Part shown: in pieces, positions 1-64,000 of the stretch
Layout: every line of letters starts with the position of its first letter
Position numbering within the stretch: position 1 is the stretch's first letter
The notes under the pieces: generated by a model
What the model saw: only the letters and a program-made list of their open reading frames with translations
What the model was told of the DNA's origin: nothing
Database searches by the model: none
NCBI GenBank assembly: GCA_963777495.1
Contig: CAVZQM010000004.1
Location: forward strand, 242,679-306,678
DNA from: an uncultured Actinomycetes bacterium
GTDB taxonomy: Bacteria > Actinomycetota > UBA4738 > HRBIN12
Direction of reading: 5' to 3'
DNA: 64,000 bases
Program-made: the position numbers and the translations under genes

Positions 1-967
1 GTCCAGACGCCTCTCGGCGCACGCGGCATCCCTCCGGACACGTCCGACGGCGACGAGCCGGAGGCGACGCGGAGCCGGCGGGCGGCGCGTCGTGGCGGGA
101 CACGATCACGGCGTACGTTCGTCTGACGAAGCCGCGGATCATCGTGCTCCTGCTGATCACCACGGTTCCGGCCATGATCCTTGCCGCACAAGGGATGCCG
201 CCGATCGGACTGATGTTCGCGACGCTGGTCGGCGGCACGATCGCCGCCGGCTCGGCCAACGCGATCAACATGTACCTCGACCGCGACATCGACGAGATCA
301 TGCGACGGACGAGAGGCCGGCCGCTGCCGGCGCATACGGTCGAGCCCGACCGCGCCCTCCGGTTCGGATTCGTGCTGGGTGCGTTCTCGTACTTCTTCCT
401 GTCGATCACGGTGAACGTGCTCGCCGCGACGCTGGCGCTCTCGGCGATCGCCTTCTACGTCTTCGTCTACACGATGTGGCTGAAGCGCACCACGACGCAG
501 AACATCGTGATCGGGGGCGCGGCCGGGCGCGGTGCCGGCGTTGGTCGGGTGGGCGGCCGTGACCGGGAGCCTCTCGGCGCCCGCCTGGATCCTGTTCGCG
601 ATCATCTTCGTGTGGACCCCGCCGCATTTCTGGGCGCTCTCGATCCGGTTCCAGGGCGACTACGCCGCGGCCGGCGTCCCGATGCTGCCGGTCGTGAAGG
701 GCGAGGACGAGACCCGTCGGCAGATCTTCCTGTACTCGCTCGTGCTGTTCGGCACGACGCTCCTGCTGTATCCGATCGGCGGGATGGGGCCGATCTACCT
801 CTCCACGGCGATCGTCCTGGGCGGCGTCTTCGTCTACCGCGCGCTGCGCTTGTGGCGCGAGCCCGACGCCGACCGCGCCTGGGGCGTCTTCACGTACTCG
901 ATCGTCTATCTGGCCGCCGCTCTTCGGTTCGGTCGCCCTGGACGCCTTGGTCCCGCTCAGCCGCTGA
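1..967 (+). CDS. ctaB: protoheme IX farnesyltransferase (heme o synthase); 5'-truncated by the window, frameshifted
   Basis: LTKPRI, GSANAINMYLDRDIDEIMRRTRGRPLP and WTPPHFWAL...DYAAAGVPMLP motifs split over ORFs 144..1043 and 532..1008; frame is open back to the window edge. Confidence 0.93.
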
Positions 968-973
968 GCGCGA

Positions 974-1520
974 TCAGACGCGGGCAGCGCCAGCACGCTC
1001 GTCGATGAGCTCCCGGAGCTGTCGCGCGTCCGTCTGGCCGTAGACCGCCCAGCGGATCGTGCCGTCAGCGGTCGATCACGTAGGTGTCGGGCAGCCCGAA
1101 GAACGCGAAGTCGTCGGCCCACGCGCCCGGCTCGTCCACGATGCTCGGGTACGGGACGTCGAATTCCTCGACCCACGCCCGCGCCTTGGCGGTGTCGTCC
1201 CGTTCGTCGACGCCCAGGAACTCGACCCCCTGAGCGCGGTAGTCGTTCGCCGAGCTCCACCAGCTCGGGCTGCTCGTCCCGACAGGGATCGCACCAGGTC
1301 GCCCAGAAGTTCACGACCACCACGATGCCGCGGAGGTCGGCGAGCGCCGCCGTGCCGCCCTTGCACGGTCTCGCCGGCCAACGCGGGCGCGGGCTCGTTC
1401 ATCGCCTGGCGCCGAGCGGGTCCTCGGCGTCGCCCGCGCCTCCGCCCGTGCAGGCGGTCGCGAGCACGAGACGAAGAGGGCCGCCGTCGGCGGAACGCGT
1501 CGGCGAGCCATGTCGACCAC
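974..1520 (-). CDS. TlpA/ResA-like thiol-disulfide oxidoreductase (several frameshifts)
   Basis: VVVNFWATWCDPCRDEQPEL CxxC motif; ends approximate. Confidence 0.8.
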
Positions 1521-1544
1521 GCTAACAGGGGGTGCGCGAAGGAC

Positions 1545-2599
1545 TCAGCCGGAGGGACCGTCGGTGGCGCCGGTCGCTTCCGGGCGGCGATTCGCCGCCC
1601 CGCCCTGCCGTCCGGTCCCGCACCCACCACCACGTCGCCGGCCATCGTCGGATGGACGTCGCAGTGGAAGTAGTACGTCCCGGGCTCGAGCGCCGGGATC
1701 TCGTAGTCCCGGGTGTCGATCCCGGCGAACTGCTCACCCTGGAACAGGTTCTCGGACAGCGAGTCGTCGACGTAGATGGCGATGTTGTGCAGCACGCCGG
1801 CGTCTTCGTTGTCGAACGTGAGGGTGCTCGGTCGGCCGGGGGGCAGATCGATCTCCTCCGTGTCGAACGCCAGGGCCTGGGCGATCACGGTGGGGCCGCC
1901 ACCGCCCTCACCGCCGCCCTCCCTCGCCCTCGCGGACTCGATCGTTCCGATCATCGTCGTCGGATGCACCTCGCAGTGGAAGAAGAACGACCCGGCCGGC
2001 AGCGGCGGCACGGGGTAGACGACTGTCGACCACGCCCGCCACCAACTCGCCGGAGAAGAGCGGAGCCGCGTCGGGGCTGTCGGCGGGATCCTCTTCGAAG
2101 ATCACGACGTTGTGCTGGATGCCGGGGTCCTGGTTCTTGAAGTCGAGCTCGATCGGCTCGTTCGCCACGACCGAGAGTGTCGTCGGGTCGAAGCCCGTGG
2201 TCGCCGCGCCCTCGGGCGCCGCCAACGTCACGACCTGCGCCTCGCCGCCCTCATCCTTCGCCCGTGCCGATCGCCACGATGGCGATCCCGCCGGAGAGCA
2301 TCGCGACGCCGCCCACGACGCCGATCATCGCGAAGAGCGTGCTGTTGGACAGCCGCTCCCGCGTCGCCACGATCGTCGCCACCACCATGATCGCCACGGC
2401 CACGACCAAGGCGAGCACGGTCGCCGCCGACGCCGTGACCGACAGGAGGACGCGTGAGAACCCGAAGAGCACGAGGCCGATGATCACGAACGTGCCGACC
2501 GGGATCGCGATCGGCAGCAGGAGCCCTTGGCGGCGTCTCCGGGTGCGGCTCCGCGGGCGGCGGCGGCGGCGCCTGCTCCTTCGTCATCTGTTCGGTCAT
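1545..2599 (-). CDS. membrane-anchored protein with two cupredoxin domains (frameshifted)
   Basis: hydrophobic N-terminal helices (ORF 2251..2487), then QHNVVIF...FFHCEVHPTTM and LHNIAIY...YYFHCDVHPTM type-1 Cu motifs. Confidence 0.8.
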
Positions 2600-3431
2600 C
2601 GGGTCAGCTCCACACGGATGTCGCGTTCGACGTCACGGTACCGGGACGCGTCCCAGCCTTCCTCGCCGTGCTCCTGGCGGAACCAACGGAAGAAGATCGC
2701 GGTGATGAACACCCACAGGATGGCCCCGCCGATCAGCTTCATGATCAGCCCGGCCAGGAGCTGGTCGGACAACGCGTCGACCCCCCAGATCCGCGGGAAC
2801 GTGCCGTACACCGGGTACAGCAGGTGGTCGCCGAACGTCAGGAACGACGCCGGGATCGTCGGGGCGAGCGACTGGACGAACAGGTAGAGCATCTGACCGG
2901 GCGCCGGGAGCGCCGGGTACTCGGGCAGGGGCGACATGACCGGCCACCACATCACCAGCGCGCTCGACACCAGCAGCACGTGCAGGCCGAAGTGCGCCCA
3001 CTCCGAGCTGACGGACAGGTGCGACCACCGCGGGCCAGTGCACGAACAGCAGGACGGAGTTGAAGACGATGAGCGCAACGAGCGGGCGCGTCATGAACCC
3101 GAACACCGTGGCGACCGGCCGGGAGCGCACGAGGCGCCGCAGGAGCCACGGCGGCATCCCCGCGATCAGCAGGGCCGGCGCGATCAGCGTGAACAGCATG
3201 TGCTGCACCATGTGCTGGTGATACAGGTAGCGTTCGGCCAGGTCGTGGATCGGCCAGTCGGCGCCGACCCACAGCACGGCCATGCCGGCGAGGAAGAACC
3301 GGGTCTTCCGTGCTGTCGACGGCTTCTCCGCTCTCCCGCGCATGGCGCCGTCCCGCGATCAGGTAGGCGGCGACGATCGAGCCGAAGAGGAGCCAGACGT
3401 CGGGATGCGGGTGCCAGGCGGGCAGCGTCAT
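2596..3431 (-). CDS. ctaG: cytochrome c oxidase assembly factor, caa3-type CtaG (frameshifted)
   Basis: WPIHDLAERYL.HMVQHMLFTLIAPALL, HWP, MWWPV, DQLLAGLIMK motifs across three frames. Confidence 0.85.
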
Positions 3432-3435
3432 GGCG

Positions 3436-3769
3436 TCAGTTCTGGAAGACCTGGAACGAGATGAGGACCACGAGGTAGAGCGTGGCCGCGCCGGCCAGAC
3501 CCATCACGAAGAACCGCGAGTAGCGCCGGTCGTCGAACTTCAGGTGCATGTACCACAGGATCACGATCACGAACTTCGAGATCATCAGCGCGAACAGCAC
3601 CGGCAGGAACCAGCCGCCCATCTCCTCGCGGACGTAGTAGATCGCGACCTCGACCGCCGTGATCGCGACCAGGATGAAGAAGATCCGGACGTACTCGCGG
3701 CCGCTGGGGTGACCGGCGTGCGAGGTTCCGTGCGCTTCGTTCTCGGCGGCGGCGATGAACGTCGGCCAT
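3436..3769 (-). CDS. cytochrome c oxidase subunit IV family protein
   Basis: HPSGREYVRIFFILVAITAVEV...KFVIVILWYMHLKFD; frameshift near the start. Confidence 0.85.
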
Positions 3770-3772
3770 GGC

Positions 3773-4393
3773 CTATGCCCCTCCCGGAGCCGTCGGGACC
3801 AGGTACACCACGGTGAAGATGATGATCCACACGATGTCGACGAAGTGCCAATACAGGCCAACCATCTCGACCGGGAACGCCGGATCGTCGGGGAGCCGGT
3901 CCGCGAACGACATCCCCGTGAGCGAGAGCAGCATCAGGATGCCGACCGTGACGTGCACGCCGTGGAACCCGGTCAGCACGTAGAACGTGGTGCCGAACAG
4001 GTTGGTGTCGATCGCCAGCCCGTCATGCTGGTAGAACACCGTGAACTCGTAGACCTGGCCGCCGACGAACGTCAGACCCAGCATGGCCGTCGTGACCAGC
4101 CACAGGCGCATCCGCATGAAGTCCCGCTTCTGCGCCGCCGCGAGCGCCAGCACCATGGTGAGCGAGCTGGCGAGCAGGACGAACGACGACACCGACGTGT
4201 AGCCGATGTCGAAGACCTCGGCGGGATACGGCCCCACGGTGCTCGCGTTGCGGTAGAGCACGTACGTCGTGATCAGCGCGCCGAAGAGCAGGCACTCCGA
4301 TGACAGGAAGAGCCACATCGCGAGCTTGGTGTGCGGCAGGCCGGTGGTGGTCTCGTGCTCGTCGTGCCCCTGCGCGATCGCGGCGTCCGCCAT
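3773..4393 (-). CDS. ctaE: cytochrome c oxidase subunit III
   Basis: KLAMWLFLSSECLLFGAL, FYVLTGFHGVHV, GLYWHFVDIVW. Confidence 0.95.
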   Translation of the reverse strand: MADAAIAQGHDEHETTTGLPHTKLAMWLFLSSECLLFGALITTYVLYRNASTVGPYPAEVFDIGYTSVSSFVLLASSLTMVLALAAAQKRDFMRMRLWLVTTAMLGLTFVGGQVYEFTVFYQHDGLAIDTNLFGTTFYVLTGFHGVHVTVGILMLLSLTGMSFADRLPDDPAFPVEMVGLYWHFVDIVWIIIFTVVYLVPTAPGGA

Positions 4394-4395
4394 GA

Positions 4396-6266
4396 CTACT
4401 CCGCCACCGAGGGCTCGAGGGCCCACCCGTAGATCCCGACGAGCGTGACGACCGCGCCCACGCCGACGAGCCACCACGAGTAGATGACGCCGTAGGCCAT
4501 GATCGGCAACCCGAGCGACGCGACGATCGGCCAGTAGGACGGGCTCGGAAGATGGATCGTGCGCGCGGGGCCGTGCGTCTCTTCGGCGTCGTGATCCGAG
4601 GCGCCGGCCTGGACCGGCACGAGCCGGCCGCTCTTGTCCTCGGCGTACTTCCGATGCCAGAAGTCGTCGAGCGCGTGCACCGTCGGGATCTCGTCGAAGT
4701 TGTGCACGGGAGGCGGCGACGACGTCATCCACTCCAGCGTGCGCGCGTCCCACGGATCCTCGACCTCGACGGGCCGGTGCCGCAGTTGGGTCTTGATCGC
4801 GTTGATCGTGAACACCAGGACGGACAGCGCGATCAGGAACGCCCCGAGCGTGGAGACCTGGTTCCAGAACGTGAGGCCGAGCGACTCCGGGTACGTGTAC
4901 TGCGGCGGATCATGCCCTGCAGCCCCAGGACGTGCATGGGTCCGAACGCCAGGTTGAACCCGATCATCATGAGCCAGAAGTGCACCTTGCCCATGCCCTC
5001 GGACAGCATCCGGCCGAACACCTTCGGCCACCAGTAGTACATGCCCGAGAACAGGCCGAAGACGGCGCCGCCGAAGATCACGTAGTGGAAGTGGGCGACG
5101 ATGTAGTACGTGTCGGTCTGCTGGTAGTCGCTCGGCACGACGGCGTGGGTCACCCCCGACAGCCCGCCGATCACGAACATCGCCACACCGCCCACCGAGA
5201 ACAGCATGGCGGCGGTGAACCGGATGTCGCCGCGATACATCGTGGCCATCCAGTTGAAGATCTTCACGCCCGTCGGGATCGCGATGATCGCGGTCGAGAT
5301 GCCGAACGCCGTGTTCGCCACCGGTCCGAGCCCCGCGGCGAACATGTGGTGCGCCCACACGCCGAAGCCGATGAAGCCGATCGCGATGCCGGAGAAGACC
5401 ACGAACTGGTAGCCGAACAGCGGCTTGCGGCTGAAGACCGGGAGCACCTCGGAGAAGATGCCGAACGCCGGCAGGATGAGGATGTAGACCTCGGGGTGTC
5501 CGAACAACCAGAAGAGGTGCTGCCACAGGATCGGGTCGCCGCCCGACGTGGGATCGAAGAAGTGCGTTCCCCATCGGCGGTCGAACAGGAGCTCGAACAA
5601 CCCGACCGTGATGATCGGCAGCGAGAACACCAGGAGGAGCTGCACGACGAGTCCCATCCATACGAACACCGGGAGCCGGAAGAACGACATGCCCGGCGCG
5701 CGCATGTTGATGACCGTGACGCCCAGGTTGACCGCTCCCGCCGTGGACGCGATGCCCGTCAGGAGCAACCCGAGGGCGTAGTACGTCATGCCGCTCGTCG
5801 GATCGGTCGTGGAGTTCGGCGCGTATCCGAACCACCCGCCGTTCGGCGCGCCGCCCAGGAACCAGCTGGAGTACAGGAACAGCCCGCCGAAGAGGAACAG
5901 CCAGTAGCTGAACGCGTTGATCCGGGGGAACGCGACGTCCCGGGCACCGATCATCAGCGGGATCAGGTAGTTGAAGAACGCCGCCGACATCGGCATCACG
6001 AACAGGAAGATCATCGTGAGCCCGTGCATCGTGAAGATCTCGTTGTACTGGCCGGCGTTCAGGACCGTCTGGTCCGGACCGGCGAGCTGCGAGCGGATCA
6101 ACAGCGCCTCCAGGCCGCCGACGATGAAGAACACGAACGCGGTGACCCCGTACATCAGCCCGATCTTCTTGTGGTCCACCGTGGTGAACCAACTCCAGAA
6201 CCCCGTCAGCGACGACGGGCGGCGGATACCGCGCCCTTTGTCCGCGGTGATGGTGATGCTCGCCAT
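4396..6266 (-). CDS. ctaD: cytochrome c oxidase subunit I, A1 type (frameshift near 4905)
   Basis: TVDHKKIG, WLFGHPEVYIL, VWAHHMF, VAHFHYV; C-terminus continues in ORF 4396..6192 (TLEWMTSSPPP). Confidence 0.97.
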
Positions 6267-6280
6267 CTAGCGCATCTCCG

Positions 6281-7381
6281 TCATGTCAGGCTCTCGAGGT
6301 AGGCGACCAAGGCGTCGATCTCGCCCTGGGTCAGCTGGTAGTCGGGCATCTTCGATCCCAGCTTGACGGCGTTCGGGTCGCGCAGCCACGCCTCGAGCGC
6401 CTCCTCATCGACGGTCTCCCAGTTGCAACCGGCGAAACACTGGTGGGTCGGATCGGCGAAATGCGTCAGGTCGGGGCCGGCGTTCACGCCGCTCACGATG
6501 CCGCCGATGGAGTGGCACGCGGTGCACTGGCCCTGTCCGTTGGGAAGCGGGTTCATGAACAGGTCCATGCCCTTGCGCGCGAGGGGGTCGGTCGGGACGA
6601 CGCCCTCGAGCTTCTGGTTCGCGACCCACTCCTCCCAGTCGCTCGCCGACAACGCGACGACGCGCACCTTCATCCTGCCGTGCTGCAGCCCGCAGAACTC
6701 CGCGCACTGGCCGAAGTAGGTGCCGGGCTCGTCGGCCTGCATCAGGATGTGGTTCGTCCGATTGGGGACGACGTCCTGCTTCCCGGCGAGCTGCGGGATC
6801 CAGAACGAGTGGATCACCGCGTAGTCCTGCTGCTCGTCCGTCCCGCCGATCAGCCCTCCCACGGCCTCCAACGCCAGATAGACCGGCCGGTCCACCGGGA
6901 TCACCAGCACGTCCGCGATGGTGATCTGCTGGTTCTCGGCGTAGCTCGTGGTCATGTCGTCGTCGGTGTACTCGAAGCCCCACCACCACTGATGGCCCCT
7001 GACGGTGACGTTGAGCGCGCTGCTCGGCGGGGTGCGCGCCAGGTCCCAGATCGTGGCCACCGTCGGCACGGTCACGAAGGCCAGGACGACCGCAGGCAGG
7101 ATCGTCCAGCCGATCTCGAGTCGCGTGTTGCCGTGGATCTGCGGCGGTATCGCGTCGCGGCCCTTGCGGTGCCGGTACTTGACCATGAGGAGCACGATCC
7201 CGCCCTCGACGATCACGAAGACGAGCACGGCGACCCAGAACACCGGGACGAACAGGTTGTGGATCTCCTGCGCGTAGGGCCCGGCCGGCTGGAGCGAATC
7301 CTGCTGAGCATCCGACGCGCACGACGCAAGCGTCAGGCCGAGGGCCACGAGGCCCAGGACCCAGAGCAGCCGCTTCCGCAA
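6281..7381 (-). CDS. ctaC: cytochrome c oxidase subunit II with C-terminal cytochrome c domain (caa3 type), lipoprotein
   Basis: lipobox LASC, GHQWWW, VIHSFW, CuA motif CAEFCGLQHGRM, heme motif CTACH and KMP. Confidence 0.96.
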   Translation of the reverse strand: MRKRLLWVLGLVALGLTLASCASDAQQDSLQPAGPYAQEIHNLFVPVFWVAVLVFVIVEGGIVLLMVKYRHRKGRDAIPPQIHGNTRLEIGWTILPAVVLAFVTVPTVATIWDLARTPPSSALNVTVRGHQWWWGFEYTDDDMTTSYAENQQITIADVLVIPVDRPVYLALEAVGGLIGGTDEQQDYAVIHSFWIPQLAGKQDVVPNRTNHILMQADEPGTYFGQCAEFCGLQHGRMKVRVVALSASDWEEWVANQKLEGVVPTDPLARKGMDLFMNPLPNGQGQCTACHSIGGIVSGVNAGPDLTHFADPTHQCFAGCNWETVDEEALEAWLRDPNAVKLGSKMPDYQLTQGEIDALVAYLESLT

Positions 7382-7488
7382 GTCTCCCTTGCCTCCCCGG
7401 TACTGGCGCTCCGGCGCCGGTGCGGGCGCCGGGCCGGGCGCACTGTACCACCGTCCCCTTCGCCGCTCGATCGGCGATGACAGGGTTG

Positions 7489-8445
7489 TCAGAACCCCTT
7501 ATATGAGTGCAGCCCGACGATCCAGAGGTTCACCACGTAGTACGTGATCAACAACGACACGAAGCCCACCAACGCGATGACCGCGGCGGGCCGGCCCTTC
7601 CACCCCGACGTCGACCGCGCGTGGAGGTACCCGGCATAGATCACCCACGTGACGAACGACCACGTCTCCTTCGGGTCCCATCCCCAGTACCGGCCCCATG
7701 CTCGCTGCGCCCAGATCGCGCCGGCGATCACCGCGAACGTCCAGATGGGGAACGCGAACGCGATCACGCGGTACGCCATGCGGTCGAGCGTGGCGGCCGT
7801 CGGGAGCACTCCCCTGCGTACGGCGGCCCCGGCCGCCGGCTCATCGGCGTCGGGTGCGAAGTCCGGCGGAGCGTCCACGTCGAGGGACGCGCCCATGATC
7901 GGCGGCGGCTCCTGCGCCCGGAGCGTCGCGACCTGTCGCCGCTCCCGGCGGTCCTGCACCAGGAACATGATCGTGAGGACGCCGCCTCCCAGGGCGAACA
8001 GCGAGGACCCGGAGATCGCGGCCACCACGTGGATCTTGATCCAATACGAGTTGAGCGCCGGTACCAGCGGCCCCGGCCCCACGTAGAGGAACGAGACGGC
8101 GACGGCCATGGTGAGCACCGAGAACATCAACGCGAACCCGCCGAGGGTCCGGATCTTGTAGTAGCCCTCGACGATCACCAGGTACGCGGCCACGACCAGG
8201 AGCGCCAACAGGACCGAGTACTCGTACATGTTGCCCCACGGCACCCGGTCAGCGGCGAGGCCGCGCGTGACGACGCACACGACGTTCGCGACCAATCCGA
8301 GCGTGGCCACGGTGCGTCCGATCGCCCAGAGCGACGTCCTGCGGAAGGCCAGGTAGGCGAAGTAGCTCACCATCGCGGCGACGTAGGCGAACAGCGCCAC
8401 GTTGAAGGCGTCGTTGGACACCCGGCCCCATTGCAGGTCCGTCAC
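7489..8445 (-). CDS. ccsA: System II cytochrome c synthase CcsA/ResC
   Basis: PWGNMYE, LNSYWIKIHV, WWD motif WAQRAWGRYWGWDPKETWS, GLHSY; GTG start overlaps the resB TGA at 8442. Confidence 0.93.
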   Translation of the reverse strand: MTDLQWGRVSNDAFNVALFAYVAAMVSYFAYLAFRRTSLWAIGRTVATLGLVANVVCVVTRGLAADRVPWGNMYEYSVLLALLVVAAYLVIVEGYYKIRTLGGFALMFSVLTMAVAVSFLYVGPGPLVPALNSYWIKIHVVAAISGSSLFALGGGVLTIMFLVQDRRERRQVATLRAQEPPPIMGASLDVDAPPDFAPDADEPAAGAAVRRGVLPTAATLDRMAYRVIAFAFPIWTFAVIAGAIWAQRAWGRYWGWDPKETWSFVTWVIYAGYLHARSTSGWKGRPAAVIALVGFVSLLITYYVVNLWIVGLHSYKGF

Positions 8446-10024
8446 GGTGAGCTCACCCGCTCCTTCTCCTCGACGGCCGGCGCCGACGCCGGCGGCGCGA
8501 GCCATGGCATCCACCAGCTTCGAGAACTCCTCATCGAACTGCGGCTTGCGTTGCAGGGCGAATCCCCCGACCTTGAGCACGGTCCCGTCACCGTTCGGCT
8601 CTGCCCGCACCCAGACCTTGCGTCGCGACGTGTAGAGGGCGGGCAGGAGCCCGAGCAGCACGAGGATAGCGGCCAACAACACCAAGGGCACGCCACGATC
8701 GCGGCTCACCTGGAACACGCTGTACTGCCGGAGCTCCGGGAACGCGATCGTCAGCCCGGTCGGGGTCGCACCGTCCGGGAGCGCCGCGCCCGTGCGGAGG
8801 TCGACGGTCTGCTCGGCGCCGACGATGCCCTGTCCGGTCCGGCGCATGACACCCGTATCGAGGGACCGCGCCGACGTGTCCGTCAGGTCTCCGCGGAACA
8901 CCTTGTAGAACAGGATCGGCTGGAACGCGTGCATCATGGCCGCCGGCTCGCCGGTCGTCTGCAGCTGCAGCCACGCGCGGCTGTCCGGCCACAGCTCCAG
9001 CGTCAGACCCGCCTGCGGCTGGAGCGACGGCAGCTTCAGGATGCCGTGCCACGGCATCGCGAGCTGCGGGACGCCCTCGGGCGCCGCGTCCTGCACGAAC
9101 GTGATGGGCTCCGACGCGATCAGCTCCCCGTCGTGCCTGACCTCGACCACGGGGGCCCATCCGAAGCCGTACTGGAAGAACTCCACGCCGTCGATCGACG
9201 CCGGGCTGTTCACCCGGATGTCGGTCCGCTGCGCCACGTTCCCCTCCGGGTCCAGCAGTTGGACGTGCGACACGAAGTCCTCGGGCTGGCCGTTCGGCCG
9301 GTACGTGTCCTCGAAGGCCCCGCAGATGCAGGCCGACGCCGCTGAAGTCTCCGTCGAAGAACCGGCCGGTGCGGAGCTCGCCGTCGTAGTTCGCCTGCGC
9401 ATCGATCCAGGTCTTCCCCTCCACGACGACCGCCCTGCCGCTGAACCCCGTGCCCTTGCCGAAGATGACGCCGACGACGATCAGGAGGAACGCCCAATGG
9501 AAGAGCAGGCTCCCGACCTCGCGGAGCGCGCCCTTCTCGGCGGCGAGGGCCGGTCGGCCGTCGCCGTCACGGGCGACGCGGAACAGGCGTCGGCGCAGCA
9601 CGCGCCTCGAACCGTCGATGACCTTGGCGGGATCCGCCGGCACCACCCGTTCCTCGTAGAGGCGGAACGCGTCGATCTCGCGCGCCTGGACCGGCCGCTG
9701 CCGCAGCGTGCGCACCAACGCGCGGGTCCGCGGGAGCAGGCAGGCGACCAGCGAGATGAAGAGCAGGGTCGTGATCAGGACGAACCACCACGACCCGTAC
9801 ACGTCGAACAGCCCCGCTCGCCCGTAGAACGCACCCAGCAGCGGATGGTCGATCTGGTACCGGACCACGCGCTCCGGCGAGTTGGGCCATTGCGGCACCA
9901 GGGACCCGACCACCGACGCCAGGGCCAGCATCAGCAGCAGGATCAGGGCGGTGCGCATGGAGCGGAGCGTCCGCCACACCAGGGCCGTCGACCGTCGCAA
10001 GGTGATCCGGCTGGAGGAGGGCAT
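8442..10024 (-). CDS. resB: System II cytochrome c biogenesis protein ResB/CcsB (frameshifted)
   Basis: LRSMRTALILLLMLALASVVGSLVPQ, FDVYGSWWF, GSLLFHWAF, VNSPASIDG. Confidence 0.9.
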
Positions 10025-10094
10025 GGGGGCTCGCGAGGATTCTACGGTCGGACGTCGGACCATCGTGTCCCGGTCGCGGCCCCGGCTCGGCCCC

Positions 10095-10823
10095 TCACAA
10101 TCCGGGCGCGAAGCGGGCCAGCGGAGCGACGATCCTGGTGAAGATGCCGGTCACCATCATCACGCCCACGACCACGAGCAGCGCGCCCGACACGCCGGCG
10201 ATCCACGCGTAGTGCGTGCGGACCCAGCCGATCGCGCCCATGAAGCGCTGGACGCCGAGCCCGACCAGCAGGAACGGCACCCCGAGGCCGATGCTGTACG
10301 CGAGGAGCAGCAGCACCCCACGAGCGGTGCTCTGGGTGACCGCGATCGCCAGGATGCCGGTCAGCACCGGCCCGAGACAGGGCGTCCAACCGGCCGCGAA
10401 CGCCATGCCCAGCGGCAGGGCTCCGATCGTGCCGGGTCGCACCTTCGACAGGAGCGGCCGGCGCTCCGCGTACAGCACGAGCGGGCCGCGCCGCAGCGCG
10501 TACGCGATCATGAACGCACCGATCGCGATCACGATGCTGCCGCCCACCCACTGGCCCACGTCTCCTTTGAAGAGAGGAACGAACCGAGATGCGAAGGCCC
10601 CGAGCAGCGTGAAGACGATGGTGAACCCGGCGATGAACAGCAGGATCGGCAGGAGCGGACGTTCGGTCTCGCCGTCCACCACGCGCTCCCCCGTCACGAA
10701 CGACACGTAGCCCGGGACGAGCGGGAACACGCAGGGCGACGCGAAGGAGACGAGGCCGGCCACGAACGCGAGCGCGGGCGCCCACCACGAGGCGAGGCCG
10801 GTCTGGACGATGTCGCCGATCAT
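10095..10823 (-). CDS. ccdA: cytochrome c biogenesis protein CcdA
   Basis: GLVSFASPCVFPLVPGY and GWTPCLGPVL. Confidence 0.95.
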   Translation of the reverse strand: MIGDIVQTGLASWWAPALAFVAGLVSFASPCVFPLVPGYVSFVTGERVVDGETERPLLPILLFIAGFTIVFTLLGAFASRFVPLFKGDVGQWVGGSIVIAIGAFMIAYALRRGPLVLYAERRPLLSKVRPGTIGALPLGMAFAAGWTPCLGPVLTGILAIAVTQSTARGVLLLLAYSIGLGVPFLLVGLGVQRFMGAIGWVRTHYAWIAGVSGALLVVVGVMMVTGIFTRIVAPLARFAPGL

Positions 10824-10942
10824 CGATGCCTCCGGGCTCCGTCGAGGTCCGGGAGCGCGGTCAGTCTATGGGCCGCGGAGCCCGCCCCACGAGCGACGGG
10901 ATGTGGGTTGCGACGGACGCTCGCGGGCGGCATAGTGATAGT

Positions 10943-10960
10943 TCGTGAAGCGATTCACAA
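10943..10960. promoter_or_regulatory. Rex operator
   Basis: TCGTGAA-GCGA-TTCACAA, one mismatch to TTGTGAA-N4-TTCACAA, in the divergent ccdA/Rieske-cytochrome b intergenic region; rex gene at 15.9-16.6 kb; TATAAT at 10998-11003. Confidence 0.85.
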
Positions 10961-11030
10961 GCCCGACGCGTCCGGTCCGGTGCAAACGGCACATGGCTAT
11001 AATCGCCCCGCCCATGGAGACGAAGCCGGC

Positions 11031-11421
11031 ATGAGCCAGGTCGAGGTCACGAACGACGCCTCGGTTCGCCAAGACGAAGGCGCGGCTCTCCCATCGGAAA
11101 CAGCAAGCCGAGGGCTTCCTCAAGACCTTCGAATGGACGTGGACCACGGCCATCGTCTTCTCCGTGGCGCTCACGTTCTTCATCCTGATCACCACCTCCG
11201 TCATCCCCTCGTTCTGGTTGTACTTCGCCGACCAGAAGCTCAAGTGGAGCGGCGCCGGACCGAACGGCTTCTGGCTGATGCAGCTGCGGGACGCCGTCGC
11301 GATGGGCCTCACGACCGTGCCGATCATCGTGATCCTGGTGGGCGCGGCGATCATGCAGAACTGGCGCAGGAAGCTCCGCGGACAGTCGGGCGACGTGCGT
11401 CCCACGGGCGGATACCGGTAG
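11031..11421 (+). CDS. small hypothetical membrane protein heading the Rieske/cytochrome b operon (frameshifted, start uncertain)
   Basis: two hydrophobic segments (ALTFFILITTSVIPSFWLYF; AVAMGLTTVPIIVILVGAAIM). Confidence 0.6.
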
Positions 11422-11430
11422 GGGTCGACG

Positions 11431-11830
11431 ATGGTGTTCACCAAGACCGAGGTCGACATCCACGAGGACTACGTCGTGGAGGCCGTCGACCCGGCGTGGC
11501 TCTCCGCCGGGCGTCAAGTCGCCGAAGCACCTGATGCTCGATCCCGACAACTGCATCCTGTGCCGCGCGTGTGAGGACGTCTGTCCGTGGAACTGCATCT
11601 ACATGTTGTCGACCGACATCGTGGACGGGGCAGAGGAGCCGGCGGTCGAGGCTGAGGTGCACGGCGCGACGGCGATCTTCGTGGTGGACGACATCGCGTG
11701 CACGCGGTGCTCGGTGTGCGTCGACCGGTGCCCCACCGACACGCTGTACTATGCGCGCCTGCCGGAGGGTTCGACCGGTGGAGCACGCCCGATGGCCGAG
11801 GTTCCTCTGTCGCAGGCCGCGGCGGAGTGA
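11431..11830 (+). CDS. 2[4Fe-4S] dicluster ferredoxin (frameshift near 11505)
   Basis: CILCRACEDVCP and CTRCSVCVDRCP. Confidence 0.9.
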
Positions 11831-11875
11831 GCCTGGCGCGAACGCGATCGAGCTGAGAAGGGGAGGGAAGGCCGG

Positions 11876-12646
11876 GTGAAGCTCAAGCCGCCGTCGCCGA
11901 GCGAACTCGGCGACCGCCTGCGCGACACCGAGGTCTGGAAGTCGATCTTCCGGCCGGGCTCGATCTTCCGGAGGGGTTACAAGGACACGTCGCGCGACCG
12001 CGCGCTCGCCACGATGAACAACGTGCTGTACCACCTGCACCCCGTGAAGGTGAAGCGGCACGGCCTGAAGCTCACCTACACGTTCTGCCTGGGCGGCCTG
12101 TCGTTCTTCCTGTTCATCCTGCTGACCGTCACCGGCATCTTCCTGATGTTCTTCTACCGGCCGATGGCCGATATCGGCGGCGCCGTGGCGTACGCCGACA
12201 TGCAGAGCATCCGCACCACCGTGTTCTTCGGGGACCTGGTCCGCAACCTCCACCGATGGGGCGCGCACCTGATGGTCTTCTCGGTGACGCTCCACATGGC
12301 GCGGGTGTTCTACACCGGCGCGTACAAGCCTCCGCGGGAGTTCAACTGGGTCGTCGGCGTGATCCTGCTGTTCCTCACGCTCGGATTGTCGTTCACGGGC
12401 TACCTGTTGCCATGGGACCAGCTCGCGATCTGGGCGGTCACGGTCGGCACGTCGCTCGCGGGCTACTCCCCGTTCATCGCCAAGCAGGCCAACTTCCTGC
12501 TGCTCGGCGGCGTCGTGGTCGGACCGAACACGTTGTTGCGGTGGTACGTGCTCCACGTGTTGGCGTTGCCGTTCGTGTTGGTGATCTTCCTGGCGGTCCA
12601 CTTCTGGCGGATCCGCAAGGACGGCGGCATCTCGGGACCGCTGTAG
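11876..12646 (+). CDS. qcrB: short cytochrome b6-like subunit of a Rieske/cytochrome b complex
   Basis: [18 protein letters not shown]...[17 protein letters not shown]-x14-H in helix D, C-terminal GISGPL. Confidence 0.93.
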
Positions 12647-12658
12647 GAGGACGGAGCG

Positions 12659-13500
12659 ATGGCGAGAGAAGACACGCCGCTCGACCAAGCCGTCTTCGAC
12701 GCGACCCTGGCCGACCAGCTCGAGAAGGGCGCGGACCGTCGCGTCGCCGAAGGGCGCGCACGCTCGGCGGCGGTGCGCGCCTACAAGGCGGCGCACCCGG
12801 AGGAGGAGGCGACGCACGCTCCCGCGGCGGCGCGGCGGCAGCACCTGCCGCTGCCGCCCCCGGGGCCCCTGCCGCTGCCGCCGCACCTGCGGCCGCCGCG
12901 CCTGCCGCGGCTGCCGCCGCCGTCGCGGTCGCCGCGCCGGTCACCACGCCGGTGCGGACGGCCCCGCTGCCGACCGGCAACATCCCGACACCGAAGAAGG
13001 GCACGGACGACAAGCACCGCTTGCTGGCGCTGGTCCCGCCCGAGGGCATCCAGCGGGTCGAGCGCGAGCAGGGCGACCGCGTGAACGTCTGGCCCCACCT
13101 GCTGATCGAGGAGTTCGTGGCCATGCTGATCCTGTCGGCCGGGCTCCTCGTCTTCTCGACGTTCCTGATGGCGCCGCTGCGCGAGCTGGCCAACCCGAAC
13201 CTCACGCCGAACCCGTCGAAGGCCCCGTGGTACTTCCTGGGTCTGCAGGAGCTGCTGCGCTACTTCCACCCGATGATCGCCGGCATCACGATCCCCACGT
13301 TCATCCTGGTGGGCCTGGCCGCGGTGCCCTACGTCGACCGCAACCCCAGCGTGAAGCCCGGCGACCGCAAGATCGCGATGTCGATGTTCACGATCCTGTT
13401 CGCGTTCGGCGCGACGCTCACGATCATCGGGTGCTTCTTCCGCGGTCCCGGCTACAACTGGGTCTGGCCGTGGGCGCAAGGGGTGTTCTTCGACCTATGA
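12659..13500 (+). CDS. subunit IV (PetD-like) with N-terminal extension and Ala/Pro linker (frameshifted)
   Basis: VWPHLL, ANPNLTPNPSKAPWYFLGLQELLRY, PYVDRNPS. Confidence 0.88.
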
Positions 13501-14214
13501 CGCTCGCGCTCTCCACCGGGGTCGTCGCCGCGATCATCGTCTTCGTGGTGCTCGACATCTTCGCGATCGTGTTCGGGTTGTCGTTCGCCCGGGCGGCCAA
13601 GGAGCAGAAGGACGCGGCCGACGGCGCGTCCGGCGGCCCGCCGGTCCGGCCCCGGCGATGTCGCGTCGCGACTTCTTCCGCAAGTCCCTCCTGACGTCGC
13701 TCCTGGTGTTCGGCGCACAGTTCGGCGGGGCGACGATCGCGTTCCTGTGGCCGAGCCTGAAGGGCGGTTTCGGCTCGGTGATCAACGCCGGCGCCGTCTC
13801 CGACATCAAGTCGCAGATCGGGCGACGGACCAGCCCGTCTACAACGGCGCCGGCCGGTTCTACATCGTGCCGTGGGACGGCGACGTCGACGGCCGGACGG
13901 CGACTACGAGTTCCGGCGGCGTCACGACCGACGGGCATCATGCCGCTGTACCAGCGGTGCGTGCACCTGGGCTGCCGGGTGCCGTTCTGCGGCATCGTCG
14001 CAATGGTTCGAGTGCCCGTGCCACGGCTCGAAGTACAACTTCGCCGGCGAGTACAAGCTGGGTCCGGCACCGCGCGGCATGGACCGGTTCATGGTCACGG
14101 TGGAGAACGGCAACGTCATGGTGGACACGTCGACAGGTGGTCCTCGGACCGCCGCGCGGCACCGACACGATCAACGAACCCCCGCAGGGCCCGTTCTGCG
14201 TGGCCCCGGGATAG
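13497..14214 (+). CDS. qcrA: Rieske iron-sulfur protein (frameshifted)
   Basis: Tat motif SRRDFFRKS, CVHLGC, FECPCHGSKYN, GPAPRGM. Confidence 0.92.
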
Positions 14215-14239
14215 CGAGCGAGAGGACCGGAACGACGAC

Positions 14240-15001
14240 ATGCTGGCGCTGAGCGATACCGCGGGAGTGATCCTCCTCGTCCTCGGCGTCGTCTTCGTCG
14301 TGGCCGGCGGCAGGCGGCGCTGATCCTGCGGAGCCGGGTCACCCGCGAGCCGACGCCGGACATCCCGCCGGCCATGGAGCCCGGGCCGTCCGACCCCGCG
14401 CTCGAGACGCCGCTCCTGCAGAAGCTCCAGGGCTGGGGCGTCGTGCTGGTCGCGTTCTTCGTGGTCTGGCTCCCCTACAACTGGCTGATCGAGCCGTCGA
14501 CCAACCTCAAGCAGGAGGAGATGCTCAAGACCCAGGCGATCGATCGCGGCCGGCGCTCGGTCGAGCTCTTCAGCGAGGAGAACCAACTCGGCGTCGGCTG
14601 CGTGCGGTGCCACGGTCCGGAGCTGCGCGGCAGCGTCATCGCGGTCGGGACCGGATATGCCTACCCCCCGACCTCACCACGATCTGCGGCGGGCCCGTCG
14701 ACGGGGCACCCGCTGATCAAGTCGGTCACCGACATCCAGGACACGATCGAGCAGGGACGCGGCGCACATGCCGTCGTGGAGCATCCGGTACCAGGGCGCG
14801 CTCGACGACCAGCAGATCAACGACATCGTGAACTACCTGGTGCTTCATGAGCTCCGAGAACGTCCCGTACGAGGACAACATCTGCATCGAACCCCGACGC
14901 GGTCAAGGCGGTCAACTCGCCGTCGGCCACGCCGGAGGAGACGAGCGGCGCCACCGGGCGACGGGGTGCGACCGACCGGCGCGACGGGAGCCACCGCCTG
15001 A
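14240..15001 (+). CDS. membrane-anchored monoheme cytochrome c (frameshifted)
   Basis: TM segments, GCVRCHG, MPSWS...LDDQQINDIVNYL. Confidence 0.82.
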
Positions 15002-15752
15002 TGCTCGCGCAGGAGGTCCACACCTGTCTCGGGTTCCACATCGAGTGCGGCACGCTGTTCAAAGGTGCCGGCGTGACCGTGATGGCGATCATCCTGTTCG
15101 TCGGCAGCGTGTACCTGATGCTCTCGCTCGTGTTCGGCAAGTGGATGGGTTACCTGGTGCTCGCGGTGTGCTTCTCGGGGTGGGTCATCCTGCAATCGGC
15201 GCTGTGGTACTTCGGGTTCTGGGCCCAGGGCCCGGGCACGCCGACCAACCAGGGACCGCGTGGGCAGGAGCCGCCTGGGTCGTGCTCGAGGCCGGCCTGG
15301 ACATCGTCGGAGGCGCGGTTCACCACGTTCGACGAGTACCCGGGCGAGGAGTGGCAGGCGCCGACGCCCGGGCAGACTCCGTCCGTGCAATCCGTGAGCA
15401 GCGCCGCGACGTCGTTCCTCGCGGCGCAGGCGAATGCGGAGCTGGAGCTCGACCCGCTGGGCACACCGCCATCACCGGCACGCAGTTCACGTCGATCGCG
15501 TGTCGTTCGCCACCGCGGAGGACGGCAAGACGCCGCTCGCGGTCGTGCAGGCGCACTTCGTCGGCGGTGGGCCGCTCACGACGATGGCGCTGTACCACGA
15601 CTCCGGGAGCGTCCCGCGCTACTCGTTGATGTTCATGGTGGGATCGCTGCTGCTGTTCGCGATCCATCTGCCGCTTGCTCGATCGCGCCGAGAAGAAGCG
15701 CAAGGCGTTCCTGACCGGCGGGAGCGCGCCCGCGTGGTACGGCCCGGCCTAG
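15001..15752 (+). CDS. hypothetical membrane protein (frameshifted)
   Basis: two N-terminal hydrophobic helices, a soluble segment and a C-terminal helix; translationally coupled to the cytochrome c gene. Confidence 0.6.
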
Positions 15753-15780
15753 ACCAGCGGAAGAAGGAGACTCGACGACG

Positions 15781-15893
15781 ATGCTCGGACAGAGGCGATC
15801 CCCCTCCTCGATCAGGGGAGCATCCAGTTCATCCTGTTCGGCTTGATGGTCCTCGCGGTCCTGTTCCTGATGTGGGTGACGATCGCCAAGTAG
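15781..15893 (+). CDS. ~37-aa single-TM microprotein (one probable 1-nt deletion)
   Basis: GAAGGAGA RBS; reads ML.TEAIPLLDQGSIQFILFGLMVLAVLFLMWVTIAK* after one indel at codon 3. Confidence 0.5.
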
Positions 15894-15894
15894 G

Positions 15895-16579
15895 TCAGCG
15901 GTCGAGATCCGCGACGGCGCGCCCGCGACGGCGCACCTCGGCGAGCGTCGCCTTCCGCTGCTCGTAGAAGGCCAGGATCTGCAGCTCCACGGCCAGGTCG
16001 ACCTTGCGGACCGACACTCCCTCGGGAACCGCGATCACCGCGGGCGCGAAGTTGAGGATCGAACGGATGCCCGCTGCGACCAGCTGATCGGCAACCTCTT
16101 GGACCGCACCTGCAGGCGTGGCGATCACCCCGATCGCGATATCGAGCGAGCGCACGAGCTCCGGCAGGTCGTCCACGTGGTGGATCGTGAGCGCGCCCGA
16201 CGCGCTGCCCCACCTTCGCCGGGTCCACGTCGATCAGCGCGGCCACGCTGAACCCTCGCTCAGGGAAACCTCGATAGTTCGCCAGCGCGTGACCCAGATT
16301 GCCGATGCCGGCGATCACGATGGGCCAATCCTGCGTCAGGCCGAGCTCACGGCGGATCTGATGGATCAGGTACGCGACGTCGTACCCGACCCCCCGCGTT
16401 CCGTAGGACCCCAGGTGCGAGAGGTCCTTGCGCACCTTCGCCGAGTTGACGCCGGACGCTTCGGCCAGAGCCTCGGACGACACCGTGGACGCACCTGATT
16501 CCGCGATGTCCACCAGGGCCTGGAGGTAGATCGGCAGCCGACCCACCGTCGCCTCGGGGATGGGCCGGCCCTTCGTCAT
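15895..16579 (-). CDS. rex: redox-sensing transcriptional repressor Rex (frameshift near 16195)
   Basis: IPEATVGRLPIY, KVRKDLSHLGSYGTRGVGY, GIGNLGHALANY, ILNFAP. Confidence 0.95.
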
Positions 16580-16680
16580 GCGCACACCGGCCCGGCCGAC
16601 ATCGGTGCAGCGTAATCCACCTGCCCAGGCGTTCTCAAGTGCACAAGCGCTCTGGGGCCGTCCGCCTGACGCGCCCGGCG

Positions 16681-16917
16681 TCAGCCGGCCTGGACGATCG
16701 AGCGCAGCTCGGCCACATCGACCTCGTACTCGAACCGCTCCTCCCCGTCGATCTTCACCACGGGGATCCGGATCCCGTACTCGCGCTCCAGGTCGTCGTC
16801 GCCCCCGACATCCACCTCCACCAGGTCGAACGCGACGCTGGTTCGTTCGGCGAGGAGGACCTCCCTGGCTACGTCGCACAGGTGACATCCGGCTCGCGAA
16901 TACAGGACCACGCGCAT
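16681..16917 (-). CDS. glutaredoxin-like protein (DUF836 family)
   Basis: VVLYSRAGCHLCD...YGIRIPVV; typical position upstream of actinobacterial rex. Confidence 0.85.
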   Translation of the reverse strand: MRVVLYSRAGCHLCDVAREVLLAERTSVAFDLVEVDVGGDDDLEREYGIRIPVVKIDGEERFEYEVDVAELRSIVQAG

Positions 16918-16990
16918 CGAGCGGATGCTACCCGCGGCCGAAGCCGCTCCGGGGAAGGCCATCCGCGACCGGTGATACAACTGGACGGCG

Positions 16991-17557
16991 ATGACGAACG
17001 GCGATGTCGACGACCTTGAGCTCCACCGGAGGCTGTCCACAGGCGACCGTGGCGCCTTCGACGAGCTCTACCGCCGGTACTCACCGACCGCGTACGGGCT
17101 CGCCTACCGGCTGACCGGCCAGCAGATGCTGGCCCAAGATGTCGTCCACGACGCGTTCATGGCACTGTGGCGCGCTCCCGAGGCGTTCGATCCCGCCCGC
17201 GGCGCGTTCCGGACGTTCTTCCTGTCCCTGGTGCACCATCGGGCGGTCGACACCGTTCGTCGCGAGGAACGGATCCGCAAACGAACCGAGCGAGCGGCGA
17301 ACCTCGAGCCGCTGACCGTCGAAGACCCTGCGGAGGATGTCGTGGACGACGCGTTCATCGGCATCCGCCGCCAGGAGGTCCGCCAGGCCCTCCAGACGCT
17401 CCCGGACCCACAACGACAGGTGCTCGAGATGGCGTATCTCCAGGCGTACACGCAGGCCCAGATCGCGGAGGAGCTCGGGATCCCGATCGGGACGGTGAAG
17501 ACCAGGACGCTGGCGGCCATGCGGAAGCTCCGCCGGGCGCTGTACCGAGAGGACTAG
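16991..17557 (+). CDS. ECF sigma factor (SigK-like)
   Basis: GDRGAFDELY, AQDVVHDAF, region 4 IAEELGIPIGTVKTR. Confidence 0.92.
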   Translation: MTNGDVDDLELHRRLSTGDRGAFDELYRRYSPTAYGLAYRLTGQQMLAQDVVHDAFMALWRAPEAFDPARGAFRTFFLSLVHHRAVDTVRREERIRKRTERAANLEPLTVEDPAEDVVDDAFIGIRRQEVRQALQTLPDPQRQVLEMAYLQAYTQAQIAEELGIPIGTVKTRTLAAMRKLRRALYRED

Positions 17558-17558
17558 C

Positions 17559-18272
17559 TTGACGGAGACCCACGAAGCGATCGAGGAACTGCTGGTCGGC
17601 TACGTCCTGCGGAGCCTCTCGGGCGAGGATGCCGCTCGGGCCGACCATCTGCTCTCCGATCACGTGCCGCACTGCCCCGCGTGCCGGGATTCGCTCGCGG
17701 TCTTCCAGGCCGTGTCGGCCGACCTGGCCTTCGAAGCGACGCCCCTCACACCACCGGACACCCTGCTGCCGAGCCTGCACCGTGATCTCGGCGAGCAGGA
17801 TCGCCGCCGGCGCCCGGTCGCGATCTTCGCGGTCGCGGCGAGCGTCGTGGCGGTGGTCGGATTCGCGGGCCTGGCCGTCAGCCAGGGTATGCGGGTCAAC
17901 GACACGCAGTCCCGCATCGACGACATCCGCTCGGCGTTCGACTTCGCTCGCAACCCCGAAGCCTCCATGGTGCAGATCGAGGGTACGGACGCGGAGACCG
18001 AACCGATCACCGAGATCTCTCGACCCGGCACCGAGCGCTTCTATCTGGTCGGCAGCGATGTGCCCACGCCGCCCGAAGGCTCGGTCTACCGGGTGTGGCT
18101 GGTGTCGGGGACCGAGGCGACCTGGGCGACGGATTTCGTTCCGGAGCCCGGGATGATGGTCGTCGAGCTGGAGTTCGATCCCCACCGCTACGACCGCATC
18201 CTGATCTCGGTGGAGCCGGCCGGGTCCACGCCGGACACTCCCGAGATCGCGGTCTGGCAGACGGCCAGCTGA
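17559..18272 (+). CDS. anti-sigma factor (zinc-finger ZAS plus TM plus RskA-like domain)
   Basis: HVPHCPAC, TM segment, GSVYRVWLV...ISVEPAGS. Confidence 0.88.
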   Translation: MTETHEAIEELLVGYVLRSLSGEDAARADHLLSDHVPHCPACRDSLAVFQAVSADLAFEATPLTPPDTLLPSLHRDLGEQDRRRRPVAIFAVAASVVAVVGFAGLAVSQGMRVNDTQSRIDDIRSAFDFARNPEASMVQIEGTDAETEPITEISRPGTERFYLVGSDVPTPPEGSVYRVWLVSGTEATWATDFVPEPGMMVVELEFDPHRYDRILISVEPAGSTPDTPEIAVWQTAS

Positions 18273-18300
18273 CGATCTCCGGCCTCGGCCGGTCGCGAGC

Positions 18301-19752
18301 TCAGATCTGGGTCGCCCCTCGCACGGCCAGGAACAGACCGACCACGACGATCGCCGACGCCGAGAGCACCGGCACCAGCCGCCCCCAGAACGACGAGAGG
18401 CGGTCGGCCATGGTGGTCCGCGCCCGCAGCGCGCCCAGGCTGACCACGATCAACGCCGACGCCAAGCCGACGCTGAACGCGAGGATGAGTCCGATCCCGT
18501 AGCCGACGCGATGCGCGTTGATCGCGCCCAGCATGACGATCAGCGCGCTCGGAGAGGGCAAGATGCCGCCGGCCAACGCCAGGGCGATGAGGCCCCGTCT
18601 CGACGTGAGCGACACGCCGTTGGGCAGCCCGTGGGTGTGCCCGTGCCCGTGGTGCTCGTGGTCGTGGTGATCGCTCGCCGCGTGCTCGAGGGCGTGCGCC
18701 GCTTCGTGACGAGCGTTCGACCAGGCGGAGAGCCTGCCGATCGTCAGGGACGCGCCCAGGCCGATCGCGACCAGGCCGGAGAGCAGCCCGAGCCACGGGT
18801 ACAGCGATTCCGGCCGGAACGTCTGCTCCAGCGTGATCACCAGCAGGCCGAGGCCGAGCACGGAGGCGGTATGCATCACGGCGACCGCCGAGCCCACGGC
18901 GACGGCCTGACGCACCTTCGTCTCAGAGCCCACCATGTAGGCGGCCATCAACGTCTTCCCGTGACCAGGGAGCAGCGCGTGCCACGCGCCGAACGCCACG
19001 GCGAGCACGAGAGCCAGCAGGACGAGAACGATGCCGTGGTTGTCGACGAGCGAGGCGAACGCGCCGAGGTCGACGCCGGGTCGCGCCACCTCGGTCGTGT
19101 CCGCCGGCTCGGCCGAACCGCCCACCGACGCGCCCGGAGCGAACGAGGCTCGCATCGACGTGACGTCGAGCGGGCTCGACAGCAGATCCTGCGGGTACGC
19201 CAGGAGGGCGTCGCTGACGCTTTCCGCCGGGACGTTCGATCCCCGGAGCGCCGCCCCGTCCTCGCCGACGGCGGTGATCTCGCGCCATCCGATGCCGCCG
19301 GCGTCGTTGCCGTCGCGATAGGTGATCTCACCCGTTCGGTCGATCGCCGCCGCGAACAGCCCCTCGAACCGCAGGGTCGGCAGACCGCCCTGTCCGTCGC
19401 GGAGGCGGGCGTCCACGGAGCGCACCTCGAGCGGTACCGTCAGGCCGTTCACCGTCAGCCGCAGGTTCCCGAGCAGATCGGACCCTTCCGCCCCGGCCCA
19501 GTGACCGGCCTCGATGGGCGAGACCGTCCCGTCGTCGTCCGTGTCGATCGACGGCATCTCCTGGAACGTGGGGATCTCTGCCATGTCGACCACGTAGTCG
19601 ATCCGGATCTCGCCGGGCACCACATGGATCCCGCTGTAGAAGTTCACGGTGAAGTTCCCGAGCGGGTGCGCCGAGGACGGTGCGGCCGGCCACAGGACCG
19701 CGAGCGAGATCGTCGCCAGGAGGATCAACGAGCGGCGCACGCCCCGCCTCAT
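18301..19752 (-). CDS. Ni/Co transporter (NicO/RcnA-like) with N-terminal extracellular domain
   Basis: signal peptide plus AHPLGNF, GAWHALLPGHGKTLMAAY, His-rich loop, PSPSAL. Confidence 0.88.
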   Translation of the reverse strand: MRRGVRRSLILLATISLAVLWPAAPSSAHPLGNFTVNFYSGIHVVPGEIRIDYVVDMAEIPTFQEMPSIDTDDDGTVSPIEAGHWAGAEGSDLLGNLRLTVNGLTVPLEVRSVDARLRDGQGGLPTLRFEGLFAAAIDRTGEITYRDGNDAGGIGWREITAVGEDGAALRGSNVPAESVSDALLAYPQDLLSSPLDVTSMRASFAPGASVGGSAEPADTTEVARPGVDLGAFASLVDNHGIVLVLLALVLAVAFGAWHALLPGHGKTLMAAYMVGSETKVRQAVAVGSAVAVMHTASVLGLGLLVITLEQTFRPESLYPWLGLLSGLVAIGLGASLTIGRLSAWSNARHEAAHALEHAASDHHDHEHHGHGHTHGLPNGVSLTSRRGLIALALAGGILPSPSALIVMLGAINAHRVGYGIGLILAFSVGLASALIVVSLGALRARTTMADRLSSFWGRLVPVLSASAIVVVGLFLAVRGATQI

Positions 19753-21081
19753 GCCGCGCCCCCGAGCTCCGCGAGTGTCGCTCGCGCGATCGGTGCGTAC
19801 TGGATCGAGAAGTGCGGGTTGAGATCGAGGGCCGCCGCCAGCAGCGAGCGTGCTTCGTCGTCGTTCCCCAGCGCCTCGCTGGATCATCCCGGCGTGGAAC
19901 GTGAAGAGGGCGTTGCGATAACCGAGCACCATCGCCTCGCGGGCGTAGACGGACGCTTCGGTGTAGTCCCCGGCCGCGTAGAGAGCCCAGGCATACGCGT
20001 CGGCGACGTGGACGCTCTGCCGCTTGGCCCACTCGTCGCGCGCAGCGCGCACGGCCCCGTCCGGATCGCCGTGCGCCGCATCGAACAGCGCCAGCTCCAG
20101 GTCGACGTTGACGCCGTTCGCGCGGGAGAGCTTCTCCTCCGCGCGGACCAGCGCGTACTGCTGTTCCGCGCGTGCGGCGTCCCCGAGGGACGCGTGAAGG
20201 TCACCGAGCGCGATCACGTACTCGGGTGATGGGAACCTCGCGACCACATCGGTGTATCCGACGATCGCCTTGCGCAGATGACCGCGAGCCCAGGCCACCT
20301 TGGCCAGGCCCGCGAACGACGGCACAGCGTTCACGTCCGTACGGGCCCCGAACGCGTAGGCGGCCTGCGCGGCGGCCAGGTCCCCCCGGTTGAAGTGAAG
20401 CTCGCCGAGTTGGAAGCTCGCCCACGCGGTGTCCGCGGGCGTGCCGGCGATGTCGCGCGCCGCCTCCATCGCCTGGATCGCGCCGGACACGTCGCCCATC
20501 AGCTCGCGGGCGTACGAGACACGGGCGTACGACGCCACCCCGGGTCGCGTGTCCACCATGGTCTGGAACGTCGCGAACGCCTCCCGGTAGCGTCCGAGCT
20601 CCACCTGGGCGTCGCCGATCACGCCGTAGACGTTGCCGTTGTAGGGATTGATCGCCTTGGCTCGTTCGCCCCATCGCAGGGCGGCGGCGAAATCGTGCCG
20701 TGCCGAGGCGAGCGCGGCCATGCCGACCATCGCCGCGAAGTTCTCGTCCCGCTCCAGCGCGAGCGAGCGTCGCAGCACGCCCTGGGCCTTCGGGTAGTAG
20801 CTCGGATCCGCCGTGATGCGGCCCTGCTGCACGTACGCCAGTCCGAGCGAGGCGAACGCCTGCCAGTCCGTCGGCAACGCGCGCAGGCGGGACTGGAGCG
20901 TCTCGATGATGTGCTCGATGGATCCGTTCACCGCGGGCGCGAGCAGGGTGTTCGCCGTCACGGCCGGGGCGGCTTGCACCTGCGCACCGTCGTCGTCCGA
21001 GCGGAAGAGCCCGATCCCGCCGGCGACGAATAGTGCGACGGACAGGACGGCCGCGCCGCCGATCCGAGCCACTCGCTTCAT
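19749..21081 (-). CDS. secreted or anchored TPR-repeat protein (frameshift near 19880 fuses it to the next ORF)
   Basis: N-terminal hydrophobic anchor, repeated helical TPR-like motifs; TGA at 19749-19751 overlaps the next ATG. Confidence 0.85.
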
Positions 21082-21114
21082 ATCCGTTCGCTCCTCATCG
21101 CTCCGTCGTGGGTG

Positions 21115-21143
21115 CGGGGTCCGGCCCGAGGGGCCGGACCCCG
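21115..21143 (-). terminator. 13-bp GC hairpin between the DUF4331 and TPR genes (terminator or stabiliser)
   Basis: CGGGGTCCGGCCC-GAG-GGGCCGGACCCCG. Confidence 0.6.
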
Positions 21144-21195
21144 TTCCCGTCTGCGTTCGACCAACCGACGGGTGCGGTCGAACAGATGCCGCCGA

Positions 21196-22587
21196 TCAGC
21201 TGTGCGGTGACGTGTCCGATCCGGAGAACGGGTACGCCACGTACGGGAAGACGTCCAGGAACGGGACGTCGTTCTCGTCGACGCCGTCGCCGATCGTGTC
21301 CGCCAGCGGCTGGTGGTCCGTCAACAGCACGCCGAGCACCGCCCGCAGCGAGACATCGATGACGTCGTCGGAGAGCCGGCGACCGTTCGGGAAGCCGGCC
21401 ACGTCGCCGCCGATCACGCCGAAGGCCGAGCAGTCGGTCGTGCACGGCGCGATCGCCGTGTTCAGACGCAACATCTCGCTGGCCTTGACGTTCGCGGGCT
21501 GGTTCAGCATGGGAACGCCCGTCAGGAAGACCTGGATCAGGTCCGCCCGCTGGATCCCCGCCGTGTCCGGGTCCGAGTCCGGCACATCCGTGCCGTACAC
21601 CGCGTTGAGCAGATGCGGTAGCTCGGGGTCCTGAACCAGCGGCAAGGCAGCGCCGTCGGCCTTGGGCTTGGAGGAGTTGAAGTAGTCCTTCAATCCCACG
21701 GGCACGACGACCTCGTTCACGAGCGGGCTGCCCAGGCGCGAGACCTGAACGTTCTTGCCCTTGAACGTCTGGCTGCCGTCACCGTTCTCGATGCGCATGC
21801 TCGGACGCGATGCCGTGCTCCACACACCGATCGTCGTCTCGCCACCCCTGGTGACGTCCTTCGTCGGCACCTGCAGCGCGAACGTGTTCACGTTGAATCC
21901 GGACAGCGTGTCGTCGCCGGCTTCCGTGAGGTCGGCCCCGTACAGGAGGTCGAACACGCGGAGGTCGAGGAAGAACGGATCGTCGGACTGACCCACCCAG
22001 CTGAACGACGGGTTCGATCCCCCGATCTGGGTCGTGGCAGCGTCGAACAGGTCGTCGTTGTAGCCGGGCATGGAAGCGGCGCCGACGTTGCTCGGTGCGA
22101 CCTTCGCGTCGTTGAGGAGGAGCCTCCGATGTCCCTTCGAGATCTTCCAGAGGTCGTACGTCTGGTAGATGTTCAGGTCGGGGTCGTTCAGCGACGTGAC
22201 CGGACCCGTGTTGTACAGGAACGTGTTCGGGTTGCGGTGATGGGTCGTGAACCTCCAGCGGTACGTGATGTCGGCGTTGGTGCCGCCGTCGTTGCTGATG
22301 TTGATGTCGTAGTTCGTGTCTTCCGCCCAGAGGTAGAAGTTCGGCCCACCGGCCGGCTCCTCGAACGGGATCCACGAGCTGATGAGCGTGACGGAATCCG
22401 GCCGATCGGGGCTCACGAACGCATAGACGTCCGTGTTGTCGATCTGCGGATCCGCAGACGTGAGCGGCGCTTCGCGGTGGCTGGACGCGCGGCCGGCGAG
22501 CGGAGCGAGCCCGGCGAACAGGCCACCTCCGACCACCAACGCGGTCGTTGCCGCGAGCACCTTGTTGCGGATGCGTTGCCCTGACAA
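21196..22587 (-). CDS. DUF4331 domain secreted protein
   Basis: signal peptide then SSHREAP...DNTDVYAF, DDPFFLDL, QVSRLGSPLVNE, GFPNGRRL.DDVID, FPY; AGGAG RBS before TTG. Confidence 0.9.
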   Translation of the reverse strand: MSGQRIRNKVLAATTALVVGGGLFAGLAPLAGRASSHREAPLTSADPQIDNTDVYAFVSPDRPDSVTLISSWIPFEEPAGGPNFYLWAEDTNYDINISNDGGTNADITYRWRFTTHHRNPNTFLYNTGPVTSLNDPDLNIYQTYDLWKISKGHRRLLLNDAKVAPSNVGAASMPGYNDDLFDAATTQIGGSNPSFSWVGQSDDPFFLDLRVFDLLYGADLTEAGDDTLSGFNVNTFALQVPTKDVTRGGETTIGVWSTASRPSMRIENGDGSQTFKGKNVQVSRLGSPLVNEVVVPVGLKDYFNSSKPKADGAALPLVQDPELPHLLNAVYGTDVPDSDPDTAGIQRADLIQVFLTGVPMLNQPANVKASEMLRLNTAIAPCTTDCSAFGVIGGDVAGFPNGRRLSDDVIDVSLRAVLGVLLTDHQPLADTIGDGVDENDVPFLDVFPYVAYPFSGSDTSPHS

Positions 22588-22714
22588 GGGTGACTCCTTT
22601 CGATCCTTCGCTTGGTTGGTGCGATCGTCGTGGTCCGCCCGCGCGTCCTCGCCGGTGTGCCCGCCGAGGGTCTGCCGCATCCCTCCTTCCTCCAGCGGGG
22701 CGGTACGCGCATGC

Positions 22715-22740
22715 TTCGCGGGCCCGGCGACGCTGGATCA
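22715..22740 (-). promoter_or_regulatory. putative SigK-type ECF promoter
   Basis: TGATCC-N16-CGAA upstream of the DUF4331 gene. Confidence 0.6.
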
Positions 22741-22785
22741 CTCCGGAGCGGGTTGCGGGTCGTGGCGATCGCGGAAGGAGCCGGA

Positions 22786-23496
22786 TCAGGGCGTGTTCGG
22801 CACGGCGACGTCGCTCGCCGGTGCGGGCAACGGCGTCGATGCCCGCAGGAAGCCCCAGAACATCACCGAGATGCCGACGAGGAGCGAGGCGGAGAACGGT
22901 GCCAGCTTGCCCGTCGCCGCGAACGCGGAGCCGAAGCCGGCGATGATGGTCGCCCCCAGGACGATGAGGAGCGTCCCCATGAACCGGTCCTTCAGCTCGG
23001 GCCGGCCGCGCATCCGCCACGCCGACCAGAGCGCGCCGACGACCAGGATCAGGTACGAGGGGATCGAGATCAGCTGTGGCAGCCGGTGGGCCGGCGTGCC
23101 GACCCCGAACACATGCTTCCCGGACGGAAGCTGCTGGGTGAGCGCGGCCGCGTCATAGGCCGCGCCGCGGACCACCGAGATCGAGTACGCGACCAGGAAC
23201 ACCAGGACCACGTCGATCGCGAGCTCGACGGTGCGGTTGCGGATCAGCAGCTGCAGCTCGCCCGCCGCGAGGAACGGGACGTTGAGGACGGCCCCGAACA
23301 ACCAGTACACCTCGAACTCCAGCCGGCCCCATCCGTTCAGTGCGCCGACCGCGACGGCGACCGACGCAGCCGCGTACATCAGGAGAGCGATCGCCCAGAG
23401 CAGCTGGTGGGACCGCCGCCGCGTGACGTACTGCCGGATGAGGAACGCGGCGAACACCGCCGCGACCGCTGCCGCCACCAGAGGGAAGATCCACAT
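22786..23496 (-). CDS. hypothetical polytopic membrane protein (~7 TM)
   Basis: multiple hydrophobic helices, intact ORF. Confidence 0.7.
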   Translation of the reverse strand: MWIFPLVAAAVAAVFAAFLIRQYVTRRRSHQLLWAIALLMYAAASVAVAVGALNGWGRLEFEVYWLFGAVLNVPFLAAGELQLLIRNRTVELAIDVVLVFLVAYSISVVRGAAYDAAALTQQLPSGKHVFGVGTPAHRLPQLISIPSYLILVVGALWSAWRMRGRPELKDRFMGTLLIVLGATIIAGFGSAFAATGKLAPFSASLLVGISVMFWGFLRASTPLPAPASDVAVPNTP

Positions 23497-23555
23497 GGCG
23501 GGGAGGATATCGGTCACCCTAGCCCCGCGAGCGACTCGCCCGTATGATGGATGGC

Positions 23556-24365
23556 ATGCCTTCCCCCAGGGTCCTGTTCTCGTCTGCCGCATTCTTCGCG
23601 CGGCCGTTGTCGGCGACGTTCCGTCTGCTGGCCGAGACCGGCTACGAGGGTGCCGAGGTGATGGTCACGAAAGACCCCTCGAGCCAGGACCCCGTCAGGA
23701 TGCACGCCCTCGCCGCCGAGCACGGCCTGACGATCGGCGCGATCCACGCCCCCTGTCTGCTGCTCACCCGCAGGGTGTGGGGAACGGACCCGATCGGCAA
23801 GGTGGAGCGAGCGATCGAGGTGGCGGCCGATGCCGACGTCCCGATGGTGGTCGTGCACCCGCCCTACCGGTGGCAACGCTCGTTCCGCCGCTGGCTCGAG
23901 GACCGACTCCCCGCGCTGAGGGCGGAGACCGGCGTGACGGTCGCGGTCGAGAACATGTTCCCGGTCCGGGTCGGGGGACGCGAGATGACGTTCCACGCGA
24001 ACCAGGACCTGGAGGACCTCGAGGGCCTTCCCGACCTGGTGCTGGACACCAGCCACGCAGCGGTCGCCGAGCACGACCTGGTCGACCTCCGTCGCCGGTT
24101 CGACGGCCGGATCCGGCACGTGCACCTGTCGGACAACGCCGGTAAGGGGTGGGACTCCCACCTCCCGCCGGGCGAAGGTATCTTGCCGCTGGGCTCGTTC
24201 CTGGACGACCTGGTCAGGAGCGAGTATGAAGGCGCCGTTTCGCTCGAGGTCGACCTGCGCCGCTACCTGACCGATCCCGACCAGCTGCGCGCGATCATGA
24301 TCCGGATGCGTGAGGGTGTGGAGCAACGCCTCGCCGTGCCGCTCGACCGGCGCCGCGCCGGCTAA
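23556..24365 (+). CDS. sugar phosphate isomerase/epimerase (xylose isomerase-like TIM barrel)
   Basis: AIHAP, VVVHPP, VAVENMFP, LDTSH, HVHLSD, HLPPGEG, SLEV. Confidence 0.88.
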   Translation: MPSPRVLFSSAAFFARPLSATFRLLAETGYEGAEVMVTKDPSSQDPVRMHALAAEHGLTIGAIHAPCLLLTRRVWGTDPIGKVERAIEVAADADVPMVVVHPPYRWQRSFRRWLEDRLPALRAETGVTVAVENMFPVRVGGREMTFHANQDLEDLEGLPDLVLDTSHAAVAEHDLVDLRRRFDGRIRHVHLSDNAGKGWDSHLPPGEGILPLGSFLDDLVRSEYEGAVSLEVDLRRYLTDPDQLRAIMIRMREGVEQRLAVPLDRRRAG

Positions 24366-24386
24366 CGGCCACGAGCCCGGACGAGC

Positions 24387-24545
24387 ATGCGCAGGCCGAC
24401 GTTCATCATCCTGATCGTCCTGTTCCTGCTCCTGCTCGGAGCGGGGCTCGCGCAGTTCCTGATCGCGTCCGGTGACGGCGAGCCTCTCGAAGGCCCGACG
24501 AGCCCGGGGCAGCTCCCGAGCCTGTCGGTGAGCCCGACGCCCTGA
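24387..24545 (+). CDS. 52-aa membrane-anchored hypothetical peptide
   Basis: MRRPTFIILIVLFLLLLGAGLAQFLIASG... with GC-biased codons. Confidence 0.55.
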   Translation: MRRPTFIILIVLFLLLLGAGLAQFLIASGDGEPLEGPTSPGQLPSLSVSPTP

Positions 24546-24567
24546 GCCGTCGTTCGTCCCCGATGTG

Positions 24568-25353
24568 CTACTCGAGGACGACGGTCTTGCCCACGGACAG
24601 GCCCAGGGTCTCGGCAGCGCTCCCCTGATTGACGACCAGGGCGAGTTGCGCCTGCGAGTCGATGATCGCCGCGAGCGTGCCCAGCGGAACGTCGGCGAAG
24701 ATGCCGACGCGCGGGATCGTCCGTCCGCGGATCGTCAGCACCGGTCCGATACCTGCCGCCTCGAGGTCGTCGGGGCCGACGTTCAGCTGCACGTTGCCGA
24801 ACCCGTCGACCCCGGTCACACGCGCGCCGATCGCGCCCGCCGCCACCATGGGCGCCGGGAGCTCCAGCACGCGGAGGTGCGCAACGTCGAGCGAAGGACC
24901 GAGCGCGTCGAGCGGCATCCCCTCCGCCAGATGGGCCGCGGCCGGCGCGAAGACGTCCCGTCCGTGGAACGTGCGTGACACCGGTTGGAGCACCACGTCG
25001 TCGGAGGTGACCTCGACCGCCTCATCCGCCCCGCCCAGCGCCTCCCATGCCAGTGACAGCAGCCCGTTGTCTGGTCCGACCAGCAGCGCGCCCGACCCGG
25101 CCCGGACGGCGATCGCGCCACGACCCGATCCGACGCCGGGATCGACGACCGCCACGTAGACGGCTTCGACGGGCATGTAGGACGTCGCTCGTCCGAGCGT
25201 GAGCGCGCCGTGCATCACGTCCTGGCGCGGAACCGCGTGCGTGAGATCGATCACCCGGACATCGGGGACGATCCCCACCATCACACCGTGGCACACACCG
25301 ACGAACTCATCGGTCATCCCGTAGTCGGTCAGGAACACGATGGGTCGGGTCAT
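24568..25353 (-). CDS. SAM hydroxide adenosyltransferase (DUF62, SAM hydrolase)
   Basis: IVFLTDYG, VVDPGVGSGR, GPDNG, TFHGRDVFAP, DGFGN. Confidence 0.92.
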   Translation of the reverse strand: MTRPIVFLTDYGMTDEFVGVCHGVMVGIVPDVRVIDLTHAVPRQDVMHGALTLGRATSYMPVEAVYVAVVDPGVGSGRGAIAVRAGSGALLVGPDNGLLSLAWEALGGADEAVEVTSDDVVLQPVSRTFHGRDVFAPAAAHLAEGMPLDALGPSLDVAHLRVLELPAPMVAAGAIGARVTGVDGFGNVQLNVGPDDLEAAGIGPVLTIRGRTIPRVGIFADVPLGTLAAIIDSQAQLALVVNQGSAAETLGLSVGKTVVLE

Positions 25354-26120
25354 GTGACCGACACGTGCTGGCCGAGCCAGCCGACGATGAGGTTCCTGGC
25401 GATCTCCGCCTGGTTCCCTTCGAGGATGTCGGTCCCGTGGTCGTCCGTCGTCAGGATCTCGACGCGTTTGGGCTGCAACGTCTCGTCGTAGAACGCCGTC
25501 GCCGTCGCGGCGGCCGTCGCGTCCACGTTCCCGGCCAGGAACAGCTTGGCGGCGGTCACCGTCTGCATCACGTCGGGACCGGCCTTGAGCCCGTCGATGG
25601 CGGCGGGCGCTGACAACGTCACCACCGCGTCGATGTCCGATCCGTCCTGCGCCGCGAAGACCAGGGATGCCGTCCCACCCATGCTGGCACCGACGAGCCC
25701 GATCCGGCGGACGCCCTCGCTCCGCAGCAGCCCCACGGCTCCGCCCACGTCCTGCCAGATCGCGGAGGCTTCCATCTCGCCCTCGGAGCACCCGGCGTCG
25801 CCGCCGGGACAGAAGCCGCGGAAGTCGAACGTCAACGTGCGGTACCCCAGCTCGCCCAGCTGGTGGGCGAAGTCGAACCACGAGCTCTGGTCCGCCGGCA
25901 GCATGTGGGCCAGGACGATCCCCGCCGTCGCGCCCTCGGGACCGAACATGCGGCCCTCGAGTTGCACGCCGTCGGTCGACTCGAACGACACCGCCGTTGA
26001 GTCGGCCAGCGCCTCCTCTCGGATCGCCTCGGCCTGGTTGCACGACGCAAGCGTGAGGAGGGCGGCAACGGCCAACGAGCCGATCGGGAGACCGAGCCTG
26101 AGGCGAGCCGGTTGGCGCAC
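25350..26120 (-). CDS. alpha/beta hydrolase lipoprotein
   Basis: lipobox LASC, FDFRG, GASMGG nucleophile elbow, HGTD. Confidence 0.85.
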   Translation of the reverse strand: MRQPARLRLGLPIGSLAVAALLTLASCNQAEAIREEALADSTAVSFESTDGVQLEGRMFGPEGATAGIVLAHMLPADQSSWFDFAHQLGELGYRTLTFDFRGFCPGGDAGCSEGEMEASAIWQDVGGAVGLLRSEGVRRIGLVGASMGGTASLVFAAQDGSDIDAVVTLSAPAAIDGLKAGPDVMQTVTAAKLFLAGNVDATAAATATAFYDETLQPKRVEILTTDDHGTDILEGNQAEIARNLIVGWLGQHVSVT

Positions 26121-26142
26121 GGGTCACGGACCTCGAAGCGGG

Positions 26143-26244
26143 CTACTTGCCCAGCTTCATCCGCTGGTGGCGCGTCCGCTTCAGAAGCTTCTTGTGCTTC
26201 TTCTTCCGCATCTTCTTGCGGCGCTTCTTGATCAGCGACGGCAA
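26143..26244 (-). CDS. 30S ribosomal protein bS22 (DUF1713/AURKAIP1-COX24 family)
   Basis: MPSLIKKRRKKMRKKKHKKLLKRTRHQRMKLGK*, not in the ORF track; GAGG RBS. Confidence 0.92.
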   Translation of the reverse strand: MPSLIKKRRKKMRKKKHKKLLKRTRHQRMKLGK

Positions 26245-26266
26245 GCGTTCCTCACTCTCGGTCGAC

Positions 26267-27157
26267 TCACTCGGTTCCGAACAGGTTCCGGAGGTCGACG
26301 CGCTTGGCGCGGTAGCTCTCCTCCAGACGGACGGACCCCAGTCTAAGGGCCTTGGGAGGATCTGCCACCGGCGATATCAGCCGCAACGCCCCGTCCTCGG
26401 ACACGAACTCCAGGTAGCCCACCCCGGTGTATGCCCCCTGGCCGTCGGACAGCCCGACCAGCAGGCGATCCAGCTGCGCCAGGTCGAACAGCGGTGGGAG
26501 GCTGGGCATGAAGACCGTGGGACGGATCCGGAAGCGGTTCAGCTCGCCCCGGAAGTAGCGGGCCATGGCCTGCTGTCGGTGCTCGGCGCGCTGTTCCACG
26601 CTCGTGGGCACGACCGACGGATGCACGCCCACGGACACGACGTCGACGCTGAAGAACCGCTCGATCACGCCCAGGACGGGCGCCAGCTCCTCGCCGCGCT
26701 GCAGTCCCACGACCAGGTCGGGCTGGAGCAGCTCCACCTTGTGGTACTTCACGAGCTGACCGTAGATCCCCGACACCATCCCGCTGGTGTCGACGACGAC
26801 CAGATCGGTGCCTTCGGCGAGCGCCAGATCGTGCAGTCTCGCGATGCCGGTCACGAGTGGTAGCAGGTGTCCCTGCGGTGAGAGCGAGCCGACGAACGAC
26901 AACGCGTCGGCGTCGGCGAGCCGATCGAGGGTCAGGTCGTCGGCCGAGGCCAGCCGCTTCATGGCGACCGTGCCCGGCGGGCCGACCGTCTTCTGCCCCA
27001 GGTCGCCGTCGATGTAGACGACCGAACGCCCGAGCGTGAGCGCGTAGGCCGAGACGGCGCGCGCCAGGGTGCTCTTGCCCGCGTCGAGCCCCCCCACGAA
27101 CAGGACCGTGTGGGCGTCGCGCGCGGCTCGGTCGACGAGCCGGTCGTGCTCGTTCAC
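26267..27157 (-). CDS. Clp1/Grc3-like polynucleotide 5'-hydroxyl kinase (P-loop)
   Basis: Walker A GGLDAGKST, IDGDLGQKTVGPPG, VVDTSG, lid R...R...YF. Confidence 0.85.
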   Translation of the reverse strand: MNEHDRLVDRAARDAHTVLFVGGLDAGKSTLARAVSAYALTLGRSVVYIDGDLGQKTVGPPGTVAMKRLASADDLTLDRLADADALSFVGSLSPQGHLLPLVTGIARLHDLALAEGTDLVVVDTSGMVSGIYGQLVKYHKVELLQPDLVVGLQRGEELAPVLGVIERFFSVDVVSVGVHPSVVPTSVEQRAEHRQQAMARYFRGELNRFRIRPTVFMPSLPPLFDLAQLDRLLVGLSDGQGAYTGVGYLEFVSEDGALRLISPVADPPKALRLGSVRLEESYRAKRVDLRNLFGTE

Positions 27158-27220
27158 GGACCCCCCTCCGTCGATGCACGGAGGTTCGGCGCCGCGTGAT
27201 ACGCGAGAGCGCTCTGCCGG

Positions 27221-27418
27221 TTATCCGGCCTCGGTGTAGCGCTCGGTCAGGTAGCTATCGATGTCTTCCTCACGGAGCCGATAGCCCCTTCCCACCCTGA
27301 AGGCGGACATCTCCCCTGTCTTGATCAGCCGGTAGACGGTCATCCTGGATACGCGCAAGAGGTCAGCGACCTCGTTCACGGTCAACAGCCGAGCCTCGGT
27401 GAATGGTTCTCTCTTCAC
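27221..27418 (-). CDS. HTH_17 (excisionase-like) DNA-binding protein
   Basis: LLTVNEVADLLRVSRMTVYRLI...RVGRGYR; conserved actinobacterial neighbour of bS22. Confidence 0.9.
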   Translation of the reverse strand: MKREPFTEARLLTVNEVADLLRVSRMTVYRLIKTGEMSAFRVGRGYRLREEDIDSYLTERYTEAG

Positions 27419-27471
27419 GATGGGCGGATTGTAGGTGACAGGTGCCCTGGCGGGATAGCCCTCCCTTGTGC

Positions 27472-28314
27472 CTACCCGGTGACCTGCGGGAACGCCGACG
27501 CGGCCGCCTGGAAGCAGGGCCAGTAGGCATCCGCGGAGACGTGGTCGTCCATCACGACGACCACGTCCGTGCGGCCCTGGGCCTTGGCCACGAGCAGGGC
27601 CGGGTCGTTCACATCCGCGACCGACACGGTGTCCACGCCCGCCTCGATGGCCGCGCCCGCGAACCCGTGGTCGGCCAGGACCAGGTCCGGGCGCTCGGCC
27701 GCCAACATCAGGCGCATGGCGTCCGGCCGGTGCGTGTGGCGGGGCACGCGGCCGTCGGTCTGCATACCCACGCCCGAGAGGTATCCGATGGACCAGTCGT
27801 GATCGAGCCGCGCGTCGCGCCATGAGGTACCGTCACCCGGTTTGATCACGCGACCCCCGTGGGCCAGGAACAGTCGCTCCAGTTCGCGGTAGAGCAGATC
27901 CAGTCCGCCGGGGTGACCGGTGGCGATCAGCAGGCGCTCGCCGCCTGCGGCGGCGAGCGCCAACCGCCGGCCGAGGGCTTCACACGCGACCAGGATGGGT
28001 TCGGCCGCGATCAGCACGTCGCCGAGATCCTCGAGGGGATCGATCCGCGCACCCGCACCCTCGGAGACCAGGTCGAGGACGTCCTGCAGGACCAGGCCAT
28101 CCTGCAGGCCCGTGAGGCCGAACTGCTTGTCGGGGTCGCCCTGCAGCAGGAGGCGGGCGTTCCCACGGACGTTGTCGAGCGGGTGGGTCGCGACGCCGGC
28201 GACGCGACCCTCCTCCAGCGCGCGGACGAGTTGCTCACGCGGGTACGGTCGGGGGGTGAAGCGGTCGTCGACGACCGGCAGACGCCGGGCATGGGCTTCG
28301 ATAACGTCCATCAC
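27472..28314 (-). CDS. actinobacterial 'phosphatase' family protein
   Basis: GVATH.LDN, ATGHPGG, HTHRPDAM, PDLVLADHGFAGAA, ADVNDPAL. Confidence 0.75.
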   Translation of the reverse strand: MMDVIEAHARRLPVVDDRFTPRPYPREQLVRALEEGRVAGVATHPLDNVRGNARLLLQGDPDKQFGLTGLQDGLVLQDVLDLVSEGAGARIDPLEDLGDVLIAAEPILVACEALGRRLALAAAGGERLLIATGHPGGLDLLYRELERLFLAHGGRVIKPGDGTSWRDARLDHDWSIGYLSGVGMQTDGRVPRHTHRPDAMRLMLAAERPDLVLADHGFAGAAIEAGVDTVSVADVNDPALLVAKAQGRTDVVVVMDDHVSADAYWPCFQAAASAFPQVTG

Positions 28315-28334
28315 TCAAGGGTAGAGGAGCAGGT

Positions 28335-29129
28335 ATGCAACTGAAGGGCGCCGTCGCCGTGGTGACCGGAGCGTCGTCCGGCATCGGCGAAGCGGTCGCG
28401 GTGGCGCTCGCACAACGAGGCGCCAAGGTCGTGCTGGCCGCGCGCCGCAAGGAACGGCTCGACGTCCTCGCCGATCGGATCGAGCGGGCGGGCGGCACCG
28501 CCCTCGCGGTCCGCTGCGACGTGACCGATCGCGAGCGACTGACCGCGTTGCCCGCGGTCGTGGAGGAGGCGTTCGGGCGCTGCGACGTCCTGGTGAACAA
28601 CGCCGGGGTTCCCGGTGGGGGGGTGTTCGCGAAGCTCACGTACGAGCAGATCGAGGACATCATCAAGGTGAACGTTCTCGGCGTGATGAACGGGACCCGG
28701 GCGTTCCTGCCGGGGATGCTGCAACGGGGACACGGCCACGTCGTGAACGTGGCGTCCCTCGCCGGACGGTTCGCCACGCCTGGCGCCGCCGTCTACGGCG
28801 CGTCGAAGCACGCGGTGGTCGCGTTCTCGGAATCCCTGTTCTACGAGGTGGAGCACCAGGGCGTCCTCGTGACGGCCGTCAATCCCGGGTTCGTTCGGAC
28901 CGAGGGCTTCCCGCTGGTGGGCATGGACCCTCGGATGATCCTCACCTTGGACAAGGTGGCGGGGGCGGTCGTGCGCGTGGTGCGCAAGGACATCGCCCCG
29001 GAGCTTTCCGTCCCTCGATACATCAGCCCGTTGCAGGCCTTCCGCGTGCTGACGCCTCCGCTGTACCGTTGGGGGGTGCGCAAGGGCCGCGACATGGGCC
29101 TCAAGGGAACGGAAGCGGCGGACGGATGA
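28335..29129 (+). CDS. short-chain dehydrogenase/reductase
   Basis: TGASSGIG, NNAG, YGASK. Confidence 0.92.
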   Translation: MQLKGAVAVVTGASSGIGEAVAVALAQRGAKVVLAARRKERLDVLADRIERAGGTALAVRCDVTDRERLTALPAVVEEAFGRCDVLVNNAGVPGGGVFAKLTYEQIEDIIKVNVLGVMNGTRAFLPGMLQRGHGHVVNVASLAGRFATPGAAVYGASKHAVVAFSESLFYEVEHQGVLVTAVNPGFVRTEGFPLVGMDPRMILTLDKVAGAVVRVVRKDIAPELSVPRYISPLQAFRVLTPPLYRWGVRKGRDMGLKGTEAADG

Positions 29130-29605
29130 CGCCAGGGACCACGGGAGAGGTCGCGTTCAACGGCGAACTGCTCGCGGCGCGGGGCGGCGGCCACGCGATC
29201 GCGGTTGACGCCACCGCTGCGGCGTCCATCGGCGCGAAGCACATGTCGCGCGTGTCCGGCACGTTGAACGGACGTCAGTTCCGCAGCAACCTGGTGACGA
29301 TGGGCGGCGCCTGGTTCCTGGGCGTGCACAAGGCGAACGTCGACGCCGCCGGCCTCGCATCCGGCGACACGGTCACCGTCGTGATGACGCTCGACACGGC
29401 GGCGCGCGGCGACGACAAGGAGCCGGAGATCCTCGCGGAGGCGTTGGAGCACGACGCGCTCGCCGCGGCGACATGGAAACACCTGGCGCCGTCGCACCGT
29501 CGCGAGTACGTGGGGTACATCAAGGAGGCGAAGAGGCCGGAGACCCGCGCGCGGCGGGTGAAGCGCACGATCGACGAGCTCGCGGGCCGCAACCCGAAGG
29601 CATGA
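29126..29605 (+). CDS. DUF1905 plus YdeI/OmdA-associated domain protein
   Basis: [33 protein letters not shown]. Confidence 0.85.
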
Positions 29606-29910
29606 GCATCTCCGTCGAGACGACCACGGCTCCCACCAGGATCGACCGCCCTGCGAGCGACGACGTCCCGGCGCCCGACCCGCCGTGGGTCGTCATCGTC
29701 TGGAACGACCCCGTCAACCTGATGACGTACGTGACGTGGGTCCTGCAGAAGCTCTTCGGGTACCCCCGCGCGAAGGCCGAGAAGCTGATGATGGACGTCC
29801 ACCTGAAGGGCAAAGCCGTCGTGTCGAACGGCACGCGCGAGAAGGCGGAGTTCGACGTCGCGCGCCTGCACGCGCACGGGCTGTGGGCCACGATGCAGAA
29901 GGACGCCTGA
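29602..29910 (+). CDS. clpS: ATP-dependent Clp protease adaptor ClpS
   Basis: [17 protein letters not shown]...VHLKGKAVV. Confidence 0.95.
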
Positions 29911-29914
29911 CGGC

Positions 29915-30394
29915 GTGGCGCGTGGCGGACCGTTCAAACCCGCACGACGGGGTGGGTTCGAACTCCGGCTCGAGCCGGCGGAACGAGACATCCTGCGCGG
30001 GCTCCCGGACCAGCTCCGGAGCCTGATCGAGAACGAGGATCCGACCAGCGACCCGGCGATGGCACGGCTCTATCCGCCCGCCTACCAGGACGATCCCATC
30101 CGCAACCTGGAGTTCGAACGTCTGGCCGGCGACGACCTCACGTCGCAGCGGCTCGCCGCCATCGCCACGATGGAGTCGTCGATCGACGCGGAACGCCTCA
30201 CCCAGGAGCAGCTCGTGTCGTGGCTGGGCGTCTTGAACGATCTGCGCCTGGTGCTGGGGGTCCGCCTGGAGATCACGGAGGAGACGACGGAGGACGACGT
30301 TCCCGCCGACGATCCGCGCGCGACGTCGTACGGACTCTACGGCTACCTCACGTGGCTGGTGGGATGGATCGTCGAGGTGCTCGAACCCGTCTAG
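29915..30394 (+). CDS. DUF2017 family protein
   Basis: DPAMARLYPPAY, WLGVLNDLRLVLGVRL; follows clpS. Confidence 0.88.
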   Translation: MARGGPFKPARRGGFELRLEPAERDILRGLPDQLRSLIENEDPTSDPAMARLYPPAYQDDPIRNLEFERLAGDDLTSQRLAAIATMESSIDAERLTQEQLVSWLGVLNDLRLVLGVRLEITEETTEDDVPADDPRATSYGLYGYLTWLVGWIVEVLEPV

Positions 30395-30591
30395 TCCGTC
30401 TCCGAAGACGTGGCCTTCGGCCGCTTACGGAACAGGCGGGTGAAGAAGCCGGGCCGAGGAGCGTCGTGCGACTGCCGCTCTTCATCGGCCTCATGCCGCT
30501 GCGCCTCCTCCCGCAACTCCTGCTCGTTGATGCGCGGAGTGGGCTCGCCGAACGGCCGACCCGGGCCTTGCGTGGGCGGGAAATACGTCAC
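30391..30591 (-). CDS. small hypothetical protein
   Basis: 66-aa ORF with a -10 TAGGCT 6 nt upstream (leaderless). Confidence 0.5.
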   Translation of the reverse strand: MTYFPPTQGPGRPFGEPTPRINEQELREEAQRHEADEERQSHDAPRPGFFTRLFRKRPKATSSETD

Positions 30592-30636
30592 CCCGGCAGC
30601 CTACGACGCCATCGTCGGGGCGGACCGAGGCGTTCG

Positions 30637-32052
30637 TCAGCGGACGGGCGAACCGACCCGGTGGACCTTGAGCATGTTGGTGGTGGTCTTCCCCGCCGGG
30701 GAAGCGGCGGCCATGACGACGGCGTCGCCGGGGCCGGCCAGCCCGAAGGCCTGGAGCCCCTCGTCCATCAGCGCGATCATCTCGTCGGTATCGGCAGGCT
30801 TGCGCGCCGGCAACGGGATCACCCCCCACAGGATGGTGTTGGCGCGACGAACCCGTTCGTCCGGGATGAACGCGTACACGGGGCAGCCCGGGCGCTCGGC
30901 GGAGAGCAACCGCGCGGTCCGCCCCGTCTCCGTGTAACACGTGACCGCGACGACGTCGCGATCCTCGTTCGCGACCGCCGCGGCGGCATGGGCGACGGCC
31001 GGACCTTCGCCGGCGTGACGGCACGCGGGCTGCGCCGCCCGGTACTCCGCGCCGCGTGACTCGACGGCGGTCGCGATCCGGGTGGCCGCCGCGGCGGCCT
31101 CGAACGGGAACCGGCCGATCGCGGTCTCGCCGGACAGCATGATGCCGTCGGCTCCGTCCAGGACGGCGTTCGCGACGTCGGTCGCCTCCGCGCGCGTCGG
31201 CCGCGGCGCGCGGATCATCGACTCGAGCATCTGCGTGGCGACGATCACCGGCCGCGACGCGGCACGGGCCGCGCGCAACAGGTCCTTCTGGAGGAGCGGG
31301 ATCTCCTCCATCGGCAGCTCGACGCCGAGGTCGCCCCGCGCGACCATCAACGCGTCCGTCACGCGCAGGATCTTCACGATGTCCTCGACGGCGGGCTTGG
31401 TCTCGATCTTGGCCACGATCGGGACGGCACGATCCTCCATCAAGGCCCGCAGTTGCTTGATGTCGTCGGGGCCGCGGACGAACGATTGCGCCACCAGGTC
31501 GACGCCGAGATCGAGCGCACGGGTGAGCCCTTCGCGGTCGCGATCGGTGACCGCCGGCAGGCGCAACCGTTCCGCAGGGACGTTGACGCCCTGTCCGGAC
31601 CGGATCGTGCCGCCGCGCACGCACTCCGTCCGCACGGCCGAGCCCTCGATCGCCGTGACGGTCAGCTCGACCGCCCCATCGGCGAGCAGGATGCGGTCGC
31701 CCACCTCGAGGTCATCGGCCAGGCCCTCGTAGGTCGTGGCCGCTCCCGGATCGCGGCTCTCTCCGTCCGGACGAAGCACGAACGCCTGGCCGGGCGCGAG
31801 CTTCCACGGGTCCGGCTGGAGCGTGCCCAGACGGACCTTCGGGCCGGGCAGGTCGGCCATGACGGCCAGCGCCCGGTCGCCCTTGGCCTCGACGGAGCGG
31901 ACGAGCTCGACCGCCCGCGCGTGGTCGGCCGGCCGCCCATGGGAGAAGTTGATCCGGAAGATCGTCGCGCCCGCCGTCACGAGACCGCGGATGAACTTCG
32001 GCGTGTTCGTCGCGGGACCGAGCGTGCACACGAGCTTGGTCCGGGTGCTCAC
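30637..32052 (-). CDS. pyk: pyruvate kinase
   Basis: TKLVCTLGPA, RINFSHG, DLPGPKVR, AKIE, MVARGDLGVE, ATQMLESM, MLSGETA. Confidence 0.97.
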   Translation of the reverse strand: MSTRTKLVCTLGPATNTPKFIRGLVTAGATIFRINFSHGRPADHARAVELVRSVEAKGDRALAVMADLPGPKVRLGTLQPDPWKLAPGQAFVLRPDGESRDPGAATTYEGLADDLEVGDRILLADGAVELTVTAIEGSAVRTECVRGGTIRSGQGVNVPAERLRLPAVTDRDREGLTRALDLGVDLVAQSFVRGPDDIKQLRALMEDRAVPIVAKIETKPAVEDIVKILRVTDALMVARGDLGVELPMEEIPLLQKDLLRAARAASRPVIVATQMLESMIRAPRPTRAEATDVANAVLDGADGIMLSGETAIGRFPFEAAAAATRIATAVESRGAEYRAAQPACRHAGEGPAVAHAAAAVANEDRDVVAVTCYTETGRTARLLSAERPGCPVYAFIPDERVRRANTILWGVIPLPARKPADTDEMIALMDEGLQAFGLAGPGDAVVMAAASPAGKTTTNMLKVHRVGSPVR

Positions 32053-33194
32053 GCGACTCCCCCGAGTCCGACGGCCGACCGAACGTCCGCAGCGACGCCA
32101 CGCGCCAGGGCGTCGCCCTCACCCGGGCCGGGCGAGGGCTCCGAGAACGTCGCCGGGACTTCGCCGCCGACCTGGAGCTCCGCCTCCTCGATCCAGCTCT
32201 CGGGGAGCTCATCGCCGAGCACCGCACCCGCCATCTCGGCGAACGCGATCGTCCACGCGCGGGGGACCACGCGCGCCCACTGGTACCCGCCGCCGCCGGT
32301 GGCCACCCAGCGACCCCCGGTGGCCTCATGCGCCAGCGCGTGCAGCTCCGCGGCGGTCTCGCGGTACGCCTGCGTGGTGAGCTGCATCTGCGCGAGCGGA
32401 TCGGTCACGTGGGTGTCGCAGCCCAGCTGGGTGACCAGCACGTCGGGTGCGAACCGCCGGACCAACGGCGGCACGATCGAGCGGAACGCGTCGAGCCACG
32501 CGTCGTCACTCGTGAACGGAGGCAGCGGCACGTTGACCGCGCTCCCCTCGGCCCCGCGCCCCCCACGCTCCGTGACGTCACCGGTGCCGGGGAAGAACCA
32601 CGGCGCGAACTCGTGGATCGAGATCGTCAGCACGCGTGGGTCGTCGTAGAAGATGAACTGCACGCCGTCCCCATGATGCACGTCGACGTCGACGTAGGCG
32701 ACCCGCTCCGCACCTTCGCGCAGCAACCACGCGATGGCCACCGCCGGGTCGTCGTAGACGCAGAACCCCGACGCGCGCGCCGGCATGGCGTGATGCAGGC
32801 CGCCGGCGGCGTTGAACGCGTGTTCCACGCCTCCCGACCACACGGCCCTGGCCGCCGCGACGCTCGCCCCCGCCACCAGCGCTCCGGCCTCGTGCATCCG
32901 GTCGAAGATGGGATTGTCGCCCGGCCCGTAGCCGTACCGCCGCCAGTCCCCGTCCTCACCGTCGCCTGCCCGGCGCGTCGCCTCCACGTAGTCGGGCGTG
33001 TGAACGAGCTCGATCGTGGCGTCGTCCGCGGGGTGCTCGCTCGTCAGACGTTCGACGTTCGGGAGTACGTCCAGACCGAGCGAACGGATCAGATCCCACG
33101 TGAGCAGGACCCGCTGCGGCCGGAGCGGGTGCTGGGGTCCATGGTCGTAGATCCTCGCGGCGGGGCAGAGCACGAGTCCGACGCGATCGCTCAC
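32049..33194 (-). CDS. acuC: AcuC / histone-deacetylase family zinc deacetylase
   Basis: HPLRPQR, GGLHHA, SGFC, DVDVHHGDG, GCDTH..DPL, GGGGY. Confidence 0.92.
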   Translation of the reverse strand: MSDRVGLVLCPAARIYDHGPQHPLRPQRVLLTWDLIRSLGLDVLPNVERLTSEHPADDATIELVHTPDYVEATRRAGDGEDGDWRRYGYGPGDNPIFDRMHEAGALVAGASVAAARAVWSGGVEHAFNAAGGLHHAMPARASGFCVYDDPAVAIAWLLREGAERVAYVDVDVHHGDGVQFIFYDDPRVLTISIHEFAPWFFPGTGDVTERGGRGAEGSAVNVPLPPFTSDDAWLDAFRSIVPPLVRRFAPDVLVTQLGCDTHVTDPLAQMQLTTQAYRETAAELHALAHEATGGRWVATGGGGYQWARVVPRAWTIAFAEMAGAVLGDELPESWIEEAELQVGGEVPATFSEPSPGPGEGDALARGVAADVRSAVGLGGVA

Positions 33195-34501
33195 CGAACC
33201 GAGCGGATCGCGGCCGCCGTCAGCTCCACGAGCGTCGTGGCATCCTCGTCGCTCAGCGTGAACGGCGGACCCAACATCACGAGGTCCCCGTTCGTCCCGC
33301 CCACGTGGCCGGTGCTCGAGTAGAGCAGGAGGCCGGCCTCTCGGGCGGCGGCGAGGACGCGTTCCGAGACGTGATCCGCTCGCGCGAACGGATCCTTCGT
33401 CTCCCGGTCACGGACGAGCTCGATCCCGATCATCATGCCGATCCCCCGCACGTCTCCGACGAACGGCGCCCCGTCCAGTGCCACGGTCAGATCCTTGCGG
33501 ATGCGCTCGCCCAGGTCGGCGCTCCGCTGGACCAGGTCATCGTCGATCAGCCGTCGCACCACGGCGCGTCCCACGGCGGCACCGAGCGCATTGTGGGACC
33601 ACGTGAATCCGTGGACGAACCCGCCGGAGGCGACCGTGTCGAAGACGTCACCGCTCGCCGCCGCGAACCCGAACGGCACGTAGCCGCTCGTCGTGCCCTT
33701 GCCCGCGGTGAGGATGTCGGGTCGCACGCCCCAGTGATCCGACCCGAACCATCGGCCGGTTCGGCCGAACCCCGTCATGACCTCGTCGGCGATCACGAGC
33801 ATCCCGTAGCGACGACACACGTCGACGATCGCCGGCCAGTAGTCGTCGGTGGGGACCGCGCCGGCGAGCGTCGCCCCACCGACCGGTTCGGCGATGAAGG
33901 CCGCGACCGTGTCGGGACCGGCCAGCGAGATCATCCGCTCGAGTTCGACGGCGTGCCACGCGCCGCACCCCTCCGGATGCTGCGGGTTGCCGCATCGGTA
34001 CTCGTACGCCGCCGGTGCGTGCAGGAACCGGCCGAGCCACGGCGTGTAGGGCTTGCGGATCGGCTCCTTCCCGCTCGCGTCGAGCGCGCCCAGCGTGTTG
34101 CCGTGGTACGAACTCCGACGAGCGATCACCGTGGTACGGACATCGTCTCCACGGGCCAGGTGATACGCGCGGGCCATCTTGATCGCCGTCTCGACCGCCT
34201 CGCTGCCGCCCGAGACCGGATAGATGCGCGGGTCATCGAGCGGGAGGTACGGCGCGAGCTCGTCCGCATACCGTTCGAGCACGCCGGTCGTGAACATCGT
34301 GCCGTGCACGTACTGCGTGGTCTGCAGCTGCGCGGTCGCCGCCTCGATCAGCGCGCGGTCCCCGTGCCCGACGCCGACGACGATCGCGCCACCGGCTCCG
34401 TCCAGGTAGCGCTTCCCGTCCGCGTCGACGATCCACGATCCCTCGGCCGAGACGGCCGCGGGGAGCGACCGGTTCAGGACGCGCGGGAAGATGTGACTCA
34501 T
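33191..34501 (-). CDS. class III aminotransferase
   Basis: SGGSEAVETAIK, SYHG, IADEVMTGFGRTG, AGKG. Confidence 0.92.
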   Translation of the reverse strand: MSHIFPRVLNRSLPAAVSAEGSWIVDADGKRYLDGAGGAIVVGVGHGDRALIEAATAQLQTTQYVHGTMFTTGVLERYADELAPYLPLDDPRIYPVSGGSEAVETAIKMARAYHLARGDDVRTTVIARRSSYHGNTLGALDASGKEPIRKPYTPWLGRFLHAPAAYEYRCGNPQHPEGCGAWHAVELERMISLAGPDTVAAFIAEPVGGATLAGAVPTDDYWPAIVDVCRRYGMLVIADEVMTGFGRTGRWFGSDHWGVRPDILTAGKGTTSGYVPFGFAAASGDVFDTVASGGFVHGFTWSHNALGAAVGRAVVRRLIDDDLVQRSADLGERIRKDLTVALDGAPFVGDVRGIGMMIGIELVRDRETKDPFARADHVSERVLAAAREAGLLLYSSTGHVGGTNGDLVMLGPPFTLSDEDATTLVELTAAAIRSVR

Positions 34502-34716
34502 CGCGCATCCCCCGGAGGGGGCTTCCGTTCCCGGGCAGGCGGCTTCCTGGGAAGGTGGCCATCGAACCCGTCGAAGACCCTGCGCAGCCGCTCGGCCTCG
34601 GCCTTGCGGCGAGCGCGGATCTCCTTGGCCCAGTCGGGCTCGGGCTCGCGCATCTCCGCGGGATCGGCCCACGGCGAGGGCTCGTGCCCTTGGTCACGCT
34701 CCGGCATGACGGACAC
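34498..34716 (-). CDS. small hypothetical protein
   Basis: 72-aa ORF whose stop overlaps the next start. Confidence 0.45.
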   Translation of the reverse strand: MSVMPERDQGHEPSPWADPAEMREPEPDWAKEIRARRKAEAERLRRVFDGFDGHLPRKPPARERKPPPGDAR

Positions 34717-34731
34717 GGTATCGCCTGAGGC

Positions 34732-35517
34732 CTACTTGGTGTACGCGCCGCCCGGGTCGAGCTCCTCACGGATCAGTCGGAGCTCCTCGGCGGTCGGCGC
34801 GGGCGTCTCACCCAGATCGTGGGCGACCTTCGGATCCCACCCCATCTGTTCCCGCACCTGCTCCAGCGTGACGCCCGGGTGGAGCGTCACCAAGGTCATC
34901 TCCCCCGTCGCGTCGTCGAACGTGTACGTGCCCAGGTCGGTCACCACGCTGGTCGGTCCGCTGCCCCACCAGCCCCGCGCGGCGTCGTGCGCCGGATCGC
35001 CCGAATGCCCCGGCGAGGTCCGGAAATCGATCGTGTCGACGAACGACCGCGTGCCCTGCCGCATGATCACCATGACCTGCCGGGCGTTGATCGCGATCTC
35101 GCACGCGCCGCCGGATCCAGGGAGTCGGATCTTCGGATCACCGTAGTCCCCGATCACCGTCGTGTTGATGTTGCCGAACCGATCGATCTGGGCCGCGCCC
35201 AGGAACGCCACGTCGATCAGGCCGGCCTGCAAGTAGTACGCGAACAGCTCGAACATCGACGTCACCGCGGTTGCGCCGGTGACGAGCGTCGGGTCGCCGA
35301 TCGACAGCGGCAGCCGCTCCGGTCGAGCGCCGAACACGCCCGACTCGTACACCAGCTGCAGATCAGGCGACACGGTCCGCTGCGCCAGGTTGCAGACGAT
35401 GTTCGGCAGGCCGACGCCGACGAAACAGTTGCGCACGCGATCCAACTGGCGAGCGCTTGCGGCGATCATGATCTCAGACTTGGAATAGACGAGGTCGGCG
35501 GCGGCGGTGTCGCTCAC
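34732..35517 (-). CDS. family I CoA-transferase beta subunit (GctB-like)
   Basis: FVGVGLP, LVYESG (catalytic Glu), GAAQIDRFGNINTT, RLPGSGGA. Confidence 0.9.
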   Translation of the reverse strand: MSDTAAADLVYSKSEIMIAASARQLDRVRNCFVGVGLPNIVCNLAQRTVSPDLQLVYESGVFGARPERLPLSIGDPTLVTGATAVTSMFELFAYYLQAGLIDVAFLGAAQIDRFGNINTTVIGDYGDPKIRLPGSGGACEIAINARQVMVIMRQGTRSFVDTIDFRTSPGHSGDPAHDAARGWWGSGPTSVVTDLGTYTFDDATGEMTLVTLHPGVTLEQVREQMGWDPKVAHDLGETPAPTAEELRLIREELDPGGAYTK

Positions 35518-36437
35518 GCGTACCGTCCGTAGTTGACTTCGCCGGACATCGCCGGCGCGGGCCGCAGCGAGTCCCACAGCCGCGCGCCCATCTTGTCGAC
35601 GTACTCGGCGTGATTCGCCAGCCCGTAGACCCATTCGTCGAGCCACGCGTCAAGTGAGGCTGCGTCCCGGGCGATCTGGTCCCATGCCAGGTAGAACGCG
35701 TTGTCGCGGTCGTAGTACCCCTGCGTGAACGACGGATGGCACGCGAACGGCTCCTCGACCACCGCGTCCACGATCACGCCCGGGATCACCGTGCGGTTGG
35801 GGTCGGCGCGGATCACCGACTCCTCCACCATCTCCTCGCAGACCACGATCACGCGGTCTGCGGCGAACGCCGCCTCCTTCTGACAGCCGAGCAGTCCCCA
35901 GATCTGCGCGTCACCGCTGGCGTCCGCGCGCTGCGCGTGCACGATCGCCACGTCCGGTCGGAGCGGCGGCACCACGAACACCTCGGTGGCGTCGTCGTAC
36001 GGCGAGACCATCGGCCGGATGTTCGGGTTGGCCTTCGGGATGTCGGACTCGTAGTAGCTGCGTATCGGGAAGAACGGCAGGTTGGACGCTCCGGCGACGT
36101 AGCGGCACACCATGCCGAAGTGCGAGTACTCCTCGATCTCCAGCGGAGCCGGGTCGGACCGTTCGATCCGCCGTCGGATCGCGTGGAGCGAGCCGACGCC
36201 GGGGTTGCCCAGCCACGAGAAGACGAGCTTGGACGCGACGCCGGCCCCGATCATCTGGTCGTAGACCACGTCGGGGGTCAGACGGCAGAGCGTCAGGTCG
36301 CGACGACGCTGCCGGATGATCTCGTGTCCCGCCGCGAAACAGATCAGGTGCGTGAAGCCCTCGATCGCCACCGTGTCGCCGTCCCGCACCAGCGCCTCCA
36401 CGGCGTCGTGCATGGTCGCGACCTTGTCAGAGCTCAC
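35514..36437 (-). CDS. family I CoA-transferase alpha subunit (GctA-like)
   Basis: VRDGDTVAIEGFTHLI, HEIIRQ, HAQRAD, YYDRD. Confidence 0.9.
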   Translation of the reverse strand: MSSDKVATMHDAVEALVRDGDTVAIEGFTHLICFAAGHEIIRQRRRDLTLCRLTPDVVYDQMIGAGVASKLVFSWLGNPGVGSLHAIRRRIERSDPAPLEIEEYSHFGMVCRYVAGASNLPFFPIRSYYESDIPKANPNIRPMVSPYDDATEVFVVPPLRPDVAIVHAQRADASGDAQIWGLLGCQKEAAFAADRVIVVCEEMVEESVIRADPNRTVIPGVIVDAVVEEPFACHPSFTQGYYDRDNAFYLAWDQIARDAASLDAWLDEWVYGLANHAEYVDKMGARLWDSLRPAPAMSGEVNYGRYA

Positions 36438-36805
36438 CCGACCGTCCGTCCTCGGGGCCACGCAGCACGCAGAACTCGTTGCCCTCGGGGTCGGCCATCA
36501 CGGTCCAGAAACTGCCGCCTTCGTCCACGCGGGTGATCGCGGTGGCGCCGATCTCCTCGAGGCGCGCCACCTCGGAGGCCATGGACGCTACTGGGCCGGA
36601 CGTCCAGGTGGAGGCGGTTCTTCACGGTCTTCTCGTCTGGGACGGTCTGGAACAGCATCGTCCACCCCGCCCCGGCGGCCGGCTTGATGACCGCGTCCGC
36701 GTCGTCGATCTCGTCCAATCGATAACCGAGCGCGGCGCACCAGAAGTCGGCGAGCAGCTTCGGGTCGTGACAATCGATCGTGAGCGTGTCGACCGACAAC
36801 GTCAT
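36434..36805 (-). CDS. VOC/glyoxalase family protein (frameshift near 36590)
   Basis: IDCHDPKLLADFW, KTVKNRLHLDV; C-terminal ADPEGNEFC in another frame. Confidence 0.85.
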   Translation of the reverse strand: MTLSVDTLTIDCHDPKLLADFWCAALGYRLDEIDDADAVIKPAAGAGWTMLFQTVPDEKTVKNRLHLDVRPSSVHGLRGGAPRGDRRHRDHPRGRRRQFLDRDGRPRGQRVLRAAWPRGRTVG

Positions 36806-36814
36806 CGTCGGGAC

Positions 36815-38167
36815 CTACGAACCGGCGTTCTCGACATCGGCGACCGTCTCCTCGAGGATCTCGAGCGCGGTGCGCGCCTGGTCCTCGCGGAACACCAGCG
36901 GCGGCGCCATCCGGACCGCGTTGTCGCCGCACGTGAGGACGAGCAGCCCGTTCGCGAATCCCCGGTGCTCGACCTCGGCGGCGAAATCGTGGTCGGGGAA
37001 CTCGATGCCGATCATCAGCGCGAGCCCGCGCACCTCGCGGATGCTGCCGTGGCGCACCGCCATGTCCCGCAATCCGTTCAGCATCACGTCGCCCACCTTG
37101 TCGGCGTTCTCCAACAGGTGCTCCTGCTGGATGACGTCCAGCGTGGCGAGCGCCGCCGCGCACGAGACGGGGTTGCCGCCGTACGTCGAACCGTGCGTGC
37201 CGACGGTCCACGTCATCTTGGAGTCCTTCGCGATCATCGCGCCCAGCGGCATGCCGCTCGCGATGCCCTTGCCGGCGAGCAGGATGTCCGGCTCGACGCC
37301 GGTGTGCTCCACGGCCCACATCCGGCCGGTGCGACCCATCCCCGACTGCACCTCATCGCAGACCAGGTAGATGCCGTGGCGGTCGCACAGTTCGCGGAGC
37401 GCCATCAGCCAGCCGTCGGGCGGAACGATGTAACCACCTTCGCCGAGCACCGGCTCGACGACGATCGCCGCCACCTCGTGCGCGCCGACGATCTTCTTGA
37501 ACAGGAAGTGCTCGATGTAGTCGATCGTGGGGAACCCGTCCTCGGCCGACCCGGGCGCCATCTGCATGTCGCGGCCGTCGCCGTAGTACGCGTGCAGCAC
37601 ACCCGGCAGCAGCGGCCCGAAGCCGGACCGGTACGCCGACTTCGACGCCGTGAGCGAGACCGAGCCGTACGAACGCCCGTGGAACGAGCCGTAGAACCCG
37701 ATGATGTACTGCCGGCCGGTCGCCCATCGCGCGAGCTTCATGCCGGCCTCGACCGCCTCCGTCCCGGAGTTCGTCAGGAACGACCGGACCGGTTCGGACA
37801 TCGGGGCGATCTGGTCCAGCCGCTCGGCGACCTCGGAGTAGATCGGCAGGAAGAAGTCGCTCGCCGAGTAGTGGATCAGCTCGGCCGCCTGACGTTGGAT
37901 CGCCTCGACGACCCGCGGGTGGCAATGTCCCGTGGACGTGACCGCGATGCCGGCGTTCAGGTCCAGGAACCGATTGCCGTCGACGTCCTCGACCACCGAC
38001 CCGGCGCCGCGCTTCGGCACGAACGGGTAGGCGCGCGGGAGCGACGGGCTGGTGAAGCGCCGGTCCCGCTCCAGGACCTCCTGCGCCAGGGGCCCCGGCA
38101 CGTCGGTGATCAGCCTCGGCGCCTCGGCGTTCGCCAGGCCCTCGAGCTCCATATCCTCCAGGCTCAC
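36815..38167 (-). CDS. class III aminotransferase (4-aminobutyrate/acetylornithine type)
   Basis: DVDGNRFLD, NSGTEAVEA, FHGR, EPVLGEGG, DEVQSGMGRTG, GKG. Confidence 0.92.
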   Translation of the reverse strand: MSLEDMELEGLANAEAPRLITDVPGPLAQEVLERDRRFTSPSLPRAYPFVPKRGAGSVVEDVDGNRFLDLNAGIAVTSTGHCHPRVVEAIQRQAAELIHYSASDFFLPIYSEVAERLDQIAPMSEPVRSFLTNSGTEAVEAGMKLARWATGRQYIIGFYGSFHGRSYGSVSLTASKSAYRSGFGPLLPGVLHAYYGDGRDMQMAPGSAEDGFPTIDYIEHFLFKKIVGAHEVAAIVVEPVLGEGGYIVPPDGWLMALRELCDRHGIYLVCDEVQSGMGRTGRMWAVEHTGVEPDILLAGKGIASGMPLGAMIAKDSKMTWTVGTHGSTYGGNPVSCAAALATLDVIQQEHLLENADKVGDVMLNGLRDMAVRHGSIREVRGLALMIGIEFPDHDFAAEVEHRGFANGLLVLTCGDNAVRMAPPLVFREDQARTALEILEETVADVENAGS

Positions 38168-39729
38168 TCCGCGATCACCGTCCGCGACTGCTCCCGCAGG
38201 TACAGCGTCACGTAGTAGGGGCCGCCGCCGGCCTTGCCGGTCGTGCCCGAGCCTTTCCAGCCGCCGAACGGCTGCACACCCGGCCACGCACCGGTCGTGG
38301 CGCCGGCCCGGCGGTTGACGTACACCACACCTGCCTGGATCCGGTCGAGCCATTCGTCGATCTCGGCTTGGTCCTCGCTGAAGAACCCGGCCGTCAAGCC
38401 GTACTCGGTATCGTTCGCTCGCTCGATCGCGTCATCGAGCTCGTCGAACGCGCCGACCGCGACGAACGGGACGAACAGCTCCTTCTTCCAGATCCAGTTG
38501 TCGTCGGGGACCTCGACCACGGTCGGTTCGACGAACAGCCCGCGCGCGAAGTCGCCGTCGGTGAGGCGGTGTCCACCCGTCACGATCGTCCCGTTCTTCC
38601 GCGCCTCGTCGGCGGCCTCCTCGAACGTCGCCATCGCAGGCTCGTTGATGATCGGGCCGAGGTAGACGTCGCGCTCGATCGGGTTGCCCACCTTGATCGC
38701 CTCGGTCTTCTGCTTCAGCAGGCCGAGGAAATCGTCGTACACCTCGCGCTCCACGAAGACGCGCGAGCACGCCGAGCACTTCTGGCCGCCGAATCCGAAC
38801 GCCGATCGCAGGACGCCGTCGGTCGCCTTGTCCAGGTCCGCGTTCTTCGTGACGATGGCCGGGTTCTTGCCGCCCATCTCGCAGATGACCGGCTTCGGGA
38901 TCTCGGTCGCGAAGTGCTTGTAGATGTCCATGCCCACCGGGTACGAGCCCGTGAACGTGATGCCGCCCACGTCGGGGTGCTTCCACAGATGGTCGCCGGC
39001 GTTCACGCCGCGGCCGCTCACCAGGTGGAAGGCGCCGGGCGGCACCCCGCCGTCGCGGTAACACTCGTAGAGTTTGTAGCCCATCAGCGCGCCCTGGTTC
39101 GACGGCTTCAGCACCACCGCGTTGCCGGCGACGAGCGCGCCGGACGACGGTCCGCCGGAGAGCGCCATCGGGAAGTTGAACGGGCTGATGACCGCCCACA
39201 CGCCGTACGGGCGCAGGACGTCGTAGTAGTCGCCGGCCGCGCCCATGCCGCTCATGGGCGTACGGAAGCCCTCGTTCTTGTCCATCTCGTCCGCGTTCCA
39301 GCGGATCAGCTCGGCGGTCTCCTGGACGTCGCCGAGCGCCTCGAGCCGGCTCTTGCCGACCTCGTAGGCCATCAGCGCGGCCAGATCGAAGAGGCGATCC
39401 TCCATGATGTCGGCGACGTTGCGCATGATCTCGACGCGCGCCTGCCATCCCATCCGGTCCCATTCCAGCTGGAACGCCTTGGCGGCCGCCACGGCATCGT
39501 CGACGTCCTTCGGGGTCGCCTGGGAGAAGCGCCCGATGATGATGTCGCTGTCGATCGGCGAGGGCTCTTCGTACTTCTCGTCGGTCCATCGCTCTTCGCC
39601 GTTGACGACGAACGGGTACTCCTTGCCGAGCTCGCCCTTCATGCGCTCGGCGGCCTCGTCGTACTTGCTCTGCAGCTCTTCGTTGTCGGCCGACATGGTC
39701 GCGTAGGTGACGCGGAACTTCTCTGCCAT
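38164..39729 (-). CDS. aldehyde dehydrogenase, 1-pyrroline-5-carboxylate dehydrogenase-like
   Basis: ISPFNFP, FTGS, CEMGGKNP, GQKCSACSR, TTGA...QPFGG. Confidence 0.9.
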   Translation of the reverse strand: MAEKFRVTYATMSADNEELQSKYDEAAERMKGELGKEYPFVVNGEERWTDEKYEEPSPIDSDIIIGRFSQATPKDVDDAVAAAKAFQLEWDRMGWQARVEIMRNVADIMEDRLFDLAALMAYEVGKSRLEALGDVQETAELIRWNADEMDKNEGFRTPMSGMGAAGDYYDVLRPYGVWAVISPFNFPMALSGGPSSGALVAGNAVVLKPSNQGALMGYKLYECYRDGGVPPGAFHLVSGRGVNAGDHLWKHPDVGGITFTGSYPVGMDIYKHFATEIPKPVICEMGGKNPAIVTKNADLDKATDGVLRSAFGFGGQKCSACSRVFVEREVYDDFLGLLKQKTEAIKVGNPIERDVYLGPIINEPAMATFEEAADEARKNGTIVTGGHRLTDGDFARGLFVEPTVVEVPDDNWIWKKELFVPFVAVGAFDELDDAIERANDTEYGLTAGFFSEDQAEIDEWLDRIQAGVVYVNRRAGATTGAWPGVQPFGGWKGSGTTGKAGGGPYYVTLYLREQSRTVIAE

Positions 39730-39870
39730 GGGAGCGTCGCCCCTTTCCGTTGGACGCGGGAGGAACCTGCTGGATGCCGTCCGTAGCTTAGCCAAGGTCC
39801 TCGACGGTCGCCTAGCCCGGGTGGCCAAGCCTGCCGTAGAGGCCCGTTCGCGTCCGCGTACGCTTACGCC

Positions 39871-41202
39871 GTGCGTACCGATCCCGTGGTTCTCGGCATC
39901 GATCAAGGGCTCAGCGGTGCTCGAGCCTCCGTGATGACGTCCGACGGGCGCGTGTTGGGCAGAGGACGGGCAACGTGTCTCGACGTCCGGACGGTCGCCG
40001 GCGGTCTGGAGCACGACCCCTCAGGTTGGTTCGACGAAACCACGTCGGCAGCCAGGATGGCCCTGGCGGAGGCGGGCGTGCGTACGGTGGATGCGATCGG
40101 GATCGGAGCGCTCGGTCCCGCGCCCCTGCTCCTCGATGACGCACTGCAGCCGCTCGGGCCGGCACACCTGTTCCCGCACGACGCGACGGCACCGTTCCTC
40201 GCGTGGGCCGCACGCGATCCGGGCATCGTCGACCGGGCGCAGTGGCTGGTGGACGTGTGCGGCTTCCTGGTGTCGGGATTGGTGGGCAGGCCGGTGCTCG
40301 ATCGGATCACGGCCGGCGACCATGTGGTCCCCGGTGGCTGGCCCGCGCTCCGGCAACCAGAGGCGATGGACCCGTTCGCGGTGGCGGGGGAGCTCACGCA
40401 CGAGGCGGCGACCACGCTCGGCCTCGTCGCCGGCACGCCGGTCATCGCGGGCACGTACGACTCCTTCATCGACCTCGCGGCCATCGGGGTCATGGAACCG
40501 GGCGACCGCGGCATCCTGCTGGGGAGCACCCTGATCGTCGGCGCGGTCCGCGAGACCGACGACGCGCCGGCGGGATCGCGCGCGTCGAGGCACGCCGGCG
40601 AGGGCTGGTTCGTGGGCGGGTGGACGCAGGCCGCCGGACGGGCCTTGGCATGGTGGCTCGGGCTGTTCCCGGCCGATCGGCATGAGGCGATCGCACGTGA
40701 GGCGGCCGCGCTCTCCCCCGGCGCCGGTGGTCTGCTGGCACTGCCCTACCTCGACGGGGAACGAGCTCCCGTGTGGGATCCCGGCGCCCGCGGCGCCTTC
40801 GTCGGTCTCACGACCTCCACGACGGCGGCGGAGCTGTATCGAGCCACGATCGACGCGGTCGCGCTCTCGGCCGCGGATCTGGCGGACCGACTGCACATAT
40901 CGGAAGCGGAGGTTCGTCCGTGGCTCGTCGCCGGGGGCGGGGTCCGTGACGGAACGTGGCTCCGGGCGACCGCCGATGCGATCGGCGAGCCGATGCTGGC
41001 CGTCGATCTGGACGAGGCGGGCGGTGCGGCTCGAGCGGCGCTCCGTGCGCTCGAGGTGGCGCTCCCGGAACTGCCGACCCGGCGCGTCGAGCCGGACGCC
41101 GAACGGCATGCGCGTTTCGCGGGACTCCTCGAGGCCTACCGCGAACTGTACGGTGCGCTGGCACCGACGGTCCACGCGCTGGCGATGGAACAGGCCCGAT
41201 GA
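39871..41202 (+). CDS. FGGY-family carbohydrate kinase
   Basis: LGIDQGLSG, LPYLDGERAPVWD. Confidence 0.85.
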   Translation: MRTDPVVLGIDQGLSGARASVMTSDGRVLGRGRATCLDVRTVAGGLEHDPSGWFDETTSAARMALAEAGVRTVDAIGIGALGPAPLLLDDALQPLGPAHLFPHDATAPFLAWAARDPGIVDRAQWLVDVCGFLVSGLVGRPVLDRITAGDHVVPGGWPALRQPEAMDPFAVAGELTHEAATTLGLVAGTPVIAGTYDSFIDLAAIGVMEPGDRGILLGSTLIVGAVRETDDAPAGSRASRHAGEGWFVGGWTQAAGRALAWWLGLFPADRHEAIAREAAALSPGAGGLLALPYLDGERAPVWDPGARGAFVGLTTSTTAAELYRATIDAVALSAADLADRLHISEAEVRPWLVAGGGVRDGTWLRATADAIGEPMLAVDLDEAGGAARAALRALEVALPELPTRRVEPDAERHARFAGLLEAYRELYGALAPTVHALAMEQAR

Positions 41203-42188
41203 CCCGGTCGGAGATGATGCGGGTCTGTCGGCTGCACGGCATCGAGGACCTGCGCGTCGAACGGATCCCGGTGCCCGTACCCGCGCCGGGCGAGCTGCTG
41301 GTCCGGGTCGAGGCCAACGGCGTCTGCGCGACCGACGCGCGCAAGTACCGGGTGGGTGTCAACGACGGCACGTACCCGTTCAACCCCGGACACGAGTGGG
41401 TCGGCCGGGTCGTCGAGCTCGGAGATGGTGTCGACGGATGGTCGGCGGGTCAGCGCGTCTACGGCGACACGTACGGCGGCTACGCGGAGTTCGTCACGAT
41501 CGCGGTCGATGCGGGCCCATGGTCGTGCGGGCCGACGTCGATGCCCGATGAGGTCCCCGTCGAACGTGCCGTGCTGCTGGAACCGCTCGCCGATTGTCTC
41601 CACGCCGTGATCGACCAGGGGCAGGTCCGCTCGGGTGACCATGTCGTGGTGGTGGCCGCGGGGTCGATGGGCCTGCAGATGATCGCGGTCGCCGCCCGTG
41701 TCGGCGCCCGGGTCACCGCCGTGGAGCCGCAACCGGAACGCCGCGACCTCGCCGAGCGCTTCGGGGCCACCGAGGCGATCGATCCCGACGGATGGCCCGA
41801 ACGCGTTCGCACCGATGGGGCGCCGCGCGCGGTGATGATCTGTGCCGGAGACCCCGACCTCATCGCACCCGCGATCGACGCGTGTGCGAACGGCGGCCGG
41901 GTCGTGCTGTTCGCGGGGTTCGGGGACCGGCCGATCGTGTCCGTCGACGTCAACGCGATCCACTACCGCGAGCTGACGCTGGTCGGCAGCGAATGGATCG
42001 GTGCGCCACCCAACCAACAGCGCGACCGGTACAGGGAAGCCGCCGAGATCATCGCCTCGGGGGCGCTCCCGCTCGAGGAACTCGTCACGGCGCGATGCTC
42101 GTTCGACGACCTCGAGGACGCGCTGCGCGGACGGTCCGAGTTCCGCGTTCTCAAGACCGTGTTCGTTCCCGAGGAGGAGAGCGGATGA
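41199..42188 (+). CDS. zinc-dependent medium-chain dehydrogenase
   Basis: GVCATD, GHE, LLEPLAD. Confidence 0.88.
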   Translation: MTRSEMMRVCRLHGIEDLRVERIPVPVPAPGELLVRVEANGVCATDARKYRVGVNDGTYPFNPGHEWVGRVVELGDGVDGWSAGQRVYGDTYGGYAEFVTIAVDAGPWSCGPTSMPDEVPVERAVLLEPLADCLHAVIDQGQVRSGDHVVVVAAGSMGLQMIAVAARVGARVTAVEPQPERRDLAERFGATEAIDPDGWPERVRTDGAPRAVMICAGDPDLIAPAIDACANGGRVVLFAGFGDRPIVSVDVNAIHYRELTLVGSEWIGAPPNQQRDRYREAAEIIASGALPLEELVTARCSFDDLEDALRGRSEFRVLKTVFVPEEESG

Positions 42189-42952
42189 GCGACCTGGACG
42201 GACGTGTGGCGTTGGTGACGGGTGCGAGCTCGGGCATCGGCCGTGCGACGGCGGTGCTGCTGGCCGAGCGAGGCGCCCGCGTGATGGGGGTCGGCCGCGA
42301 TCAGGAACGGCTGCGGACCCTCGCGGACGAGACGGGGGTGGAGACGATCGTCGCCGCGCTCGACGATCCCGTCACCTGTGGCGCCGTCGTCGCGAGCACG
42401 GCCGAGCGGCTGGGTCCGGTCTCGATCCTGGTGAACAGCGCCGGCCGAGGCGCCGACGCCGATCGTCCGATCTGGGAGGAGTCGCTCGAAGGCTGGCGCG
42501 CCACCATGGCCATCAACCTCGACGCCCCGTTCCTGCTGTCGCGCGCCTGCTCCGAGCAGATGCGCGCGCTGGGCTGGGGTCGCATCGTGATGGTGAGTTC
42601 GACCGCCGGCGAGATCGGCGCGCCGTCGATGGCGCCCTACTGCGCCTCCAAGCACGGCGTGCTCGGGCTGATGCGCTCGGTCGCCCAGGATGTCGGCACG
42701 TTCGGTGGCACGTGCAATGCGGTCCTGCCGGGGTGGGTCAAGACAACGATGGCCGACGTCTACGTGCAGGGTGAGGCCGATGAGCGCGGCGTCACGTTGG
42801 AGGCGATGTGGGCCGAGCACGACGCCGAATATCCTCGCGGCTCGGTGCTCCAGCCCGAGGAGGTCGCGCGCGTCATCGCCTGGCTCGCCTCCGAAGAGGC
42901 AGCGGCCGTGAACGGGGAGGCGTTGACCGTGGCGCTCGGCGGCCTTTGGTAG
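42185..42952 (+). CDS. short-chain dehydrogenase/reductase
   Basis: TGASSGIG, NSAG, YCASK, PGWVKT. Confidence 0.92.
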   Translation: MSDLDGRVALVTGASSGIGRATAVLLAERGARVMGVGRDQERLRTLADETGVETIVAALDDPVTCGAVVASTAERLGPVSILVNSAGRGADADRPIWEESLEGWRATMAINLDAPFLLSRACSEQMRALGWGRIVMVSSTAGEIGAPSMAPYCASKHGVLGLMRSVAQDVGTFGGTCNAVLPGWVKTTMADVYVQGEADERGVTLEAMWAEHDAEYPRGSVLQPEEVARVIAWLASEEAAAVNGEALTVALGGLW

Positions 42953-42964
42953 GCGGTCCTTCCA

Positions 42965-43936
42965 TCAGAACCTCACGAGCACCTTCCCGGACCTTCCCGG
43001 TTCGGCGAGTCGATCGAACGCCGCTCTGACGTCGTCGACCGCGAACACGGAGTCCACGAGCGGCCGGGCCAGGCCGTCCTCGAGCAGCGGGACGACCTCG
43101 CGTGCGAACGCCTCGACCGCGGCGGCCTTCTCCTCGACGGGCCGAGCGCGCAACACCGTGCCACGGACGGTCGCGCGGCGAACCATCAACCGGAGCAGGT
43201 CGATCTCGGCGGTCGATCCCGACGCGACGCTGATCACGATGATCCGTCCGCGGAGCGCGAGGATGTCGAGGTCGTGCGCGAGGTTCGAGGCCCCCACGAG
43301 CTCGAGCACCAGGTCGACCCCTCGGTCCCCGGTGTGCTCGAGGACCTGAGGGCCGAACGTTCCGGCGTCGACCGGCTCAGCGCCGAGCGCTCGGATACGC
43401 TCGGCGGCTCGGTCGCTGCGCACGACGCCGAGGACGTCGGCACCGAGCGCCAGCGCGATCTGGACGGCGGCCGACCCCACGGCTCCCGATGCGCCCTGCA
43501 CGAGCACCGTCTCGCCGGCGCGCAGCGCCCCCTGGGTCGTCAGCGCGTCGTGCGCGGTGATGAACACCTCGGGGATCGCGGCGGCCTCGTGGTCATCGAA
43601 ACGTTCGGGAACGCGGGTCACGCAGCGCTCGTGCACGGCGACACGAGAAGCGAGGCCGCCGCCCGCCACCAGTCCGAAGACCCGGTCGCCCACAGACCAG
43701 TTCGTGACGCCTTCGCCGACCTCGACCACCGTGCCGGCGACCTCGAGACCCGGGACGTCCTGCACGACCCCCGCGGGTGCGGGGTAACGCCCTTCCCGCT
43801 GCTGAAGATCGGCAGGGTTGAGCCCGGCCGCGGTCACGTCGACGAGCACTTCGTCGCGGGCGATCTCCGGGGCGTCGCGCTCCGAGACCGTCACCTGCTC
43901 GTTGCCGCCGGCGCCGGTGAAGACCACGGCCCTCAC
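42965..43936 (-). CDS. NAD(P)H:quinone oxidoreductase (MDR, PIG3-like)
   Basis: AAGLNPAD, PGLEVAG, GASGAVG, GTVLRAR. Confidence 0.9.
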   Translation of the reverse strand: MRAVVFTGAGGNEQVTVSERDAPEIARDEVLVDVTAAGLNPADLQQREGRYPAPAGVVQDVPGLEVAGTVVEVGEGVTNWSVGDRVFGLVAGGGLASRVAVHERCVTRVPERFDDHEAAAIPEVFITAHDALTTQGALRAGETVLVQGASGAVGSAAVQIALALGADVLGVVRSDRAAERIRALGAEPVDAGTFGPQVLEHTGDRGVDLVLELVGASNLAHDLDILALRGRIIVISVASGSTAEIDLLRLMVRRATVRGTVLRARPVEEKAAAVEAFAREVVPLLEDGLARPLVDSVFAVDDVRAAFDRLAEPGRSGKVLVRF

Positions 43937-44805
43937 GCAGCGACGTCCTGCAGCATCGATCGAAGGTGGGGCAGCGCCGCCGCCAGTCGTTCGTGTTGGT
44001 CGTCCACATCCGCCTGGCTGTCGAGGCCCTCGACCAACAGGTCGTAGGGGCGATCGCCCACCGTGTCGTTCAAGGCCTGGATCAGCGCACGGATGGGCGC
44101 GACCCCTTCGCCCGGATAGCGGTACCGAACGTCGAAACCTCGCCGGTGGTACCCGTCGGGCTGTTGCACGGACAGCAGCTCGTAGTCGCGGATGTGCCCG
44201 CTCTTCGCGAGCGGTGCGAGCGTCGAGATCGCGCGGAACGGGTCGTCGAACGTCATGATCGGGTTGATCAGATCGAGGAACACACCGACCTTGTCGGCAC
44301 CGACCTCGTGAACGATGCGCTCGTACTCATCGATCGTGAAATCCGAATGGTTCTCGAGGATCAACCGAACCCCGGCCGCCGCGGCACCGCTCGACCCCCC
44401 GCGCAGCACCTCCGTCACGTACTCGCGCTCCAGCTCGATCAGCTCCGGCTGCCCCGCGAGATCCGCACGGTAGAACCCGGAGGCGAGCCGCAACGTCGGG
44501 CTGCCCAAGGCCACGGCTCCTTCCAGCCAGCGTTCGATACGCTCGACGCCGACGCGAGGCTCATCGCCGTGCCGCGGCGAACCCACGAAGTCACCCGACG
44601 CAAGCAAGCGGATGCCCGACGATGCGGCATGTGACGCCAGATCGACGAGCTGCGCCGGCGATCGATCCCGAACGTGATGCAGGTTGACGGCGACGACACC
44701 TGCTCCCAGCGACGCCGCATCGGCCAACACCTCCTCGATGGTGATGGCGCGTGCCTCCAGTCGCATGTGCCAGCAGAGCGTGTCGACGCCGAGCGAGATC
44801 GTCAG
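43933..44805 (-). CDS. sugar phosphate isomerase/epimerase (AP endonuclease 2-type TIM barrel)
   Basis: LILENHSD, FLDLIN, GHIRDY, YPGEG; start uncertain. Confidence 0.82.
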   Translation of the reverse strand: MTISLGVDTLCWHMRLEARAITIEEVLADAASLGAGVVAVNLHHVRDRSPAQLVDLASHAASSGIRLLASGDFVGSPRHGDEPRVGVERIERWLEGAVALGSPTLRLASGFYRADLAGQPELIELEREYVTEVLRGGSSGAAAAGVRLILENHSDFTIDEYERIVHEVGADKVGVFLDLINPIMTFDDPFRAISTLAPLAKSGHIRDYELLSVQQPDGYHRRGFDVRYRYPGEGVAPIRALIQALNDTVGDRPYDLLVEGLDSQADVDDQHERLAAALPHLRSMLQDVAA

Positions 44806-45638
44806 ATCAGCCTCCTCGTTCCTCGTGCCGCGTGGGGTTGCGGGACCGCCGACCAGTCGCTGGTTCGGAACCCCGCCGTCATGCCTCCGTCGGCGACGAC
44901 CACCGAACCCGTCACGTACGACGCGTCGTCGGAGAGCAGGAACGCCACCACGGCGGCGATCTCGGCCGGATCGGCGGCCCGGTCCATCGCGACGTTCGAA
45001 CGGTACTTGGACCACCGTTCGTCGTCGGCGAGGAACTCGTGCGCTGCCGCGGTGTCCACCCAGCCGGGTGCCACGGCGTTCACGCGGATCCCGAACGGAG
45101 CGAGGTCGATCGCCATGGATCGCGCGAGCTGGCTCACCGCGCCCTTCGACACGTTGTACGCGACCTGATGCTCCTCGCCCATGAACGAGGCGGTCGAGGC
45201 GGTGCAGACGATCGAGCCTCCGTCGCGCCCGGCCATCGTGCGAGCCGCCGCGTGGATCATCAGGTACATGCCGCGCGCGTTGACGTGCATGGTTCGGTCG
45301 AAGTGCTCCAGCGGCGCGGTGAGGATCTCCTCGAAGTAGGCGAACCCCGCGTTCGAGGCCAGGAGGTCGAGCCGTCCGAACGTTTCGAGCGTGTTCGTCA
45401 CGGCGCGTTCGGCCGTCTCAGGGTCCCCCACGTCCGCGGCGATCGAGACGACGCCGGCGCCCGTGCTCCGGAGGGTTGTGGCGACCCCCTCGAGCGCATC
45501 GGCGTCGTGCGGGGCGGCGACGAGACAGAGATCCGCGCCTTCGTCCGCCAGGCGCTCGGCGATCGCGCGCCCGATCCCCGACGATCCCCCGGTCACGATG
45601 GCGGCTCGGCCGGCGAACCGGCCGGCGCCTCGCGTCAC
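44802..45638 (-). CDS. short-chain dehydrogenase/reductase
   Basis: TGGSSGIG, SNAG, YNVSK, APGWVDT, ADGG. Confidence 0.92.
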   Translation of the reverse strand: MTRGAGRFAGRAAIVTGGSSGIGRAIAERLADEGADLCLVAAPHDADALEGVATTLRSTGAGVVSIAADVGDPETAERAVTNTLETFGRLDLLASNAGFAYFEEILTAPLEHFDRTMHVNARGMYLMIHAAARTMAGRDGGSIVCTASTASFMGEEHQVAYNVSKGAVSQLARSMAIDLAPFGIRVNAVAPGWVDTAAAHEFLADDERWSKYRSNVAMDRAADPAEIAAVVAFLLSDDASYVTGSVVVADGGMTAGFRTSDWSAVPQPHAARGTRRLI

Positions 45639-46249
45639 AGCTGCTCCTGACCGAAGTCCGCGTAGAACGAGGCGGTGACCAGCCGGATCGGGTCGTCGAC
45701 GTCGTCGAGGTCGCGGGCGATCCCCTCCACCGACGCCCAGGACGGGACGCCCCAGACGGCCAATCCCCGCGGATCGGGGCCGAGCTTGCCGATGCGGTCC
45801 ACGAGCAGGTTCAACTCCAGGTCGGCGTGCGCCTGCCGGCGTGCCTCGAACGAGGACCGAACCGCGTCGTGATCGGCACCGGGAGCGAGGTCGAACCATT
45901 CGGCGTAGTAGCGACCCTTGCTGCCGACCACGGGTTCGAGCAACGGCTCGTAGCATCCGGCCGCGTCGATCCGTGCGGCGAGTCGGAACGGTTCTTCGAA
46001 CAGGTCGGCTTCCCCCGAACGGAACACCCGCTCCCAGTCGTCGATCCGTTCCATCCCGGCGTTGCGGCTGTACCACGCGCACAGGTACTCGGGCTCCGGA
46101 CCGACACGCCACGAACGTCCGACGTTCAGGACGGCGATGTCGTCGTCGTACTCCCCCTGCCAACCCGTCTGTCCGGCACCGGCCACCGCATGGAACTCGT
46201 GCAGGCCGACCCCGGGACGGCGGCTGATGAACTCGATGTAGATCAGCAT
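45635..46249 (-). CDS. hypothetical protein with internal duplication
   Basis: intact 204-aa ORF with GGAG RBS, coupled to the SDR gene. Confidence 0.75.
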   Translation of the reverse strand: MLIYIEFISRRPGVGLHEFHAVAGAGQTGWQGEYDDDIAVLNVGRSWRVGPEPEYLCAWYSRNAGMERIDDWERVFRSGEADLFEEPFRLAARIDAAGCYEPLLEPVVGSKGRYYAEWFDLAPGADHDAVRSSFEARRQAHADLELNLLVDRIGKLGPDPRGLAVWGVPSWASVEGIARDLDDVDDPIRLVTASFYADFGQEQL

Positions 46250-46346
46250 CTCTGTCTGCTCCTGTCGTGTCGGGTCAACGCGCCCGCCATCTGCGGCTCA
46301 TGTGAGGTTGCGCGGGACATCGTGCGAAGCTACCGTCGGCGGCATC

Positions 46347-46832
46347 ATGGGCGCAATGCCGCACTTCAACGCACAGCCGCTCCCGACAGACCTCGACGAC
46401 CTGGCCGTCACCGCACGCGATCTTCCGTGGGTTCCCAATGGTCAGGGGCTGGCGTTCAAGCCCCTTCACTACTCGCCGTCCACCGGTATGTGGGTCAACC
46501 TCATCCGTGTGGCGCCCGGTGGGCACATCTCGAGGCATCTGCACACCGGCGGATCCGTCCACGGCTACGTCCTGAAGGGAAGCTGGCGATACCTCGAGCA
46601 CGACTGGGTCGCCGAGGAGGGCAGCTATGTGTGGGAGCCGCCGGGCGACGTGCACACGCTGGAGGTGCGCGGCGACCAGGAGATGATCACGCTCTTCTTC
46701 GTGCACGGGGTGATCCAGTACCTCGACGATCAGGACCGGTTGATCCAGCAGGACGACATGCGTAGTCGGCAGCGGCTGTACCTCGAGCATTGCGCGGCCG
46801 AGGGGATCGAGCCGCGCGCGCTGATCGGCTAG
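46347..46832 (+). CDS. cupin, 2,4'-dihydroxyacetophenone dioxygenase-like
   Basis: RHLHTGGSVHGYVLKGSWRYLEHDW...EPPGDVHTL. Confidence 0.88.
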   Translation: MGAMPHFNAQPLPTDLDDLAVTARDLPWVPNGQGLAFKPLHYSPSTGMWVNLIRVAPGGHISRHLHTGGSVHGYVLKGSWRYLEHDWVAEEGSYVWEPPGDVHTLEVRGDQEMITLFFVHGVIQYLDDQDRLIQQDDMRSRQRLYLEHCAAEGIEPRALIG

Positions 46833-46853
46833 CCGGCTTGGCTGCGGCGCTCC

Positions 46854-47993
46854 TCATTGCTCATCCGCCGGTCTGGTGTGGTCGTGCAGGTGGTGGCGCG
46901 CCGCGCCCAGTGGCACGCGCAGGTCCAGCGGACCGAAGCCCGATGTCACCCGGATCGGACGGTTCTCGCTCGCCGAGACTCGCGCCGCATCGATGACATC
47001 CAAGAGATGGAGGTCGTGTTCGGCGTTCGTCAGCGGCGCACGATCTTCCGTGAGCGCGACCACCGCCTCCCGGAGACCATCTGCCCACAGCCACGTCGCA
47101 TCGATCGGATCGATGGAGGTCCACGCAGCGTCGCGGTTCCTCCAGATCTCCAGACCGGTCGGATCCCAGTCGTCGCCCAGCAGGTTCGCGGTCCCGTCCG
47201 TGCCGTACAGCTCCAGACCGGGCCGGCGATACCGCTGGACCGCTTGACCGGAGGTGACGGAGGACAGCGCGCCGTCGACGTGGCGAAGGATCACATGCGA
47301 CACGTCGGGGTCGGGGTGCTCGATGCGTCTCCCCTCCGCTTCGCGCACAGGCACGGCCACGGCGTCGGCCGCGAACACCTCCGTGACCGGACCGACCAGC
47401 GCCGTCAGACTCTTCAGGTTGTAGACGCCGGCCTCCGCCAGCGGACCCACCCCGCCTTCGTGGAACCACGAGGCCCAGGTCGACCCGGGGTTGCCGTACA
47501 GGCCCCTGGCGCTGTGCACCTGTCCGATCTCCCCGTCGCGCACGCGCGTCCACAGCTCCCGGAACGTCGGGGACAGTTGGACGAACGGCGCGGCCAGCAA
47601 CCGCAGCCCTCGCGACGCCGCCAGGTCGAAGACCGGCTCGGCCTCCGCCCGGCTCATGCCCACCGGCTTCTCGCACACGACGTGTTTGCCGGCTTCCAGG
47701 GCGGCACGGGCGTAGCCGGCATGCGAATCGGGCGGCGTGATGATCACCACGACGGACACGTCGGACGTCAGGACCTGCTCGGCTTCGGGGACCAGATCGG
47801 CGTGAGGGCGACGACCGATGATGCCGCTCCACGTATCGCGCCTCCGCGCGCAGATCGGTCCTTCCCACGCCAGACCGCGGGGGATGAGTCGATCCAACAC
47901 CTGCAGGTACGCCCAGAGCACGTTGCCGGCGCCGATGATCCCGACGCCCACGCCCGACCCTCGATCTTCAGCGTTCGCCAACGACGTATCCAT
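46854..47993 (-). CDS. Gfo/Idh/MocA family oxidoreductase
   Basis: GIIGAG, AGKHVVCEKP. Confidence 0.9.
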   Translation of the reverse strand: MDTSLANAEDRGSGVGVGIIGAGNVLWAYLQVLDRLIPRGLAWEGPICARRRDTWSGIIGRRPHADLVPEAEQVLTSDVSVVVIITPPDSHAGYARAALEAGKHVVCEKPVGMSRAEAEPVFDLAASRGLRLLAAPFVQLSPTFRELWTRVRDGEIGQVHSARGLYGNPGSTWASWFHEGGVGPLAEAGVYNLKSLTALVGPVTEVFAADAVAVPVREAEGRRIEHPDPDVSHVILRHVDGALSSVTSGQAVQRYRRPGLELYGTDGTANLLGDDWDPTGLEIWRNRDAAWTSIDPIDATWLWADGLREAVVALTEDRAPLTNAEHDLHLLDVIDAARVSASENRPIRVTSGFGPLDLRVPLGAARHHLHDHTRPADEQ

Positions 47994-48008
47994 CCGAAGA
48001 AGGGTCTC

Positions 48009-48072
48009 TTGCAATCACGAGGGCACGAGCCTAGCATCAGCGCCCGGGCGGTATGGATACTGGTATCTATCC
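48009..48072 (+). promoter_or_regulatory. sigma70-type promoter of the ABC operon plus downstream operator-like palindrome
   Basis: TTGCAA-N17-TAGCAT (48009-48037); GATAC-TG-GTATC at 48056-48067. Confidence 0.6.
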
Positions 48073-48136
48073 GCCTCTCGGGTGTGTCAACGAGCGCGAT
48101 CGACGCTGAGCACGGCGACAGACAGGGGGAAGCAGC

Positions 48137-49348
48137 ATGAAGAAGCGGGCAGCACCTGCCGACCTTTCCCGGCGTCAGTTCCTCCGTCGAGCCGGGCTGA
48201 CGGTGGTCACGGTGGGCGCGACGCCTTCCATCCTCGCCGCGTGCGGCAGCGACGAACCTGCCGAACCGGGCGCGTCGCCCACCGGCCCGACCGCCTCCGG
48301 TCCCGCCGCCTCTCCCAGCGTTCCGCCGGCCACCGGCACGCTCGACTACTACTCGTGGGAGGGCTACGACTCCCCCGTCAAGGCCACCAAGACCTGGCTC
48401 AAAGACAACGACGTCACGCTCAACTCCAGCTACATCGGGAACCACGACGACATCCAGGCGAAGCTGAAGGCCAGCAACAACTCCGAGGGCTTCGACCTGA
48501 TCACGTACTACCAGGGGTACAAGCCGCTCTACACGGAGCTCGGGATCCTCGGGCCCATCGATGACGACAAGATCCCGAACCTTGCCGGGCTGAACGAGTT
48601 CTGGTCGAACGACCCGAGGCACCAATGGATCGACGAGGACGGCACCCGGACCGGGATACCGTGGACGTTCGGATCGATCGGCATCACGTACGACTCGGCC
48701 GAGGTCGACGAGATGTCCTCGTGGTACGACCTGCTGGACCCCAGCCTGAAGGGCAAGATCTCCCTTCCCGACGACCCCGTGGGCCAGTTCACGCTCACGG
48801 CCCACATCCTCGGCCTGGATCCGGGCGCCACCCCGAAAGAAGAGCTGGGATCGGTCGTCGACCTCGCCAGCCAGTTCGTGGCCCAGTGCGGATCGATCTC
48901 GACGTCGTTCGGCGACATGACCACCAAGCTCGTGGCGGGCGAGATCGTGGCGTGCTATCAGGGCTGGGCCGCGATGAACAGCTTCGCCGCGGCGGAGGGT
49001 GTGACCACGATCAAGACCAACCTCCCGGAGGAGGGCTCCTTCACGTTCGCGGACATGTTCGCGATCCCGACGGGGTCCGACAACGTCGACACCGCTCACG
49101 CCTGGATGAACATGCTCCTGGACCCGGTCGTGAACGCGCAGAACGCCGAGTATCTGGTCGGTGCGGTCACGGTGGACGCGGCGGTGGATCTCCTGAACGA
49201 GGAGACGAAGGCGCTGTACCCCTACGACGACATCGCCGGCTACCTGGAGTTGGCTCCCCTCTACAACAACCCGCCCGTCGAGTCCGACGAGTTCGTGACG
49301 CAGACGGAATGGACGGACGCCTGGCAGGAGATCAAGGCCGGCGCCTGA
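48137..49348 (+). CDS. ABC transporter substrate-binding lipoprotein (PotD/PotF-like), Tat-exported
   Basis: SRRQFLRR, LAAC lipobox, YSWEGY, SWYDLLDP, PEEG. Confidence 0.9.
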   Translation: MKKRAAPADLSRRQFLRRAGLTVVTVGATPSILAACGSDEPAEPGASPTGPTASGPAASPSVPPATGTLDYYSWEGYDSPVKATKTWLKDNDVTLNSSYIGNHDDIQAKLKASNNSEGFDLITYYQGYKPLYTELGILGPIDDDKIPNLAGLNEFWSNDPRHQWIDEDGTRTGIPWTFGSIGITYDSAEVDEMSSWYDLLDPSLKGKISLPDDPVGQFTLTAHILGLDPGATPKEELGSVVDLASQFVAQCGSISTSFGDMTTKLVAGEIVACYQGWAAMNSFAAAEGVTTIKTNLPEEGSFTFADMFAIPTGSDNVDTAHAWMNMLLDPVVNAQNAEYLVGAVTVDAAVDLLNEETKALYPYDDIAGYLELAPLYNNPPVESDEFVTQTEWTDAWQEIKAGA

Positions 49349-49375
49349 TCCGGGGCGCCGCCGATCGGGCAGACC

Positions 49376-50275
49376 GTGGCGACAACCGTCGATGAACGGC
49401 ATGCGGTTCGGTCGGCACGACGCAGGCGCGGGGCCTTCACCGCCATCCCGGCTGCCGCCGGGATGGTCGTGTTCTTCCTGATCCCCCTCGTGGTCTTCGC
49501 GGTCTACAGCTTCCTCACGAACAGCCTGTATGAGGTCGAACTCCCGCTCACGCTCGACGGGTATCGGGACGCCCTGACGTCCCCGGTGAACATCAGTCTG
49601 GCGAAGAACTCCGCGTTGGTGGGCCTGGGAACGGCCGTCGTGACGGTGACACTCGCCCTGCCCATCGCCTTCTGGCTCCGTCGAAGCGCGCGACGCCTGC
49701 GGCTCCCCGTCCTGTTCCTGATCACCGCCTCGTTGTTCGCCGGCTACCTCGTGCGGATCTACGCATGGCGCAGCATCCTGGGAAGGAACGGCCTGATCAA
49801 CAGCGGGCTCCAGCGGCTCGGTCTCATCGACGAGCCGCTCGGGTTCCTCCTGTACAGCCTGTTCGCCGTGACCGTGGCGCTCGTCCACATCTACTTGCCG
49901 TATGCGGTCCTGGTGCTCTACGCCGCCATGGGACCACTGGGCTCGGGGATCATCGAGGCCGCCCAGGATCTGGGCGCGAAGGGGCCGGTCATGTGGAGGC
50001 GCGTGGTCTTGCCGCTCGCGGCCGCGCCGGCCGCGAGCGTGTTCCTGTTCGTCTTCATCCTGTCGTCGGCCGACTACGTCACGCCGCAGTTCCTGGGCGG
50101 CACGTCGGGCTCCACGCTGGGGGTCCAGATCCAGACGAACTTCATCACGCTGGGCAACTGGCCGCTCGCGGCGGCCACATCGTTCCTGATGCTGGCGGCG
50201 TTCCTGGCGTGTTACGTGTGCTCCGCCCTCGTCCTTCGGCTCGCCGGGCTGCGCGACGTGAGGTTCGTGAACTGA
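49376..50275 (+). CDS. ABC transporter permease (PotB-like)
   Basis: VRIYAW, EAAQDLGA, DYVTPQFLGG, NWPLAAA. Confidence 0.92.
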   Translation: MATTVDERHAVRSARRRRGAFTAIPAAAGMVVFFLIPLVVFAVYSFLTNSLYEVELPLTLDGYRDALTSPVNISLAKNSALVGLGTAVVTVTLALPIAFWLRRSARRLRLPVLFLITASLFAGYLVRIYAWRSILGRNGLINSGLQRLGLIDEPLGFLLYSLFAVTVALVHIYLPYAVLVLYAAMGPLGSGIIEAAQDLGAKGPVMWRRVVLPLAAAPAASVFLFVFILSSADYVTPQFLGGTSGSTLGVQIQTNFITLGNWPLAAATSFLMLAAFLACYVCSALVLRLAGLRDVRFVN

Positions 50276-51120
50276 TGGAGCGCTCGCAGCGCGGTCCGAT
50301 CACCGGAACGATCACGGTGGCCGCGTTGGTGTTCCTGTTCGTGCCGCTGATCGTGGTGGTCCTCTTCTCGTTCCACGAGACCTCGGGGCTCTCCTTCCCG
50401 TTCCGGGGTTTCTCCTTGCGGTGGTACCGCGAGGTGTTCGCCTCGGAGGAGATCAGGGAGACGGCTCGGAACAGCCTGATCGTCGCGACCGCCACCGCGG
50501 CGGTCTCGTTGGTGCTCGGGACGCTCGCCGCCTACGGACTCAGCCGGACCTCCGCCCGCTGGCGTGGGCCGCTGGCGCTGCTGTTCTTCCTCCCGCTCAC
50601 GCTCCCCGGCCTGTTCATCGGCCTCTCGCTCCTGGTCTTCTTCAATCTGGTCAGCGACCAGGTCGTGGAGTTCAAGCTCTCGCTCACCAGCGTGGCGATC
50701 GCGCACCTCGTGTACGTCATCCCCTACTTCCTGTTGATCGCGATCGCGGCGCTCGACCGGCTCGACATCGCATTGGAAGAGGCGGCTGCCGACCTGGGGG
50801 CAACGTCGTGGACGGTGTTCCGGCGGGTCACGCTGCCGCAGGTCTGGCCCGTGCTCCTGGGAGCCACCAGCTTGGCCTTCGCCCTCAGCTTCGACGAGTT
50901 CATCATCACGTTCTTCGTGATCGGCCCACAGTCGACGGTCCCCATGTTCATCTGGTCCAGCCTGCGTCGGACGGTGAACCCCACGATCAACACGATCTCG
51001 ACGTTGCTGCTCGCGTCGACCCTGCTGATGTTCACGGTCGCGTTCGTCTTGACGCTCCGCGGCGGGCGGAGGCAGGGCCAGGACGACATACTCAGCGACG
51101 CGGTGGGAGTACCGACGTGA
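50275..51120 (+). CDS. ABC transporter permease (PotC-like)
   Basis: FSLRWY, EEAAADLGA, SFDEF. Confidence 0.92.
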   Translation: MERSQRGPITGTITVAALVFLFVPLIVVVLFSFHETSGLSFPFRGFSLRWYREVFASEEIRETARNSLIVATATAAVSLVLGTLAAYGLSRTSARWRGPLALLFFLPLTLPGLFIGLSLLVFFNLVSDQVVEFKLSLTSVAIAHLVYVIPYFLLIAIAALDRLDIALEEAAADLGATSWTVFRRVTLPQVWPVLLGATSLAFALSFDEFIITFFVIGPQSTVPMFIWSSLRRTVNPTINTISTLLLASTLLMFTVAFVLTLRGGRRQGQDDILSDAVGVPT

Positions 51121-52192
51121 GCACGGATCTCGAGCCTCGCGTGCATCTCGACGGCGTGACCCACCGGTTCGGCAACGTGACGGCGCTGTCGAACGTCAGC
51201 CTGGACGTGCACGACGGCGAGTTCATCACGCTGCTCGGTCCCTCGGGATGCGGGAAGACGACGCTGCTGCGCATCGTGGCAGGCTTCGAACAGCCGACGG
51301 AGGGGCGGGTGCTGCTGGGCGGCGTCGACGTGACGCGAACGCCGCCGTACCGGCGCCCGGCGAACATGGTGTTCCAGCGCCCGACGCTCTTCCCGCATCT
51401 CGACGTGTTCGAGAACGTGGCCTTCGGCCTGCGCATCGCGAAGGTCTCTCGAGACGAGATCCGCACGCGGGTCAGTGAGTCGCTGGCGCTCGTTCGACTT
51501 GGACGGATACGAGCACCGGAAGAACTACGAGCTCTCGGGAGGGCAGATGCAACGGGTGGCGCTCGCACGCGCCTTGGTGAACAAGCCGCAGGTCCTCCTC
51601 CTGGACGAGCCGCTGTCCGCGCTGGACCTGAGGATCCGTTTGGACATGGAGATCGAGTTGCGACGGCTCCATCGAGAGACGGGCGCCACCTTCGTCTACG
51701 TCACGCACGACCAACGGGAAGCGCTGGCGCTCTCCGACCGCGTCGTCGTCTTCGATGCCGGCAGGATCGAACAGGTCGGTAAGCCGAACGAGGTCTACCG
51801 CCGGCCGGCGACGCCGTTCGTCGCTCGTTTCGTCGGCGATGCCAACGTCATCCCCGTGGTGGTCGAACGCGGAGCCGAAGGGATGCGCGCGCGACTGGGA
51901 GATCACGAGATCACGGTTGGGTCGGACGCCGTCGAGGGACCCGCATGGCTGGTCCTGCGACCCGAGGTCATCGCGGTGCGAGAACCGGGGCCCGGACGCG
52001 ACGATCAGAGGCACCGTTCGCGACGTCTCGTTCCGCGGCACGGGATCGTCGTATCGCATCGCCGTGCCCGGGATCGAGGAGGCCATCAAGGCGGAGGTCT
52101 CGACCGGGCCGGTGTTCCCGATCGGAGCCGAGGTCGCGCCGTCGTGGGAGAGCGGGGCGGATGTCACGTTGCCTCGCTCCGACGAGACGTAG
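51117..52192 (+). CDS. ABC transporter ATP-binding protein (PotA-like; frameshifted)
   Basis: [34 protein letters not shown]; TOBE-like tail in a third frame. Confidence 0.92.
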
Positions 52193-52198
52193 GCGATC

Positions 52199-52948
52199 GT
52201 GGACCTCGGTCTGGAGGGAGCCAGGGTCCTCGTGACCGGAGGGGGCCGCGGCATCGGCCGGTCGATCACCGCCGTCTTCCTGTCCGAGGGCGCCTCGGTC
52301 ACGATCTGCGGCCGGAACGCCGAGACACTCGCCCACGCCCGAGCGGACCTCGGGCCCGACCGTGTCGACACCTTCGCCGTGGATCTCTCGTTGCCGGACG
52401 GCCCCGCCGACCTCGTCGGTGGCGTGGTCGAGCGCCACGACCGGATCGATGTCGTGGTCGCGAACGCCACGGCCGGATCGGTCGGAGCCACCGAGGATGA
52501 CTACGCGGAGTCGTTCGCCGTCGACCTGATGCAGTCGGTGCGCCTGGCCGACGCGCTTCGGAACGCGCAGGCGGGGACGCCGTTCTCCATGGTGTGTCTC
52601 GGGTCGATCGACGGCATGACCGGCGGGACGCCACACCACGCGTACTCGGTGATGAAGGCCGCCCTGCTCGCGTGGACGAAGAACGCCGCCGTCGCCTACG
52701 CCCCCGAAGGCATCCGCGTGAACGCCGTGTGTCCCGGCGCGATCTGGTTCGAGGGCGGTTGGTGGGCCGACGTGCGCGATGCCGATCCCCAGGGTTTCGC
52801 CGCGCATGTCGCGCGGATCCCGTCGGGACGCCTCGGGAGCCCCGAAGAGGTGGCGAACGTCGTGGCGTTCCTCGCCTCGCCGCGCGCCTCCTGGGTGACC
52901 GGCGCCACGGTCCTGGTCGACGGGGGCGAACACCAGGTCATGGGCTAA
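52199..52948 (+). CDS. short-chain dehydrogenase/reductase
   Basis: [20 protein letters not shown]. Confidence 0.9.
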
Positions 52949-52954
52949 GTCCGG

Positions 52955-53783
52955 GTGACCGTCGCGCTCGCGCTCGTCACGGCCCTGGCATGGGGCACCA
53001 CGGAGCTCCTCATGATCCGCGCGGCCAAAGGGCTCCACGCGGTGACCCTCGGCCTGTGGCTGATGCTCCTCGGGGCGATGTTCATCCTGCCGATCGCGGC
53101 GTTCTCGGGTCCGTTGCCGGATGCGAGCGATGTGCCGATAGCCGTTGCGCCCGCCCTGGTGGGACTCGCGGGGTCGTACGCCTACTGGCTCGCGCTCCGT
53201 GACGGGATGTTGTCGATCGTCTCCCCCACGGTGGCGATCAGCGGCGGCATCGGCGCGATCATCGCCATCGTGTTGTTGGGAGAGCGGTTCTCGACGCTCG
53301 GCCTGATCGGGATCGGCGGTCGCGGTGGCCGGCGTCGTGCTGGCCACGTTCACGAAGGCCGGCACCGCGAAGGGCGTGTGGTGGGCGGTGTTGGCCGCGG
53401 TCCTGCTCGGTTGCTACACGGTGAGCCTGGCCTCGGCCACCGAACGCATCGGTCCGACTGTGGTCGGTCGCGTCCTATCGCCTCACCGGGATCGTCGTGC
53501 TGCTGCCGATCGCGCTCGTCTCGCGCCGTTCGGTGGTACTCGATCGCCGGATGCTCCGCGTGGTGATCGCCGCGGCGGCCCTGGAGACCGTGGGCTTCGT
53601 CGCGTTCACGTCCGCGCTCGACCTGGGACCGGTCGCCGTGGTCGCCGTCGTCGCCGCGCAGTTCTGCGACGATCGCGGTCGTCCTGGCGGCGGCCGTGTT
53701 GCACGAGCGGCTTGATGCGCCATCAGTGGATCGGGGTCGCGATGATGATCGGCGCGACGACGCTGCTGGGAGCGTTGTCGTAG
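52955..53783 (+). CDS. EamA/DMT family transporter (frameshifted)
   Basis: two EamA-like hydrophobic repeats (ALAWG, LLGE; GPVAVV). Confidence 0.8.
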
Positions 53784-53810
53784 ACGCGCGATGAGCCGGG
53801 TGTGGCACCT

Positions 53811-54536
53811 TCACGCGTCCCAGGCAGCGCGGTCGGCGATCACGCGAACATCGGGGTGATGCTGAAGGAACGACGCGGGCACCGATGGCGTGGGGGGTTC
53901 GCGTACCGCGCGGCGCAGGACCTCCCGCTTGCTCTCGCCGGTGACGACCAGCACGACGCACGTGGCTCCGAGGAGCACGTCCATGCCGGCGGTGATGGCC
54001 CGCGGCGGCACGCGTCCCGGGCCCCAGTACGACTCGTTGGACTCCACGCTCGCCGCCGAGAGATCGACCGTCCGGGTGCGCGAGGTGGGATCGGACGGCG
54101 GTTCGTTGAATCCCAGGTGACCGTTCGGACCCAACCCGAGGAACGCCAGGTCCAATCCGCCGGCCGCGCGCACCGCGCGTTCATAGGCCGCGCAGACCGC
54201 GGCGAGGTCATCATCGTTGCCATCGAGCCGAACCACCGACGCCGGGTCGATACCCAGCGGCTCGACGAAACTTCGGTCCATCCACCCTGCCAACGACCGT
54301 TCATCGTCGGGGCCGACGCCGATGTACTCGTCGAGCTGGAACACGCGGAGCGCGTGCATGTCGAGCCCGGCGCGGGCGCGAACGGCGAGACGCGCATACG
54401 CGCTCATCGGCGTGCGCCCCGTCGCGACGACCACGGCGGCGTTCGGTCGAACCGCGATCAGGTCCGCGAACACGCCCGCCGCTCTCTCGCCAACCTCGTC
54501 GGGTCCGTCGACGACCAACGGCGCCATGCTGGTCAT
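53811..54536 (-). CDS. nagB: glucosamine-6-phosphate deaminase
   Basis: ATGRTP, QLDEY, LGLGPNGHLGFNEP, PASFLQHHP. Confidence 0.92.
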   Translation of the reverse strand: MTSMAPLVVDGPDEVGERAAGVFADLIAVRPNAAVVVATGRTPMSAYARLAVRARAGLDMHALRVFQLDEYIGVGPDDERSLAGWMDRSFVEPLGIDPASVVRLDGNDDDLAAVCAAYERAVRAAGGLDLAFLGLGPNGHLGFNEPPSDPTSRTRTVDLSAASVESNESYWGPGRVPPRAITAGMDVLLGATCVVLVVTGESKREVLRRAVREPPTPSVPASFLQHHPDVRVIADRAAWDA

Positions 54537-54588
54537 GAGACCAGCATAAGACCAGTCCTTGACACCCCCGCGTCGAGGCGCGGAGGAT
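54526..54588. promoter_or_regulatory. GntR operator array and divergent promoter
   Basis: perfect inverted repeat ATGCTGGTC-ATGA-GACCAGCAT (54526-54547), extra half-site AAGACCAGT, TTGACA at 54559. Confidence 0.7.
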
Positions 54589-54594
54589 GCCACC

Positions 54595-55352
54595 ATGGCT
54601 GCCTCGGTTCCCCTTGCGCTCGATCCGGCGCACAAGGACATCCCCCTCTACCAACAGGTCCAGCACGCGATCGCCGAGCACATCGCTGCGGGCCGGTTGG
54701 TGCCGGGGCAACAGCTGCCCTCCGAGCGACGGCTCTGCGAGCGGTTCGAGATCAGCCGCGTGACCGCGCGCCGCGCGTTGGCGGCGTTGGTCGACGAGGG
54801 CCTGATCGAGGCCTCGCCGGGCAGGGGGTGGTTCGTCTCGGATGGACACCTCAGCGAGCCGCCGAACGCCCTGCTGAGCTTCACGGCACTCGCACGAGCC
54901 CGAGGCTTGGAGCCGAGCGCGCGGGTGCTTCGCCACGAGATCCGCGATGCCTCGATGGATGAGGCCGAGTCGTTGCAGGTCGCGCCCGGTGCGGAGGTAC
55001 TGGATCTGGAGCGGGTCCGGCTGCTCGACGGGCTCCCGGTCGCGGTCGACCACTGTTTGATCCCACTGGGTCAATGTCCGGCGCTGGCCGACGCCGACTT
55101 CACGGTGGACTCCGTATACGAGATCCTCCACACGAAGGCCCGGATCACGCCGACGTACGCCGATTGCACGCTCGAGGCGACATCAGCGGGCTCCATCATC
55201 GCGCCGTTGCTCGACCTCGAACCTGCCTCGCCCGTCCTGGTGTCGCGCCAGACCACGTTCGACCAGGCGGACCGGCCCGTGGAGAGTTCCCGCATCGTGT
55301 ACCGAGGGGACCGGTACCGTTTCCGAACCAAGCTGTCCGAGGATCCCAGTGA
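54595..55352 (+). CDS. GntR (HutC/DasR-like) regulator with UTRA domain
   Basis: PLYQQV, LPSERRL...ISRVTARRAL, GRGWFV, YRGDRYRF; the stop at 55352 requires one indel near 55335. Confidence 0.88.
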
Positions 55353-55356
55353 CCTA

Positions 55357-55403
55357 ACTGGTCTTACTACTGGTCTTCCCCGCTGCCGCTTCCTGAGTAT
55401 GAT
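55357..55403 (+). promoter_or_regulatory. tandem operator half-sites and -10 for the cupin-ROK-Gfo operon
   Basis: ACTGGTCTT at 55357 and 55369; TATGAT at 55398-55403. Confidence 0.65.
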
Positions 55404-55413
55404 GGTCGACACG

Positions 55414-56316
55414 ATGAGCGATGGTCTCCACCACGATGCGGCGACGCCCGTCACGGCCTTGGGAACGGCCGGCTCGCCGCGGCCGAGCTTCGATGAGCCG
55501 ACCCTCATCCCGTACGACCGGGCCACGTTGCACCTGTGGGGCGACGACGACTCCGGCCGCGTGGCCGACTGGATCTACGTGTCCAGCGACAAGATCCACC
55601 ACCTGGTGTTCGCGCTGCCGCCGGGTGGCATGTTCCGCCACTCCGAAGGCTTCCGGACGGTGTTCGCCGCGGACGAGGTGCTCTACGTGTTGACGGGAAC
55701 CGTGGTGTTCATCGACCCCGAGCACGGCGAGGTTCGACGTGTCGAGGCGGGTGAGGCGGTGTTCTTCCGGCGCGACACCTGGCACCATGCGATGAGCTTC
55801 GGCGCCGACCAGCTCCGCGTGCTCGAGTTCTTCGCGCCTCCGCCCGCGACGGGTACGTCGAGCGCGTACGCGCGGACGAAGGACTTCCTGCGCGACCCGC
55901 GCTACCGCGACGACCGGTGGAACGGACGGTGGCCCATGGCGGCCGACGAGCGAGACCAGACCGCACGCCTCCACGTCATGGGAACGGGTGACACGCTCGA
56001 CAGCCTCGAAGGCGACGGTGCGTTCGTGCAGACGTTCGCCAGCACCGAGCACCTTTCCGTCCAGAAGATCACGATCCGAGCCGGGGGCCACTCGGACACG
56101 CGACGGCACGGTGGCGACGCCGCGATACACGTCCTGCGCGGGACGCTCAACGTCTTGCTCACCGACGGAGCCGACTCCAACGGGCGACGCTGGTTCGAGC
56201 TTCGTCCCGACGACGGCTTCTTCGTGCCTGAGGGCGCGAGCTACGAGCTGCGGAACGTGACCGCCGATGAGACCGCGGTCATGGTTGGAGTGGCGCCCTC
56301 GTTCACGGTGGACTAG
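55414..56316 (+). CDS. bicupin protein
   Basis: two cupin repeats (DEVLYVLTG...WHHAM; HGGDAAIHVLRG...FFVPEG). Confidence 0.8.
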   Translation: MSDGLHHDAATPVTALGTAGSPRPSFDEPTLIPYDRATLHLWGDDDSGRVADWIYVSSDKIHHLVFALPPGGMFRHSEGFRTVFAADEVLYVLTGTVVFIDPEHGEVRRVEAGEAVFFRRDTWHHAMSFGADQLRVLEFFAPPPATGTSSAYARTKDFLRDPRYRDDRWNGRWPMAADERDQTARLHVMGTGDTLDSLEGDGAFVQTFASTEHLSVQKITIRAGGHSDTRRHGGDAAIHVLRGTLNVLLTDGADSNGRRWFELRPDDGFFVPEGASYELRNVTADETAVMVGVAPSFTVD

Positions 56317-56328
56317 CGCGCGGTGCCG

Positions 56329-57285
56329 ATGGCCGACGACTCCCTCGTCATCGGGATCGATGTGGGAGGCACGAAGATCGCCGGCGGCATCGTGGATGTC
56401 GGCGACGGGGCTGTGCAGAACCGCGTCGAGACGCCCACCGGGGCCGAACGCGGCGGCGACCGCGTGCTCGACGACGTCGTGGAGATCGCGTCCAGGCTCG
56501 GCGACAGCATGCCGCACGCCTCGACTCCGCGGCAGCTCGGCGTTGCCATCTGCGAGCTCGTCGACCCATCGGGTGCGATCACCAGCGGACAGACCGTGGA
56601 TTGGCGCGATCTCGATGTGGTCGGCTCTCTGGCAGGAGTGGGACGGGCTGCGGTCGCTTCGGACGTGCGGGCCGGAGCGTCGGCCGAGGCTCGGTTCGGT
56701 GCCGGACGGGATGTCGATCCGTTCGTGTACGTGTCCGTGGGCACCGGAGTCAGCTCCACGCTGGTGTTGGGCGGCGAACCCTACGCGGGCATGCATGGGA
56801 GCGCGCTGGTCGCGGCCAGCGGCACGTTCTCCACCACGTGCCCTCACTGCGGCGAGCTGGTCGAGGTGGTGCCCGAGGACGTCGCGTCCGGGCTCGGCAT
56901 GGTGCGGCGCATGCGGGACCGCCGCCCCGACGCGTCGTTCGATCGCGCGGAGGACGTGCTCGCGGCCGCCGACGCCGGGGACGACGGCGCGCGGGAGATC
57001 GTCGATGAAGGGGGACGGATGCTGGGCTCGATCGTGGCGAGCCTCATCAACGTGTTGGACCCCGAGGCCGTCGTGATCGGTGGCGGGCTCGGGCTGGCAC
57101 CCGGGCGCTACCGTGACCGCTTCGAAGCCTCCCTCGCCGAACACATCTGGGCGCCGACCAGCCGGTCGACCCCGATCCTCGACGCCGCTCTGGGTGCCGA
57201 CGCCGTGCTGATCGGCGCCGCGCTCGCGGCGGACCACCGCGCGCTTCCCCACGCCGAGCCCACGACCGGCACGGAGCCCTCATGA
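56329..57285 (+). CDS. ROK family sugar kinase
   Basis: GIDVGGTKI, DVRAGASAEARFGAG, VGTGV, VIGGGL. Confidence 0.9.
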   Translation: MADDSLVIGIDVGGTKIAGGIVDVGDGAVQNRVETPTGAERGGDRVLDDVVEIASRLGDSMPHASTPRQLGVAICELVDPSGAITSGQTVDWRDLDVVGSLAGVGRAAVASDVRAGASAEARFGAGRDVDPFVYVSVGTGVSSTLVLGGEPYAGMHGSALVAASGTFSTTCPHCGELVEVVPEDVASGLGMVRRMRDRRPDASFDRAEDVLAAADAGDDGAREIVDEGGRMLGSIVASLINVLDPEAVVIGGGLGLAPGRYRDRFEASLAEHIWAPTSRSTPILDAALGADAVLIGAALAADHRALPHAEPTTGTEPS

Positions 57286-58367
57286 CCGACGATCGGTCAC
57301 CCGTTCGGCTCGCGATCCTGGGGCCGGGCGACGTCGCACATCGCGACTACCTTCCCGAGTTCCATCGGATCGCCGATCGCGCCGAGGTCGTCGCCGTGTG
57401 CGGTCGGGGTGAGGAGCGCGCACGGGCGACAGGCGAGTCTCTCGGTGTCCCGTGGTTCACGGACCAGACCGCGATGACCGAGGCGGTCGAGATCGATGCC
57501 GTCGTGAACCTCACGCCCATCGGTGTCCACGAGCGGACCACCATGGCTGCGCTGGAGGCGGGGTTCCACGTCTACTCGGAGAAGCCGCTCGGCGTCTCCG
57601 TCGATGCCGCCGTGCGACTTCGGGATGAGGCGGATGCTCGCGGACTCGTCCTCGTGGCCGCGCCGAGCGTGCTGTTGTTCCCGCAGGTCCAGCGGACGCG
57701 CCGACTGCTCGCCGAGGACACGATCGGCGCGGTGCACACGGTTCGCGGCCTGGGCTTCGGGGGCGTGCCGCCGTGGGAAGGCTACGCATCAGATCCTGGG
57801 CCCTTCTTCGCGACGGGGGCGGGGCCACTCGTGGATCTCGGCGTGTATCCATTGCACGCGATCACGGGCCTGCTCGGCCCGGCGCGTCGGGTCTCGGCCA
57901 TGAGCGTTCGCACGCGAGGCGGATTCGACGTCGTCGAGGGGCCGATGTCGGGCACGCGCGTGCCGGTCGACGTCGACGACGCGTGGGCGGTGACCCTCGA
58001 CATGGGCGGGTCGCAGCTCGCGACGGTGGAGGCCAACTTCACCGCCCACGGAACGAGAGCCGCCGAACTCGAGCTCATGGGCGAGTCCGGCACCATCGCC
58101 CTGAGCTTGCTCGATGTCTCGGCCCCGATCCACGTCCTGGATACCCACGGAACGTGGTCGACGATCGAGGTCGAGACCGGTCGCCCCGCGGGCGGTCCGG
58201 ACCACATCCTCGGTGTCGAGCACCTGGTCGATCGCATCCGCGGCGACCTATCCCCCGCCCTGTCCGCCGATCACGCGATCCACGTGATCGAGATCCTGTA
58301 CGCGGCCGCGCGGTCGGCCACCGACGGCATCGTCGTCGAGCTGAAGACCGCGCTCGGTCCCGGTTGA
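57282..58367 (+). CDS. Gfo/Idh/MocA family oxidoreductase
   Basis: ILGPG, HVYSEKP, GPLVDLGVY. Confidence 0.9.
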   Translation: MTDDRSPVRLAILGPGDVAHRDYLPEFHRIADRAEVVAVCGRGEERARATGESLGVPWFTDQTAMTEAVEIDAVVNLTPIGVHERTTMAALEAGFHVYSEKPLGVSVDAAVRLRDEADARGLVLVAAPSVLLFPQVQRTRRLLAEDTIGAVHTVRGLGFGGVPPWEGYASDPGPFFATGAGPLVDLGVYPLHAITGLLGPARRVSAMSVRTRGGFDVVEGPMSGTRVPVDVDDAWAVTLDMGGSQLATVEANFTAHGTRAAELELMGESGTIALSLLDVSAPIHVLDTHGTWSTIEVETGRPAGGPDHILGVEHLVDRIRGDLSPALSADHAIHVIEILYAAARSATDGIVVELKTALGPG

Positions 58368-58389
58368 CCCACGAACGCAAGGAGGACAC

Positions 58390-59538
58390 GTGAGCGACCC
58401 CATCGGCATCGGCGTCGTCGGCGCCGGGATGATCGCCCAGCGCGGGATCCTGCCGCATCTGAGCCAGGACGACGTGCGTGATCGCGTGCGGCTCGTCGCC
58501 GTGTGTGACCCCGCGCCCGGCCGCGCCGCCGCCTCGGCCGAGCGCTTCGGCATCACGACGCCCTACGAGTCGTTCGAGGAACTGCTGGCCGATCCATCCG
58601 TCGACGCCGTCTCGATCGCCTCGCCGATCGGCCTGCACTTCGAACAGGCGAAAGCATCGCTCGAGGCCGGCAAGCACGTCCACGTCAACAAGACGATGTC
58701 GACGACGACCGCTGGAGCCGACGAGCTGATCGCACTGGCAACGACTCGATCACTGTCGATCGTGGCCTCGCCGGGCGAGGTGCTTCGTCCGCAACTGCGG
58801 GCGATCCGCGAACTGATCGCGCAGGGAGCGATCGGCCAACTCTGTTGGGGGATCTGTGGCTGCTCGCTCGGCAGCTATCACGAGAGCGATGAGGAGGCCG
58901 AGCGAACCTCGATGCCGGGCGGCCTCCCCGCCGACCCGAGCTGGTACTTCCGGCAGCCCGGTGGTGGACCGATGTACGACGTCACCGTCTACGCGCTGCA
59001 TCAGCTGACCAGCGTCTTGGGACCGGCACGGCGTGTGACCGCCCTGTCGGGCACGGTGGTTCCGAGCCGGACGTTCCTCGGCGCCGAGATCGTCACCGAG
59101 GTCGACGACAACACGATCCAGCTGCTCGACTTCGGCGGCGGCGTGCACGTGGTCGTCTATGGCACGGCCGCCGGCAACCTCATCGAGGACTTCGCCGCGG
59201 CGCAATACTTCGGCACCGAGGGGACGATCACCGGTCTGCTGCTGAACGGCGAGCCGATCGAGTTCGAGAGACGCGAGCTGACGACCGATCGACCCACGTG
59301 GGACTGGGACGCCCAGATGCGCGTGCTGCCGCACGTCGTCGGACCTCATCGGGACATCCCCGAGGCACATGTGTTCGAGGACATCATGCAGCTGGTCGGC
59401 CTGGTCCGCGACGGCACGCCGACGCCGGTGACGCCCGAGCACGCGCGGCACGTCATCGAGATCGTCGAAGCGGGCTACCGCGCGGCCGAGACCGGGCAGA
59501 CCCAGGACCTCCGGACGACGTTCGCGCTGCCGGCGTGA
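58390..59538 (+). CDS. Gfo/Idh/MocA family oxidoreductase
   Basis: GVVGAG, AGKHVHVNKT, GGGPMYDVTVY. Confidence 0.9.
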   Translation: MSDPIGIGVVGAGMIAQRGILPHLSQDDVRDRVRLVAVCDPAPGRAAASAERFGITTPYESFEELLADPSVDAVSIASPIGLHFEQAKASLEAGKHVHVNKTMSTTTAGADELIALATTRSLSIVASPGEVLRPQLRAIRELIAQGAIGQLCWGICGCSLGSYHESDEEAERTSMPGGLPADPSWYFRQPGGGPMYDVTVYALHQLTSVLGPARRVTALSGTVVPSRTFLGAEIVTEVDDNTIQLLDFGGGVHVVVYGTAAGNLIEDFAAAQYFGTEGTITGLLLNGEPIEFERRELTTDRPTWDWDAQMRVLPHVVGPHRDIPEAHVFEDIMQLVGLVRDGTPTPVTPEHARHVIEIVEAGYRAAETGQTQDLRTTFALPA

Positions 59539-59640
59539 CCGGCCGCCCGGTCCTTGGCAACGTCCAACCATGACTGACCCGCAGTTCGTCGGTCGAAAGC
59601 CGGAAATCGCAGGTGAGCGGGCGTATGCTTCGGCTCCCTG

Positions 59641-60423
59641 ATGAGGCTCGTGACCTATGACCGGAGGGGGCGCCGGCGACTGGGAGCGATCCTCGGGGGT
59701 GAGGTAGTCGACCTGCCCGACGTCGTCGGGCACCCGGCCTTCCCCACCACCTTGGAGGCCCTGGTGGCGAGCAGTCGCGGATCCGTGATGGATGCCGCCC
59801 GTGCCGCCCTCGAACGAGACGAAACGGCGGAACACGTCGTCAAGCAGGCACGGGTCCTGCCGCCGCTCTTCCCCTCGTCGCTGCTCACCCCCGAGGCCTA
59901 CGGCGTCGAGCGCCGCATCATCGGGCCGGAGCAGGATGTTCCCTGGCCGGCCGGCGCGGCGTGGGTCGACTACGAGCCCAAGGTTGCTGCGGTGCTCGGC
60001 CTCGAGACGTCGGACACCGCGCGCGAGGACGTCCGAGCGAACATCTTCGGCTTCACACTGGTGAACGACTGGTCTGCGCACGGGGCGAGCGGCGACCCGC
60101 TCTCCACCTCCGAGGGACTCCCGCTCGCGATCGGTCCGTGCGTCGTGACCGCCGACGACCTGGATCCGCAGCTGGTGGTCATGCAGGTCACGATCGACGG
60201 TGAGGAACTGGCCAAAGGCAACCTGAACGGGGCGGCCGAGAACCTCTACGCGCTGATCAGTGACGCGTCCAGGGTCGCGACGCTGGAGCGTGGCGACGCG
60301 TTCGCGCTCGGGCCCTTCGGGAGCGCCGACCTCGACCCCTCCCGGCGTCTGTGGCCCGGTGCGCGGATCGAGCTGGCCGCGGAGGGGATCGGCACGCTCC
60401 GCAACCGCCTCTCGCCCCGCTGA
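59641..60423 (+). CDS. fumarylacetoacetate hydrolase family protein (degenerate motifs)
   Basis: MRLVTY, DYEPKV, GFTLVNDWSA, IGPCVVT, GIGTLRN. Confidence 0.8.
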   Translation: MRLVTYDRRGRRRLGAILGGEVVDLPDVVGHPAFPTTLEALVASSRGSVMDAARAALERDETAEHVVKQARVLPPLFPSSLLTPEAYGVERRIIGPEQDVPWPAGAAWVDYEPKVAAVLGLETSDTAREDVRANIFGFTLVNDWSAHGASGDPLSTSEGLPLAIGPCVVTADDLDPQLVVMQVTIDGEELAKGNLNGAAENLYALISDASRVATLERGDAFALGPFGSADLDPSRRLWPGARIELAAEGIGTLRNRLSPR

Positions 60424-60509
60424 CCAGCGAGCCTTCGCCAAGATCCAAGCACGATGCGGTCGGAAGGCTTTCCCCGCGTGGCGAGCCGAGGGGTTGTTAG
60501 CATCCGCCC

Positions 60510-60977
60510 ATGGACCGCGACCGGCGCATGGAACTGATCGAGCAGTACCGCGCCGGATCGGCTGCGGTCGATCGGGCCCTCGAGGGGATCTCCGCGGAGG
60601 AGCTGGATCGGGCGCCGGGAGGCGAGTGGTCGCCCCGGATGGTGGTGCACCACCTGGCCGACTCCGAGACGAACTCGTACGTGCGACTGCGGAAGCTGCT
60701 CGCCGAGGACGTCCCGCAGATCCAGGGATACGACGAAGCCGAGTTCGCGCGGGTCCTCCACTACGACCGGCCCATCGAGCGTTCGCTGGCGGTGTTCCAC
60801 TCCGTCCGCGAATCTTCGAGCGAGTTGCTCGACCTCGTGGGCGAGGACGACTGGAGCCGGGCGGGGACCCACAGCGACTCCGGCCCGTACTCGATCGATC
60901 GGTGGTTAGAGATCTACGCCGATCACGGGCTGACACATGCGGACCAGATCACGCGTGCCAGGACCGGCAAGGCCTGA
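60510..60977 (+). CDS. DinB/YfiT family protein
   Basis: GEWSPRMVVHHLADSE, H...H near the C-terminus. Confidence 0.88.
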   Translation: MDRDRRMELIEQYRAGSAAVDRALEGISAEELDRAPGGEWSPRMVVHHLADSETNSYVRLRKLLAEDVPQIQGYDEAEFARVLHYDRPIERSLAVFHSVRESSSELLDLVGEDDWSRAGTHSDSGPYSIDRWLEIYADHGLTHADQITRARTGKA

Positions 60978-60989
60978 TCCCGCGGGGAG

Positions 60990-61112
60990 CTACTTCTTCT
61001 TCGCGGCCTTCCGCGCCGCTCCGCGCGCCGCGGCTTGGCGCTTGTCGCGAGCCTTCTTCTCACGCTGCCGGTCCTTCGAGTTACGGACCTTGGCGAGGTC
61101 TCCTCTGCCCAT
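60990..61112 (-). CDS. 40-aa highly basic small protein
   Basis: MGRGDLAKVRNSKDRQREKKARDKRQAAARGAARKAAKKK*; GAGGAG RBS, starts 3 nt after the proC stop. Confidence 0.65.
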   Translation of the reverse strand: MGRGDLAKVRNSKDRQREKKARDKRQAAARGAARKAAKKK

Positions 61113-61115
61113 CAG

Positions 61116-61958
61116 CTACTCCTCGTCGTCATCGCCGCCCTGCGCCAGCTCCATGCCACGCTTGCAGGCGGCGTCGATCGCGTTCAGGAACGCGGCGCGC
61201 ACGCCCGCTTCCTCCAGGATGCGGATGGCCGAGATGGTGGTGCCGCCGGGCGACGTCACCATCTCGCGGAGCTCCACGGGATGCTTGCCGGTGTCGCGCA
61301 GCATCTTCGCCGAACCGAGCATGGTCTGGATGATCAGCTCGGTCGCGACGTCGCGCGACAGTCCTAGCAGGATACAGGCCTCGATCATGGCCTCGGCCAG
61401 CAGGAAGAAATAGGCGGGGCCGCTGCCGCTGGTCGCGGTCACGGCGTCCATGTGCACCTCTTTCTGACGGAGGACCTTGCCCACGTAGCCCAGCAACTCC
61501 TCGGCCGTGGCCATGTGCTCGTCGCTGGCGCGCGATCCGGCCGCGATCACGGACATGGCCTCGTCGACCATGACCGGCACGTTCGACATCACCCGGACCA
61601 CGGGCACGTCGTCCGCCAGGTGCTTCTGAACGAACGACGTCCGGATGCCGGCGGCGAAGCTCACGACCAGATCGTCCGGGGTCACGTCGGCCCGGATCTG
61701 CGACAGGAGGACCTCCATGTCCTGCGGCTTGGGCATCAGGACCAGCACGTTCGCCCATCGCGTGGCTTCGGGGTTGTCCAGGGTCGCCGTGACCCCGTAC
61801 TTCCCGGCGAGCTCTTGTGCCCGCTCTTCACGGCGGCAGCTGACCATGATCTCGTCGACCGTCCGGCCGCCGGACCGGATCAGGCCGGAGATGAGCGCCT
61901 CGGCCATCTTGCCGCCGCCGAGGAACGCCACCCGCTTCCCCATCTCGTTGGCCGTCAT
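61116..61958 (-). CDS. proC: pyrroline-5-carboxylate reductase
   Basis: FLGGGKMA, VRVMSNVP, TATSGSGPAY, VTSPGGTT. Confidence 0.96.
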   Translation of the reverse strand: MTANEMGKRVAFLGGGKMAEALISGLIRSGGRTVDEIMVSCRREERAQELAGKYGVTATLDNPEATRWANVLVLMPKPQDMEVLLSQIRADVTPDDLVVSFAAGIRTSFVQKHLADDVPVVRVMSNVPVMVDEAMSVIAAGSRASDEHMATAEELLGYVGKVLRQKEVHMDAVTATSGSGPAYFFLLAEAMIEACILLGLSRDVATELIIQTMLGSAKMLRDTGKHPVELREMVTSPGGTTISAIRILEEAGVRAAFLNAIDAACKRGMELAQGGDDDEE

Positions 61959-61980
61959 CGCTCTCTCGCTTCCGAGGTCG

Positions 61981-62916
61981 TCATCGCGGGCGCTGCACCA
62001 GGTTGGACGCGAAGAACCACATGTTCGCCGGCCGCTCGGCGAGCCGTCGCGTCAGGTAGGGGTACCACTCCGTGCCGTACGGGACGTAGACGCGGACCGG
62101 GTACCCGCGCCGCGCGAGGTCGGCCTGCAGATCCCGGCGCACACCGTACAGCATCTGGAACTCCACCCGTAGCCAGCCGTCCTCGCGTCCATCCACGATG
62201 CGGCGAATGCCCTCGAGCATCGTCGGATCGTGCGTGGCCACATCGATCTGGTGCCCTCGGGCGAACAGGGTCGCGAAGAGCCGCCGGAAGCTCTCGTCGA
62301 CCTCCTCCTTCTCGGTGAACACCACGTCGGACGGCTCGAGGTACGAGCCCTTCACCAGCCGGACGCGGATGCCAACCGGGAGGTCGAAGACATCGGTGGC
62401 CGACCGGCGCAGGTAGGACTGCAGCGCCACGCCGACGCGCGGGTGATCGGAGTGGATCCTCCGCACCACCTCGAGCGTTCGGTCGACGTACCGATGCGCC
62501 TCCATGTCGATCATGACCAGGGTGGCCGCCCGGTCGGCCGCGGTGAGGATCGGCTGGACGATCGAGAGGCACTCCTCGACCGAGCGATCGAGCCCGAGCT
62601 GCGTGAGCTTCAGCGAGATGGCGATGTCCAGGGTCGTGTCCGTCTCGATCGCCTCGAGGGCGGCCAGGTAGGCGCCGCGCGCATCGGCCGCCTGCGCGGG
62701 CGTCTCCACGTTCTCCCCCAGGTGATCGAGCATGGCGGCGATCCGCGCCCGGTCGAGATCGCGGGCCACCCGGATCGCTTGATCCAACGTCTCCCCGGCC
62801 ACGAACCGCGACGCCACGGCGCGCCCCGGCCGGGTCTCGGTCGCGAACCGCCGGAACCACGGGAACCCGGCCAGGCCGAGGATCAGCGGCCGGACCACCG
62901 ACGTCGACAGCGTCAT
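61981..62916 (-). CDS. monofunctional proline dehydrogenase
   Basis: RFVAGET, DHLGE, SLKLTQLG, IDME, RLVKGSY, ATHD, EFQMLYG, YLTRRLAERP. Confidence 0.95.
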   Translation of the reverse strand: MTLSTSVVRPLILGLAGFPWFRRFATETRPGRAVASRFVAGETLDQAIRVARDLDRARIAAMLDHLGENVETPAQAADARGAYLAALEAIETDTTLDIAISLKLTQLGLDRSVEECLSIVQPILTAADRAATLVMIDMEAHRYVDRTLEVVRRIHSDHPRVGVALQSYLRRSATDVFDLPVGIRVRLVKGSYLEPSDVVFTEKEEVDESFRRLFATLFARGHQIDVATHDPTMLEGIRRIVDGREDGWLRVEFQMLYGVRRDLQADLARRGYPVRVYVPYGTEWYPYLTRRLAERPANMWFFASNLVQRPR

Positions 62917-62919
62917 CCG

Positions 62920-63564
62920 TTACTCGTCATGACGATCCTCGATGCCGCCGCGGAGCACCTCCACGAACTCGCGGATCCGCATGGAACGCCGTTCGGGTGT
63001 CCGGTGGATCAGGCCGGGATCGAGGTCCTCTGAGACGAGGGCGTCCTGGAAGCGCTCGGCGAGCCAATCCATCATCGAGGCGAGCATCTCCACGTCGACG
63101 TCGCTGCGGACCTCTTCGCGCCACACGCCGAACTCCACGAACTCGAGCGTGCCGTACGGGTCCTCGCTCCGCATGAATCGGTCGATCGGACGACGGAGCC
63201 CGAACCCGGTGTCGTACCGGCCGATCATCGCCACCCGGTTGGCGACCCAGTCCTGCCGCCCGAACTCCTCGGTCCGCTCGAGCCACCAGTCGAGCGTGGC
63301 CCAGAAGCCGCTCGCGACCACGTCCTCGGGCGCGTCCAGCCAGGCGGGCAAGCTGGACACCGCGCGCTGGTACGCGGCCAGGAAGAGCCCCTCCTTGCTG
63401 GAGAAGTCGAGGAACACCGTGCCTTTCGCCACGTCGACCTCGTTGGCGATGTCTTCGACCCGGGCGCCCCGGTACCCGTGCTCGGCGAAATGCCGCATCG
63501 CGACCTCGACGATCCGCTCGCGACGCGCTACGGCGTCGGCGGCACGCTGACTGCGGGACCCCAT
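62920..63564 (-). CDS. TetR/AcrR family regulator
   Basis: IVEVAMRHFAEHGY...VAKGTVFLDFSSKEGL. Confidence 0.9.
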   Translation of the reverse strand: MGSRSQRAADAVARRERIVEVAMRHFAEHGYRGARVEDIANEVDVAKGTVFLDFSSKEGLFLAAYQRAVSSLPAWLDAPEDVVASGFWATLDWWLERTEEFGRQDWVANRVAMIGRYDTGFGLRRPIDRFMRSEDPYGTLEFVEFGVWREEVRSDVDVEMLASMMDWLAERFQDALVSEDLDPGLIHRTPERRSMRIREFVEVLRGGIEDRHDE

Positions 63565-63581
63565 GGCGCCGCGACAGTAGC

Positions 63582-63962
63582 GGAAATAGAAGAACCCGAG
63601 GGACCTCCGGCTCGCCGAGAACCGAAGCTCTCAGCCACCGTCAGCCCCTCGGGCTCTGATGCTCCAAGCAACCTCCGCGCCCGTCGCGCGGACCTCCGGA
63701 CCCCGCAGGATCGCCTTGCGGCTCTCCAGACGGTCCGCCACCGAGGACTCCACCTTGCGGCTTCGTCCGGCGGCGGGGCCCCGACCCGACTCCCCCTTGC
63801 GGGTTCGTCCGCGATCTGGACCGCCGTTCCGGTCTTGCGACCTTCCCGACCGACTCGCTGTTGCCTTGCGGCCTTCCCGAGTCTGGGACCTCGGTTCCGC
63901 CTTGCGGCTTCCCCGCTGCCCCGTCCGGTTCCTTCGCGTCAGTTGCTTCGACTGCTTGGAGC
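63582..63962 (-). ncRNA. candidate ~380-nt structured non-coding RNA of unrecognised family
   Basis: 10-bp closing helix, six GCAA-capped arms, 3' UUCG-capped long hairpin with U-rich tail, sigma70 promoter directly upstream, no ORF in the track. Confidence 0.8.
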
Positions 63963-63969
63963 GAGGCGA

Positions 63970-63998
63970 AATGTATCGGCCGGTCGGACCGGGGTCAA
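63970..63998 (-). promoter_or_regulatory. sigma70/SigA promoter driving the ncRNA
   Basis: TTGACC-N17-TACATT; +1 predicted at about 63962, the first base of the closing helix. Confidence 0.8.
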
Positions 63999-64000
63999 CC

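What the first reader, a model, noticed from the sequence alone, without database searches (positions are those of the whole stretch)
63582..63998. Unrecognised large structured RNA with six repeated GCAA-tetraloop arms
Seen (minus strand): promoter TTGACC-N17-TACATT whose predicted +1 (~63962) is the first base of GCUCCAAGCA, which pairs perfectly with UGCUUGGAGC about 290 nt downstream (63661-63670). Inside are six arms with GCAA loops at + coordinates 63902, 63866, 63835, 63797, 63755 and 63716. Each has a 3-4 bp stem above a purine-rich internal loop, e.g. CGG-GGAA-GCC-GCAA-GGC-GGAA-CCG; GUCG-GGAA-GGUC-GCAA-GACC-GGAA-CGGC; GAC-GAA-CCC-GCAA-GGG-GGA-GUC; GAC-GAA-GCC-GCAA-GGU-GGA-GUC. Stem sequences vary while pairing is kept (internal covariation). 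Established: GNRA/UUCG loops and G-U pairs indicate the functional strand. I see no RNase P, tmRNA or SRP signature and do not recognise it as 6S or Ms1. Inference: an abundant stand-alone RNA acting as a multivalent protein sponge (CsrB-like logic, GGA-rich loops) or a self-assembling scaffold.
Basis: partly seen in the sequence, partly recalled or inferred. Interest (0 to 1): 0.92.

Follow-up and report, generated by a model that had tools for sequence, protein, structure and literature searches.

The report
Abundant six-armed structured RNA gene
An uncultured soil actinobacterium carries a gene for an intricately folded RNA that turns up in soil and groundwater RNA libraries, belongs to a family that the RNA database searched does not list, and has no known job.

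Summary
On the minus strand a sigma-70-type promoter (63998-63970) precedes a ~300-nt RNA (about 63962-63660). The fold beats shuffles (z -6.06). In 32 relatives, 23 of 53 pairs show compensatory changes.

It matches no Rfam 15 family. RNase P, SRP, tmRNA and a true raiA RNA lie elsewhere in the genome. No 6S, 6C, CsrA or Ro60 was found.

It is the expanded form of a ~205-nt RNA family. A marker for the locus was found once per genome in 143 of 151 genomes of its class, and the family occurs in a few other Actinomycetota families. It always lies downstream of mshA or a GNAT gene. The number of GNRA arms rises from about 1 to about 6 with RNA length.

Contigs from RNA libraries of three studies lie on the RNA body.

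"Stand-alone, transcribed RNA" is supported. The function is not tested. My best guess is a trans-acting, protein-binding RNA whose binding module was multiplied.

The parts
63993..63998 (-). -35 box TTGACC
   Evidence: TTGAC sits at a fixed distance (33-36 nt) from the RNA start in 169 of 179 loci; 170 of 179 hold TTGAC at all.
63970..63975 (-). -10 box TACATT
   Evidence: 17-nt spacer, 9 of 12 consensus matches.
63660..63962 (-). RNA body (about 300 nt); predicted start at about 63962, 3' end at about 63661-63660
   Evidence: Fold z -6.06. RNA-library contigs lie on L001:1602-1902, which is window 63661-63961. Both ends are inferred, not mapped.
63950..63962 (-). P1 5' strand GCUCCAAGCAGUC
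   Evidence: Pairs 100% in 32 long-form sequences. In 24 short-form sequences 5 of 13 pairs covary.
63661..63673 (-). P1 3' strand GGUUGCUUGGAGC; it holds invariant tandem G-U/U-G pairs next to a GAA/GGA internal loop
   Evidence: columns 12-336 are GU in 32 of 32 and columns 13-335 are UG in 32 of 32.
63923..63946 (-). P2 stalk, 5' strand (interrupted helix)
   Evidence: Helices 2-4 show changes on both sides in 7 of 12 pairs.
63677..63702 (-). P2 stalk, 3' strand
63885..63922 (-). Arm 1, GCAA loop 63905-63902, GGAA/GGAA internal loop. This is the only arm shared with the short form.
   Evidence: Apical stem covaries: GC 17, AU 9, GU 6.
63852..63883 (-). Arm 2, GCAA loop 63869-63866
63823..63850 (-). 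Arm 3, GCAA loop 63838-63835, GGAA/GGAA internal loop
   Evidence: Helices 7 and 8 show changes on both sides in 6 of 7 pairs.
63777..63822 (-). Arm 4, GCAA loop 63800-63797, GAA/GGA internal loop
63735..63776 (-). Arm 5, GCAA loop 63758-63755, GAA/GGA internal loop
   Evidence: Helices 10-12 covary. It is a 92% repeat of arm 4.
63703..63733 (-). Arm 6, GCAA loop 63719-63716
63591..63657 (-). Long conserved hairpin with a UUCG loop and a tandem G-A internal loop; terminator-like
   Evidence: It is the most conserved stretch across the class. The locus marker R1 (P1 3' strand plus this hairpin) hits 143 of 151 genomes. The terminator scan did not call it.
63582..63594 (-). U-rich tract after the hairpin
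   Evidence: Relatives mostly read UUCUUUU.
62920..63564 (-). Context: TetR-family gene that starts 18 nt after the U-rich tract
   Evidence: It is the next gene in 110 of 129 loci.

Best explanation
This is the gene of a stand-alone, structured, non-coding RNA of a family that Rfam does not hold.

Anatomy. Transcription starts at about 63962 from a sigma-70-type promoter. The RNA closes on itself through a sequence-conserved 13-bp helix P1 and an interrupted stalk P2. It then opens into a junction carrying six GNRA-capped arms, each with a purine-rich symmetric internal loop. A conserved 33-bp hairpin plus U tract (63657-63582) most likely terminates transcription. It may afterwards be trimmed off, leaving a ~300-nt RNA that ends at P1.

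Family. The window's RNA is an expanded form of a ~205-nt ancestral RNA. That RNA has P1, P2, a large purine-rich internal loop and a four-arm junction.

Inferred mechanism. The RNA acts in trans as a stable protein-binding RNA. The unit "purine-rich internal loop under a GNRA hairpin" is the binding site. Its copy number grew from about 1 to about 6 in this genus, which raises valency (titration or scaffolding of an unknown partner).

Shown: gene, strand, fold, covariation, conservation, synteny, and presence in RNA libraries.
Inferred: the exact ends, the trimming, action in trans, and protein binding.

My odds: a real stand-alone RNA of a new family, about 0.9. The multivalent protein-binding mechanism, about 0.3-0.35.
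For: Structure:
- Fold z -6.06 on the minus strand against -3.10 on the plus strand.
- Long form: 32 sequences, 97.3% of cells paired, 23 of 53 pairs compensatory, 0 of 500 shuffles as good.
- Short form: 24 sequences including other classes, 94.9% paired, 22 of 50 pairs compensatory, 0 of 500 shuffles.

Not a known RNA:
- No Rfam match.
- RNase P, SRP and tmRNA lie elsewhere in 5 of 5 genomes.
- A bona fide raiA RNA lies elsewhere in 5 of 5 genomes.

Conservation:
- BLAST finds it in 57 of 61 relatives.
- The locus marker R1 hits 143 of 151 genomes of the class, and 99 of 101 high-quality ones, essentially once per genome.
- The short-form model hits 90 of 151 in the class.
- Outside the class it hits family f18 in 8 of 10 and f11 in 1 of 1.

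An independent gene rather than a leader:
- It has its own conserved promoter.
- The next gene varies. In the class it is TetR in 110, ProDH in 16 and other in 3 of 129 loci. In f18 it is something else again.
- The upstream neighbour is constant: GNAT in 51 and MshA in 65 of 116 loci.

Transcription:
- 18 RNA runs hold 20-30% of the query's words.
- 1736, 797 and 2269 contigs at least 88% alike, from RNA libraries X2, X6 and X3 of three studies, lie on L001:1602-1902. In a fourth RNA library, X1, a 159-nt contig with 0 differences starts at L001:1602, the last base of P1. An adapter joins at 1601 in X2.

Modularity:
- GNRA arms per RNA average 0.99 in 71 RNAs of 210 nt or less, and 5.72 in 39 RNAs of 301-322 nt.
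- The arms are direct repeats.
Against: - No partner protein is known or suggested by the neighbours.
- CsrA and Ro60 were not found, 0 of 5 each.
- The ancestral short form has only about one such arm, so multivalency cannot be the family's basic function.
- The invariant core of the short form (P5 loop, the CCCCAAAGCC...GAAAGG stretch) is missing from the long form. The two forms may therefore not do the same thing.
- The short-form model R2 does not even detect G000.
- Contigs cannot show strand, ends or level. By the tool's own warning their depths cannot rank parts of a gene, and RNA libraries can hold DNA.
- One X3 contig bridges the TetR gene, the hairpin and the RNA 3' part (L001:1222-1642), so read-through or DNA exists.
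- TetR starts only 18 nt after the U tract. That leaves little room for a promoter of its own.
Confidence: 0.45

Rival explanations
1. It is a 6S/Ms1-type global regulator. On this reading an abundant stationary-phase RNA binds RNA polymerase and holds it in reserve, filling the place of 6S or Ms1 in a lineage where neither is recognisable.
For: - No 6S (RF00013) in 0 of 5 genomes of this family. None over the cut-off in 5 RNA-bearing genomes of other families.
- No 6C RNA, 0 of 5.
- No Rfam hit beside the HAD-IB hydrolase gene, where Ms1 lies in other Actinobacteria (synteny from passages of PMC9130861 and PMC6582537).
- Size of about 200-300 nt, a strong conserved promoter, a single copy, and many contigs in soil RNA libraries.
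- The short form has a ~23-bp closing stem followed by a 15/13-nt purine-rich internal loop.
Against: - The long form has no large bubble. That region is paired, with small loops.
- The distal part is a multi-arm junction, not a terminal stem.
- Ms1 synteny is not met. The HAD-IB gene lies about 165 kb away on the same contig.
- G165 has a sub-threshold 6S-like hit (36 bits) at another locus as well as this RNA.
- The 6S model detects only 5 of 14 control genomes, so its silence is weak evidence.
Confidence: 0.2
2. It is a self-assembling or architectural RNA. GNRA loops dock into helical or tandem G-A receptors of neighbouring arms or of other copies, giving a compact fold or a homo-oligomer, as in ROOL, GOLLD and OLE.
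For: - Six GNRA loops. Across the family's 139 distinct RNAs the counts are GCAA 232, GCGA 79, GUAA 65 and GAAA 30.
- Each loop is paired with a conserved purine-rich internal loop.
- G-C-rich stems could act as GYAA receptors. This point is recalled, not tested.
- RNA-only assemblies are known for ornate bacterial RNAs (abstract of 10.1101/2024.12.08.627333 in the listing).
Against: - At 300 nt it is far smaller than ROOL or GOLLD.
- No 11-nt receptor was looked for or seen.
- There is no covariation evidence for loop-receptor contacts.
- The short form has few GNRA loops.
Confidence: 0.1
3. It is a cis-acting leader. On this reading a sensor domain controls the terminator hairpin and thereby read-through into tetR, proline dehydrogenase and proC.
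For: - It has the P1-closed domain followed by a hairpin and U tract, the layout of a riboswitch.
- The next gene starts 4-195 nt after the hairpin.
- That gene is TetR or ProDH in 126 of 129 loci of the class.
- One contig bridges the RNA and tetR.
Against: - The supposed sensor is the least conserved part and is wholly replaced between forms. P1 and the terminator are the most conserved parts, the reverse of riboswitches.
- I saw no alternative pairing between P1 and the hairpin (inspection).
- In other families the downstream gene differs.
- A paralog elsewhere in some genomes has no such hairpin.
Confidence: 0.07
4. It is the RNA subunit of an unknown enzyme or ribonucleoprotein, or a ribozyme, with the arms as peripheral stabilisers.
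For: - Near-universal single copy in the class.
- Invariant unpaired stretches and invariant G-U pairs in the short form.
- Variable peripheral arms around conserved P1 and P2, as in RNase P and raiA (passages of PMC12968392).
Against: The conserved short-form core is lost in the long form, which a catalytic core would not tolerate. The paralog that keeps that core was not found in this genus.
Confidence: 0.1

Closest known systems
raiA motif RNA (Rfam RF03072)
   Same: About 200 nt, one locus per genome, found in Actinomycetota, reported as very abundant, function unknown. It has a long closing P1 that is strikingly conserved while peripheral stems vary in number between subtypes (abstract and passages of PMC12968392).
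   Different: No match to the raiA model even at E<=10. A true raiA RNA (141-148 bits) lies at another locus in 5 of 5 genomes, for example G000:C5:170359-170589. No pseudoknotted core was recognised here.
6S RNA and Ms1 RNA
   Same: Stable RNAs with a conserved promoter and a closing stem. Ms1 is reported as highly abundant in stationary phase (passages of PMC4191392). For this RNA, high abundance is only suggested by the contigs. G-A pairs are noted as possible protein sites in Ms1 (passage of PMC6582537).
   Different: No model match. A multi-arm junction replaces the hairpin with a central bubble. There is no HAD-IB or 6C synteny.
CsrB/RsmZ-type protein sponges
   Same: A repeated stem-loop module whose number varies between lineages; a purine-rich GGA-containing motif.
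   Different: CsrA was not found, 0 of 5. GGA lies in internal loops and the hairpin loops are GNRA. A closed P1 and junction architecture replaces a string of hairpins.
Ornate large RNAs (ROOL, GOLLD, OLE)
   Same: Orphan, highly structured bacterial RNAs rich in tetraloops; known to self-assemble (abstract in the listing).
   Different: Much smaller. No model match. No evidence of assembly.

Membership tests
6S RNA (RF00013) | Match to the covariance model | tested here: not met
   No hit at E<=1 or at E<=10 on the RNA alone.
6S RNA (RF00013) | Closing stem, large central bubble, terminal stem | tested here: not met
   The long form has a 7-way junction and no large bubble. The short form has a 15/13-nt purine-rich internal loop after P1-P2 but a branched distal part.
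6S RNA (RF00013) | Binds the RNA polymerase holoenzyme and templates product RNA | not testable with these tools
   Needs biochemistry.
Ms1 RNA | Lies beside a HAD-IB hydrolase gene and near the 6C RNA gene | tested here: not met
   HAD-IB lies at G000:C4:471810-472412, about 165 kb away. There is no RNA family hit around it except tRNA-Sec. 6C was found in 0 of 5 genomes. The synteny criteria come from passages of PMC9130861 and PMC6582537.
Ms1 RNA | Long hairpin with a central bubble and two short hairpins near the ends | tested here: not met
   The multi-arm fold is supported by covariation. The Ms1 description comes from a passage of PMC4191392.
Ms1 RNA | Binds the RNA polymerase core | not testable with these tools
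   Needs biochemistry.
raiA motif RNA (RF03072) | Match to the covariance model; one locus per genome | tested here: not met
   No hit on this RNA. The genomes' raiA locus is elsewhere in 5 of 5.
CsrB/RsmZ-type sponge | CsrA/RsmA partner encoded | tested here: not met
   PF02599 found in 0 of 5 genomes, of which four are 95-100% complete and G000 is 78%.
CsrB/RsmZ-type sponge | GGA in the loops of repeated hairpins | tested here: not met
   The loops are GCAA. GGA and GGAA lie in internal loops.
CsrB/RsmZ-type sponge | Repeated module of variable copy number | tested here: met
   Arm number is 0.99 on average in short forms and 5.72 in forms of 301-322 nt. The arms are direct repeats.
Riboswitch or attenuator leader | The sensor domain is the most conserved part; the expression platform varies | tested here: not met
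   The middle is variable, while P1 and the hairpin are the most conserved.
Riboswitch or attenuator leader | Constant regulated gene class downstream | tested here: inconclusive
   TetR or ProDH follows in 126 of 129 loci in the class. Other genes follow in f18.
Bacterial Y RNA | Ro60 (TROVE) protein encoded | tested here: not met
   PF05731 found in 0 of 5 genomes.
RNase P RNA, SRP RNA, tmRNA | Is the genome's copy of that RNA | tested here: not met
   Each was found over its cut-off at another locus in 5 of 5 genomes.

The most novel reading that the evidence does not exclude
This is a new class of housekeeping RNA of uncultured soil Actinomycetota. It is modular, and its binding unit (a tandem G-A internal loop under a GNRA hairpin) has been copied from one to six or more times within one bacterial family. 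On this reading it serves either as the lineage's stand-in for 6S/Ms1, holding a core cellular machine such as RNA polymerase or ribosome parts during dormancy, or as a self-assembling RNA particle. It would then be among the more abundant non-ribosomal RNAs in soil.
Probability: 0.25. Interest if true: 0.88.

Novelty: categorically new. Interest (0 to 1): 0.8.

Why it matters
Few bacterial RNAs are both near-universal in a large lineage and without a known role. Those that were (6S, tmRNA, raiA, OLE) each opened a field.

This family has several features that make it tractable:
- It is single-copy in nearly every genome of a whole uncultured class that is common in soil and groundwater.
- Its fold is well supported by covariation.
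- It appears in RNA libraries from many studies.
- Short and six-arm forms, plus a paralog in some genera, form a natural series for asking what the arms do.
- It gives a concrete, short RNA to synthesise for pull-down, polymerase-binding and cryo-EM tests in a group of bacteria for which no regulatory RNA is known.

Tried and rejected

Rfam at E<=10 on the RNA alone gave only hairpin noise, far under the cut-offs: miRNA precursors, a flavivirus stem-loop and lncRNA pieces at 9-19 bits. I rejected these.

Ideas from recall that I dropped:
- A ydaO/c-di-AMP or GEMM-like core. There is no model match.
- A T-box. P1 closes the domain and there is no model match.
- A tRNA-like ACCA 3' end. The letters after P1 vary (ACCA, ACCU, AUCA, AACA).
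- P1 or the hairpin as TetR operators. G-U pairs and compensatory changes point to RNA, and loci without TetR keep the hairpin.
- A protein-coding repeat. The loops are 31-42 nt apart and out of frame, and relatives differ by 9, 10 and 13 nt.

Short-form structure. RNAalifold's automatic fold of the inner part was implausible, so I set the helices by hand. One conflict stays open. The G-run at A3 columns 137-140 can pair either as an extension of P5 or with the C-run at 162-165. I used the first. P7 is weak, at 76% paired.

Cover. In one search no listed contig lay upstream of L001:1902. On the tetR side only contigs of X3 lay (records 10 and 11). The bin holding the lower hairpin had far lower summed depth than the RNA body. 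Depths of contigs cannot rank parts of a gene. I use these points only as a weak hint for the ends.

Joints (skips of 149-152 nt, back-joints at 1853/1650) fit relatives with fewer arms or repeats among arms. They are not evidence for a circular RNA.

Literature. Four searches found no description of this RNA. That is all "not found in print" rests on. Supplements were closed. The supplementary tables of PMC9130861 (Ms1 candidates by genus) and of the motif-discovery papers may bear on novelty.

Model limits. R2 misses expanded forms and ran with strict filters, so "0 of 10" in other families means not found, not absent.
Full report
WHAT IS THERE.

On the minus strand the window ends with TTGACC-N17-TACATT at 63998-63970. 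This is the only promoter-like site in 63000-64000, against a mean of 0.0 in 50 shuffles.

Seven to eight bases after the -10 box, at 63962, begins GCUCCAAGCAGUC. It pairs with GGUUGCUUGGAGC at 63673-63661 to give a 13-bp helix, P1. Inside P1 lie, in order:
- a GAA/GGA internal loop;
- an interrupted stalk, P2 (63946-63923 with 63702-63677);
- a junction with six arms at 63922-63885, 63883-63852, 63850-63823, 63822-63777, 63776-63735 and 63733-63703.

The arms are direct repeats of each other. Arms 4 and 5 are 92% alike over 24 nt.

The 303-nt stretch folds at -168.6 kcal/mol, z -6.06, with 0 of 100 shuffles as good. The opposite strand gives only -136.5, z -3.10.

After three unpaired bases comes a separate 67-nt hairpin (63657-63591). 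It has a UUCG loop and a tandem G-A internal loop, and is followed by UUCUUCUAUUU. A TetR-family gene then starts at 63564.

IT IS CONSERVED AND IT COVARIES.

BLAST of the locus finds it in 57 of 61 related genomes (four of these genomes are unpublished). Only the promoter with the 5' end, and the P1 3' strand with the hairpin, align in most genera. The middle does not.

Of the 80 rows listed, 76 were metagenome-assembled genomes labelled Actinomycetota, Actinomycetes or Actinobacteria. Three were labelled only "bacterium". One was labelled Archangiaceae (L046), and it lacks the P1 motifs.

Among 32 long-form RNAs of 295-319 nt, chosen at under 97% identity, all six GNRA arms keep their places. 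RNAalifold predicts 53 pairs, and 23 of them show changes on both sides. On that structure 97.3% of cells pair, 0 of 500 shuffles reach any of the five measures, and sliding the partners by 1-3 columns gives 26-42% paired.

P1 never varies in this set except for one U-A/U-G pair. It contains invariant tandem G-U/U-G pairs.

THE SIX-ARM RNA IS AN EXPANDED FORM OF A SMALLER FAMILY.

In 138 loci the distance from the P1 5' strand to the hairpin falls into classes:
- about 204 nt, the commonest, with 59 distinct sequences;
- 233 to 387 nt, with 61 distinct sequences.

The short form shares P1, the start of P2 and arm 1 with the long form. It has a different, almost invariant interior.

I set its helices by hand: P1, a GGA/GGA loop, P2, a 15/13-nt purine-rich internal loop, P3, and a junction with P4 (GUAA loop), a 16-bp P5 with a conserved 9-nt loop, and P7. 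On 24 diverse sequences 94.9% of cells pair, 22 of 50 pairs are compensatory, and 0 of 500 shuffles reach this.

GNRA-capped arms per RNA average as follows over 139 distinct RNAs:
- 0.99 in RNAs of 210 nt or less (n=71);
- 5.11 in RNAs of 241-300 nt (n=9);
- 5.72 in RNAs of 301-322 nt (n=39).

A few loci from unpublished genomes are in that count.

DISTRIBUTION.

R1 is a covariance model of the P1 3' strand plus the hairpin. It hits 143 of 151 genomes drawn for the class, and 99 of 101 high-quality ones, essentially once each. All 151 were listed as same family or same order.

R2 is the short-form model. In that sample it hits 90 of 151 genomes:
- none of 6 in the window's genus g1;
- none of 16 in genus g21;
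- 32 of 35 in families f2-f8.

The short form is therefore the general state. The expansion is confined to part of family f1.

In a phylum-wide sample R2 also finds the RNA in family f18 (8 of 10), in f11 (1 of 1) and in f52 (one genome, unpublished). It finds none in ten genomes each of f9, f14, f16 and f19, and none in nine of f21. Inspection of those distant loci shows the same promoter, P1, core motifs and a hairpin.

Some genera (g10 in 9 of 19, g19 in 4 of 19) also carry a ~186-nt paralog at another locus. It has its own promoter and no conserved hairpin. BLAST did not find it in G000 or in four relatives.

CONTEXT.

Among loci with at least 1000 nt of upstream flank, the preceding same-strand gene is a GNAT acetyltransferase in 51 and MshA in 65 of 116.

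Among loci with at least 700 nt of downstream flank, the next gene is TetR in 110, proline dehydrogenase in 16 and something else in 3 of 129.

In f18 the upstream MshA-GNAT pair is kept but the downstream gene differs.

The promoter is preceded, outside the window, by DNA motifs at fixed distances:
- TTGTCAC at about -99 in 151 of 179 loci (present at all in 158);
- a CTGACC(T/A)GC motif at about -56 in 94 and at about -76 in 10 of 179 loci, scored as the motif nearest the RNA start (present at all in 104). L001 holds a copy at both places.

WHAT IT IS NOT.

- No Rfam 15 family matches: at E<=1; at E<=10, noise only, where the whole window had no hit at gathering scores.
- RNase P RNA, SRP RNA and tmRNA lie elsewhere in 5 of 5 genomes.
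- A genuine raiA motif RNA lies elsewhere in 5 of 5 genomes.
- 6S was found in 0 of 5 genomes. In five RNA-bearing genomes of other families none passed the cut-off. The 6S model rings in only 5 of 14 control genomes.
- 6C RNA was found in 0 of 5 genomes.
- The HAD-IB hydrolase gene that flanks Ms1 in other Actinobacteria (passages of PMC9130861 and PMC6582537) lies about 165 kb away. No RNA family hit lies beside it apart from tRNA-Sec.
- CsrA and Ro60 were found in 0 of 5 genomes each.

TRANSCRIPTION.

Eighteen RNA runs from soil and groundwater hold 20-30% of the sampled words of 63400-64000.

I laid Logan contigs of four RNA libraries on L001:1200-2300. Window coordinate equals L001 coordinate plus 62059. 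The results:
- 1736 (X2), 797 (X6) and 2269 (X3) contigs at least 88% alike lie on L001:1602-1902, which is window 63661-63961. X2, X6 and X3 come from three different studies.
- In X1 a 159-nt contig with no differences spans 1602-1760, starting at the last base of P1.
- In X2 an adapter joins at 1601.
- One X3 contig (422 nt, 48 differences) bridges tetR, the hairpin and the RNA's 3' part (1222-1642).

Contigs cannot show strand, ends or level, and RNA libraries can hold DNA. I take this as good evidence that the RNA body is transcribed in several communities. It is only a weak hint that the mature RNA starts at the predicted +1 and ends at P1.

HOW IT MOST LIKELY WORKS.

Shown:
- an independently promoted, structured RNA gene;
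- near-universal in its class;
- a conserved closing helix and a variable, modular interior.

Inferred, step 1. The hairpin plus U tract terminates transcription. It may then be removed, as terminators of other stable RNAs are.

Inferred, step 2. The RNA acts in trans. The reasons are these:
- The supposed sensor is the least conserved part.
- The downstream gene changes across families.
- A paralog lacks the hairpin.

Inferred, step 3. The recurring unit, a symmetric purine-rich internal loop (GGAA/GGAA, GAA/GGA) under a short G-C stem with a GNRA loop, is a recognition site. It occurs at the P1-P2 joint, in the central loop and in arm 1 of the short form. It occurs six times in the arms here. 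Multiplying it raises the number of sites for an unknown partner.

I put about 0.3-0.35 on this reading. The rivals are an RNA-polymerase-binding 6S/Ms1 analogue (0.2), a self-docking or self-assembling RNA (0.1), an unknown ribonucleoprotein or ribozyme (0.1), and a cis leader of tetR-prodh (0.07).

The main weakness is that the short form's invariant core is absent from the long form. The two forms may therefore have diverged in function.

COMPARISON AND NOVELTY.

In behaviour the nearest known RNA is raiA. It is about 200 nt, has a single locus, is reported as abundant, has a conserved P1 with variable peripheral stems, and has no known function (PMC12968392, abstract and passages). Membership is excluded.

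Membership in 6S, Ms1, CsrB-type, Y RNA and the housekeeping RNAs fails on features tested here.

Four literature searches found no description. Supplements could not be read.

I therefore rate it a new RNA family of unknown function.

Noticed in passing
L001:1952-1960, 1972-1980 and 1997-2003 (just outside the window, upstream of the -35 box): Conserved DNA motifs lie at fixed distances from the RNA start. TTGTCAC sits at about -99 in 151 of 179 loci (present at all in 158). CTGACC(T/A)GC sits at about -56 in 94 and at about -76 in 10 of 179 loci, scored as the motif nearest the start (present at all in 104); L001 holds a copy at both places, 20 nt apart. The paralog's promoter carries the reverse complement (GCGCTGGTCAG) next to its -35 box. 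This looks like a transcription-factor site shared by both genes.
   Followed up: partly
L222-L227 (for example G076:C8:1281335-1281521): A ~186-nt paralog of the short-form RNA lies at a second locus in some genera (g10 in 9 of 19, g19 in 4 of 19). It has its own TTGACC-N17-TAGGTT promoter, a covarying P1 and no conserved 3' hairpin. It was not found in G000 or four relatives. Its gene context was not examined.
   Followed up: partly
G000:C5:170359-170589 (outside the window): A bona fide raiA motif RNA (146 bits, over the cut-off) is present in this genome and in 4 of 4 relatives.
   Followed up: no
L215:3436-3526 (G000:C4, about 1 kb from the HAD-IB hydrolase gene): A tRNA-Sec gene (74.8 bits) keeps this position in all five genomes examined.
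   Followed up: no
window 1-64000: No Rfam family, not even a tRNA, reaches its gathering score anywhere in the 64-kb window or in L001.
   Followed up: no
window 61116-62916, minus strand: A monofunctional proline dehydrogenase (Thermus type) is followed directly by pyrroline-5-carboxylate reductase ProC. A catabolic and a biosynthetic proline gene thus lie in one same-strand row behind the TetR gene.
   Followed up: no
L001:1679-1832 (window 63738-63891): Contigs in RNA libraries X2 and X6 skip 149-152 nt here, the span of arms 2 to 5. Relatives with fewer arms therefore also appear in those libraries (table 5).
   Followed up: no
window 63582-63657, minus strand: The terminator-like hairpin is more conserved in sequence than the RNA it follows (80-98% identity across genera). 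It contains its own tandem G-A loop. Plain termination does not explain such conservation.
   Followed up: partly
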